Assembly (NCBI GenBank): GCA_902591565.1 | Contig: CACJBC010000001.1 | Location: 132,758-196,757 of the forward strand | Source of the DNA: an uncultured SAR86 cluster bacterium | GTDB lineage: Bacteria > Pseudomonadota > Gammaproteobacteria > Magnimaribacterales > D2472 | Length of the DNA stretch: 64,000 nucleotides | Direction of reading: 5' to 3' | In this document: positions 1 through 64,000 of the stretch, one piece after another | Numbering within the stretch: position 1 is the first letter of the stretch | How the letters are laid out: each line of letters starts with the position of its first letter | The notes under the pieces: model-generated | Seen by the model: the letters and a program-made list of their open reading frames with translations, nothing else | Told to the model about the DNA's origin: nothing | The model's database searches: none | Program-made: the position numbers and the translations under genes

Positions 1-1
1 A

Positions 2-1135
2 ACCATTCAAGAAAATGCTAAAGCATATGTAAATTCATTTACCGACAGCGATAACCTGGCTTGTTTCGCAGTTAAATCACTGAGTAATTTATCAATACTT
101 AATATCATTAAAAATAGTGGGTGTGGATTTGATATTGTTTCGGGTGGTGAGCTTCATAGGGTCCTATCAATTGGTGCAGATCCTAAGAAAGTTATCTTTT
201 CTGGAGTAGGTAAAACAAAGAAAGAGATAGAGCAAGGAATTAATAGTGGTATCTTATCTTTTAATGTTGAATCTGAATCTGAGCTATACAGAATTGAAAA
301 AGTTGCAGATGAAATTGGATCGCCTGCACCTATTTCTATAAGAATCAATCCTGATATTGATTCGGGCGGCCACGATTATATAACTACTGGGAGAAAAGGT
401 GATAAATTTGGAATATCTGAAACAAAAAAAATTATTGATTTATGTAATCATGCTCACCAAGCAAAGCATCTTAAAATAGTAGGACTTGCCTGTCACATAG
501 GATCACAAATTCTTGATCTTGACGGCTTTATTAAATCAGCTGATAAAATTTTTGAGTTAGCTGATGAATTAGCAAATTTTGATATTTCACTAGAGTTCTT
601 AGATCTTGGCGGGGGTCTGGGTATTTCATATGAAGACGAAGTGCCACCTTCACCTTTCGATCTTATTTCATGTCTTGAAGAAAAATTTAAAAGCAGAAAA
701 GAAAGATTAATCTTAGAGCCAGGAAGAAGCATATCTGCAAATGCAGGGATTCTTCTAACACAAGTTGAATATATCAAAGATAATTTCTTAATTGTTGATG
801 CGGCAATGAATGATCTTTTGCGACCCTCGCTCTATAAAGCACATCATGATGTATGCAATGTAATAGATAAAAAAGATAATTTAAAGAAATGGAATATTGT
901 TGGCCCAATATGTGAATCATCTGATTTTCTAGCTAAAAATATTTCTCTAGATGTGAATGAAGATGATTTAATTGCTATTAAAAATGCTGGTGCATATGGT
1001 TTTGTTATGGCATCAAACTATAACTCAAGGCCAAAAGCCTGCGAAATTCTTATCGATGGAAATGAGTCAAAGATTATTCGAGAAAGAGAGACACTTGATG
1101 ATCTTCTTGAAAAGGAGAGGATTGTAAATGATTAG
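2..1135 (+). CDS. lysA: diaminopimelate decarboxylase (5'-truncated by window edge)
   Basis: Frame open from base 2: FAVKSLSN (PLP lysine), HIGSQ, DLGGG, EPGR, GPICESSD, GAYGFVMASNYNSRP; upstream of dapF. Confidence 0.96.
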   Translation, partial: TIQENAKAYVNSFTDSDNLACFAVKSLSNLSILNIIKNSGCGFDIVSGGELHRVLSIGADPKKVIFSGVGKTKKEIEQGINSGILSFNVESESELYRIEKVADEIGSPAPISIRINPDIDSGGHDYITTGRKGDKFGISETKKIIDLCNHAHQAKHLKIVGLACHIGSQILDLDGFIKSADKIFELADELANFDISLEFLDLGGGLGISYEDEVPPSPFDLISCLEEKFKSRKERLILEPGRSISANAGILLTQVEYIKDNFLIVDAAMNDLLRPSLYKAHHDVCNVIDKKDNLKKWNIVGPICESSDFLAKNISLDVNEDDLIAIKNAGAYGFVMASNYNSRPKACEILIDGNESKIIRERETLDDLLEKERIVND

Positions 1136-1901
1136 TTTTGATAAGATGCATGGCAATGGTAATGATTTTATTGTTCTCAATTCAATAGATAATACTCATA
1201 AATTGTCAAAATCGAGAATTAAGAAACTGTCTGATAGAAATTTTGGCATTGGATTTGATCAAGTAATTTTAATTGGCCCTCCAACTAAAGATAGTTTTGA
1301 TTTTTCAATAAGATTCTTTAATGCAGATGGTGGTGAGGCATCAATGTGTCTAAATGGAATAAGGTGTGCTGCTGCATATGTCTGGCGAAACAATTTTGCC
1401 CCTAAGAAGATTATTAAGTTTAAAACTAAAAATAGGATTGTGGTTTGTGAGCCATACAAAAATCAGGTTAAGGCGACACTCCAGATTCCGTCTATATATA
1501 TTGATACTAAATTAGATAAAAAAATCGCAAAATTAACTTCTGATAAATTTAGTCTGGTTGATGCAGGAAATATGCATCTTTGTATTAAATCAACTTCAGT
1601 AAAAAATAAAGATCTTAATTCAATATATAAAAACCTTGAAAAACTAATCAAGCCTCTAGGATTTAATTTATCAATATATAAACTATCCAAGAAAATTGCT
1701 GATATGAGGACTTATGAAAATGGTGTTGGTGAAACTTTTTCATGTGGATCTGCAGCTTTAGCCGTTGCTTCATTATGCATTCAAGATAAATTCAAGACTA
1801 TATCCCCTGGTGGAGAATTAAATTTCATTAAAAAAAATAATGCTAATATAGAAATGATGGGTCCAGCTAAATATATATATTCAGGAAACATAAATGTCTA
1901 A
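1128..1901 (+). CDS. dapF: diaminopimelate epimerase
   Basis: KMHGNGNDF, FNADG..MCLNG, ENGVGETFSCGS motifs. Confidence 0.95.
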   Translation: MISFDKMHGNGNDFIVLNSIDNTHKLSKSRIKKLSDRNFGIGFDQVILIGPPTKDSFDFSIRFFNADGGEASMCLNGIRCAAAYVWRNNFAPKKIIKFKTKNRIVVCEPYKNQVKATLQIPSIYIDTKLDKKIAKLTSDKFSLVDAGNMHLCIKSTSVKNKDLNSIYKNLEKLIKPLGFNLSIYKLSKKIADMRTYENGVGETFSCGSAALAVASLCIQDKFKTISPGGELNFIKKNNANIEMMGPAKYIYSGNINV

Positions 1902-2532
1902 TAAGTTAGATGCGAAAGATGTTGAGCTTTTTTTACTTGATAATTTAGATTTTTTTGAATCGAGAGAGTCTCTTCTAAGTGAAATGAAATTTAAAGACTC
2001 AACGAGCTCTGCATCGTCCTTGCTGGAAAGGCAAATATATAAGCTCAGAGATGAACAAAAAGATTTAATGGGTCTTTTAACTTCTTTTATTGAAACTGCA
2101 CAGCTAAATGAAGATTTATTCAACAAATCGAAGGAGTTAACTTTGTCTATTCTAGATGCATCAAATAAAGATGAAGTTATAGGTGCCGTTCAAAATGATT
2201 TCACAAAAAGTTTTAATATTAATAATTGTCAGTTAAATTTTTATTCAAATTCAGAAATAGATAATATAGAAAAAGAGACTGGTATGTCATTTCATAAAGG
2301 TGCCATCCATTGTGGATCATTTTCAAGTGAAAAAATGGAATTTCTTTTTGAAGACAGCAAAGTTGAATCAGCTGTCATAGCTGTTTTGGTCAACAAAACT
2401 GAAATTGGATTGCTTAAGCTTGGGAGTTATGAAAGAACTAGATATCTTGGTGATGAAGATACGACATTCATAGAATATATTAGAGATATCTTAGAAAAAA
2501 AATTTCAATCAATAGACAGCCTTAATGCCTGA
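1894..2532 (+). CDS. DUF484/YigA-family protein
   Basis: SLLERQ..LR motif; position between dapF and xerC. Confidence 0.8.
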
Positions 2533-3421
2533 AAAATATTTTGTTTATAAAGATATAGGGCTTTATATAAATTATATTTCTGAAGTTAAAAATCTCTCAA
2601 AAAATACCTCTAATTCATATCAAAGGGATCTTAGAAAATTATCTAAATATTTAGAGTCCATAAATATTGCAACCTATCATGAGATAGATGATGCCATATG
2701 CTCTGGCTGGCTTGGGAGTCTTTATGCATTGGAAAATAATCCGAGAAGCATCCAAAGACATCTATCATCCGCAAAAGGTTTCTTTAAATTTCTTAAAAAA
2801 AACTCTTTAATTGATTCATCACCCTTTGATTTAATTACAGCCCCCAAGTCACCCACTTATTTACCTGAGGTTCTATCGCCTGAAGATGTAAGCCAGTTAC
2901 TAAATTTTAAGCCTTCTGATTCTTTAGAAATAAGAGATCTTGCCATTGTTGAACTTATGTACTCATCAGGATTAAGGGTTTCTGAGACTGCAAATATTAA
3001 TTTAGAAGACTTCGAAGAAGAAATGTCTTTTCTTAGAGTTTTGGGTAAAGGTTCTAAAACAAGGCTTGTGCCCATTGGCAGATATGCTAAAGCAGCTATA
3101 GACAACTGGATTTTAGAAAGATCAAAATTCTCAAATGAATCTAATGCACTATTTATAAATTTAAAAGGCTCAAGGCTTACTATACGTAGTATTCAACTAA
3201 GATTAAAAAGATTAGCTTTAAAACAAGGACTTCCTCCAATTCATCCACATATGTTAAGACATAGCTTTGCAACTCATATGCTAGAATCCAGCGGCGATCT
3301 CAGAACTATCCAAGAACTATTGGGTCATAGTTCATTATCTACAACACAAATTTATACTAAGTTAGATTATCAACATCTTGTCAAAATATATGATCAAGCC
3401 CATCCCAGAGCAAAAAAATGA
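2525..3421 (+). CDS. xerC: tyrosine recombinase XerC
   Basis: [44 protein letters not shown]; lysA-dapF-yigA-xerC-yigB synteny. Confidence 0.92.
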
Positions 3422-4128
3422 ATAGGAAAATCAAAATGATTACTTTTGATCTCGATGATACTCTTTGGGATAACAGACCCACGATCACAAATGCAGAAAT
3501 TGAAACCAGAAAATGGATAGAAACCAGAGTTGGAAGTATTAATTGGGGAGATTTAAATGATTTTCTTCTTCTTAGAGAAGCCTTAATTGAAAAAGATGAA
3601 AGTATTGCTTGGGATATAAGTAAGCTGAGAATTGAAATTTTTAAAGAAAAAATGAAAGGTCTAGGTTCATCATATGATATTCAGAAACTTGCAGAAGATG
3701 CCTTCGACTTTTTTCTTAAAAAAAGACATGAGATTAAATTATTTCCTGGTGTGGAAGTTGTTATTAAAAATCTTTCAAAAAATTACACCCTAGGAGTTCT
3801 TACTAACGGTAATGCTGATATTTATAAATTAAATATTGGTAAATATTTCAAATTTTCAATTAGTTCATTAGAAGCTCAAAATAGTAAGCCCAATAAAAGT
3901 CATTTTGAACTAGCTAAAAACTATCTTGCAAACTTAGCATATAATGAAATGCTTCATATTGGAGACCATCAAATTAATGACATCTTGGGCGCACATTCTC
4001 TTGGTATTAATGTTTTATGGTTTAATAACAACGAAGCTTCATGGAATCAAAATTTTAAAAAACCAGAAGAGTTTTCTAATTGGCAAAACCTAGAAAACAT
4101 TATTAAGGAAAAATATGAGTCAAGATGA
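3418..4128 (+). CDS. HAD-superfamily hydrolase (YigB-like)
   Basis: [27 protein letters not shown]. Confidence 0.88.
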
Positions 4129-4354
4129 ACTTACAAAAGCCATAATTAATATTATTAATAAAGAACTTGGTGTGGTAAAAGAAATTCTTCCTAAAGACCT
4201 TTTAAAAAATTTACAAAAAGTTATTAGTCCTGAATTAGAAAACCTAATTGAAAAAAGTGGTTATGTTTCTAAATCTAAGTACAAAGCACTTGAGAGATTA
4301 GCTCAAGAATTAGAAGATAGAATAGTTGATCTTGAAAAGAAAATTAAAGAGTAA
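4115..4354 (+). CDS. small coiled-coil protein, possibly UbiK/YqiC (BMFP) family
   Basis: 79 aa ending LEDRIVDLEKK; overlaps upstream stop; family call weak. Confidence 0.5.
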   Translation: MSQDELTKAIINIINKELGVVKEILPKDLLKNLQKVISPELENLIEKSGYVSKSKYKALERLAQELEDRIVDLEKKIKE

Positions 4355-4742
4355 GAATATACTTTGATAGCTCTTTGATATCATTTTCAGACAGAGCAGC
4401 CGCCTGTGCATACATAAGGGCGCTTTGAGGACCTCTCTCAATATTGTTCTTATATTCATTTAGTGCTGAAGCAATATATTCACTAGTCTGCCCTTTAAAA
4501 GATGGTCCTATTCCACCCTCACCCTTTGCTCCATGACAAGCAATACAGCCAGCATAAAGTTTAGTGCCTTTGGATGCAGTGTCGCTATCGGCGATAGTTG
4601 CAACCTCACCACACTCCTGACCTTCAATACAAATATTTACATTAAGATGGATTCTCTCAATGACAGATTCATCATATTTTTTTCCATTAAAGAGAAATAT
4701 TGCACATAAGGGTAAAATATATAAGTAGTATTTATTTTTCAT
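4344..4742 (-). CDS. monoheme c-type cytochrome
   Basis: CIACHG, distal Met (ALMYAQA), N-terminal hydrophobic stretch; start moved to MKNKYY. Confidence 0.85.
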   Translation of the reverse strand: MKNKYYLYILPLCAIFLFNGKKYDESVIERIHLNVNICIEGQECGEVATIADSDTASKGTKLYAGCIACHGAKGEGGIGPSFKGQTSEYIASALNEYKNNIERGPQSALMYAQAAALSENDIKELSKYILTL

Positions 4743-4749
4743 ATTATTC

Positions 4750-5373
4750 CTATGAGTTTGGTCTTTGAAGTTCAATAACGTGATCAACAACTTTTAACAT
4801 GTCACTAAAAGAGCCTTTCGACTGAATTACATATGTTCCATCAACAATAATCATTGGTACAGCTGAGATTTTTAACTGTTTTGCATATTTTATGCCCCTA
4901 TTAACTCTTTGTTTAACTGAAAAGGAATTAAGATATTGCTCAGTAACTTCTGGTGCAATACCAAATTTTTCTAAGAACTCTTTAATTGCTTTTGTATTTT
5001 GAAGAAAGTTTCCTTCCTTGTGTATTGTTACAAATACAGCGGAGTGGGTTGATGGATCCAGTTTTAAAGCCTCAATTGTATAAAAAAGTGCAGCATGTAA
5101 TTGATGAATGCCTCCCCATGTAATTGGCATTTTTGTTAGCTTGGTATCAGAGTCTAAATTTTCTTTCCAACTATTAATTGCAGGCTCAAAAGAATAACAA
5201 TGTGCACAGCCGTACCAGAAGGACTCAGTTACTTCAACGATACCATCTTTTTTTACAGGTAAAGGATTGTCTACTAACACATAGTCTCTGCCTAACTTAT
5301 ATTCAGCACTTAATGAAAGTGCTAAAAGAGCTATAAATGAAAATCTAGTTAATTTTGTAAGTAATTTTATCAT
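4750..5373 (-). CDS. dsbA: thiol:disulfide interchange protein DsbA
   Basis: Signal peptide, FWYGCAHCY, AVP cis-Pro loop; follows cytochrome c4. Confidence 0.88.
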   Translation of the reverse strand: MIKLLTKLTRFSFIALLALSLSAEYKLGRDYVLVDNPLPVKKDGIVEVTESFWYGCAHCYSFEPAINSWKENLDSDTKLTKMPITWGGIHQLHAALFYTIEALKLDPSTHSAVFVTIHKEGNFLQNTKAIKEFLEKFGIAPEVTEQYLNSFSVKQRVNRGIKYAKQLKISAVPMIIVDGTYVIQSKGSFSDMLKVVDHVIELQRPNS

Positions 5374-6035
5374 TTGTATAAACCATGCATGTAATTGGCT
5401 AATGCATCTATTTCATTATCAGTAAGATTCTCTGCTATTGATTGCATTACTAAAGATTGCTCACCAGCATTTCTTTCTTTTGATCTGTATGCTTTTAAAG
5501 ATGAAACTAAATATCCAACTTGCTGCCCAGCTACCGCTGGATAATTGGCAAGATTATTGCCATCACCATATACTGAATGACACGATGTGCATGCAGGTAT
5601 CTGTTTTTTAATATCGCCAAATCTGTAAAGCTTTGTACCAAGCTCTAATAATTCAGTATCATTTTTTGCCTTACCGCCTGTTGAAACATTTGAGCTATAG
5701 AAAGCAGCTATATCTAATAGATCTTTGTCGCTTAAAGATTGCAAGTAAGGTGTAACCGTCATCATCAGAGCATTGTTTCTTTCTCCGCTCCTAAAATATT
5801 TTAACTGCTCATATAAGTATTTTTCATTTTGGCCAGCAATTTTAGGCCAATCCGAATTAATGCTATTTCCATCTTCACCATGACATGCAGCACAGGACTG
5901 CACTAGAGCAGCGCCTTTAGATGCATCACCGGATACAAATCCTTTGGGCATATCATCTGGCCCTAATGATTTTTCTGCAGCATTGGTACTAAATGCCAAA
6001 AAAAATGTAGCTGTTAATATCAAAAATGATTTCAT
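5370..6035 (-). CDS. diheme cytochrome c4
   Basis: CAACHG and CTSCH heme sites, signal peptide from MKSFLIL; divergent from engB. Confidence 0.92.
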   Translation of the reverse strand: MKSFLILTATFFLAFSTNAAEKSLGPDDMPKGFVSGDASKGAALVQSCAACHGEDGNSINSDWPKIAGQNEKYLYEQLKYFRSGERNNALMMTVTPYLQSLSDKDLLDIAAFYSSNVSTGGKAKNDTELLELGTKLYRFGDIKKQIPACTSCHSVYGDGNNLANYPAVAGQQVGYLVSSLKAYRSKERNAGEQSLVMQSIAENLTDNEIDALANYMHGLYK

Positions 6036-6102
6036 AAAACTTAATAAGTGTGTCTTTGTGATGTGTATTATAAACATAGGTTGGTATGATATAAACGATT
6101 AT

Positions 6103-6687
6103 ATGAAAAACCTTTTTAAAGATACTAAATTCATGCTTGGTGTAACTAAGTATAAAAATCTACCAGAAGATGTGGGTGATGAGATTCTTTTGGCAGGAAG
6201 GTCTAATGCTGGGAAATCGAGTGCCCTTAATGCTTTAACAGGCAACCCAAAATTAGCAAGAATTAGTAAGACTCCAGGAAGAACAACAGAGATTAATTTT
6301 TTTAAAGTAAATGATTCGCTTAAGTTAGTTGATTTACCAGGATATGGATTTGCCAAATCAAGCTCATACAAAAGAAAGGACTGGGCGCCCCTTCTAGAAG
6401 AATACTTTGCAAGAAGGGAGTCACTTAAGGCAGTTGTTATTTTTATGGATATTAGGCATCCATTAAAAGACCGCGACAAGGATATGATTGCTTTATGCAA
6501 CAGCGAAAATATTCCTTTTATACCGGTATTAACCAAAAGCGATAAGCTATCTAATAACCAAAAAAATAAAGCCCTTTCTCAAGTAAATAAAAATATGATT
6601 GGTGTAGAAGCCATAGCAGTCTCTTCAAAAGATATTACTGGTTTTGACAAGCTATCAAAGGAAATACTAAACTTTTCAAGTGCTTGA
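6103..6687 (+). CDS. engB: ribosome biogenesis GTPase EngB/YihA
   Basis: GRSNAGKSS, SKTPGRT, DLPGYG, TKSDK; start moved to MKNLF. Confidence 0.94.
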   Translation: MKNLFKDTKFMLGVTKYKNLPEDVGDEILLAGRSNAGKSSALNALTGNPKLARISKTPGRTTEINFFKVNDSLKLVDLPGYGFAKSSSYKRKDWAPLLEEYFARRESLKAVVIFMDIRHPLKDRDKDMIALCNSENIPFIPVLTKSDKLSNNQKNKALSQVNKNMIGVEAIAVSSKDITGFDKLSKEILNFSSA

Positions 6688-7195
6688 ATACCAAAAACAA
6701 AACTGTCAATTAACCTTAAGAGAAGGCTTGGAATGCTATTATCAGTCTTTTCCTGAGTCAAAAGAGATACTCAAAGATAGTCCTGAATCAGGATATCTTT
6801 TGCGTAATCATGATTGCACTCATGTCATTTTTGGTCTTGATATATCAATTGATCAAGAAGCTATATTAGACACATGGGTCTTATGGGGCTCTTCATTCAA
6901 GTGGAAGTACCTTATGAGCTATGCAAAACTTCCACAAATTAAAGATCTTCAGAAAAGACTTTTTAATGAATTTGGGATTAAAGGATTTCTAAGTCTTTAC
7001 TGGAATACTATTGGCATAAAAAGAAAAGTTTTTTTTAGGGCTCGAAAAATGAAAAAAAAGTGGCCTTTTCAAATGCCAAAGGAATATTTAGATATAAAAA
7101 TATCAGATCTAAGAGAAATGCATGGCATTAATATACTTTCAGCAGAAGAATTAAATTACAAACCAACCCAATGGTCTGGATCTATAAGTAAATAA
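6680..7195 (+). CDS. hypothetical protein with Coq4-like HDxxH(x)11E motif
   Basis: HDCTHVIFGLDISIDQE; GTG start overlapping engB stop. Confidence 0.6.
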   Translation: MLEYQKQNCQLTLREGLECYYQSFPESKEILKDSPESGYLLRNHDCTHVIFGLDISIDQEAILDTWVLWGSSFKWKYLMSYAKLPQIKDLQKRLFNEFGIKGFLSLYWNTIGIKRKVFFRARKMKKKWPFQMPKEYLDIKISDLREMHGINILSAEELNYKPTQWSGSISK

Positions 7196-7199
7196 ATAT

Positions 7200-9914
7200 T
7201 TAGTGTGCTTCGTTCCAATTTTTTCCTATTGCTGCGTCTGCAATGAGAGGAATATCTAGTTTTACGGCATTCTCCATCATATCCTTCACTAATTTCAAAA
7301 CTTCCTCTGCATTTGTTTTAGGTGTTTCAAAAATCAATTCATCATGGACCTGCATTATCATTTTTGTTTGAGGTAACTCTTTATTCAAAAAGGAATTAAT
7401 ATCAATCATGGCTTTTTTGATTATGTCTGCTGCGGATCCTTGCAAAGGAGCATTAATAGCAGCTCTCTCTGCTGCTTGCCTTCTCAAACCATTAGCTGCA
7501 TTAATTTCGTTAAGATACAAACGCCTACCCATAAGGGTTTCAACAAACATATCTTCTTTGGCTTGGGCTTTTGTGTTAGCCATATAATCTTTTACGCCTG
7601 TATATCTTTCAAAATAAGTATCTAAATATTTTTGTGCATCTGCTCTTGGTATATCTAATTGTCTAGTTAGTCCAAAAGCTGACATTCCATACATTAAACC
7701 AAAATTAATTGCTTTTGCACTTCTTCTATGATCATCGGTTACATTTTCTATTTTTACTCCAAAGACTTCAGCTGCTGTTGAAGAATGGACATCTAATCCC
7801 TTTTTAAAAGCATTTGTGAGATTCTTATCTTTTGAAAGGTGAGCCATAATTCTCAACTCAATCTGAGAATAATCTGCAGATATCAGTACATTTTCTTTTT
7901 CAGGTATAAAAGCTTCTCTTATCCTTCTTCCCTCTGCAGTTTTAATTGGTATATTTTGTAAATTAGGCTCTGTTGATGAGAGCCTTCCAGTTGAAGTAAT
8001 GGCTTGTTGATAAGATGTATGAATTCTAAGTGTAACAGGGTTCTCGATTTTAATAAGGCTATCTGTATATGTTGATTTAAGTTTTGCCAAAGTTCGATAT
8101 TGAAGAATAATTTTTGGTAGCTCATATTCTTCAGATAATCTTTGAAGGGTTTCTTCATTTGTTGATGGTTGACCTTTTGGAGTTTTCTTAAGAACTGGTA
8201 ACTTTAATTTCTCATACAAGACTTCTAAGAGTTGTTTAGGTGAGTCTAAATTAAATTCTTCTCCGGCAATTTTGAATGCTTGAGAACTCAAATCTGATAT
8301 TTTTTCTGCAAGCTCTTCTGAGTGTGCGGCTAACTTAGCTTTATCAATTTTTGCTCCATTTTGTTCAACATTTGAAAGAACATGAACAAGCGGGTACTCA
8401 ATCTCTTTTAGCAACTTCCTTTGTGTTGGCTTGTCTTCAAGAAGCTCCTCAAGTTTGTTAAAAAGTCTTAGAGTAATATCAGCATCTTCTGCTGCATAAT
8501 TAGTTGCGATATCAATTTCAACCTTTGAAAAACTGATTTGTTTTGATGCTGTTCCAGCAACATCACCGTACTTTATTGTTTCATAATCAAGATAATATGA
8601 AGCTAACTTATCCATGCCATGTCTAGTTGCAGTACTGTTAAGAACGTAAGACATTAACATGGTATCTGCGTGGAATTTATCCAACTGAATTTTATGCCTT
8701 GATAAAATTGGTATATCAAATTTTAAATTCTGGCCAATAGCTTTTTCTTTGTTCCTTTCTATGGCCGTTCCAATTATATCTATGACTAATTCAAGACTTG
8801 ATTGTTTAGGACAGTCTTCGTAATTATGGCCTATTGGTATATAACATCCAGCTCCCTCTTTTACAGATAATGATATGCCAACAAGATTTGCAGTAATTGT
8901 ATCCAATGAATCTGTTTCAGTATCTATTGCAAAAACCTTGCATTCATCGAGTTTCTTTGCCCAAGCTTTTAATTGATCTTCTTTTAAAACAGTCTCGTAG
9001 TTTTTATTTATCTCTTTTAAGGCCTCTTTATTATCTAATTGTTTTGAGTTTTTATCTGCAGATTCTTTTGAGGAATTTTTTGACATTGGCTTGAACTCCA
9101 ATTCTGCAAAAAGCTCATCAAGCCTCTCTTGATTTGCGTTAAGCTCAAGCAAACTATCAAATTCCAGACCCAAATCAACATCTTGTTTTAAAGATACAAG
9201 TTCTACATTTCTATCTAAATCAGCAAGAGAATTACGAAGGTTTTCTCCAACTACACCCTTAATGGATTCAGCATTAGCTTTTATACCATCTAAGTTTTTA
9301 TATTGATTTAGCCACTTAGCTGCTGTTTTTTGACCAACCTTTGGAACTCCTGGAATATTGTCAGAGGTATCTCCAACTAGAGCAAGCATATCTCTGATTT
9401 GATTTGGCTGAACACCAAATTTATCAAATACTTTTTCTTCAGTATAAATTTGATGTGTCATTGTATTCATAATTGTTGTATGAGGATCCTCAACCAACTG
9501 CATCAGATCTTTATCTAAAGAGGAAACAACTGCTTTATATTTTTTTTCTTTTGACTTCTTTACCAAAGTTGCAATTACATCATCTGCTTCAACTCCTGAA
9601 ATCTCAATCAGAGGAAATCCTATTGCTTTACATATTTCTTTTAGCGGCACCAGCTGATCCCTCAAATCATCAGGCATAGGTGGTCTATTAGCTTTGTATT
9701 CTTTATAAATTTCACTTCTAAAGGTTTTTCCTTTAGCATCAAAAACAACAATAATTGGTGAGCCTTCACTGTCTTTTTTTAAAGTCATCAACATATTTGT
9801 GACTCCTTTAATTGCTCCTGTGGGCTGCCCTTTTGATGTGCTTAGAGGTGGCATAGCGTGATAGGCGCGATATAAATATGAAGAGCCATCAATTATAAAT
9901 AATCTATCTTTCAT
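7200..9914 (-). CDS. polA: DNA polymerase I
   Basis: DGSSYLYRAYHA 5'-exo, DTET 3'-exo, ADYSQIELR, AKAINFGLMYG, QVHDEL. Confidence 0.98.
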   Translation of the reverse strand: MKDRLFIIDGSSYLYRAYHAMPPLSTSKGQPTGAIKGVTNMLMTLKKDSEGSPIIVVFDAKGKTFRSEIYKEYKANRPPMPDDLRDQLVPLKEICKAIGFPLIEISGVEADDVIATLVKKSKEKKYKAVVSSLDKDLMQLVEDPHTTIMNTMTHQIYTEEKVFDKFGVQPNQIRDMLALVGDTSDNIPGVPKVGQKTAAKWLNQYKNLDGIKANAESIKGVVGENLRNSLADLDRNVELVSLKQDVDLGLEFDSLLELNANQERLDELFAELEFKPMSKNSSKESADKNSKQLDNKEALKEINKNYETVLKEDQLKAWAKKLDECKVFAIDTETDSLDTITANLVGISLSVKEGAGCYIPIGHNYEDCPKQSSLELVIDIIGTAIERNKEKAIGQNLKFDIPILSRHKIQLDKFHADTMLMSYVLNSTATRHGMDKLASYYLDYETIKYGDVAGTASKQISFSKVEIDIATNYAAEDADITLRLFNKLEELLEDKPTQRKLLKEIEYPLVHVLSNVEQNGAKIDKAKLAAHSEELAEKISDLSSQAFKIAGEEFNLDSPKQLLEVLYEKLKLPVLKKTPKGQPSTNEETLQRLSEEYELPKIILQYRTLAKLKSTYTDSLIKIENPVTLRIHTSYQQAITSTGRLSSTEPNLQNIPIKTAEGRRIREAFIPEKENVLISADYSQIELRIMAHLSKDKNLTNAFKKGLDVHSSTAAEVFGVKIENVTDDHRRSAKAINFGLMYGMSAFGLTRQLDIPRADAQKYLDTYFERYTGVKDYMANTKAQAKEDMFVETLMGRRLYLNEINAANGLRRQAAERAAINAPLQGSAADIIKKAMIDINSFLNKELPQTKMIMQVHDELIFETPKTNAEEVLKLVKDMMENAVKLDIPLIADAAIGKNWNEAH

Positions 9915-9987
9915 ATTAATTTAATTTCCTATCTAAGGTGTATTCTGCAAGAGTATTTCTTATACTATTGTAAAACTATCAATTTTT

Positions 9988-10500
9988 ATGTTTAAACGCC
10001 TTAAAAACTATACTATTTCAGTGTATCAAAACTATTTTGAAATAGCCTCATGTTTAGGTGCAAGTTTGATAATTATATTAGCAATTTTTATGGATTATAT
10101 TTTAGGTCTTCAAGCTTGTCCGATGTGCATGATGACAAGATACCTTTTTGGTGTAATTTCTGTTATTGCATTCTTAGGCTTCTTAATTAAAAAAATATAT
10201 TTATTAGATAAGCTTCTCATAGTTTTGACGTCAGTTTGCGGACTTGCTGTCACAGGAAAACAAATCTATCTACAAAACCTTAGCCCAGAAGAAATTAGTA
10301 ACTTGCCAATGAGTTGTGGCATGCCGTTAGAAACACAAATAGAATATTTTGGTTTTTTTGGAGGTATTGCTAATGCTTACAAAGGTGGGCCAGCATGTGC
10401 TGAAGTTAATTGGAGTTTCATTTTTAACTTTGCAGAATGGGGTTTTTTATTCTTCTTAATTTTCTTAATATCTTCAGTACTTAAATTATTTAGAATATAA
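9988..10500 (+). CDS. dsbB: disulfide bond formation protein DsbB
   Basis: Four TM segments, CPMC..R plus second Cys pair (SCG...ACAE). Confidence 0.85.
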   Translation: MFKRLKNYTISVYQNYFEIASCLGASLIIILAIFMDYILGLQACPMCMMTRYLFGVISVIAFLGFLIKKIYLLDKLLIVLTSVCGLAVTGKQIYLQNLSPEEISNLPMSCGMPLETQIEYFGFFGGIANAYKGGPACAEVNWSFIFNFAEWGFLFFLIFLISSVLKLFRI

Positions 10501-10640
10501 ATTAATCGATTTTGTAACAAAACTACAAGCATAATCGCTTATAAAGCCTTTATTTTAGGGATTTTTTATCGTATTTGACTACTATATGATCCTAATATCT
10601 AATTCACTACAAATATGTAAAATTTTTACAAGTATATATA

Positions 10641-12209
10641 ATGGTTTTAATAGGGTCAGAATTAACTATGAATGAAACTAATACGGCACAAGCATTTCAT
10701 CTAAATAATGAAAAATTAATTGCTCATGCTGTAAAAAATAATGAGGGTATTATTGCTAGTAATGGTGCTTTTGCTACATCTACTGGAACTAGAACAGGTA
10801 GAAGTCCCAACGATAGATTTATTGTAGATGAGCCTACAACATCAAGCCTTATTGATTGGGGGGAAATTAACAAACCCTTCAGTTCAGAAAAATTTGATTT
10901 ACTTTGGGATAAGGTTGATAGCTATCTTTCAAATAGAAATAGATATATCTCTCATCTTCATGTTGGCTCACATCAAGAACACTATTTACCAATAAAAGTA
11001 ACTACAGAAACAGCGTGGCATGGTTTATTTGCAAGATTAATATTTGTTGTTCCAAATGAATTTAATCCGTCAAAAAAAGAGGAATGGGAGATTCTAAGTG
11101 CCTCTAACTATGAATGTATCCCCGAAAAAGATGGAACCAACTCAGAAGCTTGTGTGATTATAAATTTTGAAAAAAGAAAAGTTTTGCTTGCTGGTATGAA
11201 GTATGCAGGTGAGCTTAAAAAATCTATGTTTTCTGCTCAAAATTTTTTATTACCTGAAAAAGATGTACTCCCAATGCACTGTTCAGCTAATGTAAATTCC
11301 GATGGTAAAGTGGCTCTCTTTTTTGGACTATCAGGAACTGGCAAAACTACACTATCAGCAGATCCAACCTGTTCATTAATTGGCGATGATGAGCATGGGT
11401 GGGGGCAAGGTTCTGTATTTAATTTTGAAGGAGGGTGTTATGCTAAAACAATAGACCTCTCTGAAAAAAATGAACCTGTTATTTATAAAGCTATCAAGCA
11501 TGGTAGTGTAATTGAAAATGTTTTCTTAAATGAAGCTGGCGAACCTGATTATTACAACACCACCATATCTGAAAATGGAAGATGTTGTTATCCAAGATCT
11601 CATATTGAAGATGCTATAGAAGAGAATGCAGCTGGTGAACCTGAAACAGTAATTTTCCTAACTTGTGATTTAACTGGGCTCATACCACCGGTTTCAATTC
11701 TCTCAAAAGAAGCAGCAGCCTACCATTTTCTAAGCGGATATACCGCTAAAGTTGGTTCAACAGAAATGGGATCAAGCTCATCTATTGAATCCACTTTTTC
11801 AACATGTTTTGGCGCACCTTTTTTTCCAAGACCAGCTGGAGTGTATGCTGATTTATTAATGAAAAGAGTTGAAGCTTACGGCTCTAAAGTTTTCCTTGTA
11901 AATACTGGGTGGACTGGAGGTCCATATGGCATTGGTTCAAGATTTGATATTCCTACAACAAGAAGAATTGTTAATGCTATTCAAAACGGTGAGCTTAATA
12001 ATGTTGAGACTCAACATATTGCAGGCCTTAATTTAGATGTTCCAACAAATGTTGACGGAGTTGAAAGCAAGCTTTTAAATCCAATTGAGACATGGAAAGA
12101 CGCTGAAAGCTATCAAGCGTACTTAAAAGAATTGGTTCAAAAATTCCAAAATAACTTTGAAAAATTTGATGTTGGACATGATATTATCTCTGCAGGACCA
12201 AAATTTTAG
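10641..12209 (+). CDS. pckA: phosphoenolpyruvate carboxykinase (ATP); start may be 10668
   Basis: [40 protein letters not shown]. Confidence 0.97.
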
Positions 12210-12217
12210 AGATAACT

Positions 12218-13711
12218 GTGGATTTCCACAACTTATTAGAAAATCTTAATCAACAATCTTTTTTCTCAGACCTGATAATTGAAAGAGGTATTGAAAAAGA
12301 ATCGCTAAGAGTTACGAAAGATGGATATATTTCAAAAACAGGGCATCCAGAAACCCTTGGATCTTCATACACAAACCCGTCAATAACAACAGACTTTGCA
12401 GAGTCGCTTATTGAAGTCGTAACGCCAACCTATACAACTGTCGATGAGCTATATGAAAATCTAACCACAATTCATTTCTTTATAAATAAAAATTTAAAAA
12501 ATGGAGAAATGTTATGGCCTTTATCCATGCCACCAAAAATTGAGGATGAATCAGATATAAATATTGCAACATATGGAAAAAGCAACATGGCTAAGCTTAA
12601 ACATATTTATCGAAAAGGTCTTGCAATAAGATACGGTAAGACAATGCAATGCGTTTCAGGTATACATTATAATTTTTCTGTATCTGATAAAACTTTAAAG
12701 CAACTTGGATATTCATCACAAAATGAGAAAAATAAAGCTTATCTAAATTTAATCAGAAATTTTAAAAGGTTGTTTTGGTTTGTATTAATTGAATTTGGTA
12801 ACTCTCCTGTAGTTAATAAATCTTTTGTTGCTGGCAGAGCTAATGATTTGGATCTGCTCAATGAGGCTGATTTATTTAAGCCCTATGCCACTTCATTAAG
12901 AATGAGTGATATAGGCTATCAAAGCAAAGCTCAAAAAAATCTAAACTTTAAATACAATGATCTTGATGGATTTTTATCTGAACTAAGAAGTGCAATAGTG
13001 AATCCTTATCCTGAATTTGAAGATCTTGGGCTAAAAGATATCAATAATGAGTTTCAACAAATATCTAGTGGTATTTTACAGATTGAAAATGAGCTTTATG
13101 ACTGTATTAGGCCTAAGAGAGCCGGCAAAAGTGGCCAAAGGCCTTATCAGCTCTTAAAAGAACTAGGCATACAGTACGTTGAAGTTAGAGGAATTGATCT
13201 TAATCCAGATGAAGTTGTTGGTATTTCTAAGGAGCATATAAGAATATTAGATCTTTTGCTTATTTATTGTTTAATAACGCCAAGTAAAAAAATGACCAAT
13301 AAAGAAAAAATAGCAATTGAGCAGCAAGATATAAATGTAATTAAATATGGCAGGAACCCTAATCTTAAAGTGTTATTTAAAAATAATGAAATATCTATAA
13401 GCGCCGCGAGAAAAGAGCTAGTTAAGGATCTTGAACAACTAGCATCAAGGTTCAATGATCAAGATTTTATGGACGCTGTTAAAAATATTGGAGATTTTAA
13501 GAAAAACAAATTTAACCATGAAATATCATTCCATGATTATGGAATTGAAAAGGCTAAGCAAAATTCAAAAATAATTAAATCTTTTGCAAATATTGATCTT
13601 GAATCGTGCGAAAAGGAAGCTAGCGACTCATTAAAAGAGTTTGATAAAATAAATCAGGAACAAGCAATTTCTTTTAATGATTTTATAGAAAAATATAATT
13701 CAAAAATATAA
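12218..13711 (+). CDS. gshA: glutamate-cysteine ligase
   Basis: RGIEKESLRV, ITTDFAES, SGIHYNFS, TSLRMSDIGY, LQIENELY, YVEVR. Confidence 0.95.
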   Translation: MDFHNLLENLNQQSFFSDLIIERGIEKESLRVTKDGYISKTGHPETLGSSYTNPSITTDFAESLIEVVTPTYTTVDELYENLTTIHFFINKNLKNGEMLWPLSMPPKIEDESDINIATYGKSNMAKLKHIYRKGLAIRYGKTMQCVSGIHYNFSVSDKTLKQLGYSSQNEKNKAYLNLIRNFKRLFWFVLIEFGNSPVVNKSFVAGRANDLDLLNEADLFKPYATSLRMSDIGYQSKAQKNLNFKYNDLDGFLSELRSAIVNPYPEFEDLGLKDINNEFQQISSGILQIENELYDCIRPKRAGKSGQRPYQLLKELGIQYVEVRGIDLNPDEVVGISKEHIRILDLLLIYCLITPSKKMTNKEKIAIEQQDINVIKYGRNPNLKVLFKNNEISISAARKELVKDLEQLASRFNDQDFMDAVKNIGDFKKNKFNHEISFHDYGIEKAKQNSKIIKSFANIDLESCEKEASDSLKEFDKINQEQAISFNDFIEKYNSKI

Positions 13712-13723
13712 ATAGGGGTATAT

Positions 13724-14728
13724 ATGAAAGCTTTACAATGTATAGAACTCGGTGGTCCAGAAAAGCTAGTTGTTAACGAAATCGCAGATCCGATAATTGC
13801 TGATGATCATGTAATTATTGAAGTTAAATCTGCTAGCGTAAACTTTCCTGACGTTTTAATGATTCAAGGCTTGTATCAATTTCAACCACCTCTCCCTTTT
13901 ATCCCAGGAGGAGAATCAGCAGGAGTTATTACAGAATTAGGCAAAGGTGTAGAAGGCTTCAACATAGGAGATAAGGTTTTTGCTGCAACCGGTGTTGGCG
14001 GTATATGTGAAAAAATACTGGCTCATAAAAATAATGTTAGGCACATACCAGATGATATGGATTTTGAAATAGCTGCTGCTCTTTCAGTAACATACGGGAC
14101 CTCAATATATGCTTTAAAGCAAAGAGCAAATTTACGAGCCGGAGAAACCTTATTAGTTTTGGGAGCTTCGGGTGGTGTGGGTTTAGCAACTGTGCAACTT
14201 GGTAAAGCTATGGGAGCTAGAGTTATTGCAGCTGCCTCAACTCAAGAAAAAGTTGATATTTGTATAGAAAATGGAGCTGATGAAGGCTTTATTTATCCCT
14301 CTGGTAATCTTGATAGAGACCAACAAAAAGAGCTATCAAATAAAATAAAAGAGTTAACTGGAGGCATGGGGCCAAATGTTATTTATGATCCTGTAGGTGG
14401 TACCTATGCAGAACCATGTTTGAGATCTATTGCTTGGGATGGGAGATATCTTGTAATTGGATTTGCGGCAGGTGCTGATCAAATACCTAAGATGCCTCTA
14501 AATTTAACTTTACTTAAAGGCTGTCAAATCGTCGGGGTTTTTTGGGGCGCATGGACAGGAATGTTTCCTGAAGAAAACCAAAAAAACTTTGAAGAGCTTT
14601 TTGAAATGTACAAAAATGGAAAGATTGACCCGTCACCTTCAGATAAGTTTACTCTAGACACTGCTGCTGATGCCATTGCCCATCTTAAAGATAGAAAAGC
14701 AAAAGGTAAGGTAGTGATAAACCTATAA
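13724..14728 (+). CDS. NADPH:quinone oxidoreductase family (MDR) protein
   Basis: VNFPDVL..QGLYQ..P.LPFIPG.E, GASGGVG, GKVVI. Confidence 0.9.
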   Translation: MKALQCIELGGPEKLVVNEIADPIIADDHVIIEVKSASVNFPDVLMIQGLYQFQPPLPFIPGGESAGVITELGKGVEGFNIGDKVFAATGVGGICEKILAHKNNVRHIPDDMDFEIAAALSVTYGTSIYALKQRANLRAGETLLVLGASGGVGLATVQLGKAMGARVIAAASTQEKVDICIENGADEGFIYPSGNLDRDQQKELSNKIKELTGGMGPNVIYDPVGGTYAEPCLRSIAWDGRYLVIGFAAGADQIPKMPLNLTLLKGCQIVGVFWGAWTGMFPEENQKNFEELFEMYKNGKIDPSPSDKFTLDTAADAIAHLKDRKAKGKVVINL

Positions 14729-14729
14729 A

Positions 14730-16085
14730 TTAAGTTTTGTAGTGAATTAAATCTGAATCCAGCTTGTCTCTGTATTCTCTTATCTTATTCCAGTCACCGG
14801 ATATCGCTATAGTCTTTCCTTCATCTTGAATATTTAAGTACATATTTTTTCCATCAGGAGAAAAACAGATTCCAGCAATTTCAGAGCTGCTGTTTCCTGC
14901 CACTCTTCCTAGAGGATATAAGGTACCATTTGGCGTGCAACCAATAAGTTTGCATGCTTTACTGTCGTTATCTTCACAAATTATTAGGTCGCCCCATGGT
15001 GTTATGTTTATGTTATCGCCCTCCCATAGATTATTAGTATTATCTGATTCATAAAAAAGTGATATTTTTGATTTTGATGGAGAATATTTCCAAATCTGGC
15101 CAAGACCAGCTTGACCGCCTCTTTTGCATGTAAAGAATATATTAGAAGTTGAATCTTTATCGTTTGTAAAAATAATACCTTCACCACCATTAAAGATTGA
15201 GGCGCCTTCATTTTGTCCTTGTGTTTTGGTTTTAACAGATTTTGCTGAGGGATCTTGAATACGCACCCATTCCACAGAAAAAGAGTCACCTACTGAAATA
15301 GAACCATTTTTATTCGATGTATTTTTTATACCAGGTATTTTTAGTGCAAAAAGCTTGCCTGGTCCACTTAGCTGGCCTTTAGTTGATGGAATAAATTTAT
15401 AAAATAATCCGCTGTAATCGTCTTCTGTCTGATAAACGCATCCCTCCGGATCATTTAAGTCCACGGTAATTGCTTCTCTTTGAAATCTGCCCATATGAGT
15501 AAGCCTCTTATAACCATCTAAGGACTTTGATTCTGGATCAACTTCAAAGGCATAACCATGGTTTTCTCTATATGTTTCTTCACAAGATATCCATGTATTC
15601 CATGGGGTAGTACCTCCAGCACAATTATCGATTGTTCCTGAAAGACTTCTGTTGGAGCGTTTTAAAGTTCTGCCATCTGACTCAAGAACAAGAGTGCTTG
15701 TGCCTCCTGAATAAGCTCTTCCATTAACACCATCATAAGCTGTATCAATATTTAGGCTTTTGTCTTTACTTTTTGTTTCATGATTCACCACCAGGGCAGT
15801 TGAGCCATCACTCAATTCAAATGCAGCCATGCCATCTGGTCTTTTTCCAAAGTTTAGACCATCACTCATTAAGTCTCCAGATGAAATAATAACCTTATAA
15901 GAAAAGCCATTAGGAAGATCAAATAATGCTCTAGGATCTTTAACCAGCATACCATCCCATTTTTGTTCAAGATTTGCGATTGATTTTTCTGAAGCCATTA
16001 ATCTTCCACCGCCATAAGCGAATAAAATCAACATTGCTGAAGATTGTCCGGCTTTTTTTATAAACTGTCTTTTAGATTTATCCAT
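14730..16085 (-). CDS. phoX: PhoX-family (DUF839) alkaline phosphatase, probably Tat-exported
   Basis: PDGMAAF, VNHE, NCAGGTTPWNTWISCEE, MGRFQREA, DNI..TPWGDLIICED, EIAG..FSPDG. Confidence 0.82.
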   Translation of the reverse strand: MDKSKRQFIKKAGQSSAMLILFAYGGGRLMASEKSIANLEQKWDGMLVKDPRALFDLPNGFSYKVIISSGDLMSDGLNFGKRPDGMAAFELSDGSTALVVNHETKSKDKSLNIDTAYDGVNGRAYSGGTSTLVLESDGRTLKRSNRSLSGTIDNCAGGTTPWNTWISCEETYRENHGYAFEVDPESKSLDGYKRLTHMGRFQREAITVDLNDPEGCVYQTEDDYSGLFYKFIPSTKGQLSGPGKLFALKIPGIKNTSNKNGSISVGDSFSVEWVRIQDPSAKSVKTKTQGQNEGASIFNGGEGIIFTNDKDSTSNIFFTCKRGGQAGLGQIWKYSPSKSKISLFYESDNTNNLWEGDNINITPWGDLIICEDNDSKACKLIGCTPNGTLYPLGRVAGNSSSEIAGICFSPDGKNMYLNIQDEGKTIAISGDWNKIREYRDKLDSDLIHYKT

Positions 16086-16132
16086 AACTTAAATATATCC
16101 CAATAAAGTTAAAATTTTGTTACAAACATAGT

Positions 16133-16771
16133 TTAATTTGTAACAGATTGATAGGTTAAGGAGAGCCTTGATACGTCAAAAGGAGGTCTGAAAATACCTG
16201 CAAAATCTCCGTTTGGATCAAGCAAAATAATGTTATTCACATGATTATCTAAATGCGAATGATCCATATGATTGGAGGAACTTGGCATAACATTATTAAC
16301 TGATAACTGAGTTGCAAGACTTAAAAGCATAGATCTGTTATTACTAACTCCAATAAAATCTTTGTCGAACCCCTTTGCATAATTATCAATCATTTCTGGT
16401 GTGTCCCTTTCCGGATCAATAGATACTAATATCCATTGTTTGTCATCTAACTTATATTCTTTATCCCTGAGAACTTTTATAAGTTTGGATAATTGATACA
16501 TGGTTGTTGGGCATTCATCAGGACATTTTGTAAAACCAAAGTACATTAGAGTCCATTTGCCCATAAGGTCTGATTTACTAAATATTTTTTTGTTTGAGGA
16601 TAAAAACTCAAAATCTGAAATTTGCTTTGGCTCGTCAAATAAAAAAAGCCCATTTACAAGCAACTCATCATCTGAGAGTGTTCTCGGAGTAGTCAATTTA
16701 TTAATAAATAAACCAAGAACGGTTACTATAAAGATAGCTATTAGGAGCAGGTTTTTGTTTATTGATTTCAT
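16133..16771 (-). CDS. SCO1/SenC copper chaperone
   Basis: FGFTKCPDECP, SIDPERD, conserved His; in cox cluster. Confidence 0.92.
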   Translation of the reverse strand: MKSINKNLLLIAIFIVTVLGLFINKLTTPRTLSDDELLVNGLFLFDEPKQISDFEFLSSNKKIFSKSDLMGKWTLMYFGFTKCPDECPTTMYQLSKLIKVLRDKEYKLDDKQWILVSIDPERDTPEMIDNYAKGFDKDFIGVSNNRSMLLSLATQLSVNNVMPSSSNHMDHSHLDNHVNNIILLDPNGDFAGIFRPPFDVSRLSLTYQSVTN

Positions 16772-17631
16772 TTAATTAAATAGTGATCTAATAACAATGC
16801 TACGAATATTAAAAAAATATAATAGATTGAGAAATTAAAAGTTTTCATTGCTATTGCGTCGTTGTCACTGAAATATAGTTTGACTGAATAATACATAAAG
16901 ATTGAGCTAAGTATTATTGCGGAGAATAAATATATATAACCTGACATCAATACAATGTAGGGGAGAACACTTACGATAAATAAAATAATTGTGTACAAAA
17001 CAATTTGAAGCTTGGTAAATGCAACCCCATGAGTAACTGGAAGCATTGGTATTGATTCTTTTGCGTACTCTTCTTTTCGATAAATTGCCAATGCCCAAAA
17101 GTGTGGTGGGGTCCAAACAAAAATTATTAAGACTAGTAAAAGTGCGTAGGGATCAATTGTATTGGAAATTGCAGCCCAGCCTAATAGTGGCGGTGCTGCT
17201 CCTGCCAAGCCGCCAATAACTATATTTTGTGGCGTCGCTCTTTTTAAATACACAGTATAGACAAATGCATAACCAATTAATGAAGCAAGGGTTAATATCA
17301 TTGTTAATGTGTTTATATAAAGGAATAGAATTAAAGCCCCTGATGTTCCAATTACCAAAGCAAAAGAAGAAGCATGAAATGCACTAAGCTCTCCTTGAGG
17401 AAGGGGTCTTTGATCGGTTCGAGTCATGGCCGCGTCTGCTTTTCTATCAATTACTTGGTTTATTGCAGCAGCTGATCCTGAACACAAAGCGATTCCTATT
17501 AATGCAATTATAATTCTTGAAACTGAATTAATTGTCTCTTCAGCTAACAACATTCCTACCAAGGCACAAATAAGCATCATATAAACTACATTTGGCTTAC
17601 ATAGCAGGTAGTAACTTCTTAAGAGTTTCAT
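16768..17631 (-). CDS. cyoE: protoheme IX farnesyltransferase (heme O synthase)
   Basis: DAAMTRT..RPL, NIVIGG.AGA.PPL, WTPPHFWALA; ATGA overlap with upstream gene. Confidence 0.95.
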   Translation of the reverse strand: MKLLRSYYLLCKPNVVYMMLICALVGMLLAEETINSVSRIIIALIGIALCSGSAAAINQVIDRKADAAMTRTDQRPLPQGELSAFHASSFALVIGTSGALILFLYINTLTMILTLASLIGYAFVYTVYLKRATPQNIVIGGLAGAAPPLLGWAAISNTIDPYALLLVLIIFVWTPPHFWALAIYRKEEYAKESIPMLPVTHGVAFTKLQIVLYTIILFIVSVLPYIVLMSGYIYLFSAIILSSIFMYYSVKLYFSDNDAIAMKTFNFSIYYIFLIFVALLLDHYLIK

Positions 17632-18602
17632 TTTTTCCAAGCTAAATAATTAACTGTAAAAATAGATAACAATAACAAAGCGGCAACCAAATTATGTGCT
17701 ATTGCTACATATAAAGGCAATACATATACAACATTGATAATTCCTAAACTAATTTGTGTTATTAGAAGAATGCCAATTGTTGACGCAAGAGGAGCAGCAT
17801 TAGAAAACCATAGTTTTGAAATAAGAATCAAGAAAACCAAGGTAACTAGAATTGCGGAAACTCTATGTGAGTAATGAATCGCTACTCTAGATGGGTTGTC
17901 TAGTAGTCCGTATAAATAATTTGGGCCAACCTCTTGATTAAGATTGAATCCATTTTTGAAATCCATTTCTGGCATGTAGCTTCCCTGGCATGTTGGAAAG
18001 TCTGCGCAAGCCAAAGAAGCATAGTTTGTACTTGTCCAAACTCCTAGAAAGATCTGAAACAGTAAAACAATAAGAGCTATTCCTGCTATAGTCTTTAGTT
18101 TTGGTATAGCCATTTTTTCTAGAATATCAAATTTACCCGACATTAAAAAAATAAGAAAAAACAAAGTTAAAGTAGTAAATCCACCAAAAAGATGAGCGGT
18201 AACTATTATTGGTAATAGCAATAAGCTTACTGTTAAATAGCCAAAAAGCCCCTGACAACAAATAAAAATTAATAAGCCTATTGTCCAGCGTCTAATATTT
18301 TTATTCTCATTTTGCTTAAAAGAATAATAAACCATGATTATTGCAAGAAAGCCTAAGGCAGCAGCGAAATACCTATGCACTACTTCAGGTATTGCTTTAT
18401 TTATGTCATATGGAAATGTTGGGTATCTAGCTTCGGCTAACGCTATTTCAGCTTCATTGGTTGGAAAAACAACAAAGCCATAACATCCTGGCCAGTCTGG
18501 ACATCCAAGACCTGCGTCTACAAGCCTTGTCCAAGCTCCTAAAGCAATAACCACAAAAGCTAAGCATATGCCGAAAAGCGATAAATTTTTAATATTATTC
18601 AT
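17628..18602 (-). CDS. ctaA: heme A synthase (COX15/CtaA)
   Basis: GLGCPDWPGC, EVVHRY, AHL, ACADFPTC, HR. Confidence 0.93.
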   Translation of the reverse strand: MNNIKNLSLFGICLAFVVIALGAWTRLVDAGLGCPDWPGCYGFVVFPTNEAEIALAEARYPTFPYDINKAIPEVVHRYFAAALGFLAIIMVYYSFKQNENKNIRRWTIGLLIFICCQGLFGYLTVSLLLLPIIVTAHLFGGFTTLTLFFLIFLMSGKFDILEKMAIPKLKTIAGIALIVLLFQIFLGVWTSTNYASLACADFPTCQGSYMPEMDFKNGFNLNQEVGPNYLYGLLDNPSRVAIHYSHRVSAILVTLVFLILISKLWFSNAAPLASTIGILLITQISLGIINVVYVLPLYVAIAHNLVAALLLLSIFTVNYLAWKK

Positions 18603-19150
18603 TAGATTAGTACCTTTAAGTCTTTAAGAATTTTTTTTGGGTCAGTTCCAGGATTGAAATACATTACTGCCCTTCCATAGGGATCGATTATAAAAATAGG
18701 GTTTTCTTGAAACATATCTACTGTCGAGTTTTTTTGCAACACATTAATCAATACTCCATTTTTATCGTTAATCAATTCGGTTCTCGGATACTCCTGAATT
18801 AAATTATCGATTTCATTTTTGAGCTTTTGGTTTGAAAAGAAAGCAACTCGTTTTACTTTATATATGTCTCTATTGAGAGCAACATTTAATTGCCTCATTA
18901 AATATATGGACTCTTTTGACTTTGATATGTTCGTTATATACACACCCATAACCCATTTACCATCTTCAAATTTAATAAGCTCTTCATCTTTTACATTATT
19001 AAACTGATCAAAATTAAAATAACTTTTAAAAAATACACCATTGTTTTTTGTTCCCTCAGGAGAATATCCCAAAGCAAAATAAAGAGATGAAAAAGTAACC
19101 ACCAATATGGGTGTTAATAAAAGAATTGCTAAAAATATCTTATTCTTCAT
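18602..19150 (-). CDS. membrane-anchored hypothetical protein of cox assembly cluster
   Basis: N-terminal TM, IIDPYG..VMY..KILKDLK end; between SURF1 and ctaA. Confidence 0.75.
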   Translation of the reverse strand: MKNKIFLAILLLTPILVVTFSSLYFALGYSPEGTKNNGVFFKSYFNFDQFNNVKDEELIKFEDGKWVMGVYITNISKSKESIYLMRQLNVALNRDIYKVKRVAFFSNQKLKNEIDNLIQEYPRTELINDKNGVLINVLQKNSTVDMFQENPIFIIDPYGRAVMYFNPGTDPKKILKDLKVLI

Positions 19151-19841
19151 TTTTTTTAAATCCTATCCATATATACATTAAACATAATGCAACGAACATT
19201 GTGAACCACTGAATGGCATATCCAAAATGTTTTTCAGCAGTCATATTGCTTGGAATAATTTTTATATAAGCAAGACTGCTTTTTAGTGTTGGGTCTGCAA
19301 CTAAAATATATCGAGACAATTGCTCCTCAAACTCTTTTCTTAAAACATCAAGGTTTTTTGTCTGTGAAACCTTGGGCCAATTATCAGTTACTAAATCTTT
19401 TGACAATACAAAACCAAGTTCTGGATCTTCAAGGATTCCAGTCACTTCAACATATTCATCTTTGATATCAATTTTAGGCAAAGTGTCTCTAGATTTGCCT
19501 TGAGAAATCCAACCACGATCAACCAATATAAATATTCCTGTTTCATCGATTTGTAAAGGAGTTAAAACCTTATATCCAGCAATGCCAGAATTTATAACAT
19601 TATCAATAAGTATCTGCTTAGATCCGTTCCATATTCCTTTGACTTTAACTCTATCCCATTTAGAAGATACTTCTGAAAATAATTTAGGATTCTTTATAGA
19701 ATTATTATTAAACTGTTCGATTATATTTGATTTTTCATGGCCTCTTTCAACCTGCCATAAGCCAAGAAGAAAAAAAGTTGTAGCAAAAAAAATAAAAAAG
19801 GCAGTTATTTTTTTTCCTGGATTAAATTTTTTAAAATTCAT
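19140..19841 (-). CDS. SURF1-family protein
   Basis: LGLWQVER, LVDRGWI, HFGYAIQWF. Confidence 0.92.
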   Translation of the reverse strand: MNFKKFNPGKKITAFFIFFATTFFLLGLWQVERGHEKSNIIEQFNNNSIKNPKLFSEVSSKWDRVKVKGIWNGSKQILIDNVINSGIAGYKVLTPLQIDETGIFILVDRGWISQGKSRDTLPKIDIKDEYVEVTGILEDPELGFVLSKDLVTDNWPKVSQTKNLDVLRKEFEEQLSRYILVADPTLKSSLAYIKIIPSNMTAEKHFGYAIQWFTMFVALCLMYIWIGFKKNEE

Positions 19842-19874
19842 ATATTAAATTCATAATTGCTTTAAAATGGCACC

Positions 19875-20093
19875 ATGATTAAAACCCTAATTTATATAGA
19901 TGTATTCCTGATAATGGTATCACTTGGTAGTGGTCTTTACTTTTTAATCGTTGACCAAGGCAAGCCAGATAGCAAAAGAACTGTCTATAGTTTGGGTTTT
20001 AGGGTCACGCTAGCTGTCATTTTAGTAATTCTTGTAACTATAGGCTTAATAACTGGTGAATTAGGCAACACAGTTCCTTGGGATGAGTCTTAA
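19875..20093 (+). CDS. small twin-TM protein (DUF2909-like)
   Basis: SLGSGLYFL..D....KRTVYSLGFRV; opposite strand between coxC and SURF1 as in other gammaproteobacteria. Confidence 0.78.
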   Translation: MIKTLIYIDVFLIMVSLGSGLYFLIVDQGKPDSKRTVYSLGFRVTLAVILVILVTIGLITGELGNTVPWDES

Positions 20094-20096
20094 TTA

Positions 20097-21011
20097 TTAT
20101 AGTATATAAACAAATAAGAATAACATTACCCAAACCACATCAACAAAATGCCAATACCATGAGGCTGCTTCAAATCCAAAATGGTCGTGATCTTCAAAGT
20201 GTCCAGCAAAAACTGATCTAGCCAACATCACTGCTAGCATAAATCCACCCATCATTACATGGAAGCCGTGAAAGCCAGTAAGCATAAAAAATGTAGAACC
20301 ATAAATTCCTGAATTAAGTGTTAGTCCATAGTGGACATAAGCCTCGTAGTACTCAGCAGCTTGGAGGCCAACAAATATTAATGCCAACCCAACTGTTATT
20401 CCCAAGAAACGATTAAACTTTTTTCTATCTCCATTTTTAAGACCGATATGAGCAAAATGAACGGTTACACTTGAACTTAGCAAAACAATTGTATTCCATA
20501 ATGGTAGCCACTCTAATGCATGGCCCCAGCCAGGCCAAGCCATACTTTTTTCTGCTAATGCATATTCGGCACCTTTGTCAGGAGTTGTCATTACAGGCCA
20601 TGAGGATTCAAAGCCTTCCCACAAACCTATTGCAGATATTCCTACACCGTTTTCTCCTTCACCACTTAACCATGGAACAGCAAAACTTCTAACATAAAAT
20701 AAAGCGCCAAAAAAAGCTGCGAAAAACATTACTTCAGAAAATATAAACCAAGCCATGCCATAAACATACGATGTTTTTAATTGATTGCTGTCTAGGCCGG
20801 CCAGGTGCTCTTTTATAACCTGTCGAAACCAGAAAAACATTGTTGTAAACAAACAAGCTAATCCTGCGTACAGTATGTATGATGAATTGCTATCAGGGTT
20901 GTCTAGATTATTAATAGTGCTACTAGCACCCATCACTAATAAAAATAAAGAGACGGCCATAAAAATAGGAAATCTACTTTGTTCTGGTACGTAATAAGTT
21001 TGTGCGCTCAT
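20097..21011 (-). CDS. coxC: cytochrome c oxidase subunit III
   Basis: FIFSEVMFF, TGFHGFHV, WYWHFVDVVW. Confidence 0.96.
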   Translation of the reverse strand: MSAQTYYVPEQSRFPIFMAVSLFLLVMGASSTINNLDNPDSNSSYILYAGLACLFTTMFFWFRQVIKEHLAGLDSNQLKTSYVYGMAWFIFSEVMFFAAFFGALFYVRSFAVPWLSGEGENGVGISAIGLWEGFESSWPVMTTPDKGAEYALAEKSMAWPGWGHALEWLPLWNTIVLLSSSVTVHFAHIGLKNGDRKKFNRFLGITVGLALIFVGLQAAEYYEAYVHYGLTLNSGIYGSTFFMLTGFHGFHVMMGGFMLAVMLARSVFAGHFEDHDHFGFEAASWYWHFVDVVWVMLFLFVYIL

Positions 21012-21014
21012 TTT

Positions 21015-21587
21015 TTAATGCTCCATTCCGTGATGACCTTCGTTATCGACTTGAGCAACAGCCTCATCGTCGTACTCGGTAACATCAAAAATAGTATAAG
21101 ATAAAATTATGTTTTTAATATTTTTAGGAAGCTCATCAGATACTAACAACCTCACTGGAAGTAAGGCATCTTCGCCTGGTGCTAGCTCCTGTTGCTCAAA
21201 ACAAAAACATTCTAGCTTTTTCAAGTGAGCTGCCGCATTTGATGGAGCAACACTAGGCACGGCTTGAGCTGTCATTGTTTTATTTGTTGTATTTTTTACG
21301 TAATAAGTTGCAGTATAGTATTCACCTGTGGAAATAGTCATGACTTCTTCAGATGGTTTGAATATCCATGGCATATTTTCATTGTTAGTAGAAATAAATT
21401 GCAATCCCAGCGGTCTTCCATCTTCAATTACCAAATCTTTTGCATCATCTGTTTGAAAGACCTTTCCATTAATGCCAGTGACCTCACAAAAAACATTGTA
21501 TAAAGGCACTAAAGCAAAGCCAAAGGCAAACATAAGTGGAACAGCTATTACTAATCGTCTTAATGTTTTTTTGGCTTCAGAATTCAT
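21015..21587 (-). CDS. ctaG: cytochrome c oxidase assembly protein CtaG/Cox11
   Basis: VPLYNVFCEVTG, KLECFCF. Confidence 0.94.
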   Translation of the reverse strand: MNSEAKKTLRRLVIAVPLMFAFGFALVPLYNVFCEVTGINGKVFQTDDAKDLVIEDGRPLGLQFISTNNENMPWIFKPSEEVMTISTGEYYTATYYVKNTTNKTMTAQAVPSVAPSNAAAHLKKLECFCFEQQELAPGEDALLPVRLLVSDELPKNIKNIILSYTIFDVTEYDDEAVAQVDNEGHHGMEH

Positions 21588-23170
21588 TAGTCAACTTTTG
21601 GCGGTGTTGTAAACGTATGATAAGGAGCGGGTGAGGCAACAGTCCACTCAAGACCTCTTGCACCTTCCCAAACTTGATCAGTTGCTTTTTTGCCGCCCAT
21701 CACAGTCTTAAGAACTATAAATAAAAATAAGATTTGAGAAACACCAAATAAGAAGGCTCCAACAGAAGAAACCATGTTCCAGTCTGCAAATTGCAATGCA
21801 TAGTCTGGATATCTTCTAGGCATACCAGCAAGCCCAATAAAGTGCTGTGGGAAGAAAGTAACATTAACACCAATAAAAGATAACCAGAAATGAAGTTTGC
21901 CCAATCTTTCATCGTACATATTCCCAGACCATTTTGGTATCCAGTAATAAACAGCTGCCATTATTGAAAAGATAGCTCCAGGAACTAATACATAATGGAA
22001 ATGAGCTACAACAAAATATGTGTCGTGATATTGGAAATCAGCCGGCACTATCGCAAGCATCAGACCTGATAAACCACCAATAGTAAATAAGACAACAAAT
22101 GCAATCGCAAAAAGCATTGGGGTTTCAAATGTAAGGGATCCTTTGAACATTGTTGCAACCCAGTTAAAAACTTTTACTCCCGTTGGAACAGCAATTAACA
22201 TTGTTGCCCACATAAAAAATAACTCTGCTGCAAGAGGCAAACCAACAGTAAACATGTGATGAGCCCAAACAACAAAAGATAATATTGCAATCGAGAGCAT
22301 CGCCCAAACCATGGAGGAGTATCCAAAGAGCTGCTTCCTAGAAAAAGTTTCAATAATATGAGAAACAATTCCAAAGGCGGGCAGAATCATAATATAAACC
22401 TCTGGGTGACCAAAGAACCAGAAGATATGCTGAAATAAAACAGGATCGCCACCACCTGCTGCATTAAAGAAACTGGTTCCAAAATGTATATCCATTAACA
22501 TCATGGTTACTGCACCAGCAAGTACTGGCATAACTGCTATTAATAAATAAGCTGTTATGAGCCAAGACCATACAAACAAAGGCATTTTCATTAACGTAAC
22601 GCCAGGAGCTCTCATGTTCATAATAGTTACTACAACATTAATAGCCCCCATAATTGATGAGGCTCCCATTATATGAACTGAGAAAATAAAGAAAGTAACA
22701 CTAGGAGGTGCATACGTTGTTGACAAAGGTGCATAGAATGTCCAACCGAAGTTAGGTGCTCCACCCTCCATAAACAAAGATGACAATAAAATAAAGAAAG
22801 CAAAAGGCAATATCCAAAAACTTAAATTATTCATTCTTGGCAAAGCCATATCTGGAGCACCAATCATCATTGGAACAAGCCAGTTTGCTAAGCCAACGAA
22901 GGCTGGCATGACACCGCCAAAAATCATTATCAACCCATGCAGTGTGATCATCTGATTATAAAATTCCGGTTCAACTATTTGCATGCCAGGCTGAAACAAT
23001 TCAGCTCTTATAACCAATGCCATTGCCCCACCAATTAGGAACATCGCAAAACTAAACCATAGATATAAAGTACCTATATCTTTATGGTTAGTTGTATATA
23101 ACCATCTAGTTAAGCCCTTTGCCGGACCGTGATGATGATCGTCGTGATGATTTTCTATTACTGCGCTCAT
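21587..23170 (-). CDS. coxA: cytochrome c oxidase subunit I (aa3, A1 type)
   Basis: TTNHKDIG, WFFGHPEVY, WAHHMF, AHFHY, GMPRR. Confidence 0.98.
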   Translation of the reverse strand: MSAVIENHHDDHHHGPAKGLTRWLYTTNHKDIGTLYLWFSFAMFLIGGAMALVIRAELFQPGMQIVEPEFYNQMITLHGLIMIFGGVMPAFVGLANWLVPMMIGAPDMALPRMNNLSFWILPFAFFILLSSLFMEGGAPNFGWTFYAPLSTTYAPPSVTFFIFSVHIMGASSIMGAINVVVTIMNMRAPGVTLMKMPLFVWSWLITAYLLIAVMPVLAGAVTMMLMDIHFGTSFFNAAGGGDPVLFQHIFWFFGHPEVYIMILPAFGIVSHIIETFSRKQLFGYSSMVWAMLSIAILSFVVWAHHMFTVGLPLAAELFFMWATMLIAVPTGVKVFNWVATMFKGSLTFETPMLFAIAFVVLFTIGGLSGLMLAIVPADFQYHDTYFVVAHFHYVLVPGAIFSIMAAVYYWIPKWSGNMYDERLGKLHFWLSFIGVNVTFFPQHFIGLAGMPRRYPDYALQFADWNMVSSVGAFLFGVSQILFLFIVLKTVMGGKKATDQVWEGARGLEWTVASPAPYHTFTTPPKVD

Positions 23171-23191
23171 ATTTACTTACTCTCTTTAATA

Positions 23192-24337
23192 TTAAATCTT
23201 TGGTTTTTTATAATCTACGATATCTTTTGGAACTACTATTTCGCCGTCTCCGTTTTCAGCATTTCCCCATGACTGACGGGTATATGTTATTACAGCTGCT
23301 AGCTCTACTTCAGATAAATAGCTAAACGAATTCATTGCAGCTCCTTGAACACCTTCCATTAATATCTCGATATTTTTATCTTTTTGGTTCATAACAATAT
23401 CGCTACCAGCCAACGCAGGAAATATTCCTGGAATACCTTGTCCATTTGTTTGGTGGCATGCAACACAGTTAACTGCATATACGCTTTCACCTCTTTCAAC
23501 TAATTCTTGCGCTGTCCAATCTTTCGTAGTGAGTTCTGCCATTTTAATAGCTGCTTGTTTTTTTTCGTCTACCCATTGGTTGTATTCTTCTTGTTCAACT
23601 ACCTTTACAACAATAGGCATAAAACCATGATTCTTGCCACATAGCTCAGTACACTTGCCACGATATACACCCGGCTTGTCAACTTTGGTCCAAGCAGTGT
23701 TCACAAAACCTGGTATTGCATCTTGTTTAATTGCAAAAGCTGGCATCCACCATGAATGAATTACGTCATTTGCTGTAATCAAGAATCTTACTTTTTTGCC
23801 AGCAGGTATTACGACCATCTCATCTACCTCTTGAAGGTAATGCTCTCCTTTAGGAACAAGATTATTAATCTCATCCATATCAGTTGAGAGGTTTGAAAAG
23901 AAACTTATATCATCTTCAAGATAGTTGTACTGCCATTTCCACTGATAGCCAGTAACCTGTATGTTTACATCTCCAGCCTCATCATCGTAAATTTTTACTA
24001 AAGTCTTTGAAGCGGGAACAGCCATAGCAATAAGAATTAAAAATGGAACTATAGTCCATGCTATTTCAAGTTTATGATTTTCATGAAAAGAAGCTGCTAC
24101 CGGATTTTTTTTCTTTGTATGTGCATACATCGAATAAAACATAACGCTAAAAACAACCACGCCAATAGCAACACAAATCCAAAAGATAAGCATATGAAGT
24201 TCAAAAACTTCATTGCTAATATCAGTTACACCCCTTGTCATGTTAAGAGCGAACCAGTCTGCTTGCATTGGAGATGCAAAAACAAACAATGGTGAGAAAA
24301 TCTTTAAAGGAAGATTTTGAAAATATTTCAAAGACAT
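23192..24337 (-). CDS. coxB: cytochrome c oxidase subunit II with C-terminal cytochrome c domain
   Basis: DVIHSW, CTELCGKNHGFM CuA site, CVACHQ. Confidence 0.97.
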   Translation of the reverse strand: MSLKYFQNLPLKIFSPLFVFASPMQADWFALNMTRGVTDISNEVFELHMLIFWICVAIGVVVFSVMFYSMYAHTKKKNPVAASFHENHKLEIAWTIVPFLILIAMAVPASKTLVKIYDDEAGDVNIQVTGYQWKWQYNYLEDDISFFSNLSTDMDEINNLVPKGEHYLQEVDEMVVIPAGKKVRFLITANDVIHSWWMPAFAIKQDAIPGFVNTAWTKVDKPGVYRGKCTELCGKNHGFMPIVVKVVEQEEYNQWVDEKKQAAIKMAELTTKDWTAQELVERGESVYAVNCVACHQTNGQGIPGIFPALAGSDIVMNQKDKNIEILMEGVQGAAMNSFSYLSEVELAAVITYTRQSWGNAENGDGEIVVPKDIVDYKKPKI

Positions 24338-24468
24338 TTTTTTATCCTATGTGTATGCTTTATAAAATAATGTTTAGTTATATATAATTATAAGGCATAT
24401 CTATAATTAAAACAAAATTGTGCATGTATTTTTTTGGTGCATATGATATCTTTTTGTGCGTTTTTTTA

Positions 24469-24669
24469 CTAGCTTTTAGAGGCTTTATAGTCTTGCATAT
24501 TTATGACGTTTATAAGCTCATTTTTCTCAGCTACTGACTTAGGTCTTTCTTCTGAAAAATTACACTTTACACAGTAAATTAGATCATTTTCAGCATTGAT
24601 AGCAATAGTGTCTTGAGCACCACACTCAGGACATTTAGCGCCGGCTATGAATTGGACCATTTTTTTCAT
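24469..24669 (-). CDS. YheV-like zinc-ribbon protein
   Basis: FIAGAKCPEC...CVKC; ATGA overlap with aroE. Confidence 0.8.
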   Translation of the reverse strand: MKKMVQFIAGAKCPECGAQDTIAINAENDLIYCVKCNFSEERPKSVAEKNELINVINMQDYKASKS

Positions 24670-25481
24670 TTTGAAAGGCCTTCAATATCTTTTATTACTG
24701 AATTTGTTTCGGGAATGGAGCCAAACCAGTGATTGAATGATAGTGCAGCTTGATTCACTAGCATTCCAATACCATCATAAACTTGATTAGAGTATTCTTC
24801 AGCCCACTCACAAAAAGGGGTTTTTGCTAGTGAATAATTTAAGTCGTAAAAAACAGCTGATTCTGATACTGATATATTTGATGGGGTAGAGAATTCACCC
24901 GTTAATCCAGCTGAGCTTCCGTTAACAATAAGATCATACTTTGAATCTTTCATAGAAGTTGTAACAACCTCTGGATTTTTATAATTTGCACAAAGGCTTT
25001 CTGCTTTCTCTTTTGTTCTATTAACAATGGTTATATGTTCAGGTCTAGAGTTGTATAGCTTATATAAAATACTTTCAACAGCGGAGCCAGCCCCAAGAAT
25101 CAATATTTTTTTTCCTTCAGGATTTATAGATTTTTTATGCAAGTCATCAATAAAGCCTGAGCCATCAGTTGACTCTAGGAAAAATTGCTTATCTTTTTTT
25201 ATTATTGTGTTTACTGCATTTATAAATTTTGCTTCATTGCTTAAGTTGCCTTTAATGTTTGTTGCAGCAAGATTTTTTAATGGTAGAGTAACGTTCAATC
25301 CCTTTGCATATTTATCTGAAAAAAACTCCGAGATAAAACCATCGAAAGCTCCTTGCTCTACTCTATATGCTTTGTAATCTAAATTGAGTCCTTCGTTCCT
25401 AGCAAATCTTGAATGAATAAAAGGAGACAACGAATGTTCAATGGGGTTTCCAATAACACCTAATTTAAATATCTTAGACAT
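24666..25481 (-). CDS. aroE: shikimate dehydrogenase
   Basis: GNPIEHSLSPFIH, NVTLPLK, AVNT, DGIGMLVNQA. Confidence 0.95.
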   Translation of the reverse strand: MSKIFKLGVIGNPIEHSLSPFIHSRFARNEGLNLDYKAYRVEQGAFDGFISEFFSDKYAKGLNVTLPLKNLAATNIKGNLSNEAKFINAVNTIIKKDKQFFLESTDGSGFIDDLHKKSINPEGKKILILGAGSAVESILYKLYNSRPEHITIVNRTKEKAESLCANYKNPEVVTTSMKDSKYDLIVNGSSAGLTGEFSTPSNISVSESAVFYDLNYSLAKTPFCEWAEEYSNQVYDGIGMLVNQAALSFNHWFGSIPETNSVIKDIEGLSK

Positions 25482-26379
25482 TCCAATCCGTATCTATAAA
25501 TTTTAACAATTTTTTCTCCATAGCTGCGTGCTCTTTCGTCTTTTTATAAGACCATTTAACATCGCTTGGCAATGATGCAAGTATTGACTCTATTCTTCCA
25601 TTTGATTGAAGACCAAATGCAGTCCCCCTGTCATAGACAAGATTAAATTCAGCATACCTTCCTCTTCTCAACAACTGAAAATCTTTTTGTGACTTGGTAT
25701 ATTTTTTGCTCTTTCTTAGATTCGCTAGTGTTGTGTATGAATTTTTATATTGACTGGCAGTATCAGACAAAAAAAACAGGGTCTTTTGAAGACTTAATTG
25801 TTTAAAATTGTCAAAAAAAATGCCTCCTATGCCTCTTCTTTCATTTCTGTGAGGTATATAAAAGTATTCATTACAATTTTTTGAGAATTTTTTATAAAAA
25901 GTTTTGTTATATCCGTCTAAAAAAGTTTTTGCATCTTTATGCCATTTTTTACAATCACTTTTATAGGGTAGAAAAGGTGTTAAATCATAACCACCACCTG
26001 ACCACCACTCTTTAATATTCTTTTTACTGTCTAAAATACAAAACAATCTAATATTCATGTGACTGGTTGGCACATTGGGATTTTTTGGGTGTGATATAAC
26101 AGATACGCCCATAGCCTGATATCCGTAATTTGAAGATTTGGTTATCAGGTTTCCAAGAGCTGCCTTTGGAAGTTTTTTTCCCTTAATGGAGGAAAAATTT
26201 ACTGCACAATTATCAAAAAAATTACCACCTTGAATTATGAATGTTTTACCACCACCTCCCTCAGGCCTTTTCCATGAGTCACATACAATCTTTGCGTTTT
26301 TAGATTTTTCTAGATCTGTAAATGATTTGATTATCTCTGCCTGAGAATCAATGAATATTTTTTCTAGGTTTTTAATCAT
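25474..26379 (-). CDS. hemF: oxygen-dependent coproporphyrinogen III oxidase
   Basis: HPKNPNVPTSHMN, GGGYDLTP, RGRYAEFNLVYDRGT. Confidence 0.96.
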   Translation of the reverse strand: MIKNLEKIFIDSQAEIIKSFTDLEKSKNAKIVCDSWKRPEGGGGKTFIIQGGNFFDNCAVNFSSIKGKKLPKAALGNLITKSSNYGYQAMGVSVISHPKNPNVPTSHMNIRLFCILDSKKNIKEWWSGGGYDLTPFLPYKSDCKKWHKDAKTFLDGYNKTFYKKFSKNCNEYFYIPHRNERRGIGGIFFDNFKQLSLQKTLFFLSDTASQYKNSYTTLANLRKSKKYTKSQKDFQLLRRGRYAEFNLVYDRGTAFGLQSNGRIESILASLPSDVKWSYKKTKEHAAMEKKLLKFIDTDWNV

Positions 26380-26380
26380 A

Positions 26381-26941
26381 TTAATCTCTGATTACAGCTC
26401 TAGTATGAAGGTCAATTATTTTTGACGGTTTATTATTATTGCCTAGTTTATCATCAAAATAAGCTACATCAGACTCATTGAACACTCGCATAATTTCATC
26501 AATATTAGTTAAATTATCTTGGCCAGAAATATTTGCTGATGTTGAGACCATTATTCCATTAAATGTTTTAAGTAATGCTTTTATAGGATAGTGATTACTC
26601 ACTCTCAGTGCTATTTTACCACTTGCATTTTGTAAATGTTCTGGCAATTTTTCATCATAATTTATTAGCAATGTTGTTGGGCCGGGCCACACTGTATCAA
26701 TAAAATTTAGGTCCTCAACGGATAGTTTATTTATATATTTTGAGATGGTATCGAGGGAATCTATTAATAAAATAAAACTTTTATTTTTTGGTCTTTTTTT
26801 AAGATCATATATTCTTAAAAAACTTTCTTTATTAAGTGCGTCACAACCTATTCCCCAGATGCCTTCTGTTGGATGAATTAAAATCTTACCTTCAGCCAAA
26901 TGATTGGCCGAAGATAAAAGATTTAAAGATTTTTTATGCAA
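26381..26941 (-). CDS. tsaC: threonylcarbamoyl-AMP synthase (YrdC/Sua5)
   Basis: PTEGIWGIGC, K.RP..K, WPGPTT, STSANISG. Confidence 0.92.
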   Translation of the reverse strand: MHKKSLNLLSSANHLAEGKILIHPTEGIWGIGCDALNKESFLRIYDLKKRPKNKSFILLIDSLDTISKYINKLSVEDLNFIDTVWPGPTTLLINYDEKLPEHLQNASGKIALRVSNHYPIKALLKTFNGIMVSTSANISGQDNLTNIDEIMRVFNESDVAYFDDKLGNNNKPSKIIDLHTRAVIRD

Positions 26942-27442
26942 TTAAGAATTAAGTGCCTGATCTTTTTTTAGAACCTCGTCACGCATATTACTTTTATATT
27001 CTGAAAGTTTTGCTGCCAGAGCATCATCTGAAGTAGCTAAAATTTGAACTGCAAGAATTGCACTATTTTTTGCTCCAGCCTTACCCACAGCAACAGTAGC
27101 AACTGGAACACCAGGCGGCATCATAGCTGTTGATAACAAAGAGTCTATTCCACCCATTCCGCCTGATTCTATAGGGATACCTATAACAGGCCTTGTTGAG
27201 TGTGCTGCAACAGCTCCAGCTAGATGGGCTGCCATGCCTGCAGCAGCAATAAATACCTTACATCCGTTTTTTTCTGAGGTTTTAATCAATTCCATTACTT
27301 CATGAGGTGTTCTGTGAGCAGACATTACGTTTTTTGTGTAATTAACGCCAAAAGAGTCCAAAATAGCAAAACTAGCCTCTACAATAGGCAAATCAGAGTC
27401 TGAACCCATTATTATTGCTACATCTGTGGTTGAATTAGTCAT
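26942..27442 (-). CDS. purE: PurE (N5-CAIR mutase)
   Basis: MGSDSD, SAHRTP, AAHLAG, MPPGVPVATV. Confidence 0.95.
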   Translation of the reverse strand: MTNSTTDVAIIMGSDSDLPIVEASFAILDSFGVNYTKNVMSAHRTPHEVMELIKTSEKNGCKVFIAAAGMAAHLAGAVAAHSTRPVIGIPIESGGMGGIDSLLSTAMMPPGVPVATVAVGKAGAKNSAILAVQILATSDDALAAKLSEYKSNMRDEVLKKDQALNS

Positions 27443-27516
27443 AATTTTTAAAATAAATAGTTGTTAATAATACAAAGAGATTATAATGGTGGAATATATA
27501 AAAAAATAGTGATTTT

Positions 27517-28011
27517 ATGGCAGAAAAACTAAAAATTTTGAAATTTCCAGATCCAAGACTGAGAACTGTTGCTAAGAAAGTTGATAAATTCGACAAAAGT
27601 CTAGAAAAGCTTACTGAAGATATGCTTCATACAATGTATGAAGATAATGGAATTGGTCTTGCAGCAACTCAAGTAAATAGACATATCAGAGTAATAGTTA
27701 TGGATTTGAGTGAAGAAAGGAATGAACCAAGAGTTTTTATTAATCCTGAATACAAGATTTTAAATAAAGAATCACTTGCATCATTTGAAGAGGGATGCCT
27801 TTCGGTTCCAGGATTTACTGAAGAAATCATAAGACCAGATAAAATAGAGCTTGAATGGCAGGATCTATCGGGCGAATTTCACCAAGATACTCCAGATGGG
27901 CTTCTAACTATATGTATACAGCATGAAATAGACCATTTAGAAGGTAAGTTAATGGTTGATTATATAAGTCCTATTAAACGCGATAGAATTAGGAAAAAGC
28001 TTTCAAAGTAA
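27517..28011 (+). CDS. def: peptide deformylase
   Basis: [20 protein letters not shown]. Confidence 0.97.
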
Positions 28012-28057
28012 GAAATAAAGAGATTTTTAAAGAAATTATAAGATTTTAAGCGATTTT

Positions 28058-28981
28058 ATGAATATTTTATTTGCTGGAACGCCTGAACCCTCAGCTAATC
28101 TGCTGCAATCATTGGCAAACAATGAGTGTATAAATATTATTGGTGTTATAACAAAACCAGATGTAGCCAAAAAAAGAGGTAACAAAATACAACAATCTAA
28201 AGTCTCTCTTGCTGCATCTGAAGCCGACCTTAAAATATTCAAGCCTGATAATTTAAACTCAGGAGAATTCAAAGAGACTATATTAAAACTAGACTTTGAT
28301 TTTTTGGTTGTAGCAGCATATGGAAAAATACTTCCAGATTGGATGTTAGAAAGTCCAAAGATTATGCCAATTAATATTCATTACTCTCTTCTACCAAAAT
28401 ATAGGGGAGCATCACCGATTCAGTCTTGTCTATTAAACGGTGATAAAAAAACTGGCATAACTTTTATCAAAATGAGTAATAAATTAGATGAAGGTGACTG
28501 CATTCAAAAATATGAAATTGAGGTGCATCCAGATCATAACAAAATAACGCTTGAAAATGAGCTAAGTAATTTAGCTATAAAAAATATTTACAATGTGTTA
28601 TCCGATATTGCTATGAAGAATTTTACTTTATTAAAACAAGATAATAATGAATCCTCATACTGTAAAAAAATTGACAAGAAAGATTCAATGATAAATTTTA
28701 CAATGTCATCTAGTGAAATATATAACAAATTTAGAGCGTTTTACGAATGGCCAGGAATAAGTTTTGAGCATAAAGGAATAACAATAAAAATTAAAGAAAT
28801 GTATGTAATAGGTGATAATAATTTTAATACCATTGATAATGTTTTTAATTTTACTAACTTGGGTTTAATTATAAAAACAGTAGATAAAAACATAGTGATT
28901 ACTCACTTACAGTTCCCAAATAAAAATATAATAACCTCAAAGGATGCTTTTAATGCCTATAAAGAGTTCTTTGATGTCTAA
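28058..28981 (+). CDS. fmt: methionyl-tRNA formyltransferase
   Basis: FAGTP, AAYGKIL, NIHYSLLPKYRGASPI. Confidence 0.95.
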   Translation: MNILFAGTPEPSANLLQSLANNECINIIGVITKPDVAKKRGNKIQQSKVSLAASEADLKIFKPDNLNSGEFKETILKLDFDFLVVAAYGKILPDWMLESPKIMPINIHYSLLPKYRGASPIQSCLLNGDKKTGITFIKMSNKLDEGDCIQKYEIEVHPDHNKITLENELSNLAIKNIYNVLSDIAMKNFTLLKQDNNESSYCKKIDKKDSMINFTMSSSEIYNKFRAFYEWPGISFEHKGITIKIKEMYVIGDNNFNTIDNVFNFTNLGLIIKTVDKNIVITHLQFPNKNIITSKDAFNAYKEFFDV

Positions 28982-29036
28982 TTTAATTTACGTGATAGTC
29001 TTTTAATTAGATTAAAAGAGGTTTAATTTATCAACT

Positions 29037-30386
29037 ATGAAAATTGTAATATTGGGTGCTGGAAGAATTGGCGGCAGCCTTGCTAGAAATTTATCAAATT
29101 CTAACTACGAAGTATGTGTGGTTGATGAGAATAAAAACAGACTATCGGAACTCGAAGATAGATTAGATATTATGACTGTTGAGGGTTCAGCTTCGCACCT
29201 TAAAACATTAAAAAAATCTAATCTTGATGAAGAGTCAATTATTTTAGCTGTTACATCAAACGATGAAGTAAATATTGTTGCATGCCAAATTGCTAAGAAA
29301 TTTTTTAATGTGAAGAAAACTATATGTCGATTCAAAGATAATTCATACTTTGAGAATCTAGATATTTTTGGTGAGGGTGTAATTGATATACCAATAAGTC
29401 CTGAAGATGAAATAACTACGCATTTAAAAGAGTTAATTAATCATCCTGGAGCAAATCAAATTGAAAGTTTTGCTAATGGAAAAGTAAAGTTGGTTTCAGT
29501 AAAGGCAAAGAAAAAAGGCAAGCTTGTTGGAAGAGAGCTTAAGGGTATTAAAGAGGATATGCCCAATATTGATGCTTTTGTTGCTTCTATATATAGAAAA
29601 GGTAATCCATTTATACCTTCTGGGGACACCATTATTAAAGAAAACGACGAAATTTATTTTATATCATCTGAATCTAACATAGGGCCTATTGTTGATGAGT
29701 TTAGGGACCACGAGGATCAATATTCCAGAATTATGATTGCAGGAGGAGGTAAAGTTGGTTTTTCTTTGGCAAAAGGCATTGAGAAAGACTATAACGTCAA
29801 ACTAATTGATTCTAATGGTGAAAGATGCAAGGTTTTATCAAAAGAATTAGAAAAAACAATTGTATTAAATGGCTCAGCAACAGATGAATCCCTATTGAAA
29901 AGTGAAAATATAGCAAATATAGACATATTTTGTGCATTAACTGACGACGATGAGACAAATATCATGTCATCATTGCTCGCAAAGAAAATGGGCGCTAAGA
30001 AGACAATGATTATTCTCAATAATCCATCATATCTAGGCCTTGTGCCAGGGTTTATTGATGTTTATATAGCTCCTTACAGGCTTACTGTTTCGTCTGTTCT
30101 TCAAGATCTTAGAGAAAGTGATGTGGCTCAGGATGTAATATTAAAAGTAAATACAGGCGCAGAGGCTATTGAGGGCATTGTTCATGCTAATGAATTTACC
30201 TCTCCACTATTTGGAAAATCAATCAAAGACATCCCCTTGCCTGAAGGGACAGCTATTGCTGCAATTATAAGACATGGTGAACTAATAATGCCTAGTTCAA
30301 GCGTTGAATTAACATTGAATGATCATTTGGTAGTATTTTTATCTGATAAAAATAATATTAATGAAATAGAGGTTCTATTTAAATAA
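29037..30386 (+). CDS. trkA: Trk potassium uptake NAD-binding subunit
   Basis: Two RCK domains with GxGxxG, 449 aa, upstream of trkH. Confidence 0.95.
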   Translation: MKIVILGAGRIGGSLARNLSNSNYEVCVVDENKNRLSELEDRLDIMTVEGSASHLKTLKKSNLDEESIILAVTSNDEVNIVACQIAKKFFNVKKTICRFKDNSYFENLDIFGEGVIDIPISPEDEITTHLKELINHPGANQIESFANGKVKLVSVKAKKKGKLVGRELKGIKEDMPNIDAFVASIYRKGNPFIPSGDTIIKENDEIYFISSESNIGPIVDEFRDHEDQYSRIMIAGGGKVGFSLAKGIEKDYNVKLIDSNGERCKVLSKELEKTIVLNGSATDESLLKSENIANIDIFCALTDDDETNIMSSLLAKKMGAKKTMIILNNPSYLGLVPGFIDVYIAPYRLTVSSVLQDLRESDVAQDVILKVNTGAEAIEGIVHANEFTSPLFGKSIKDIPLPEGTAIAAIIRHGELIMPSSSVELTLNDHLVVFLSDKNNINEIEVLFK

Positions 30387-30390
30387 AACA

Positions 30391-31824
30391 ATGAATTTTA
30401 AACCATTATTGAAGCTATTTAGCATCTTGGTAATGTTTTTTAGTATTTCATTTATCGTGCCCATAATCACGTCTTTTATATATAAAGATGGGGCTTTATC
30501 TGTGTTTGTTATAACCTTTTCAATTGTTTTTATAGTCGGCTTTCTTGGGTGGCTAGTTTCTAAAAATAATACTGAAGATATGACCCACAAAGACGGTTTC
30601 TTGGTTATAACACTTTTTTGGATTGTTTTGTCTTCTGCTGGTTCTATTCCTTTTATTCTTAGCGGAATGACATTAATTGATTCTTTTTTTGAATCAATGT
30701 CTGGAATAACTACTACTGGTGCAACTGTAATCCCTAATTTGAGCGCTCTTCCGGAATCCTTATTGTTGTATAGACAGCTATTACAGTGGATGGGCGGCAT
30801 GGGTTTAATTGTTTTAGCTATAGCTGTGATGCCACTTTTGGGAATTGGAGGAGGCCAGCTTTATAAAACTGAGATACCTGGAGCCATGAATGACCAAAAG
30901 CTAACACCAAGAATTAAGGAAACAGCCCAAGCTTTATGGTTGATATATCTTTTACTTACAATTTTTTGTTCTGTCTTTTACTTTTTTGCTGGGATGAATG
31001 CTTTTGATGCAATTTCTCATAGCTTAAGCACCGTCTCAATTGGCGGTTTTTCAACATATGACAACAGCATTGGGCATTTTGAAAATGGGTTAATTGAAAC
31101 GGTATGTATAATTTTTATGCTTTTATCAGCATTAAGCTTTACATTACATTATTTTGCTTTTTATATGAAAAAACCGCTTAAGTATCTATATGATCCGGAG
31201 CTTAGATTTTTTATATCTATAATGACATGCATTTTCTTGTTATCTATTTTAATTAATTATTTCTCAAACTATCAGCAAGCTTCCATTAGGGAGCTGTTAT
31301 TTCACTCTATATCAATTGTAACAACTACTGGCTTTTCTATAGGAGATACAAATCAGTGGAGCCCATCAATAGGGTTCCTTTTTTTAATCGGTGCATTTAT
31401 AGGCGCATGTTCTGGTTCGGTTGGAGGTGGTATTAAATCTTGGAGAGTATTAATTATGATTAATTACGCATATATTAATCTAAAAAAGATGATTCATCCT
31501 AATGCCATTATATCATTAAAGATTGGAACAAAAAATGTTGAAAATGATGTTGCTGCATCAGTTTGGGGATTCTTTTCTATATATGTGCTCTCTTTTATTA
31601 TTTTATTATTAGGGCTTGTTGTAACCGGACTTGATTTTCAATCAGCATTCTCTGCCATTGGTGCATGTCTTAATAACCTTGGTCCAGGTCTTGGAGAAGT
31701 TGCTCAAACATATGCATCTGTAACTGCTGTGGGCAAGGCAATATTATCTTTTGCAATGATATTGGGAAGACTTGAAATATTCACATTATTGGTTTTATTT
31801 ATGCCTATTTTTTGGCAAAAATAA
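30391..31824 (+). CDS. trkH: Trk potassium uptake membrane subunit
   Basis: FESMSGITTTG, QWMGGMG, GS.GGGIK, NNLGPG, GRLE. Confidence 0.95.
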   Translation: MNFKPLLKLFSILVMFFSISFIVPIITSFIYKDGALSVFVITFSIVFIVGFLGWLVSKNNTEDMTHKDGFLVITLFWIVLSSAGSIPFILSGMTLIDSFFESMSGITTTGATVIPNLSALPESLLLYRQLLQWMGGMGLIVLAIAVMPLLGIGGGQLYKTEIPGAMNDQKLTPRIKETAQALWLIYLLLTIFCSVFYFFAGMNAFDAISHSLSTVSIGGFSTYDNSIGHFENGLIETVCIIFMLLSALSFTLHYFAFYMKKPLKYLYDPELRFFISIMTCIFLLSILINYFSNYQQASIRELLFHSISIVTTTGFSIGDTNQWSPSIGFLFLIGAFIGACSGSVGGGIKSWRVLIMINYAYINLKKMIHPNAIISLKIGTKNVENDVAASVWGFFSIYVLSFIILLLGLVVTGLDFQSAFSAIGACLNNLGPGLGEVAQTYASVTAVGKAILSFAMILGRLEIFTLLVLFMPIFWQK

Positions 31825-31827
31825 TAT

Positions 31828-32691
31828 TTAAATATCTTTGTACGGGTCCTCTCCTGATAAGAGTTTTTTATATCTTTTATATTCCCATGAGTAATCTTTT
31901 GGATTGATGTTAATTAGGTTTTCAATACTTTTGTTTAATGATAGTTTGTACTCACTTTCATTGTATAGGTCTTCTCTTGGCGGTTTTATTGTTATCCCTA
32001 ATTTATTATTTTCAAAAGAGTTAAGGCAAATGAATACTGCTGGCTTTTGAGTTTTGTAAACTAATGTTGAAGCTAGTGTTGTTGTATATGCGTCTATATT
32101 GAATAATTTTATATATTCCCCCATTCCTTCTTGTGGTACTTGATCAGCAGCTATACAGATTGTTTTATTTGCTTTGTAAGCTTGGAAGATTTTTCGGACA
32201 CCGGTCATGCTGGTCTCATATACATTATTATTTTCACCCTCTCTTTGTTTTCTTACAAAACGATCAAGTGCTTTAATTTTTACTTTTTTGTATAGGGTTG
32301 TTGTTGAACATTTTGTATTTACCCATTTGAGCAACATGTCAACACTTCTATTATGAACAGCAATTATTGCAACACCATTGCCAGCTTCAATATGTCTATT
32401 AAGCAGATAGTTGTTTTCAATTCTAAAAATATTTTTTCCTGAATTATGTATGGGTTTGCACCAAGACATAATTGTTTCATGTCCACTCAAAATTGTTTCT
32501 ATAAAACTTTCTATAGCAAGTTGTTCAATTTCAAAATAATTAAGATTTTTATATGTCATTTCTAAATTTCTAAATGTAACTTTATAGGCTGAAGATCTTT
32601 TAAATATTTTTGTTTTAATTATTATTAATGTAACAAGATTTCTTAATAAAGATGTTGGTATTAAAGATACTATATAAAATAAAAACTTCAT
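31828..32691 (-). CDS. lysophospholipid / lipid A acyltransferase (LpxL-like)
   Basis: H-x4-D (HNRSVD), ADQVP, YSWEYKRYK; conserved position next to trkH. Confidence 0.8.
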   Translation of the reverse strand: MKFLFYIVSLIPTSLLRNLVTLIIIKTKIFKRSSAYKVTFRNLEMTYKNLNYFEIEQLAIESFIETILSGHETIMSWCKPIHNSGKNIFRIENNYLLNRHIEAGNGVAIIAVHNRSVDMLLKWVNTKCSTTTLYKKVKIKALDRFVRKQREGENNNVYETSMTGVRKIFQAYKANKTICIAADQVPQEGMGEYIKLFNIDAYTTTLASTLVYKTQKPAVFICLNSFENNKLGITIKPPREDLYNESEYKLSLNKSIENLININPKDYSWEYKRYKKLLSGEDPYKDI

Positions 32692-32730
32692 TCTGATTAC
32701 TTATTCAATGTTTTATAAACAATCATAATT

Positions 32731-32920
32731 GATTTCATATTTCATTTCTAAATTTTTAAATCTTATTTGCAAAACTAAAGGCACTTAATAAAAAATCTCT
32801 TTTTATTATTTTAGGAGTAAAGGTTCTTAACAAAGATGTTGGGATTATAAATATATATATGAAATAAAGACTTCATTCTTAATACTTGTTCAGTGTTTGA
32901 TATATAATCATAATTAATTT
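32731..32920 (-). pseudogene. decayed tandem copy of the acyltransferase 5' end and upstream region (period 185 bp)
   Basis: 32731-32920 aligns by eye to 32544-32735; start codon copy at 32876, frameshifted and stops after 21 codons. Confidence 0.85.
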
Positions 32921-33004
32921 TATTATTATAGATTTAATACTACTAAATTATTTATTTATATATTATTAGACATATGTTCCATTTATATGGATTAGGAGAT
33001 TGTT

Positions 33005-34360
33005 TTGACTGCTAAATCAATGGATGAATTAGTTTCGTTATGTAAAAGAAGGGGATTTATTTTTCAGTCCGGTGAAATCTATGGCGGATTGCAAGGCATG
33101 TATGATTATGGGCCTTTAGGAGTAGAACTTAAAAACAACCTTAAGAATGCCTGGTGGTCATCTATGGTCTATGAAAACGATAATATTGAAGGTTTAGATG
33201 CATCTATCTTGTCAAATCCTACAGTTTTAAAATATTCTGGGCATGAAGATACTTTCTCAGATCCAATGGTGGACTGCAAAACATGTAAATCAAGGTTTAG
33301 AGAAGATCAACTGCCTGAAAGTTGCAATAAAGGTAAGTGTGATTTTACTGAAGCACGACAGTTTAACCTTATGTTTAAAACAAATGTTGGTCCAATAGAT
33401 GATGGTACTTCATTTGCCTATTTAAGGCCTGAAACCGCCCAACAAATATTTACAAATTTCAAAAATGTCGTTGATTCATCTTCTAAAACACTTCCATTTG
33501 GTATTGCACAAATAGGTAAAGCATTTAGGAACGAAATAACTCCAAGAAATTTTATTTTTAGGGTAAGAGAATTTGAACAAATGGAGTTGGAATTTTTTGT
33601 TAACCCTGAAACTGATGAAGATTGGCATAAGACATGGGTTAAAAAAAGACTTGATTGGTGGGAAAAACAAGGTGTGCCAAAAGATAGCATCGAACTATAT
33701 GATGTGCCTGATGATGAGTTAGCGCATTACTCAAAAGGTACAATTGATATTATGTACAAATTTCCTCATGGCCTTGAAGAATTGGAGGGCATAGCTAATA
33801 GAACTGATTTTGACTTAGGCTCACATACAAAAAATCAGGATGAACTTAATATATCCGCTAAAGTAATGCCAAATAATAATTCAAATACTAGATTGGCAAT
33901 TCAAGACTTGAGTTCAAAGAAATGGGTGGTTCCATATGTTATAGAACCGTCTGCTGGTGTAGACAGAGGTGTCTTAGCAATTATGAACGAAGCATATAAC
34001 GTTGAAGATTTAGGTGAAGGAAAAGAAAGAATTGTATTAAAACTTAAACCACATCTTTCACCTGTTAAAGCTGCTGTAATACCATTGAAAAAAAATAATG
34101 ATGACTTGGTTAATAAAGCCTCAGAATTAAAAAAAACATTGCAAAAACTTAACCTTGGAAGAATTGTTTTAGAAAATACAGGCAACATTGGTAAAGGGTA
34201 TCGAAGACATGATGAAATTGGTACGCCGCTGTGCATTACCATAGATTTTGAAAGCTTGGACGACAATACAGCTACAGTTAGAGATAGAGACACAATGCAG
34301 CAAGAAAGAGTTTCTATTAATCGTTTACCAGAGTATTTAATACAACGCATAAATGAATAA
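33005..34360 (+). CDS. glyQS: glycine-tRNA ligase, homodimeric alpha2 type
   Basis: [69 protein letters not shown]; TTG start after AGGAG. Confidence 0.94.
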
Positions 34361-34363
34361 ATA

Positions 34364-38063
<3,700 letters not shown>

Positions 38064-38100
38064 TTAAGCTTATTAAAACTAGAAATTTAATTTTAAGCAA

Positions 38101-39204
38101 TTAAATTAATAAAGGCATTACAACATATTTAAAGTCATCAGAGCCCGGATTTGTAATGAGGCAGCTTTTGTCAGAACCAAAAAAATGTATCTCAACATTT
38201 TCACCATCAATTGAGGATAATATTTCTTGAATGTAATTAACATTAAAAGCAATATCAACACTTTCGCCAACGAATGAACAATCAACACTTTCTTCTGCCT
38301 GTTCTTTTTCTGGATTATTTGCAGATATGTTGATTTGGTTTTCTGAAGTTATTATCCTTACTCCTCTAAATTTTTCACTAGAAAGTACGCTTACTCTACT
38401 AAGGCTTTCTGAGAGATCTTTTTTATTAATTGAGAGGGTTGAGCTTTCTCCACTTGGAATCACTTGCTCATAATCTGGGAACTTACCTTCAATTAATTTG
38501 CTTGAAAAAGTGGTGCCAGCAACATTAACATTAATAGAGTTCGGTGTTAGTTGTAATAAAATGTTTTCGCTACTATCGCTCACAATCTTGCCTATTTCAT
38601 TAATCGATTTTCTTGGGACTATTCCGGTAATTTGTTCTGAAACCCTTTCGTTAAGTAGTGTGGTAGCTAGGGCTAATCTATGCGCATCTGTTGCCACGCT
38701 TGTAATAGCATTGTCCTCAACTGAAATATATAAACCATTTAGATAATGTCTCCAATCTTGATTACCCATAGCAAAAGATGTTTTGTATATCAACGCCTTT
38801 AGGTTTGGTCCTGTTATGTTTACTGTGTTTCCGCCCTCTTCTTTTTCAAAAACAGGAAAATCTTCGCTTGGTAGTGTAGATAAATTATATTTGCCTGAGC
38901 TTGTTTCTATCTTTAGATTTTCTCCATCAAGAAAAAAATGAATTTCATCTCCCTCTTTAAACAATCTACAAAGCTCGCTGAGTTTTTTTGCTGGTGCTGT
39001 TGTTCTTCCTCCACTTTTAAAATTAGATATTGTTGAAATGGTTGAAATTTCTGATTCTAAATCCGTTGCTGTGAGTCTTAAGGTTGATTCATCAACCTCA
39101 AAAAGAACGTTTGCAAGAATTGGGAGGGTTTGACGTTTTTCTACAACCCCAAGTGTTGCGTTAAGAGATGAAACTATCTCTTCTTTTGTAATATAAAAAT
39201 CCAT
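38101..39204 (-). CDS. dnaN: DNA polymerase III beta clamp
   Basis: LPILAN, ATDLE, ATDAHRL, GKFPDY, YVVMP. Confidence 0.97.
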   Translation of the reverse strand: MDFYITKEEIVSSLNATLGVVEKRQTLPILANVLFEVDESTLRLTATDLESEISTISTISNFKSGGRTTAPAKKLSELCRLFKEGDEIHFFLDGENLKIETSSGKYNLSTLPSEDFPVFEKEEGGNTVNITGPNLKALIYKTSFAMGNQDWRHYLNGLYISVEDNAITSVATDAHRLALATTLLNERVSEQITGIVPRKSINEIGKIVSDSSENILLQLTPNSINVNVAGTTFSSKLIEGKFPDYEQVIPSGESSTLSINKKDLSESLSRVSVLSSEKFRGVRIITSENQINISANNPEKEQAEESVDCSFVGESVDIAFNVNYIQEILSSIDGENVEIHFFGSDKSCLITNPGSDDFKYVVMPLLI

Positions 39205-39206
39205 GT

Positions 39207-40502
39207 TTAGTTGGTTAGTGCTCTTGTAAGGTTTCTATAATCCTCTTCATGCGAGGGGCTTTCTTTTCTTAGTTCCGCAATTTTTTTGCAAGCATGCAAA
39301 ACCGTGGTGTGGTCCCTTCCATTAAAAGCTTCGCCTATTTCTGGAAGGCTGTGTCTTGTTAGCTCTTTTGTTAAAGCCATAGCAAGTTGTCTCGGTCTTG
39401 TTATAGAGCGACTTCTTCTTTTAGACAAAAGGTCTGAAAGTTTAATGTTGTAATATTCAGCCACTGTCTTTTGTATATTTTCAATGCTGACCATTTTTGC
39501 AGAAATTACAAAGAGGTCCTTAAGAGCATCTTTAACAAGAGCAAGGTCTATTTCCTGGTTGGTAAACTTTGCATTGGCGACAACTCTCTTAAGGGCGCCT
39601 TCAAGCTCTCTTATGTTTGATCTAATTCTTTGAGCAATATATATTGCACAGTCATTTGGAAGAGAAACACCCATTGAGGATGCTTTTTGTAGAAGTACGG
39701 CAGCTCTTGTTTCAAGTTCAGGTGGATCAATAATTACCGGCAACCCCCAACCAAGTCTTGATTTTAACCTTTCCTCTAAACCATCTATTTCTTTTGGGTA
39801 TTTGTCACAGGTGAGAATCATTTGATTGTTTCTGTCTAATAGGGCGTTGAATGTGTGAAAGAACTCTTCTTGTGATTGCTCTTTTCCTGCAAAAAACTGT
39901 ATGTCATCAATTAGGAGAGCGTCAGCATTTCTATAAAAAGACTTAAACTCATTCATAGCTCCAAGCTGAAGCGCCTTAACCATGTCAGATACAAATTTTT
40001 CTGAATGAACATAGACTATTCTTTTGTTTGGTTCATTTTTTAGGATTTCATTTCCAACAGCATGCATTAGGTGTGTTTTACCAAGGCCAACACCACCATA
40101 AATAAATAGTGGGTTGTAATCGCCTTTAGGGTTTAAAGCAACCTGTTTTGATGCTGCCAAGGCCACATGATTAGATTTACCCTCAACAAAGGTATCAAAA
40201 ATATAAGATGGGACCAACTTGGTGTCTTCAGATTTTTTATCATTGCTGTATTTATCAACAAATGTTTCTTTTGTTAAGGTTTTAAAAACTAAACTTATGT
40301 CCTTTTTTGATTGTGTTTTAATCATTTGCATGATTTCTTTGGAAAGATTTGTTTCTACATAGTTGAGAATAAAATCGTTCGGCGCGGTTATTTCTAGAGT
40401 ATTTTTATTTAAATTGCCTTTAAGGGGTCTAATCCAGGTGTTAAAATCTTCTTGCGAGAGTTTGTTTTCAAGTTTCTCTGAGCATTTATTCCAAAATTCC
40501 AA
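39207..40502 (-). CDS. dnaA: chromosomal replication initiator DnaA
   Basis: NPLFIYGGVGLGKTHL, LIDDIQF, RELEGAL, RDHTTVLHA; TTG start. Confidence 0.98.
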   Translation of the reverse strand: MEFWNKCSEKLENKLSQEDFNTWIRPLKGNLNKNTLEITAPNDFILNYVETNLSKEIMQMIKTQSKKDISLVFKTLTKETFVDKYSNDKKSEDTKLVPSYIFDTFVEGKSNHVALAASKQVALNPKGDYNPLFIYGGVGLGKTHLMHAVGNEILKNEPNKRIVYVHSEKFVSDMVKALQLGAMNEFKSFYRNADALLIDDIQFFAGKEQSQEEFFHTFNALLDRNNQMILTCDKYPKEIDGLEERLKSRLGWGLPVIIDPPELETRAAVLLQKASSMGVSLPNDCAIYIAQRIRSNIRELEGALKRVVANAKFTNQEIDLALVKDALKDLFVISAKMVSIENIQKTVAEYYNIKLSDLLSKRRSRSITRPRQLAMALTKELTRHSLPEIGEAFNGRDHTTVLHACKKIAELRKESPSHEEDYRNLTRALTN

Positions 40503-40578
40503 TCCTAGTTCCTCCTAATAGACAACTAGTCTACGAAAAAACTAACAAGATATCTACAGCATAAGTTAATGAATTTTC

Positions 40579-40598
40579 TGTGGATAACTTGTATATAA
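40579..40598 (-). promoter_or_regulatory. DnaA boxes in dnaA-rpmH intergenic region
   Basis: TGTGGATAA (perfect TTATCCACA on minus, 40579-40587) and TGTATATAA (one mismatch, 40590-40598). Confidence 0.8.
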
Positions 40599-40627
40599 GA
40601 AACTTTTTTTAGTTTTTATAAAATTCT

Positions 40628-40663
40628 ATGAAATCTTTTAATTTATGGGCTATAATGCGCGCC
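40628..40663 (+). promoter_or_regulatory. sigma70 promoter of rpmH with GC-rich discriminator
   Basis: ATGAAA-17 bp-TATAAT followed by GCGCGCC. Confidence 0.6.
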
Positions 40664-40685
40664 TATTTTTTACAGGTAGTAAATT

Positions 40686-40820
40686 ATGAAAAGAACGTTT
40701 CAACCAAGCGCTTTAAAAAGAAGCAGAACTCATGGCTTTAGATCAAGAATGGCTACTAAAGCAGGCAGAGCAATTCTGTCGAATAGAAGAAAAAAAGGCC
40801 GCAAGGTTTTAACCGCCTAG
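40686..40820 (+). CDS. rpmH: 50S ribosomal protein L34 (not in ORF track)
   Basis: Hand translation [44 protein letters not shown]. Confidence 0.98.
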
Positions 40821-40823
40821 AAC

Positions 40824-41126
40824 TTGCGAACGCCCTCACTTTCAAAACACTTTTACACCTCTAAAAATCTAAGAATCTTTTTTGTTGAAGATGGCAAAAC
40901 AGATTTGCGAATAGTTGTGTCCAAAAAAAATTTTAAACTAGCTGTTACGAGGAATAAAGTTAAAAGAAGGGTGAAAGAAATTTTTAAAAATAATCATCTT
41001 TTTTTTAACAGAGGTTCGTTTGTATTGGTTGCCTATAAACCCTTTTCCGAATTAAGTTTTAAAGAGGCTTCTTTTGAGATAGTTAACGCTGTAAAATCAT
41101 CAGTTCATAATAAGGTTAAAAAATGA
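40824..41126 (+). CDS. rnpA: ribonuclease P protein component (divergent; start uncertain)
   Basis: VSKK..KLAVTRNKVKRRVKE RNR-like motif; between rpmH and yidC. Confidence 0.85.
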   Translation: MRTPSLSKHFYTSKNLRIFFVEDGKTDLRIVVSKKNFKLAVTRNKVKRRVKEIFKNNHLFFNRGSFVLVAYKPFSELSFKEASFEIVNAVKSSVHNKVKK

Positions 41127-42679
41127 ATTTAAGAAAAATTTATCTTGGGGTTATTGTTGTTCTATCTATGGCTTTGTTCTATGAGTGGAACTCAGAAAAC
41201 CAAAAGCTCTCTGAGATAGAGCAACTTAGGGTTGCGGACGTTGAGGCTGCCACCTCTCAAGTTACAAATGACGGTAATTTTGTTTATCTTGAAAATGATG
41301 AATTAAGATTAAAAATATCAACATCCACTGGTTCAATTGTTGAATCTAGGCTTAAAAAGTATGGTGTAGAAAATATTGAGGGTTCCCCAGGGGTAAGGGT
41401 TTTTGGTTCATCAAACAAAAGCGTATTTAGATACTATTTGAAAACCGGTTTTACTGGCAAGGCACCCAATTACACCCTTCACAGCTTTGATAACAGTTCT
41501 GTGGTTTTGAAAACAGAAGACGGGAATCTAACCAAAGAGTTTGCTTTTTTGCCTGAAACATATGAACTATTAATTACAGACTCTTCTTTGCTTGGTTCTT
41601 CTGGGAAGGCTTTTGCTGCGCTTTATAGAACAGAGGGTAGATCTTTAGATCTAAAAACATCTTGGCTTCAGGGTGGAATGATGAATAACAGCTCCTATCA
41701 AGGGGTGGCGTTTAGTACCGACCAAGACCCATATGAAACAACTAGGTTACGAAATATTGATGAGTCGATATCTGTTCTTTCTCGCTCTGGCTGGGTCTCC
41801 TTTATACAAAAATATTTTTTTGCAGCTCTAATTGGCTCAGAGGATAATATTTACAATTTCTTTGCTCATCCTGCTGAGTCTGGTGTATATAGAATGGGGT
41901 ATACCGTTGAAAAAGGAGAGGCGACAAACCTTGTGTATAAACACTCGCACCGCGTGTTTGTTGGGCCAAAAGTTAGAAAGGATTTAGCTGAGAGAACAGA
42001 AAATTTAGAGCTCTCTATAGATATGGGCTGGTTTTGGTTTATATCGCAACCCATGGTTTTGTTTTTAGACCTAATAAACGGTTTTGTTAATAATTGGGCT
42101 CTCTCGATAATAGTTTTCACTTTTATTTTAAAACTTGTGTTGTTTCCTGTTACAGCAAAAGGGTTTGTTTCCATGGGTATGATGAGAAAGGTTGGCCCCA
42201 AGATGAAAGAGCTTCAAGACAGGTTTGGCGATGACAGGCAGAGGCTTTCACAAGAGATGATGAAGTTATACAAAACAGAAAAGGTTAATCCTTTGGGTGG
42301 CTGTTTGCCGATCGTGGCTCAAATGCCTTTTTTTATTGGGTTCTTTTTTGCATTAAGAGAAATGGTTGAGCTAAGGCATGCTTCCATATTTTGGATGTCT
42401 GACCTATCTGTTCCAGACCCTCTTTTTATTCTTCCTGTTCTATTTGGTTTGATTATGTTTTCCACACAAAAACTTAGCCCAGCGCCTCCCTCTCAAGATC
42501 CAATGCAACAACAAATAATTAAATATATGCCTGTTGTTTTCTCTATATTCTTTTTTGTTTTTCCTGCCGCTCTCTGTCTTTATTCTGTAATAAATGCAGG
42601 TGTTTCTCTTGGTCAACAACGATATTTATATAAAAAACATGGTGTTTTAGGTGACGCCCAGGTTGGTGGCGGAGGTTAG
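41123..42679 (+). CDS. yidC: membrane protein insertase YidC
   Basis: DMGWFWFI, NPLGGCLP..QMP, DLSVPDP. Confidence 0.95.
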   Translation: MNLRKIYLGVIVVLSMALFYEWNSENQKLSEIEQLRVADVEAATSQVTNDGNFVYLENDELRLKISTSTGSIVESRLKKYGVENIEGSPGVRVFGSSNKSVFRYYLKTGFTGKAPNYTLHSFDNSSVVLKTEDGNLTKEFAFLPETYELLITDSSLLGSSGKAFAALYRTEGRSLDLKTSWLQGGMMNNSSYQGVAFSTDQDPYETTRLRNIDESISVLSRSGWVSFIQKYFFAALIGSEDNIYNFFAHPAESGVYRMGYTVEKGEATNLVYKHSHRVFVGPKVRKDLAERTENLELSIDMGWFWFISQPMVLFLDLINGFVNNWALSIIVFTFILKLVLFPVTAKGFVSMGMMRKVGPKMKELQDRFGDDRQRLSQEMMKLYKTEKVNPLGGCLPIVAQMPFFIGFFFALREMVELRHASIFWMSDLSVPDPLFILPVLFGLIMFSTQKLSPAPPSQDPMQQQIIKYMPVVFSIFFFVFPAALCLYSVINAGVSLGQQRYLYKKHGVLGDAQVGGGG

Positions 42680-42684
42680 TTTTA

Positions 42685-44001
42685 ATGTCTGTGGTTTTTG
42701 CGCTAGCCACGCCCCCTGCAAAATCGGCAATATGTATCTTTAGAGTAACTGGTCGTGGTTGTCTATCAAAAATTCCTGAGCTTGCTGGCTCTCCCTTAGA
42801 GAAAAATAAAAAGTTTTATTTAAGGACTATTAAAAACAAATCTGGTGATATTGTTGATCGTGTTGGTATTATTTCTTTTAAGGGTCCTGATAGTTATACA
42901 GGAGAGGATTCTTTTGAGGTATATGCTCATGGCGGGCTGGGTGTTATGGCTATGCTGGTTGATGTTTTTAAGTCTCTAGGTTTTGATGAGGCGCCTCCTG
43001 GCGAGTTTACTAAAAGGGCTTTTTTAAATAACAAGATTAGTCTTGCAGAGGCGGAGGCTGTTGTTGATTTAATTGATAGTCATGATCAGGGTGGGGTGGT
43101 TCTATCTTCAAACACCCTTTCGGGTGATTTTACAGAAAAAGTTTTGGGTTTCTCAGATACTATAAACAACCTTCGTGTTAGGGTTGAGGGAGAAATTGAT
43201 TTTTCTGATGAAGGGGAAAGCTTTTTTGATTCATCTCTACCCAATGAGTTATCCCTTCTTGTTGAAAACTTTAAGCTTTTTGTTGGGGGTTGTTTGAATA
43301 AAAAAAATCACTCTGCAAAAAATAAGGTTATGTTTGTAGGTCCTGTAAACTCTGGTAAATCTTCTGTGTTTAATAGGTTGCTTGGTTTTGAGAGAGCTCT
43401 TGTTTCTGAGAAACCTGGCACAACAAGAGACCTTGTTGAGTCTGAAATTTTTTATAATGAGGCTTCTTTTTCTATATCTGATACAGCTGGTTTAAGAGAA
43501 ACAGATGATGTTGTTGAGTCAAAAGGAATGCAATTTGCATTAGAGCAATTAAATAGCGTTGATCTAGTAGTTGGTGTTTTTGACTCTGATGAGGGGTCTA
43601 TATTAGATAGGTTTGCTGAGCTTTCTAACGAAAAAAAATATTTAAAAGTTTATAACAAAACAGATTTGGGCCATGTTGTGAGGGAGGGTGTTTTTGACTG
43701 CATGGTATCAGCTAAAACCGGTGAAGGTTTTGACGGTCTTAAGAAACTTATTTCTAATGCATTTAAATCAGACATTTCTGGAGACTATATGTATTTAGTA
43801 AGAGATAGGCATATTGGGCTTTTTCAATCTTCTATTAATCATCTTGAAAATGCGCTTTTAAAACTTAGTGAGGATGCTGGGCTTGAGCTTATAGCAGAAG
43901 ATTTAAAACTGGCTAGGAGTGATTTAAACGAAATAATGGGTGTCAAAATGTCAGACTCTTTGCTCGGTGATATTTTTAGCTCTTTTTGTATTGGTAAATA
44001 A
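42685..44001 (+). CDS. mnmE: tRNA modification GTPase MnmE
   Basis: SYTGED, GEFTKRAFLN, GTTRD, DTAGLR, FCIGK end. Confidence 0.96.
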   Translation: MSVVFALATPPAKSAICIFRVTGRGCLSKIPELAGSPLEKNKKFYLRTIKNKSGDIVDRVGIISFKGPDSYTGEDSFEVYAHGGLGVMAMLVDVFKSLGFDEAPPGEFTKRAFLNNKISLAEAEAVVDLIDSHDQGGVVLSSNTLSGDFTEKVLGFSDTINNLRVRVEGEIDFSDEGESFFDSSLPNELSLLVENFKLFVGGCLNKKNHSAKNKVMFVGPVNSGKSSVFNRLLGFERALVSEKPGTTRDLVESEIFYNEASFSISDTAGLRETDDVVESKGMQFALEQLNSVDLVVGVFDSDEGSILDRFAELSNEKKYLKVYNKTDLGHVVREGVFDCMVSAKTGEGFDGLKKLISNAFKSDISGDYMYLVRDRHIGLFQSSINHLENALLKLSEDAGLELIAEDLKLARSDLNEIMGVKMSDSLLGDIFSSFCIGK

Positions 44002-44215
44002 GTTGTTATTAAATTGTTAATGTTTTTTAACTCTTTTTTTTATTCACAGGTTGTTGAGAGAGGTGTATCTAGTTTTTTAACAAGGTTAAACATAGTTTCT
44101 TAAGTCATGTTTTTGTTTTAATAAGGGCGCAAAAGGCGCTTATTAACAAATTCTTTAGGCACTAATAGGATTAACAGTAAGTATATAATATAGATATTAT
44201 TGGTTTTATTATTAT
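44002..44215. other. probable oriC (mnmE-mnmG intergenic)
   Basis: AT-rich gap, DnaA box TTATTCACA 44040-44048, near-box TTATTAACA 44140-44148, abrupt switch in strand composition here. Confidence 0.65.
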
Positions 44216-46063
44216 ATGGATAAGTTTGATGTAGTAGTTGTTGGGGGAGGTCATGCTGGGGTGGAGGCAGCATACGCTGTATACAGAAGTGGTCTTTCCT
44301 GCGCACTTGTAACTTTTGAAAAAAGTAAAATTGGTCAGATGTCTTGCAACCCAGCTATAGGAGGTCTTGGTAAATCGCATATAGTTAGAGAGATTGATGC
44401 AATGGGCGGTATTATGCCAATTGCAACAGATATGTCCGGTATTCAATACAGAACCTTGAACACAAGAAAAGGAGATGCTGTTCAAGCCCTAAGGGTCCAG
44501 TGTGATAGAGATCTTTATAAAAAAGCTATTCAAAAGATATTAAACTCAACCAGTATAAATATTTTTGAAGAAGAGGTTGAAGACCTAATTGTTGAACAAA
44601 AATCAGTGAAAGGGGTTTTAACGAAAAATAAAAAAATTTATGGGAAGAAAACGATTCTTACCACTGGCACATTTTTAAACGGGTTAATGTACATAGGATC
44701 AGAGGTTTCTTCTGGTGGAAGGGTTGGCGATGATTCTGCCATTCCTTTATCAAAAAAACTTTACGATTTAAAGCTTCCAATGGGACGACTTAAAACAGGA
44801 ACTCCGGCAAGAGTAAAAATGTCTACTTTAGACTTGTCTGTTATGGAGGAGCAGCCGGGCGAGACACCCACTCCATTTATGTCATTAGCAGGCGAGGTTA
44901 AACAACACCAAGATCAACTATCATGTTTTATAACAAGGACAAACAAAACAACACATCAAATAATATCTGACAACACTCATTTATCTGCGATGTATTCTGG
45001 AAACATCTCAGGAATTGGCCCAAGGTATTGCCCATCCATAGAAGACAAAGTTTTTAAATTTGGACACAAAGAAAGCCACCAAATTTTTATTGAGCCTGAG
45101 GGTATTGGGGTTGATCTTGTATACCCGAATGGAATATCAACAAGCCTACCAAAAAAAGTACAAGAGGATTTTATTCACACAATAAAAGGTATGGAGCAGT
45201 GTGAAATTACAGAATTTGGATACGCTGTTGAATATGACTTTGTTGACCCTAGGACAAATAAAAAAACACTTGAAACCAAATACTTTAATGATTTTTATTT
45301 AGCTGGACAAATTAACGGAACAACCGGGTATGAGGAAGCGGCCGCCCAAGGTCTTGTTGCTGGCCTAAACGCGGCTCAGGCTATTCAAAAAAAACCTGAC
45401 TTTATTCTTCAAAGAGAAGAAGCATATATAGGGGTCTTAATAGATGACCTAACCACACACGGAATAACAGAACCTTATAGAATGTTTACAAGTAGAGCAG
45501 AGCACAGACTTTTACTTTCACAAAATAACGCCGAACAAAGGCTTTTAAGCAAAGCCTTTAAGCTTGGTATTATTCCAGAAGAAAGAAACACAACCTTTGT
45601 AAACAAAGAGAAACAATACGCGGAGTTTGTTAAAACTAGATTAGACAAAACAAAAATATTATCCTTCATAAACAAAGAACAACAAACTGTTTCGCTTGAT
45701 GAAAAAAGAAGCATATCCTCAATCCTGGCAAGACCAGATGTTGACGAAAACAACCTTATTGAACTTAACAAAGAAGAAGAGATTTTTTTTAAAAGGGCAT
45801 CAACAGAAATAAAATATAAAGGATATATAGAAAAACAAACAAGGGAAATAAACAAAAACAAAAAACAGAACAATAAAAAAATACCACCATCAATAAACTA
45901 CAAAAAAATATCAGGGCTTTCCAATGAAGTAGTAGAAAAACTAACAAAATCTCAACCAGAAACAATTGGGTCAGCTTCGCAAATAGAAGGGGTAACACCA
46001 GCCGCAATAAACTTGATTTTGATAAGCATAAAAAAACAAGAGCTGGAAAAACTCAATGCATGA
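44216..46063 (+). CDS. mnmG: tRNA modification enzyme MnmG/GidA
   Basis: GGGHAG.EAA, MSCNPAIGG, GPRYCPSIEDK, GQINGTTGYEEAAAQG. Confidence 0.98.
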   Translation: MDKFDVVVVGGGHAGVEAAYAVYRSGLSCALVTFEKSKIGQMSCNPAIGGLGKSHIVREIDAMGGIMPIATDMSGIQYRTLNTRKGDAVQALRVQCDRDLYKKAIQKILNSTSINIFEEEVEDLIVEQKSVKGVLTKNKKIYGKKTILTTGTFLNGLMYIGSEVSSGGRVGDDSAIPLSKKLYDLKLPMGRLKTGTPARVKMSTLDLSVMEEQPGETPTPFMSLAGEVKQHQDQLSCFITRTNKTTHQIISDNTHLSAMYSGNISGIGPRYCPSIEDKVFKFGHKESHQIFIEPEGIGVDLVYPNGISTSLPKKVQEDFIHTIKGMEQCEITEFGYAVEYDFVDPRTNKKTLETKYFNDFYLAGQINGTTGYEEAAAQGLVAGLNAAQAIQKKPDFILQREEAYIGVLIDDLTTHGITEPYRMFTSRAEHRLLLSQNNAEQRLLSKAFKLGIIPEERNTTFVNKEKQYAEFVKTRLDKTKILSFINKEQQTVSLDEKRSISSILARPDVDENNLIELNKEEEIFFKRASTEIKYKGYIEKQTREINKNKKQNNKKIPPSINYKKISGLSNEVVEKLTKSQPETIGSASQIEGVTPAAINLILISIKKQELEKLNA

Positions 46064-46646
46064 AAAAAACACAGCTGAAGTACAAAAGAAAATTGAACAA
46101 TTTGTAAACGAAGCACTAGCTTTTAACAAAAAACACAATATTTTTGTAAGAGAATCAATCAAAGAGGTTTATGAAAAAGACGTAGATGATTGTTTGCCTG
46201 TTCTGCAAAAAATTAATGACTCAGACAAAATATTAGATCTTGGCTCAGGAGGGGGCTTCCCAGGCATTATTATAGCCATCACCAAACCCCTGTGCGAAAT
46301 TTATCTTTTAGAAAAAAGCAAAAAAAAGTGCTATTTCTTAAACAAAACCATTGACCTTTTGGGGTTAAAAAACGCAAAAGTTTTAAATACAGTTATTAGC
46401 AAAAACAACAACCTTGGTTCATACACCCTTATAACAGCAAGAGCCTTTTCTTCTACCACAAACATACTAGAACTCACACAAAAAAACCTTGACGATGGCG
46501 GCAAATATGTTTTGCTTAAAGGAAAAAAAGAAAAAATAACAGAAGAGCTGGCAACAATAGACACAAACAAATATAAGTATGAAATAATCAAACTAGAAAA
46601 CAAAAAATATGAAAGACACCTATTAGAGATAAGAAAAAATGAATAA
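46056..46646 (+). CDS. rsmG: 16S rRNA m7G527 methyltransferase
   Basis: LDLGSGGGFPG, TARAF; after mnmG. Confidence 0.93.
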   Translation: MHEKNTAEVQKKIEQFVNEALAFNKKHNIFVRESIKEVYEKDVDDCLPVLQKINDSDKILDLGSGGGFPGIIIAITKPLCEIYLLEKSKKKCYFLNKTIDLLGLKNAKVLNTVISKNNNLGSYTLITARAFSSTTNILELTQKNLDDGGKYVLLKGKKEKITEELATIDTNKYKYEIIKLENKKYERHLLEIRKNE

Positions 46647-47400
46647 GGTTATAGCAATAGCAAACCAAAAAGGCGGTGTTGGAAAAACAACCACAGCGGT
46701 AAACCTTGCCTCAAGCCTTGCTGCAACCAAAAGAAAGGTTTTGCTTATTGACCTTGACCCACAAGGGAATGCCACAACAGCAACAGGAATAAAAGAAGAA
46801 AAACCAAACACCCTGTACGACCTTTTTTTTAACAACACACCCATTAATGACTGTATATACAGCACATCAGATAACTATAAGGCCTTACCGGGAAACCAAA
46901 ACCTTATAGCGCTTGATGTGGGAATAAGGGAAAACAACAAACAAAATTTTTTATCAAAAGAATTAAAAAAAATAGATGATGAGTTCGACTATACAATAAT
47001 AGACACACCACCAACACTAAATCAGCTCACAATAGAAGCCTTGTTTGCAGCATCGGGAACTCTCATCCCCCTTCAATGCGAATACTATTCTTTAGAGGGT
47101 GTTACTGGATTAATGCAAACAATTCAAACCCTTTCCGACAAAAACCTGACATCTAACAGGGTTTTGGGGATAATAAGAACGATGGTAGACATGAGAAACA
47201 ACCTTGCCAAAGAAGTGTCTGATGAGCTAGAAAAACATTTTTCAAGCTTGGTTTTCAACACCCTTATACCCAGAAACATAAAGCTAGCCGAGGCCCCAAG
47301 CCACGGCCTGTCTGGTGTTAAATATATGCCAACCTCTTATGGTGCAAAGGCTTACCTAGCACTTGCTGGAGAGTTAATAAGAAAGGTGGAATATGTCTGA
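46639..47400 (+). CDS. parA: chromosome partitioning ATPase ParA
   Basis: NQKGGVGKTTT, DLDPQGN, IPRNIKLAEAPSHG. Confidence 0.96.
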   Translation: MNKVIAIANQKGGVGKTTTAVNLASSLAATKRKVLLIDLDPQGNATTATGIKEEKPNTLYDLFFNNTPINDCIYSTSDNYKALPGNQNLIALDVGIRENNKQNFLSKELKKIDDEFDYTIIDTPPTLNQLTIEALFAASGTLIPLQCEYYSLEGVTGLMQTIQTLSDKNLTSNRVLGIIRTMVDMRNNLAKEVSDELEKHFSSLVFNTLIPRNIKLAEAPSHGLSGVKYMPTSYGAKAYLALAGELIRKVEYV

Positions 47401-48232
47401 AGAAAATAAAATTTTAAACAAAGGCCTCGACGCACTGTTGGGCCAAAACACCAACAATAATCAAAAAAGCGTCAAAGAGCTGTCTGTTGAAGATATTAAT
47501 CCAGGAAGATTTCAACCAAGAACAAACTTTGATGAAGAAAAACTCTTAGAGCTAACAAACTCTATAAAAAACCACGGAGTGCTCTCACCAATTCTTGTTA
47601 GAGAGGTTGGTCTAAACAAATATGAGGTTATAGCAGGAGAAAGAAGGTTGAGGGCCTCAAAAAACGCCGGTCTAAAAACAATTCCTACATTAATCGATCA
47701 AAAACAAGACAAAGACGCCCTAGAATCCGCTTTAATAGAAAACCTTCAAAGAGAAGACCTTAACGCTGTTGAAGAAGCAAGGGGTTATGACAGATTAAAA
47801 AGAGAATTTGGTTTAACCCAGGATGAAGTTGCGACCTCAACAGGTAAAGCTAGAAGCACAATTGCAAACTCTTTGAGGTTACTGTCTTTGCCTGCAAAGG
47901 TTTTAGATATGCTTTCTTCCGGGAAGATTGAAAAAGGGCACGCAAAACTTCTAGCATCAATGGATCCATTAGAGGCCGAAAAAGCAGCAAACAATATTAT
48001 AAAAAATAAACTTACAGTAAAAGATTTAGCAGGGTTACCCTCAAAAAAAACCAATAAAAAAATTCAAACCAAGACAAAAGACAGAGATCTTTTAATTGTT
48101 GAAGAGGAAATGTCTGAAAACTTTGGCCACAAGGTTGAAATAGAAGCTAAAAATAAAAAATCAGGCAAGATTGTTATTAATTACAACACCAAAGATGAGC
48201 TTGAATCTATAATTTCTAAACTAAAAAACTGA
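47393..48232 (+). CDS. parB: chromosome partitioning protein ParB
   Basis: GLDALL, QPR..F, IAGERRLRA, ENLQREDL. Confidence 0.96.
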   Translation: MSEENKILNKGLDALLGQNTNNNQKSVKELSVEDINPGRFQPRTNFDEEKLLELTNSIKNHGVLSPILVREVGLNKYEVIAGERRLRASKNAGLKTIPTLIDQKQDKDALESALIENLQREDLNAVEEARGYDRLKREFGLTQDEVATSTGKARSTIANSLRLLSLPAKVLDMLSSGKIEKGHAKLLASMDPLEAEKAANNIIKNKLTVKDLAGLPSKKTNKKIQTKTKDRDLLIVEEEMSENFGHKVEIEAKNKKSGKIVINYNTKDELESIISKLKN

Positions 48233-48266
48233 CTGTAAAAAACTTTCAATTTAAGAACAAAACAAC

Positions 48267-48295
48267 TTGTTTATAAGACCATATATTTCTATAAT
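48267..48295 (+). promoter_or_regulatory. sigma70 promoter of atp operon
   Basis: TTGTTT-17 bp-TATAAT. Confidence 0.55.
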
Positions 48296-48327
48296 TCACC
48301 GCAACAAATTATACAAATTACGATCTT

Positions 48328-49833
<1,506 letters not shown>

Positions 49834-49854
49834 AAAATAATTAGTTAATTAGAT

Positions 49855-50325
49855 ATGAATATAAACGCAACCTTACTTGCACAAGCTGTCGTAATGATAG
49901 TTTTTGTGGCTATATGTTGGAGGTATGTATATCCCCCAATATTGGCAACAATGCAAGAAAGAGAAAAAAAGATATCTGACGGTCTTGAGGCTGCAAAAAA
50001 AGCCGATGATTCTTTAGAGGAAGCAAAACTTGCTTTTGATAAAGAATTAGACAAAGCAAAGGCAGACGCAGCTGAGATCCTCGAAAAAGCTAATAACAGA
50101 GCATCTCAAATAGTTAACGATGCATCTTCAAAAGCCGAAGCTGAGGCCGAAAAAATATTGACCGCTGCTGCAACCAATATAGAAAACGAGACTAACAAAG
50201 CAAAAGAAGAACTAAGACAGCAAATGTCAGATATTATTATTGAAACAACTCAAAAAATTCTTGGTGACGAGGTTTCCAAAGAGAAACACGAAGCTATTTT
50301 AAAGAAAGCTGCCGAGGAACTATAA
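49855..50325 (+). CDS. atpF: ATP synthase subunit b
   Basis: MNINATL, YPPI, R..KI.DGL. Confidence 0.95.
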   Translation: MNINATLLAQAVVMIVFVAICWRYVYPPILATMQEREKKISDGLEAAKKADDSLEEAKLAFDKELDKAKADAAEILEKANNRASQIVNDASSKAEAEAEKILTAAATNIENETNKAKEELRQQMSDIIIETTQKILGDEVSKEKHEAILKKAAEEL

Positions 50326-50328
50326 AAA

Positions 50329-50865
50329 ATGATAGAACTAACCCCACTAGCTAGACCATATGCAAAAGCACTGTTTGCTTCAGCAATCGAGTCTAATACT
50401 TTAGAGGATATGGCTGTTGAATTAAATACTATGGCTGTAGCTTCTTTAGAAGATGGGGTTATAAATACTATTGAGAACCCAACATTATCCAGACAAGAGA
50501 TTGTAGATATCTTGGTTAAATTGTTTGATGACAGCATTTCAGAAACGTCAAAGAAACTCCTTTCAATATTGGCTGAAAATAAACGATTAAATCTTCTTGA
50601 ACCTATTTTTTCTATCTATCAAGATTTACTTGAGCAACACAAAAAACAAAAATCAGTTGAGGTTTTTGTCGCTGTTGATCCAAGTGATTCTACTAAAGAA
50701 CACATAGAAAAAAAAATAAAAGCTACTTATGGCAATGATGCCAACATTTCTTTTTCAAAAGACCCAAACATAATGGGCGGCTTATCAATAAAGATAGGCG
50801 ACGAAACTTTAGATCTTTCTATTAGAGGGAAGGTTAACAAGCTTGTAAACCAATTAAATTTTTAA
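50329..50865 (+). CDS. atpH: ATP synthase subunit delta
   Basis: LARPYAKA, AENKRL, IMGG. Confidence 0.95.
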   Translation: MIELTPLARPYAKALFASAIESNTLEDMAVELNTMAVASLEDGVINTIENPTLSRQEIVDILVKLFDDSISETSKKLLSILAENKRLNLLEPIFSIYQDLLEQHKKQKSVEVFVAVDPSDSTKEHIEKKIKATYGNDANISFSKDPNIMGGLSIKIGDETLDLSIRGKVNKLVNQLNF

Positions 50866-50874
50866 GGTGAAAAC

Positions 50875-52419
50875 ATGAGTCAATTAAATCCATCAGAAAT
50901 TTCCAGCGTATTAAAAGAGAAAATCGCCGGACTTGATCTTTCAGCTGAAAGAAAAAACGAAGGAATCGTAGTTAGCGTTTCCGACGGTATTGTAAGAATA
51001 CATGGCATGGGTGATGTTATGTATGGTGAGGTTATTGAATTTGATAACGGAACCAAAGGCATGGCCTTAAACCTTGAGCAGGATTCGGTTGGTGCTGTTG
51101 TGCTGGGAGACTACCTAGAAATTATTGAAGGACAAAAAGCAGTTTGTACAGGAAAAGTCCTAGAAGTTCCAGTTGGTGAGGCTCTTCTTGGAAGGGTTGT
51201 GAACACTTTAGGAACACCAATAGACGGCAAGGGTGAAATAAAAGCTGAAAAAAACATGCCAGTTGAGGTTGTTGCCCCTGGTGTTATTGCTCGTCAGTCA
51301 GTTGACCAACCTGTTCAAATTGGATTAAAAGCTGTTGACGCCATGGTGCCAATCGGAAGAGGCCAAAGAGAGCTTATTATTGGAGACAGACAAACAGGGA
51401 AAACCGCTGTTGCTGTTGATGCAATAATCAACCAAAAAGGAACAGGTATTAAATGTATCTATGTTGCTATAGGCCAAAAACAATCAACAGTGGCGAACGT
51501 TGTTAGAAAGCTTGAAGAGTATGGGGCAATGGAACACACAATTGTAGTTTCAGCTACCGCTGCAGACCCAGCTCCAATGCAATACCTTTCAGCATACGCA
51601 GGTTGCACAATGGGTGAATACTTTAGAGATAAGGGCGAAGATGCTCTAATTGTATATGATGACCTATCAAAACAAGCCGTCGCTTACAGACAGGTATCAC
51701 TTCTACTTAAAAGACCTCCAGGAAGAGAAGCATATCCTGGTGATGTCTTCTATTTGCATTCAAGACTTTTAGAAAGAGCTGCAAGAGTTAACGCTGATTA
51801 TGTTGAACAAATAACAGGTGGAAAAGTTAAGGGCAAAACAGGATCTTTAACAGCCTTACCAATTATTGAGACTTTGGCTGGAGATGTATCAGCATTTGTT
51901 CCAACAAACGTAATTTCTATTACTGACGGTCAAATATATCTAGAAACTGAATTATTTAATTCGGGTGTCAGACCAGCTATCAACCCAGGTCTCTCCGTTT
52001 CAAGGGTTGGTGGTTCTGCACAAACAAAAATTATGAAAAAACTCGCAGGCGGGGTTAGAACTGCATTAGCTCAATATCGTGAACTAGCAGCTTTCTCACA
52101 ATTTGCATCAGACCTTGATGATGCAACAAAACAACAACTTGCTAACGGTAAAGCATTTACTGAACTTTTAAAGCAAAAACAATATGCACCTATGAGCGTT
52201 GCCCAACAAGCACTTAGCTTGTTTGCAGCTGATAGAGGTTATATGGCTGATGTTGAGGTAGAAAAAATTCTTGATTTTGAAGAAGCTCTTCATGGATATT
52301 TAACATCTGAGAAAGGTGAACTTGAACAACAAATCAACACAACAGGTGACTGGAATGATGATATTGAAAATCAATTCAAAGAACTTGTTGAAGACTTTAA
52401 AAAAACACAAACCTTTTAA
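50875..52419 (+). CDS. atpA: ATP synthase subunit alpha
   Basis: [26 protein letters not shown]. Confidence 0.98.
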
Positions 52420-52427
52420 GATAAAAA

Positions 52428-54699
<2,272 letters not shown>

Positions 54700-54701
54700 A
54701 A

Positions 54702-55115
54702 ATGAGCACTATCAAGATCAACATAGTTTCTTCTAGCGAAGAAATATATTCTGGTGAAGCCACCATGGTTTATGCAACTGGAACTCTTGGTGAGCTTGGT
54801 ATAGCTCCTGGCCACACCCCCTTGCTGACTGGTTTAGCCGCTGGACCTGTTAGAGTACAAAATGGCACTGAAGAAGAAGCATTCTTCTGTTCGGGTGGCT
54901 TTTTAGAAGTACAGCCAGATCTTGTAACAGTTTTATCTGATACAGCAGAAAGAGCTGAAAGCCTTGATGAGTCTGAAGCAATTAAAGCCAAAGAAGCAGC
55001 TGAACAAGAATTAGCAAATAAAGACGCCAGCCTTGATTATGCAAAAGCATCTGCCCAGCTAGCTGAAGCCGTAGCTAGGTTAAAAACTATTCAAAAAATA
55101 CGCAAAAACCAGTAA
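54702..55115 (+). CDS. atpC: ATP synthase subunit epsilon
   Basis: GELGIAPGHTP, SGGFLEVQP. Confidence 0.96.
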   Translation: MSTIKINIVSSSEEIYSGEATMVYATGTLGELGIAPGHTPLLTGLAAGPVRVQNGTEEEAFFCSGGFLEVQPDLVTVLSDTAERAESLDESEAIKAKEAAEQELANKDASLDYAKASAQLAEAVARLKTIQKIRKNQ

Positions 55116-55140
55116 GGTATCTATTTAACCTTATATAACT

Positions 55141-56496
55141 GTGGACATTCATACTATAGTTCTTGCTGCCGGAAAGGGATCAAGAATGAAATCAAATAGA
55201 GCAAAATCCCTCCAGAGGATTGGAGGAACATCTATGCTTGAAAAAATATGTTTAACAGCTGGATCAATAAGCCCAAAAATTACGCTGGTTGTCGGCTATG
55301 ATAAAGATGCAGTTTTACAAGAGTCTAAGACCTATAATCTTGAAATTTCTACAGCAGACCAATCAAAACCAATTGGGACAGGAGACGCTGTGAAGTGTGG
55401 AATCTCAAAGGTTAAGGATGGCTCTAAAGTTTTAGTTCTTTATGGTGATGTACCTCTTATAAAAAAAGAAACCCTTGAAGAGTTGATAAAGAGCTCGGAT
55501 GATGGATTATCAATACTAACAACCATACTAGAAGATCCTCATGGATACGGCAGGGTAAAAAAAGATGACTCAGGCCATGCCCTTGCAATAGTTGAAGAAA
55601 AAGACGCATCTGCTGATGAAAAAAATATAAAAGAAGTTTTTACCGGAGTGCTTTGTGGACAAAAGGAGCTTATCGATGAAGGATTGGCCAAACTAGATAA
55701 CGATAATGCTGCAGGAGAATTTTATTTAACTGATTTAGTTTCTATAATAAGTAACAAAGGGTTTAAAATTAAAACATACAAAGCATCTAACGATGAAGTT
55801 AAGGGTGCCAATAGCAAAGCTGAGCTAGCTCAGCTAGAAGGAATATATAGAGCAATGAAATCAGAAGAGCTTATAGATAAAGGTGTTACAGTCGTTGACC
55901 CAGCGAGGCTTGATGTAAGAGGAGAGGTTGAAGCAGGCAAAGACTGTATTGTTGATGTAAATGTTATATTTGAAGGCAATGTTACTTTGGGCGACAATGT
56001 TCATATCGGCCCAAACACAATTTTAAAGAACGTAACCATTGGGAATAATTCTAGGATAGAAGCTTTTTCTCACCTCGATAGTGCCACAGTGGGCAATAAT
56101 TGTTTGATAGGACCCTATGCAAGACTGAGAGAAGGAAGCAATATTGAAAATTCAGCCAAAATAGGCAACTTTGTAGAAACAAAAAACACAACACTGGGAA
56201 ATGGCTCAAAGGCCAATCATTTTACCTATCTTGGTGATACGGAAGTTGGGGCGTCATCAAACATAGGGGCTGGAACCATAACTTGTAATTATGACGGAAC
56301 CAATAAACATAAAACAGTTATCGGGAATGAAAGTTTTATAGGAAGCAACACATCACTAGTTGCTCCAGTTACAGTTGGAGCAAATGCTACAGTCGCAGCT
56401 GGATCTGTTATAACCAAAGATGTTCCAGATGGGGCGCTTGGTGTGGGAAGGTCAACGCAAGATAATAAAGAAAACTGGTCTAAGAAAAAGGATTAA
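55141..56496 (+). CDS. glmU: bifunctional GlmU
   Basis: LAAGKGSRM, LYGDVPL, hexapeptide repeats, NIGAGTITCNYDG. Confidence 0.97.
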   Translation: MDIHTIVLAAGKGSRMKSNRAKSLQRIGGTSMLEKICLTAGSISPKITLVVGYDKDAVLQESKTYNLEISTADQSKPIGTGDAVKCGISKVKDGSKVLVLYGDVPLIKKETLEELIKSSDDGLSILTTILEDPHGYGRVKKDDSGHALAIVEEKDASADEKNIKEVFTGVLCGQKELIDEGLAKLDNDNAAGEFYLTDLVSIISNKGFKIKTYKASNDEVKGANSKAELAQLEGIYRAMKSEELIDKGVTVVDPARLDVRGEVEAGKDCIVDVNVIFEGNVTLGDNVHIGPNTILKNVTIGNNSRIEAFSHLDSATVGNNCLIGPYARLREGSNIENSAKIGNFVETKNTTLGNGSKANHFTYLGDTEVGASSNIGAGTITCNYDGTNKHKTVIGNESFIGSNTSLVAPVTVGANATVAAGSVITKDVPDGALGVGRSTQDNKENWSKKKD

Positions 56497-56498
56497 TA

Positions 56499-58325
56499 AT
56501 GTGTGGAATTATAGCAGCTGCTTCAAATAGAAATGTTGGCAAGCTACTAGTCCAAGGGCTCCATAAAATGGAATATCGAGGATATGATTCGGCAGGCATT
56601 GCTCTCCATCAAGACGAAGGCATAACGCACCTTCGAACCCTTGGAAAAGTTCAGCTCCTCGAAGAAAAAATGATTGCTAAAAAACCAAAAAGTAAATTAG
56701 GTATTGCTCATACAAGATGGGCAACACATGGCGAGCCATCAGAAGTTAATGCCCATCCTCATAAGTCTCAAGATTCGGTATATATTGTTCATAATGGCAT
56801 TATTGAAAATTATGTTGAGCTTAGAGAAAGTCTTAAGAAAGATGGCTATGAATTTATATCTCAAACAGATTCTGAACTAATAGCCCATTTGCTTGATTTT
56901 TATATCAATCAAGGTAAATCAATGGTTGATGCAACTTATTCAGCAAAAGAAAAACTTGAGGGCGCATACGCTATAGCAGCTATTGATATAAAAGATAATA
57001 CCAATTTGGTTATAGCAAGAAACAAATCACCTCTATTAATAGGCATTGGAACCGATGAAATGTTTGCAGCATCAGATCCACTTGCTATAGCACAACAAAC
57101 TAATGATTTTATTTTCTTAGAAGATGGTGATGTGGCAGAGATTTCTGCTGATAGCTACAAAATCTTTGATAAATCTAAAAACGAAGTCAAAAGAGAGATT
57201 ACTCATATAGATATATCAGCTCAAGCTAGCTCAAAGGGTGATTTTAGGCACTATATGGAAAAAGAAATATATGAACAACCTGAAGCTGTTTCAAAAACAA
57301 TAGATGGAAGAATAGGTGGTGAGGACGTTTTAGATAATATTTTTGGTCTTGGCTCAGCTGATTTATTTTCAAAGGTAAAACGTATTCAAATAGTTGCATG
57401 TGGAACCAGTCTTCATGCAGGAAGAGTTGCTGCCAACTGGTTTTCATCAATAGCAGAACTTCCATGTCAAATTGATTATGCTAGTGAGTATAGATATAGA
57501 AACCCTCATGTAGACGAAAATTCATTATTTATTACAATTTCTCAATCAGGCGAAACAGCTGATACTCTGGCCGCACTATTTTATGCGAAACAAAAGGATT
57601 ATCTTTCTACGCTAACTATATGCAATGTTCCTACAAGTTCTTTGGCCAGGGAGTCAGATTTTTCACTATTTACCAATGCTGGCCCTGAGATAGGTGTTGC
57701 CTCAACCAAAGCCTTCACGACTCAATTGGCAGCACTAATGTTGCTTGCATTATCACTTGCAAAAAGTAGAGGGCTAAACCCAAAACTTAGAGGTAGAATT
57801 GTTCAAGCATTAAGACTGCTGCCTGAGACTATTGCAGAAGCTTTAAATTCAAAAGAACAAATGGTAGAGATAGCTCCAAATATTGCCAATAAAGACAATG
57901 CTTTATTTTTAGGCAGAGGTATTTTTTATCCTATTGCTAAAGAGGGCGCACTAAAACTCAAAGAGATTTCTTACATCCATGCTGAAGCTTACCCAGCTGG
58001 AGAGCTAAAACATGGCCCGCTTGCATTAATAGATGAAAATATGCCAGTTATAGCATTGGCCCCTGAAAGTGAAATTGCAGAGAAACTAATTTCTAATTTA
58101 GAAGAGGTGAAAGCCAGAGGCGGAACTCTTTATGTGTGCGCAGCTCCTTCAGTAAATATGGATATTAAGTCCGGAAAGTTAATTCACATGCCAGAATGTG
58201 ATTTCTTTATGACACCAATTATTTATAACATTCCCTTACAAATTCTTTCGTATGAAGTTGCTTTGCTTAGAGGAACAGATATAGATCAGCCACGGAATTT
58301 AGCTAAGTCTGTTACTGTTGAATGA
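56499..58325 (+). CDS. glmS: glutamine-fructose-6-phosphate aminotransferase
   Basis: MCGI, EYRGYDSAG, HTRWATHG, SQSGETADT, PRNLAKSVTVE end. Confidence 0.98.
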   Translation: MCGIIAAASNRNVGKLLVQGLHKMEYRGYDSAGIALHQDEGITHLRTLGKVQLLEEKMIAKKPKSKLGIAHTRWATHGEPSEVNAHPHKSQDSVYIVHNGIIENYVELRESLKKDGYEFISQTDSELIAHLLDFYINQGKSMVDATYSAKEKLEGAYAIAAIDIKDNTNLVIARNKSPLLIGIGTDEMFAASDPLAIAQQTNDFIFLEDGDVAEISADSYKIFDKSKNEVKREITHIDISAQASSKGDFRHYMEKEIYEQPEAVSKTIDGRIGGEDVLDNIFGLGSADLFSKVKRIQIVACGTSLHAGRVAANWFSSIAELPCQIDYASEYRYRNPHVDENSLFITISQSGETADTLAALFYAKQKDYLSTLTICNVPTSSLARESDFSLFTNAGPEIGVASTKAFTTQLAALMLLALSLAKSRGLNPKLRGRIVQALRLLPETIAEALNSKEQMVEIAPNIANKDNALFLGRGIFYPIAKEGALKLKEISYIHAEAYPAGELKHGPLALIDENMPVIALAPESEIAEKLISNLEEVKARGGTLYVCAAPSVNMDIKSGKLIHMPECDFFMTPIIYNIPLQILSYEVALLRGTDIDQPRNLAKSVTVE

Positions 58326-58792
58326 GAATTAGATATTTATTAACGTTTTTGCTTTCTTTAAATATTTTTGCATTTTCAGATGATGTCTCAAACACTCAAA
58401 AAGAATTAATAAGTTTTTTTGATTATGTTGAAAGCAAAGATTTATCGGATAAAGATGCAAAAAAAGAATTAGAACAATATATTTTAGAAAGATGTTCTGC
58501 ATTAAGTTTTGTATGGATAGGCGGTGACAACGAAATATTTGATGTTGGAGATGCTTTTTTTGAAGAGGCAATCGCTCATGCAGGAAAAAGTAAAAGACCA
58601 ATTATTTATAAAAACATACAAAAATATGGCGAAGAATATATTAAACACTGGAATGAGCAGGACTTGCCAAATGAAAACCCTTTTACTGAACTCATGAAAG
58701 ATGACATGGCAGTTTGTTTAAAAATATATGAAGGCAGAAATTATGCAAAGAAGTATGAAGGGCGGAAAGATTCCAAACTTATTGAGGATTAG
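58322..58792 (+). CDS. secreted hypothetical protein (cassette 1)
   Basis: Signal peptide MRIRYLLTFLLSLNIFA, two Cys; ATG overlaps glmS TGA. Confidence 0.75.
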   Translation: MRIRYLLTFLLSLNIFAFSDDVSNTQKELISFFDYVESKDLSDKDAKKELEQYILERCSALSFVWIGGDNEIFDVGDAFFEEAIAHAGKSKRPIIYKNIQKYGEEYIKHWNEQDLPNENPFTELMKDDMAVCLKIYEGRNYAKKYEGRKDSKLIED

Positions 58793-58810
58793 GGGTCAGG
58801 TTAATTCCAC

Positions 58811-58828
58811 TCTGTTACGGTCGAGTAA
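58811..58828 (+). repeat. glmS 3'-end copy 1 (SVTVE-stop)
   Basis: TCT GTT ACG GTC GAG TAA vs glmS TCT GTT ACT GTT GAA TGA; 14/18, all changes silent or stop-preserving. Confidence 0.92.
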
Positions 58829-58858
58829 TTTCGAACAGTGCGTTAAAAAGGAGGAATT

Positions 58859-58978
58859 ATGGAGGTAATGGGAATACTGGGTTTTGTATTTGGACTAATA
58901 GCATTTGTTCGAATAGAAAAACTAACAAAGACTTTGAAAGAAAAAAGAATTCTTGAAGAGAATTACAAAGAAGAATAA
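58859..58978 (+). CDS. 39-aa single-TM microprotein (cassette 2; not in ORF track)
   Basis: AGGAGG at 58849-58854; MEVMGILGFVFGLIAFVRIEKLTKTLKEKRILEENYKEE. Confidence 0.75.
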   Translation: MEVMGILGFVFGLIAFVRIEKLTKTLKEKRILEENYKEE

Positions 58979-58996
58979 CGCACTGTTCCAAAACAC

Positions 58997-59014
58997 TCTG
59001 TTACGGTGGAATAA
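58997..59014 (+). repeat. glmS 3'-end copy 2 (SVTVE-stop)
   Basis: TCT GTT ACG GTG GAA TAA; 15/18 to glmS, all silent; 58994-59017 matches 58808-58831 at 22/24. Confidence 0.92.
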
Positions 59015-59126
59015 TTTGGTAACGAATTAAAAGAGGCAAATGAAACCAGTTTTAAGAAATACAAAATATTGTTTTAAACTTAAAAATAATATACGCTTAT
59101 TTTTTATACATAAATAGGGGGAAATT

Positions 59127-59621
59127 ATGAAAAAATTTTTTGCACTAATATTACTTATACCTTCATCAGCATTTGCAGCTTTTGGTGGTGGAATATCAAT
59201 GGCAAATGTTTCAGGCGAAACCTGCTGTGGAGATCTAAAATGGAATTTATCTACCATTAATGGTGTATATGAGTCTGAAAGAAGTGATGATCTGGCATTT
59301 CAAGTTAAGCTTGGTCTAGGAGTTTCTGACGATTCAGATATAGATGAAGATGGCGACAGATGGGATCTTGATATTAAAAATATGATTCAATTAAAAGGTA
59401 TGTACTTCTTGAATGATGATATTTATGCATCTGTAGTATATACAAGAGCTGATATAGAAGTTTACACAGAATGGGATGATGATACTTCTAGCGATTCTGA
59501 ATCTGATTTTGGATTTTTATTGGGCTATAGAAAAGGTAATTTAGACGCATATTTTGGTCCTGCATTTGATAAAGACGGGACAGAAATATTGGAGTTTGGA
59601 TTTACATATTTTTTTAATTAA
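59127..59621 (+). CDS. small acidic outer-membrane beta-barrel protein (cassette 3)
   Basis: Signal peptide, alternating beta-strand pattern, C-terminal EFGFTYFFN. Confidence 0.7.
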   Translation: MKKFFALILLIPSSAFAAFGGGISMANVSGETCCGDLKWNLSTINGVYESERSDDLAFQVKLGLGVSDDSDIDEDGDRWDLDIKNMIQLKGMYFLNDDIYASVVYTRADIEVYTEWDDDTSSDSESDFGFLLGYRKGNLDAYFGPAFDKDGTEILEFGFTYFFN

Positions 59622-59643
59622 AAATACTGACTATATTGAACAC

Positions 59644-59669
59644 AAAAACCCACTTAGGTGGGTTTTTTT
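59644..59669 (+). terminator. rho-independent terminator
   Basis: AAAAACCCAC-TTAG-GTGGGTTTTTTT. Confidence 0.88.
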
Positions 59670-59693
59670 ATGACTTAATTCGGTTTACCTTAA

Positions 59694-59711
59694 TTAGCTA
59701 CGGTGGAATAG
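59694..59711 (+). repeat. glmS 3'-end copy 3 (LATVE-stop)
   Basis: TTA GCT ACG GTG GAA TAG; shares TACGGTGGAATA with copy 2 and GGTGGAATAGTTTTG with copy 6. Confidence 0.85.
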
Positions 59712-59739
59712 TTTTGTTTTCAGAATTAAAATTTAGATA

Positions 59740-60453
59740 ATGAGTAAAGAAAATATAAACATAGAAGCCATCAAATTAACAAAAGATTCATTCAGCAAAG
59801 ATTTTTTCAATAACACAATAAATCACTTTAAAGACAAAGATCGATACATAAATTTTTTAGATGAAACCGATATAGAAAATAAAATGGATTTTAAAGGCGT
59901 GCAGGTAATAAGAGATAAAAATAGTGGAGCTGTTTATAGAGTTTCAGCTCATGGTAATTTTGCTAAAGATAGCGACAAAATAATAAAACCAAACTTTAAC
60001 TCAGCATGGAGTCCGCATGAAAGATGGACACCATACTTTATGAATTTAGAAGAAAAGTATATTGCATTTGGTTGGCACAATTCTAATAGCGCTCAAATTT
60101 ATAATGAAGTAATTAGAGGAATCGATGTAGAAAAACTTAGCCCTAAAGACAAGGTTTATGAACATTTTTTAAAAATACACAAAAAGAAAAAAAATAGTAA
60201 GCATCCCAACAACAGAGATGATAAAAACAAAAAGAAAAGCCTGAGGGGCTCTATAAATGTTAAAAATTTACCCTCTTTAATTAAAAGTCATCCAAATATT
60301 TATAAAAAAATAATATATTTCGATGATCTTATAATCGATAGATTCTTAATTAACGAGGAAGATCCTTTTTTAACACCGGTTTTTTTTAAAGAGGTTTTAA
60401 TTAATTATTTTAAAACCACAACTGATAAATATTATTGGTATGAATCAGCATGA
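59740..60453 (+). CDS. hypothetical protein (cassette 4)
   Basis: 237-aa ORF, ATGA-coupled to next gene; no family recognised. Confidence 0.7.
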   Translation: MSKENINIEAIKLTKDSFSKDFFNNTINHFKDKDRYINFLDETDIENKMDFKGVQVIRDKNSGAVYRVSAHGNFAKDSDKIIKPNFNSAWSPHERWTPYFMNLEEKYIAFGWHNSNSAQIYNEVIRGIDVEKLSPKDKVYEHFLKIHKKKKNSKHPNNRDDKNKKKSLRGSINVKNLPSLIKSHPNIYKKIIYFDDLIIDRFLINEEDPFLTPVFFKEVLINYFKTTTDKYYWYESA

Positions 60454-60968
60454 ATATATTAAATGAAGCACTAGATGTTTTTGGAGACTCTGTTATCAAA
60501 ATGCATGAATTTATTTTTGATCAAACCGATCATAATGATTTTTGGGCATTTATTAAAAAGCAAAATAAAAAAGGAGTTTATATTTTTTTGGATATGTCAG
60601 CAGAAGAACCTAAGAATATTATTTATATAGGCAAAGCTGGCAAGCTTGAATTTTCTGAGCGAACTTTATCAGACAGATCAGGTAATTATTTTTATAAACC
60701 TAGCGAAAAATATCCAAAAAATCATATAAATGCAGGAAAAATTATAATGCTTAACACTCCAATTAATAAAGATGGAGATGTTGAGTTTAAAAAATTTAAT
60801 GCAAAAATTGATTCAAATGATCTTATTTTAAAAAAGAAAGATTTTAAGATGGTCACAATACAAATAATCAATCATGAAACAATATCACCAGAATTGCTGG
60901 AATCATATTTGCTAAACACATTACTAAAAGAACACAAACATTACCCCAAATTCAATCATAAAATTTAA
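60450..60968 (+). CDS. GIY-YIG nuclease-like protein (cassette 4)
   Basis: KGVYIF...IIYIGKAG, L..R, LESYLL, PKFN near C-terminus. Confidence 0.7.
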   Translation: MNILNEALDVFGDSVIKMHEFIFDQTDHNDFWAFIKKQNKKGVYIFLDMSAEEPKNIIYIGKAGKLEFSERTLSDRSGNYFYKPSEKYPKNHINAGKIIMLNTPINKDGDVEFKKFNAKIDSNDLILKKKDFKMVTIQIINHETISPELLESYLLNTLLKEHKHYPKFNHKI

Positions 60969-60976
60969 TCCCTTAT

Positions 60977-61123
60977 ATGGACCTATTATTAATTTTATTT
61001 ATTTTTATAATCTTGGTGTTTGCTTTTGTACAATTGGCTTGGGGGGTAATAAAATTTACATGGAAAAACGCAATATTGCTCGCAGCTATTCTTATATTAA
61101 TTATATTCCTGTTAGATTTTTAA
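60977..61123 (+). CDS. 48-aa two-TM microprotein (cassette 4; not in ORF track)
   Basis: MDLLLILFIFIILVFAFVQLAWGVIKFTWKNAILLAAILILIIFLLDF; fills the gap between neighbours (8 bp and 1 bp spacing). Confidence 0.6.
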   Translation: MDLLLILFIFIILVFAFVQLAWGVIKFTWKNAILLAAILILIIFLLDF

Positions 61124-61124
61124 T

Positions 61125-61562
61125 ATGAATAATTGGCTTGTAGATTTTAAAAAAAAGACACAATTAGAACACCAAACCCTGTATAGATTTTATACCAGAG
61201 AGTATGAATCACTAGATGACGTTTTGTATGATCTTAATGATTATCTTCAAATAGCCTATGGCGGTAAAAGGTTTGAGGAACAAAAAGAGCTTTTTATTAA
61301 TAGTCTTTGTGAAGAAAACGACTTAAGCAATTTAAAGGATCAGTTCAAAGAATACATCATTGATTTTTTTCTAAACTCTTGCAAAGAAATAAATCTAAAA
61401 AAACTAATAAATAACGAAGACTATTTAAGAGACAATGATTTGCTTAATGAGGAGGGGATGGACTCAAACTTAGACCGACATACTATTGTTACCGCAAATA
61501 TAGTAGATTTTATGATTCTAGCTATTGAAAATTGGTATCATGAAAGGACAAAAGATGAGTAA
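61125..61562 (+). CDS. acidic hypothetical protein (cassette 4)
   Basis: 145-aa ORF; no family recognised. Confidence 0.65.
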   Translation: MNNWLVDFKKKTQLEHQTLYRFYTREYESLDDVLYDLNDYLQIAYGGKRFEEQKELFINSLCEENDLSNLKDQFKEYIIDFFLNSCKEINLKKLINNEDYLRDNDLLNEEGMDSNLDRHTIVTANIVDFMILAIENWYHERTKDE

Positions 61563-61592
61563 TTCAAGCAACCAAACTCTAATACCTTCAGA

Positions 61593-61614
61593 CTCCACAG
61601 AAATAGTGGAGAAC
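61593..61614 (+). repeat. possible degenerate glmS 3'-end copy 4 / hairpin
   Basis: CTCC ACA GAA ATA GTG GAG AAC; TCCAC...GTGGAG layout as at copy 1, at a gene boundary; stop lost. Confidence 0.45.
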
Positions 61615-61633
61615 AAAAGACCTATCTCCTTAA

Positions 61634-62422
61634 TTAGTCAAATGTGAAAATTACCATTTTGTGGTTTTTTGTAGGATAGTTTTCAAGTCCTGAAAGTGGA
61701 ACTTTTACGAATTTTGGGTTAGAGCGGAATAAGAAATTTGGTTTGAAAATATGAGCATAGCCGTAGCCTTGAGCGGCTAAAAAGGACAGTATCGCGTCAG
61801 TTTTGGCCTTGTCTTTTTTGACATGAAATTCTATAACTAACATTGGTTGATGTTTTTGCAGAGTTTCAGTTGCCCCTTGAAGAGCTTTGAGTTCATAACC
61901 TTCTACGTCTATCTTAATGAAGCTAATAGGTCGTTGTGCTTTGTTTTGCAAGTATTCATCTAAAGCTATGACAGAGAACTCAGTATTTGCTTCTGAAGGA
62001 TCTGTTATTTGCGCACCGCCTAAGTTCAAATCATTTACTTTTGCTGGCAACATATCGGTTTGGTCACTAAGCCCAAGATTAACTGCAGTAATATTGTCTG
62101 CAAGTTCAGCGTTAATTGCCAATAACTGGAAGGTTTTATGGTTGGGTTCAAAGCTGATGACTTGTTCAAAAAAGCCGGAAAAAAAGACGGCATGATTACC
62201 TATATTGCCTCCAATATCTAAACAGATTTCCCGAGGGTTAGGTTCGGACATTAAAAAGGACTTTAGAGCTATTAGTTCGTTACGTTCAAAAATACCGTCG
62301 ATCATTATTTTGCGCGATATGATGTCATGAGAAAAGCAGGCTACTTGGGGGTAATCCTTTACGTTTCTCTGAGCAGCTTTTTCTAGGCCAAATTTCAAAA
62401 TTTGACGCATTACTATATTCAT
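61634..62422 (-). CDS. FkbM-family SAM methyltransferase (cassette 5)
   Basis: LDIGGNIGNH, FEPN, FIKIDVEGYE..AL.G, P.L.IE; start moved to MNIV. Confidence 0.9.
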   Translation of the reverse strand: MNIVMRQILKFGLEKAAQRNVKDYPQVACFSHDIISRKIMIDGIFERNELIALKSFLMSEPNPREICLDIGGNIGNHAVFFSGFFEQVISFEPNHKTFQLLAINAELADNITAVNLGLSDQTDMLPAKVNDLNLGGAQITDPSEANTEFSVIALDEYLQNKAQRPISFIKIDVEGYELKALQGATETLQKHQPMLVIEFHVKKDKAKTDAILSFLAAQGYGYAHIFKPNFLFRSNPKFVKVPLSGLENYPTKNHKMVIFTFD

Positions 62423-62486
62423 GTATCTATGATGGGCAATTTTTAAACATAACACAAGCTGAGGCAATCACAATATCTACTTTCTC

Positions 62487-62506
62487 TCCACCCTGAGGTA
62501 GAATAA
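62487..62506 (+). repeat. degenerate glmS 3'-end copy 5 (..EVE-stop)
   Basis: TCCAC CCTGAG GTA GAA TAA vs copy 1 TCCAC TCTGTTACG GTC GAG TAA. Confidence 0.6.
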
Positions 62507-62551
62507 AGAAAGATTTTCAGGTTGGCCGCAAATAATATTAAGATTTGAATC

Positions 62552-62746
62552 ATGATTTGTATTAAGACAGAAATCCCAAAAGAAATCTGTGAAATAGATG
62601 ATGAATTAAAAGCAATCTATCACTCACAGGACACTGTTTGTATATGGGTCTTCAAATCTAGAGAAGATAGAAACAATTTTATGAACAATACGGTTGGTAT
62701 GAATAAAGAAGATAGAGAAAAATATTTTTCAAACAATTATGGATAA
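62552..62746 (+). CDS. 64-aa hypothetical protein (cassette 6)
   Basis: Single ORF filling the interval between two site copies. Confidence 0.7.
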   Translation: MICIKTEIPKEICEIDDELKAIYHSQDTVCIWVFKSREDRNNFMNNTVGMNKEDREKYFSNNYG

Positions 62747-62772
62747 AAAATCAAATCACTGTTCAAACCTAA

Positions 62773-62790
62773 TCAGTCAGGGTGGAATAG
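62773..62790 (+). repeat. glmS 3'-end copy 6 (SVRVE-stop)
   Basis: TCA GTC AGG GTG GAA TAG; preceded by CACTGTTC at the same distance as at copy 2. Confidence 0.82.
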
Positions 62791-62803
62791 TTTTGAGTGA
62801 TAA

Positions 62804-63076
62804 ATGAGACAATTAATACGAACACTCATTAAGATTTTTAAGATTATCTGTGCTCTTTATTTAACGATATTTTCTATTGGATTTTTTTTCCCAACACACA
62901 TTAGAGAAAATGCAATTTCTGTGTACGATTCACTTTCAACTGCAGAAAATGTTCCCATTGATATATGGGCATCCTTAATAATAACTCTCTCCTTAATTCT
63001 ATTGTTTGGTATAAAAACTCTTCAAAGACTATTTTTAGCAAAGGGAAACATCAAAAAGTTTTGGAATGAAATATAA
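62804..63076 (+). CDS. two-TM hypothetical membrane protein (cassette 7)
   Basis: 90 aa, two hydrophobic segments; starts 13 bp after copy 6. Confidence 0.65.
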   Translation: MRQLIRTLIKIFKIICALYLTIFSIGFFFPTHIRENAISVYDSLSTAENVPIDIWASLIITLSLILLFGIKTLQRLFLAKGNIKKFWNEI

Positions 63077-64000
63077 ATACAATAAAACCTTAAAAGTTCG
63101 ATTAATAATATGGGTTGCAGTGGCGCTTCTAATGACTGCTTGTTTTCAAGATGTTAGCAATGAGCGGCTGATGTTTGTAAGTTCTTTGTTCACAGGTGCA
63201 GAGCAAGATAAAAACTTTAATAGAGCTTATAAAATTTTTCCTACCAGTAAACTTCTGGCATCTAACGAGCCCGCGTCCTTTGAAGTAGCGCAATCCATTG
63301 ATCTTCCCTCTAAGTTTACCTTTAGGGGATCGCTCATTGATGTAGAGGAGTTTCTTTCTCGCACTGGAACCAGCGCTTTACTCATTATTAATGATGGAAA
63401 AATTAGTTACGAAAATTATTGGCTAACAGGTGGAAAAGATGTGAAGTGGATCTCGATGTCTGTGGCTAAAAGCTTTATATCTGCTTTAGTTGGTATTGCA
63501 ATCGAACAAGGTTATATCGATAGTGTTAATGACTCTATAACTCAGTATGTCCCACAACTTAAAAATTCTGCCTATGAAGGCATTCAAATCAAAGACGTAT
63601 TACAGATGTCATCTGGCGCAAGATGGAATGAGGATTATAGTGACCCTGATTCTGATGTAATGCGTTCTGCAAAAATCTTCGCTACCGGTGGATCCTTGGA
63701 TGATTTCTCGGCAAGCCTTACAAATGAATTAAAGCCAGGAACATTTAATCGCTATAATTCTACAGATACCCAAGTTCTAGGTATGCTTTTAAGAGAGGCT
63801 ACTGGAATCTCTGTCACTAAATATATGCAAGAAGTTTTGTGGAATCCCATGGGCGCCGAAAGTAATGCTTATTGGCTTATAGACTCAGAAAATATGGAAA
63901 TGGTTTATGCGGGTTTGAATGCAACAGCTCGAGATTATGCAAAGCTGGGTGAATTATTTAGGCTTAAGGGTAAATTCAATGGCAAACAAATTGTTCCAAG
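63066..64000 (+). CDS. serine hydrolase, beta-lactamase/PBP-like family, probable lipoprotein (3'-truncated; not in ORF track)
   Basis: MKYKYNKTLKVRLIIWVAVALLMTAC lipobox-like; SMSVAKS (SxxK), LQMSSG, RYNSTDTQVLG. Confidence 0.88.
   Translation, partial: MKYKYNKTLKVRLIIWVAVALLMTACFQDVSNERLMFVSSLFTGAEQDKNFNRAYKIFPTSKLLASNEPASFEVAQSIDLPSKFTFRGSLIDVEEFLSRTGTSALLIINDGKISYENYWLTGGKDVKWISMSVAKSFISALVGIAIEQGYIDSVNDSITQYVPQLKNSAYEGIQIKDVLQMSSGARWNEDYSDPDSDVMRSAKIFATGGSLDDFSASLTNELKPGTFNRYNSTDTQVLGMLLREATGISVTKYMQEVLWNPMGAESNAYWLIDSENMEMVYAGLNATARDYAKLGELFRLKGKFNGKQIVP

Follow-up and report, generated by a model that had tools for sequence, protein, structure and literature searches.

What process could leave altered copies of the end of an essential gene strung out behind that gene, each at the boundary of unrelated coding sequence? 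The question is raised by glmS in a 64,000-nucleotide stretch of DNA from an uncultured SAR86 cluster bacterium (the window), for which a preliminary description had proposed a gene-capture array. The region is probably a stack of small recombinase-less cassettes lying at copies of the last six glmS codons, with exchange at a central AC dinucleotide and with units likely inserted serially by a large serine recombinase; a less common helper element, of a type seen at glmS in another genome of the family, would provide this enzyme in trans (Table 1).

Table 1. Features of the glmS region, in coordinates of the window.
Feature	Position	Strand	Remarks
glmS, 608 aa, target gene	56499..58325	+	closes atp-glmU-glmS run
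First hybrid site, within glmS end	58308..58325	+	crossover dinucleotide AC at 58314-58315
Unit 1, 503 bp	58316..58818	+	156-aa ORF 58322-58792, matches no family
Site copy 1	58811..58828	+	AC at 58817-58818; matrix score 30.2 bits
Unit 2, 186 bp	58819..59004	+	39-aa ORF 58859-58978 after ribosome-binding motif
Site copy 2	58997..59014	+	AC at 59003-59004
Unit 3, 697 bp	59005..59701	+	164-aa ORF 59127-59621
Site copy 3	59694..59711	+	AC retained at 59700-59701; left half changed
Older block	59702..61650	+	ORFs 59740-60453, 60450-60968, 60977-61123, 61125-61562; no Pfam family
FkbM-family methyltransferase, 277 aa	61634..62467	-	about 39% GC
Half-site remnant	62489..62530	+	core right half and recurrent left arm
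64-aa-ORF unit	62543..62780	+	ORF 62552-62746; left core missing
Site copy 4	62773..62790	+	central AC changed to AG
Last window unit	62781..64000 (continues past window)	+	90-aa ORF 62804-63076; serine hydrolase from 63066
Site copy 5	64302-64319, past window end on contig C1	+	central AC changed to AT

The five 18-mers on which the earlier proposal was built were all recovered at their positions, and the enrichment of the motif held, with six window matches at two mismatches or fewer compared with 1.46 expected, a number reached in one of 100 shuffles. Five of the six lie on the plus strand within 4.5 kb of the glmS stop. Scored with a matrix trained on 121 copies taken from other genomes, the six sites listed in Table 1 gave 17-30 bits and the next best regional position 2.3, while only 9 of 2.14 million positions genome-wide reached at least 15 bits. 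A weaker copy suggested at 61597 proved to contain no core copy (score -14.7) and belongs to a recurrent right-end motif. Another, at 62489, is not a full copy (-13.6) and survives as a half-site, in which the left half is gone and the right half and arm match a recurrent left end. At the end of the older block lie the remains of a right end (about 61600-61622) and, near 61634, a site that is decayed here; a contig from seawater, in which 61622 is joined to 58814, has this site intact. The block probably comprises several units whose inner sites have been lost. The suggestion that each cassette brings a replacement coding end is borne out by the VE-stop half of the copies, with deviations at 19 of its 1008 fixed positions compared with 42 of 504 in the never-coding half.

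The individual units are compact, and several of them recur elsewhere. The ORF of unit 1 starts in overlap with the glmS stop, and the arms of this unit show weak complementarity (5/16). Unit 2 possesses inverted arms (58829-58845 and 58976-58993) that are complementary at 15 of 16 positions, and the same unit stands between different neighbours in two other genomes (G004 and G036) and in contigs from seawater. The arms of unit 3 are complementary at a one-base offset, and its 164-aa ORF gave an outer-membrane beta-barrel match below the cutoff. Further out, the 64-aa-ORF unit is 94% identical to a unit of 248 bp that lies directly at glmS in G047, and the 1251-bp first unit of G026 is 91% identical to the window sequence from 63081 onward. 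The serine hydrolase of the last window unit, a 417-aa protein of the beta-lactamase family, uses the stop codon contained in site copy 5.

Such arrays are widespread in the order, occurring in 36 of 41 loci with 126 copies altogether, and no minus-strand copy was found at up to one mismatch. They reach 10 copies, and the units, 540 bp long in the median, mostly hold a single gene. Gene content and order vary among relatives, with breakpoints inside the copies, in agreement with the accretion of cassettes proposed earlier, and the 41 loci show 40 different 30-mers behind the glmS stop. Among 298 further genomes of the class, most keep the glmS 18-mer as a single copy. The cargo includes many nucleases, membrane proteins and genes of unknown function, and when the array ORFs were clustered, none of the 152 representatives was a full recombinase. 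Promoter and terminator scans returned chance levels (30 versus 35.9 and 7 versus 4.9, respectively), and the small cargo is probably promoterless. Units that are 94-98% identical appear in different families: a 511-bp unit (97.7%) is first in the array of G043 (family f2) and third in that of G047 (f3), two genomes that agree at 61 of the last 100 glmS bases; a 538-bp unit is shared at 97.8% between f4 and f3, and a 283-bp unit at 93.7% between f2 and f1. Judged from sequence comparison, these near-identical units argue for independent movement and are compatible with transfer in cis as well.

The point of exchange can be located from the free positions of the sites, where core bases 1-6 track the upstream unit and bases 9-18 the downstream unit. 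In 53 site pairs with a common upstream unit, agreement is 0.68 and 0.70 at free positions 3 and 6, and only 0.26 and 0.38 at positions 9 and 12; in 43 pairs with a common downstream unit, the corresponding values are 0.28 and 0.30 for positions 3 and 6 and 0.56 and 0.74 for positions 9 and 12, the agreement of unrelated pairs being 0.31-0.33. This co-segregation places the exchange between positions 6 and 9, and the opposite linkage of the two sides therefore points to strand exchange at the AC, as with serine recombinases, for which PMC11722253 describes a 2-base overhang at the site centre. The dyad axis of the site runs between core positions 7 and 8, which are the AC of a Thr codon.

Seawater contigs display the same joints. 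A contig from run X1 joins 58307 to 58997 with eight shared bases, skipping exactly two units so that unit 3 is attached straight to glmS, and one from run X6 follows the window glmS to 58315 and continues with a helper-type left arm. Loose contig ends cluster at 58808-58814 and 58998-59017, and a joint of 58307 with 58811 in run X12 is weak, having only 21 bases on one side. Units are thus gained, lost and given new neighbours at the AC point. The preliminary description had taken a tyrosine integrase of the SGI1 type as its model, a choice that is unsupported because crossover is confined to the two central bases and because the enzyme linked to the sites belongs to the large serine recombinases. 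It is hardly credible that the copies represent target-site duplications or Tn7-related scars. Tn7 does recognise the glmS end, but neighbouring copies differ side-specifically at the free positions, none of the 126 units begins with TGT or finishes with ACA, and five genomes yielded neither an IS110/IS1111 DEDD transposase (PF02371) nor TnsD, for which a control set likewise gave no match over the cutoff.

Flanking the core, the units carry inverted arms, a feature overlooked in the preliminary description. Complementarity of at least 12/16 is seen in 62 of 126 units (45 of the 78 units of 700 bp or less), whereas arms taken from different units reach it in 7.7% of cases and 90 array junctions in 10%; clear in-register arms are absent from the other 64. 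The mean complementarity is 9.5 in register versus 3.9-5.2 when the arms are slid by 1-3 bases, and with one unit per arm group it is 7.3 versus 5.0 for deranged pairs, the maximum of 300 draws being 5.7. The 62 arm-positive units fall into 17 arm groups, the commonest of which holds 33 of them, including window unit 2. Arms that vary in sequence yet remain complementary would also suit host XerC/XerD or another tyrosine recombinase acting on folded single-stranded circles with hairpin arms, in the manner of CTX-type elements or the attC sites of integrons. When its ends are joined, window unit 2 has a predicted fold of -16 kcal/mol, G000 and most relatives have no tyrosine recombinases other than XerC and XerD, and a rolling-circle Rep is carried by a helper. 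Such a route is nevertheless very unlikely, considering that exchange occurs within two central bases with no shared overlap of 6-8 bases, that IntI exceeds the TIGR02249 cutoff in none of five genomes (its matches overlap XerC/D), and that different serine recombinases come with different arms matching those of small units. Since serine recombinases differ in their arms, the arm variation is explained without a structure-reading enzyme.

A serine recombinase was found neither in the window units nor in the window's own genome, which is 83% complete. The candidate helper is the 6047-bp first unit at glmS of G200, a genome of the same family, which encodes the ORF2/G2P-type rolling-circle Rep and a large serine recombinase of 551 aa, in which Resolvase, Recombinase and zinc-ribbon domains are present. 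The same three domains occur in a recombinase of locus L115, and a cut-off relative is present in G122; an intact serine recombinase at glmS was seen in only one of 266 genomes of the order. Eleven metagenome matches were obtained, seven of which reach the C-terminus, all with a site 6-25 bases beyond. Locus L292 presents a complete 8.5-kb element at glmS, and L294 a joined right-end/left-end junction of attP type with 13/16 arm pairs, which could be a circle or else a tandem pair; joined ends, circular or tandem, are also seen in L115 and L175. Helper arms recur in small units: with five helpers compared, each one's arm is matched at 23 or more of 28 bases by 1-3 of the 126 right arms, and at best at 27/28. 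The commonest arm group has no recombinase assigned to it. Scans of IMG/VR with the commonest arm, a fragment from G031 and the G200 recombinase gave no matches, the A1 scan returned L115 alone, and among 65 viral loci with the core, arms of 12/16 were confined to L115. In the named-genome collection the G200 enzyme had no relative and a single arm match was unrelated, and none of 42 candidates was a longer version of the G031 fragment. The serine recombinases of G007, G035, G017 and G114 were set aside because they end in tRNA-like sequence and the glmS site is absent.

Recombinase-domain fragments, nearly all adjoining a site and in units that lack the catalytic part, were detected in 23 of the 266 genomes; deletion derivatives therefore exist. 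These fragments, and the helper arms shared by small units, speak for the notion that the units are decayed remnants (CIMEs) of once-autonomous serine-recombinase elements, travelling in cis, either by homologous recombination or through excision along with a helper next to them, and not as circles of their own. A route of this kind is described for ICE/IME tandems in PMC5704250, and no circle junction of a small window unit appeared in the contigs of eight runs, contigs being prone to drop rare forms. Enzyme and target are the same in this account, and the mode of travel alone differs. In contrast with random deletions, 66 of the 78 units no longer than 700 bp contain one ORF each, with a median start 31 bases past the left site and a median end 32 bases before the right one, as in fitted cassettes. 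Moreover, an identical unit can have other neighbours on both sides and be first at glmS in another family, and decay with travel in cis is rated unlikely.

Under the preferred reading of serial insertion in trans, the two arms of a unit, inverted about the AC, would form an attP once the unit is circular, and recombination with the glmS end as attB would give glmS a new VE-stop tail from the left end of the unit. Each new insertion would push the older units downstream, where the outer sites would decay and their genes become fixed. Catalysis at these sites by a serine recombinase is suggested by the position of exchange and the linked enzymes, and small units would pass through circular intermediates. 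Movement between cells may proceed with the rolling-circle Rep of the helper or within phage particles, and the nearest cassettes would be expressed by read-through from the atp-glmU-glmS genes.

A more far-reaching proposal is that the system constitutes a convergent, serine-recombinase counterpart of the integron, in which an order-wide pool of promoterless single genes that circulate between families, one site in an essential gene and rare visiting helpers are combined with a built-in switch; we advance it tentatively, as somewhat less probable than its opposite. The switch is proposed because a gene for a recombinase-like DNA-binding protein is split by the site; this gene would be whole only in the excised state and may set the direction of recombination. 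In the second clade of helpers (L115, L175 and P0001-P0022) the site lies inside the recombinase gene, and in L115-type elements the split portion is the C-terminal domain of the recombinase. In L294 the site-spanning gene encodes a separate, putative recombinase-like DNA-binding protein of 125 aa, the model of which has a three-helix core (pLDDT 76.6) and for which no PDB sequence match was found. When a unit's own ends were joined to see if they provide the split gene with a start codon, the frame was open in 13 of 13 units, and a start lay within 60 bases in 6 of 13, versus 25-39% for foreign ends.

No prior description of a glmS-end cassette array was found in the literature, subscription papers being mostly outside the search, and the word glmS is absent from the main text and eight supplements of PMC10083194. 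For marine bacteria whose streamlined genomes have almost no genes of mobile elements, the arrays would offer a concrete route for swapping accessory genes across genera and families. They would also account for the long variable stretch behind glmS, which would record the insertions in order of age. An ocean lineage would thereby gain an integron-like store of swappable genes, likely via the helper-borne recombinase. Meanwhile, a family of serine recombinases with natural arm variants directed at a near-universal, harmless bacterial site would become available, together with a possible new control of recombination direction.

Compared with known systems, the array is neither an integron, nor Tn7, nor a tyrosine-integrase island. 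It shares with integron arrays the short, co-oriented, apparently promoterless single-gene units, the newest lying beside a fixed site, and a cargo rich in unknown genes and nucleases; it differs in having no IntI or attC boxes, a non-resident enzyme, a crossover at the centre of an inverted repeat and a fixed site that is coding. The crossover of integron attC sites lies in the core GTTRRRY, a motif found near only 24 of the 126 sites, where exchange falls instead at the dyad-centre AC. Tn7 uses the conserved glmS end as a landmark, whereas here Tns proteins and Tn7 ends were not found and insertion takes place inside the reading frame, which is rebuilt. Against an SGI1-like island, G000 has only XerC/XerD, and positions 6 and 9 track opposite sides.

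Closer parallels are met among serine-recombinase elements. As CIMEs do, the units keep both att sites and lack recombinase and transfer genes, the 152 cluster representatives including no full recombinase. In PMC5704250, CIMEs are decayed elements and serine-recombinase IMEs disrupt dispensable genes, whereas here an essential gene is restored and small units are intact and near-identical across families. For the staphylococcal and enterococcal cassette chromosomes at rlmH (SCC, SCCmec and ECC), PMC13739063 and PMC6222049 describe a large serine recombinase, insertion at a conserved gene's 3' end and half-sites in the form of degenerate inverted repeats with the crossover dinucleotide at their centre, one half-site overlapping the coding frame. 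Composite tandems and recombinase-less islands are described as well, and all these features are shared by the glmS arrays. SCC/ECC elements are defined, in PMC13739063, by rlmH integration, a GA core and the TATCATAA motif; the glmS arrays have glmS as target and AC as core, the TATCATAA motif is absent, each helper has a single recombinase gene, and the site splits part of the recombinase locus. Arrays occupy 36 of 41 loci, compared with composites in 5.9% of 1,562 SCC elements, and the units, with their median of 540 bp, mostly hold single genes. The glmS system thus works like the SCC/CIME accretion at rlmH, with another target and core and a tiny cargo.

The glmS-anchored array of the window is real and belongs to an order-wide, mechanistically coherent system, probably one of serine-recombinase accretion, with integron-like cargo. 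Its units are cassettes bounded by copies of the 18-bp glmS end (SVTVE and stop; the site), and the five 18-mers quoted in the preliminary description were all found in place, with a sixth on the same contig (see the table). The two weaker copies it had listed proved to be no full copies. A scan of the genome (1.07 Mb) with the 18-mer yielded no second cluster elsewhere. Genome sizes (0.9-1.8 Mb), a GC content near 33% and the seawater origin of the runs make SAR86 the probable host.

Sites, units and neighbouring features at the glmS locus (window numbering)
Feature	Position	Strand	Remark
glmS	56499-58325	+	
Site, glmS end	58308-58325	+	
Site	58811	+	
Site	58997	+	
Site	59694	+	
Site	62773	+	
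Site, sixth 18-mer	64302	+	beyond the window, same contig
Unit 2	58819-59004		
Weak copies as first described	61597, 62489		an end motif and a half-site
Right-end remnant of older block	~61600-61634		arm type of the G200 helper (X2 seawater contig)
Serine hydrolase, 417 aa	63066-64319		shares its stop codon with the following site

Up to 20 kb downstream of glmS was surveyed in 40 of 60 relatives, the other 20 having no usable glmS end or not being taken in (G037, G051, G057), and G054 offered 275 bases only. At no more than two mismatches, 126 further copies, a count excluding four distant two-mismatch matches, were located in 36 of 41 loci including that of the window, while the minus strand (740,630 bases) gave six matches at this threshold, each of them with two mismatches. 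Among genomes of the order at least 90% complete, at least two exact copies occurred in 34 of 57 and at least three in 16 of 57; outside the order, two or more were present in 23 of 298 genomes (unpublished G302, G379, G523 and G533 counted in), three in two and more in none. As the cassette proposal anticipated, downstream gene content and order varied at every locus.

The median unit is 540 bp long. Among the 78 that do not exceed 700 bp, 66 contain a single ORF; in 68 the main ORF runs in the glmS direction, and it starts a median of 31 bases past the site. Besides small membrane proteins and many unknown ones, the cargo includes HNH, MrcB-like, DpnI-like and SRA-HNH nucleases. Singleton ORFs made up 47% of 150 within the site-bounded zone but 19% of 426 over the 8 kb that follow it, 34 of the 121 gene clusters of the inner zone lay outside the last site in other loci, and site mismatches rose from 0.3-0.4 at ranks 1-2 (nearest glmS) to 0.9 from rank 5 onwards, which together indicated that the array ages outwards. 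Three relatives showed irregular arrangements. In G018, 2.5 kb of sequence encoding a glycosyltransferase, a Kdo kinase and a sulfotransferase is present twice with 100% identity at ranks 4-5, either as a true tandem or through faulty assembly; in G008, a longer glmS-like stretch precedes the second site, as if it had arisen by duplication and were not bounded by arms; and in G016, the atp-operon start, parAB and mnmG/mnmE appear some 5.6 kb past glmS in minus-strand orientation, suggestive of either an inversion or an assembly error.

The bases past one site are complementary to those ahead of the next (the arms), with the axis between A and C of the threonine codon. Complementarity of at least 12/16 was reached by 62 of 126 units versus 7.7% of cross pairs, and the signal is register-specific and persists when each arm group is represented by a single unit. 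Seventeen sequence groups of arms were distinguished. The free core positions 3 and 6 go with the upstream unit, and positions 9, 12, 15 and 18 follow the downstream one, so exchange falls within the invariant AC; an exchange limited to two bases in the middle of a dyad is characteristic of serine recombinases (PMC11722253). A tyrosine-integrase island (SGI1-like) is not supported, given this opposite behaviour of the core positions and the tyrosine recombinases of the window's genome, which are only XerC and XerD.

Gain and loss are precise. In contigs from eight of 24 listed public runs, breakpoints coincided with the sites, as had been predicted: an X1 contig fuses 58307 to 58997, two window units being gone, and an X6 contig departs from the window's glmS directly after 58315. 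Unit 2 was seen with different neighbours. Moreover, units 94-98% identical were found across families, the glmS tails of which agree at 56-68 of 100 bases.

No serine recombinase was detected in the window's genome, which is 83% complete, and no full recombinase among 152 representatives of array ORFs or 95 from further downstream. A start-less PF07508-like fragment opens two first units, and the recombinase-domain fragment occurred in 23 of 266 genomes of the order, starting no more than about 110 bases from a site and pointing either way, except for the G007 match. The 733-aa large serine recombinase of a viral-collection contig (L115) contains an arm-flanked site, followed by the domain resembling these fragments; the antisense site motif is mostly kept in 20 further aligned proteins of the L115 kind. 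In G200, of the window's family, the 6047-bp first unit comprises the fragment, an ORF2/G2P-type Rep, small ORFs and a 551-aa recombinase ending 25 bases short of the right site. Of 11 metagenome matches, seven extend to the recombinase C-terminus, and in all seven a site comes after it; L292 is an entire 8.5-kb element at glmS, and L294 reads recombinase, right arm, core, left arm, fragment and Rep, with a 125-aa frame spanning the site from a GTG start that overlaps the recombinase stop. Between the arms of these helpers and those of small units, as many as 27 of 28 bases agree. In G238, the newest unit (5286 bp) has two ORFs, 819 and 823 aa long, that on visual inspection resemble subunits of type I restriction-modification systems, and a recombinase-domain fragment running outward-in from the right site.

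The helper recombinases would have moved the small units in trans, as circles, although an intact helper was found in only one of 266 genomes of the order, the commonest arm group has had no recombinase linked to it to date, half of the units have no clean arms, and small-unit circles were unseen in the contigs of the eight runs. Small units would pass between cells, perhaps with the rolling-circle Rep of the helper or in phage particles; cassettes would be expressed by read-through, and the split, site-spanning gene may have a role. When the two ends of a unit were joined, the frame of this gene was open in all 13 units examined, and a start codon fell within 60 bases in six of the 13, compared with 25-39% for foreign ends.

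Other recombinases and glmS-like sequences were also encountered. Four loci (in G007, G035, G017 and G114) encode a separate serine recombinase family of about 520 aa with frames extending into tRNA-like sequence, and in two viral-collection loci (L100, L122) the glmS end is followed about 330 bases on by a resolvase-domain ORF. A non-coding SVTVE-stop copy, with no arms and no recombinase match within 6 kb, recurs on low-GC viral contigs of IMG/VR (L086 and some 24 loci like it); these may represent a further group of phages that target glmS.

In the literature covered, PMC10083194 included, neither serine recombinases that target glmS nor arrays of this kind were found described. By the tests applied, which combined enzyme searches in five genomes with sequence features of the 126 units, the arrays are not integrons, Tn7 or IS110 elements. 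Their workings resemble those of SCC/ECC at rlmH (PMC13739063, PMC6222049), from which the glmS system is set apart by target and core, and of IME-CIME accretion (PMC5704250).
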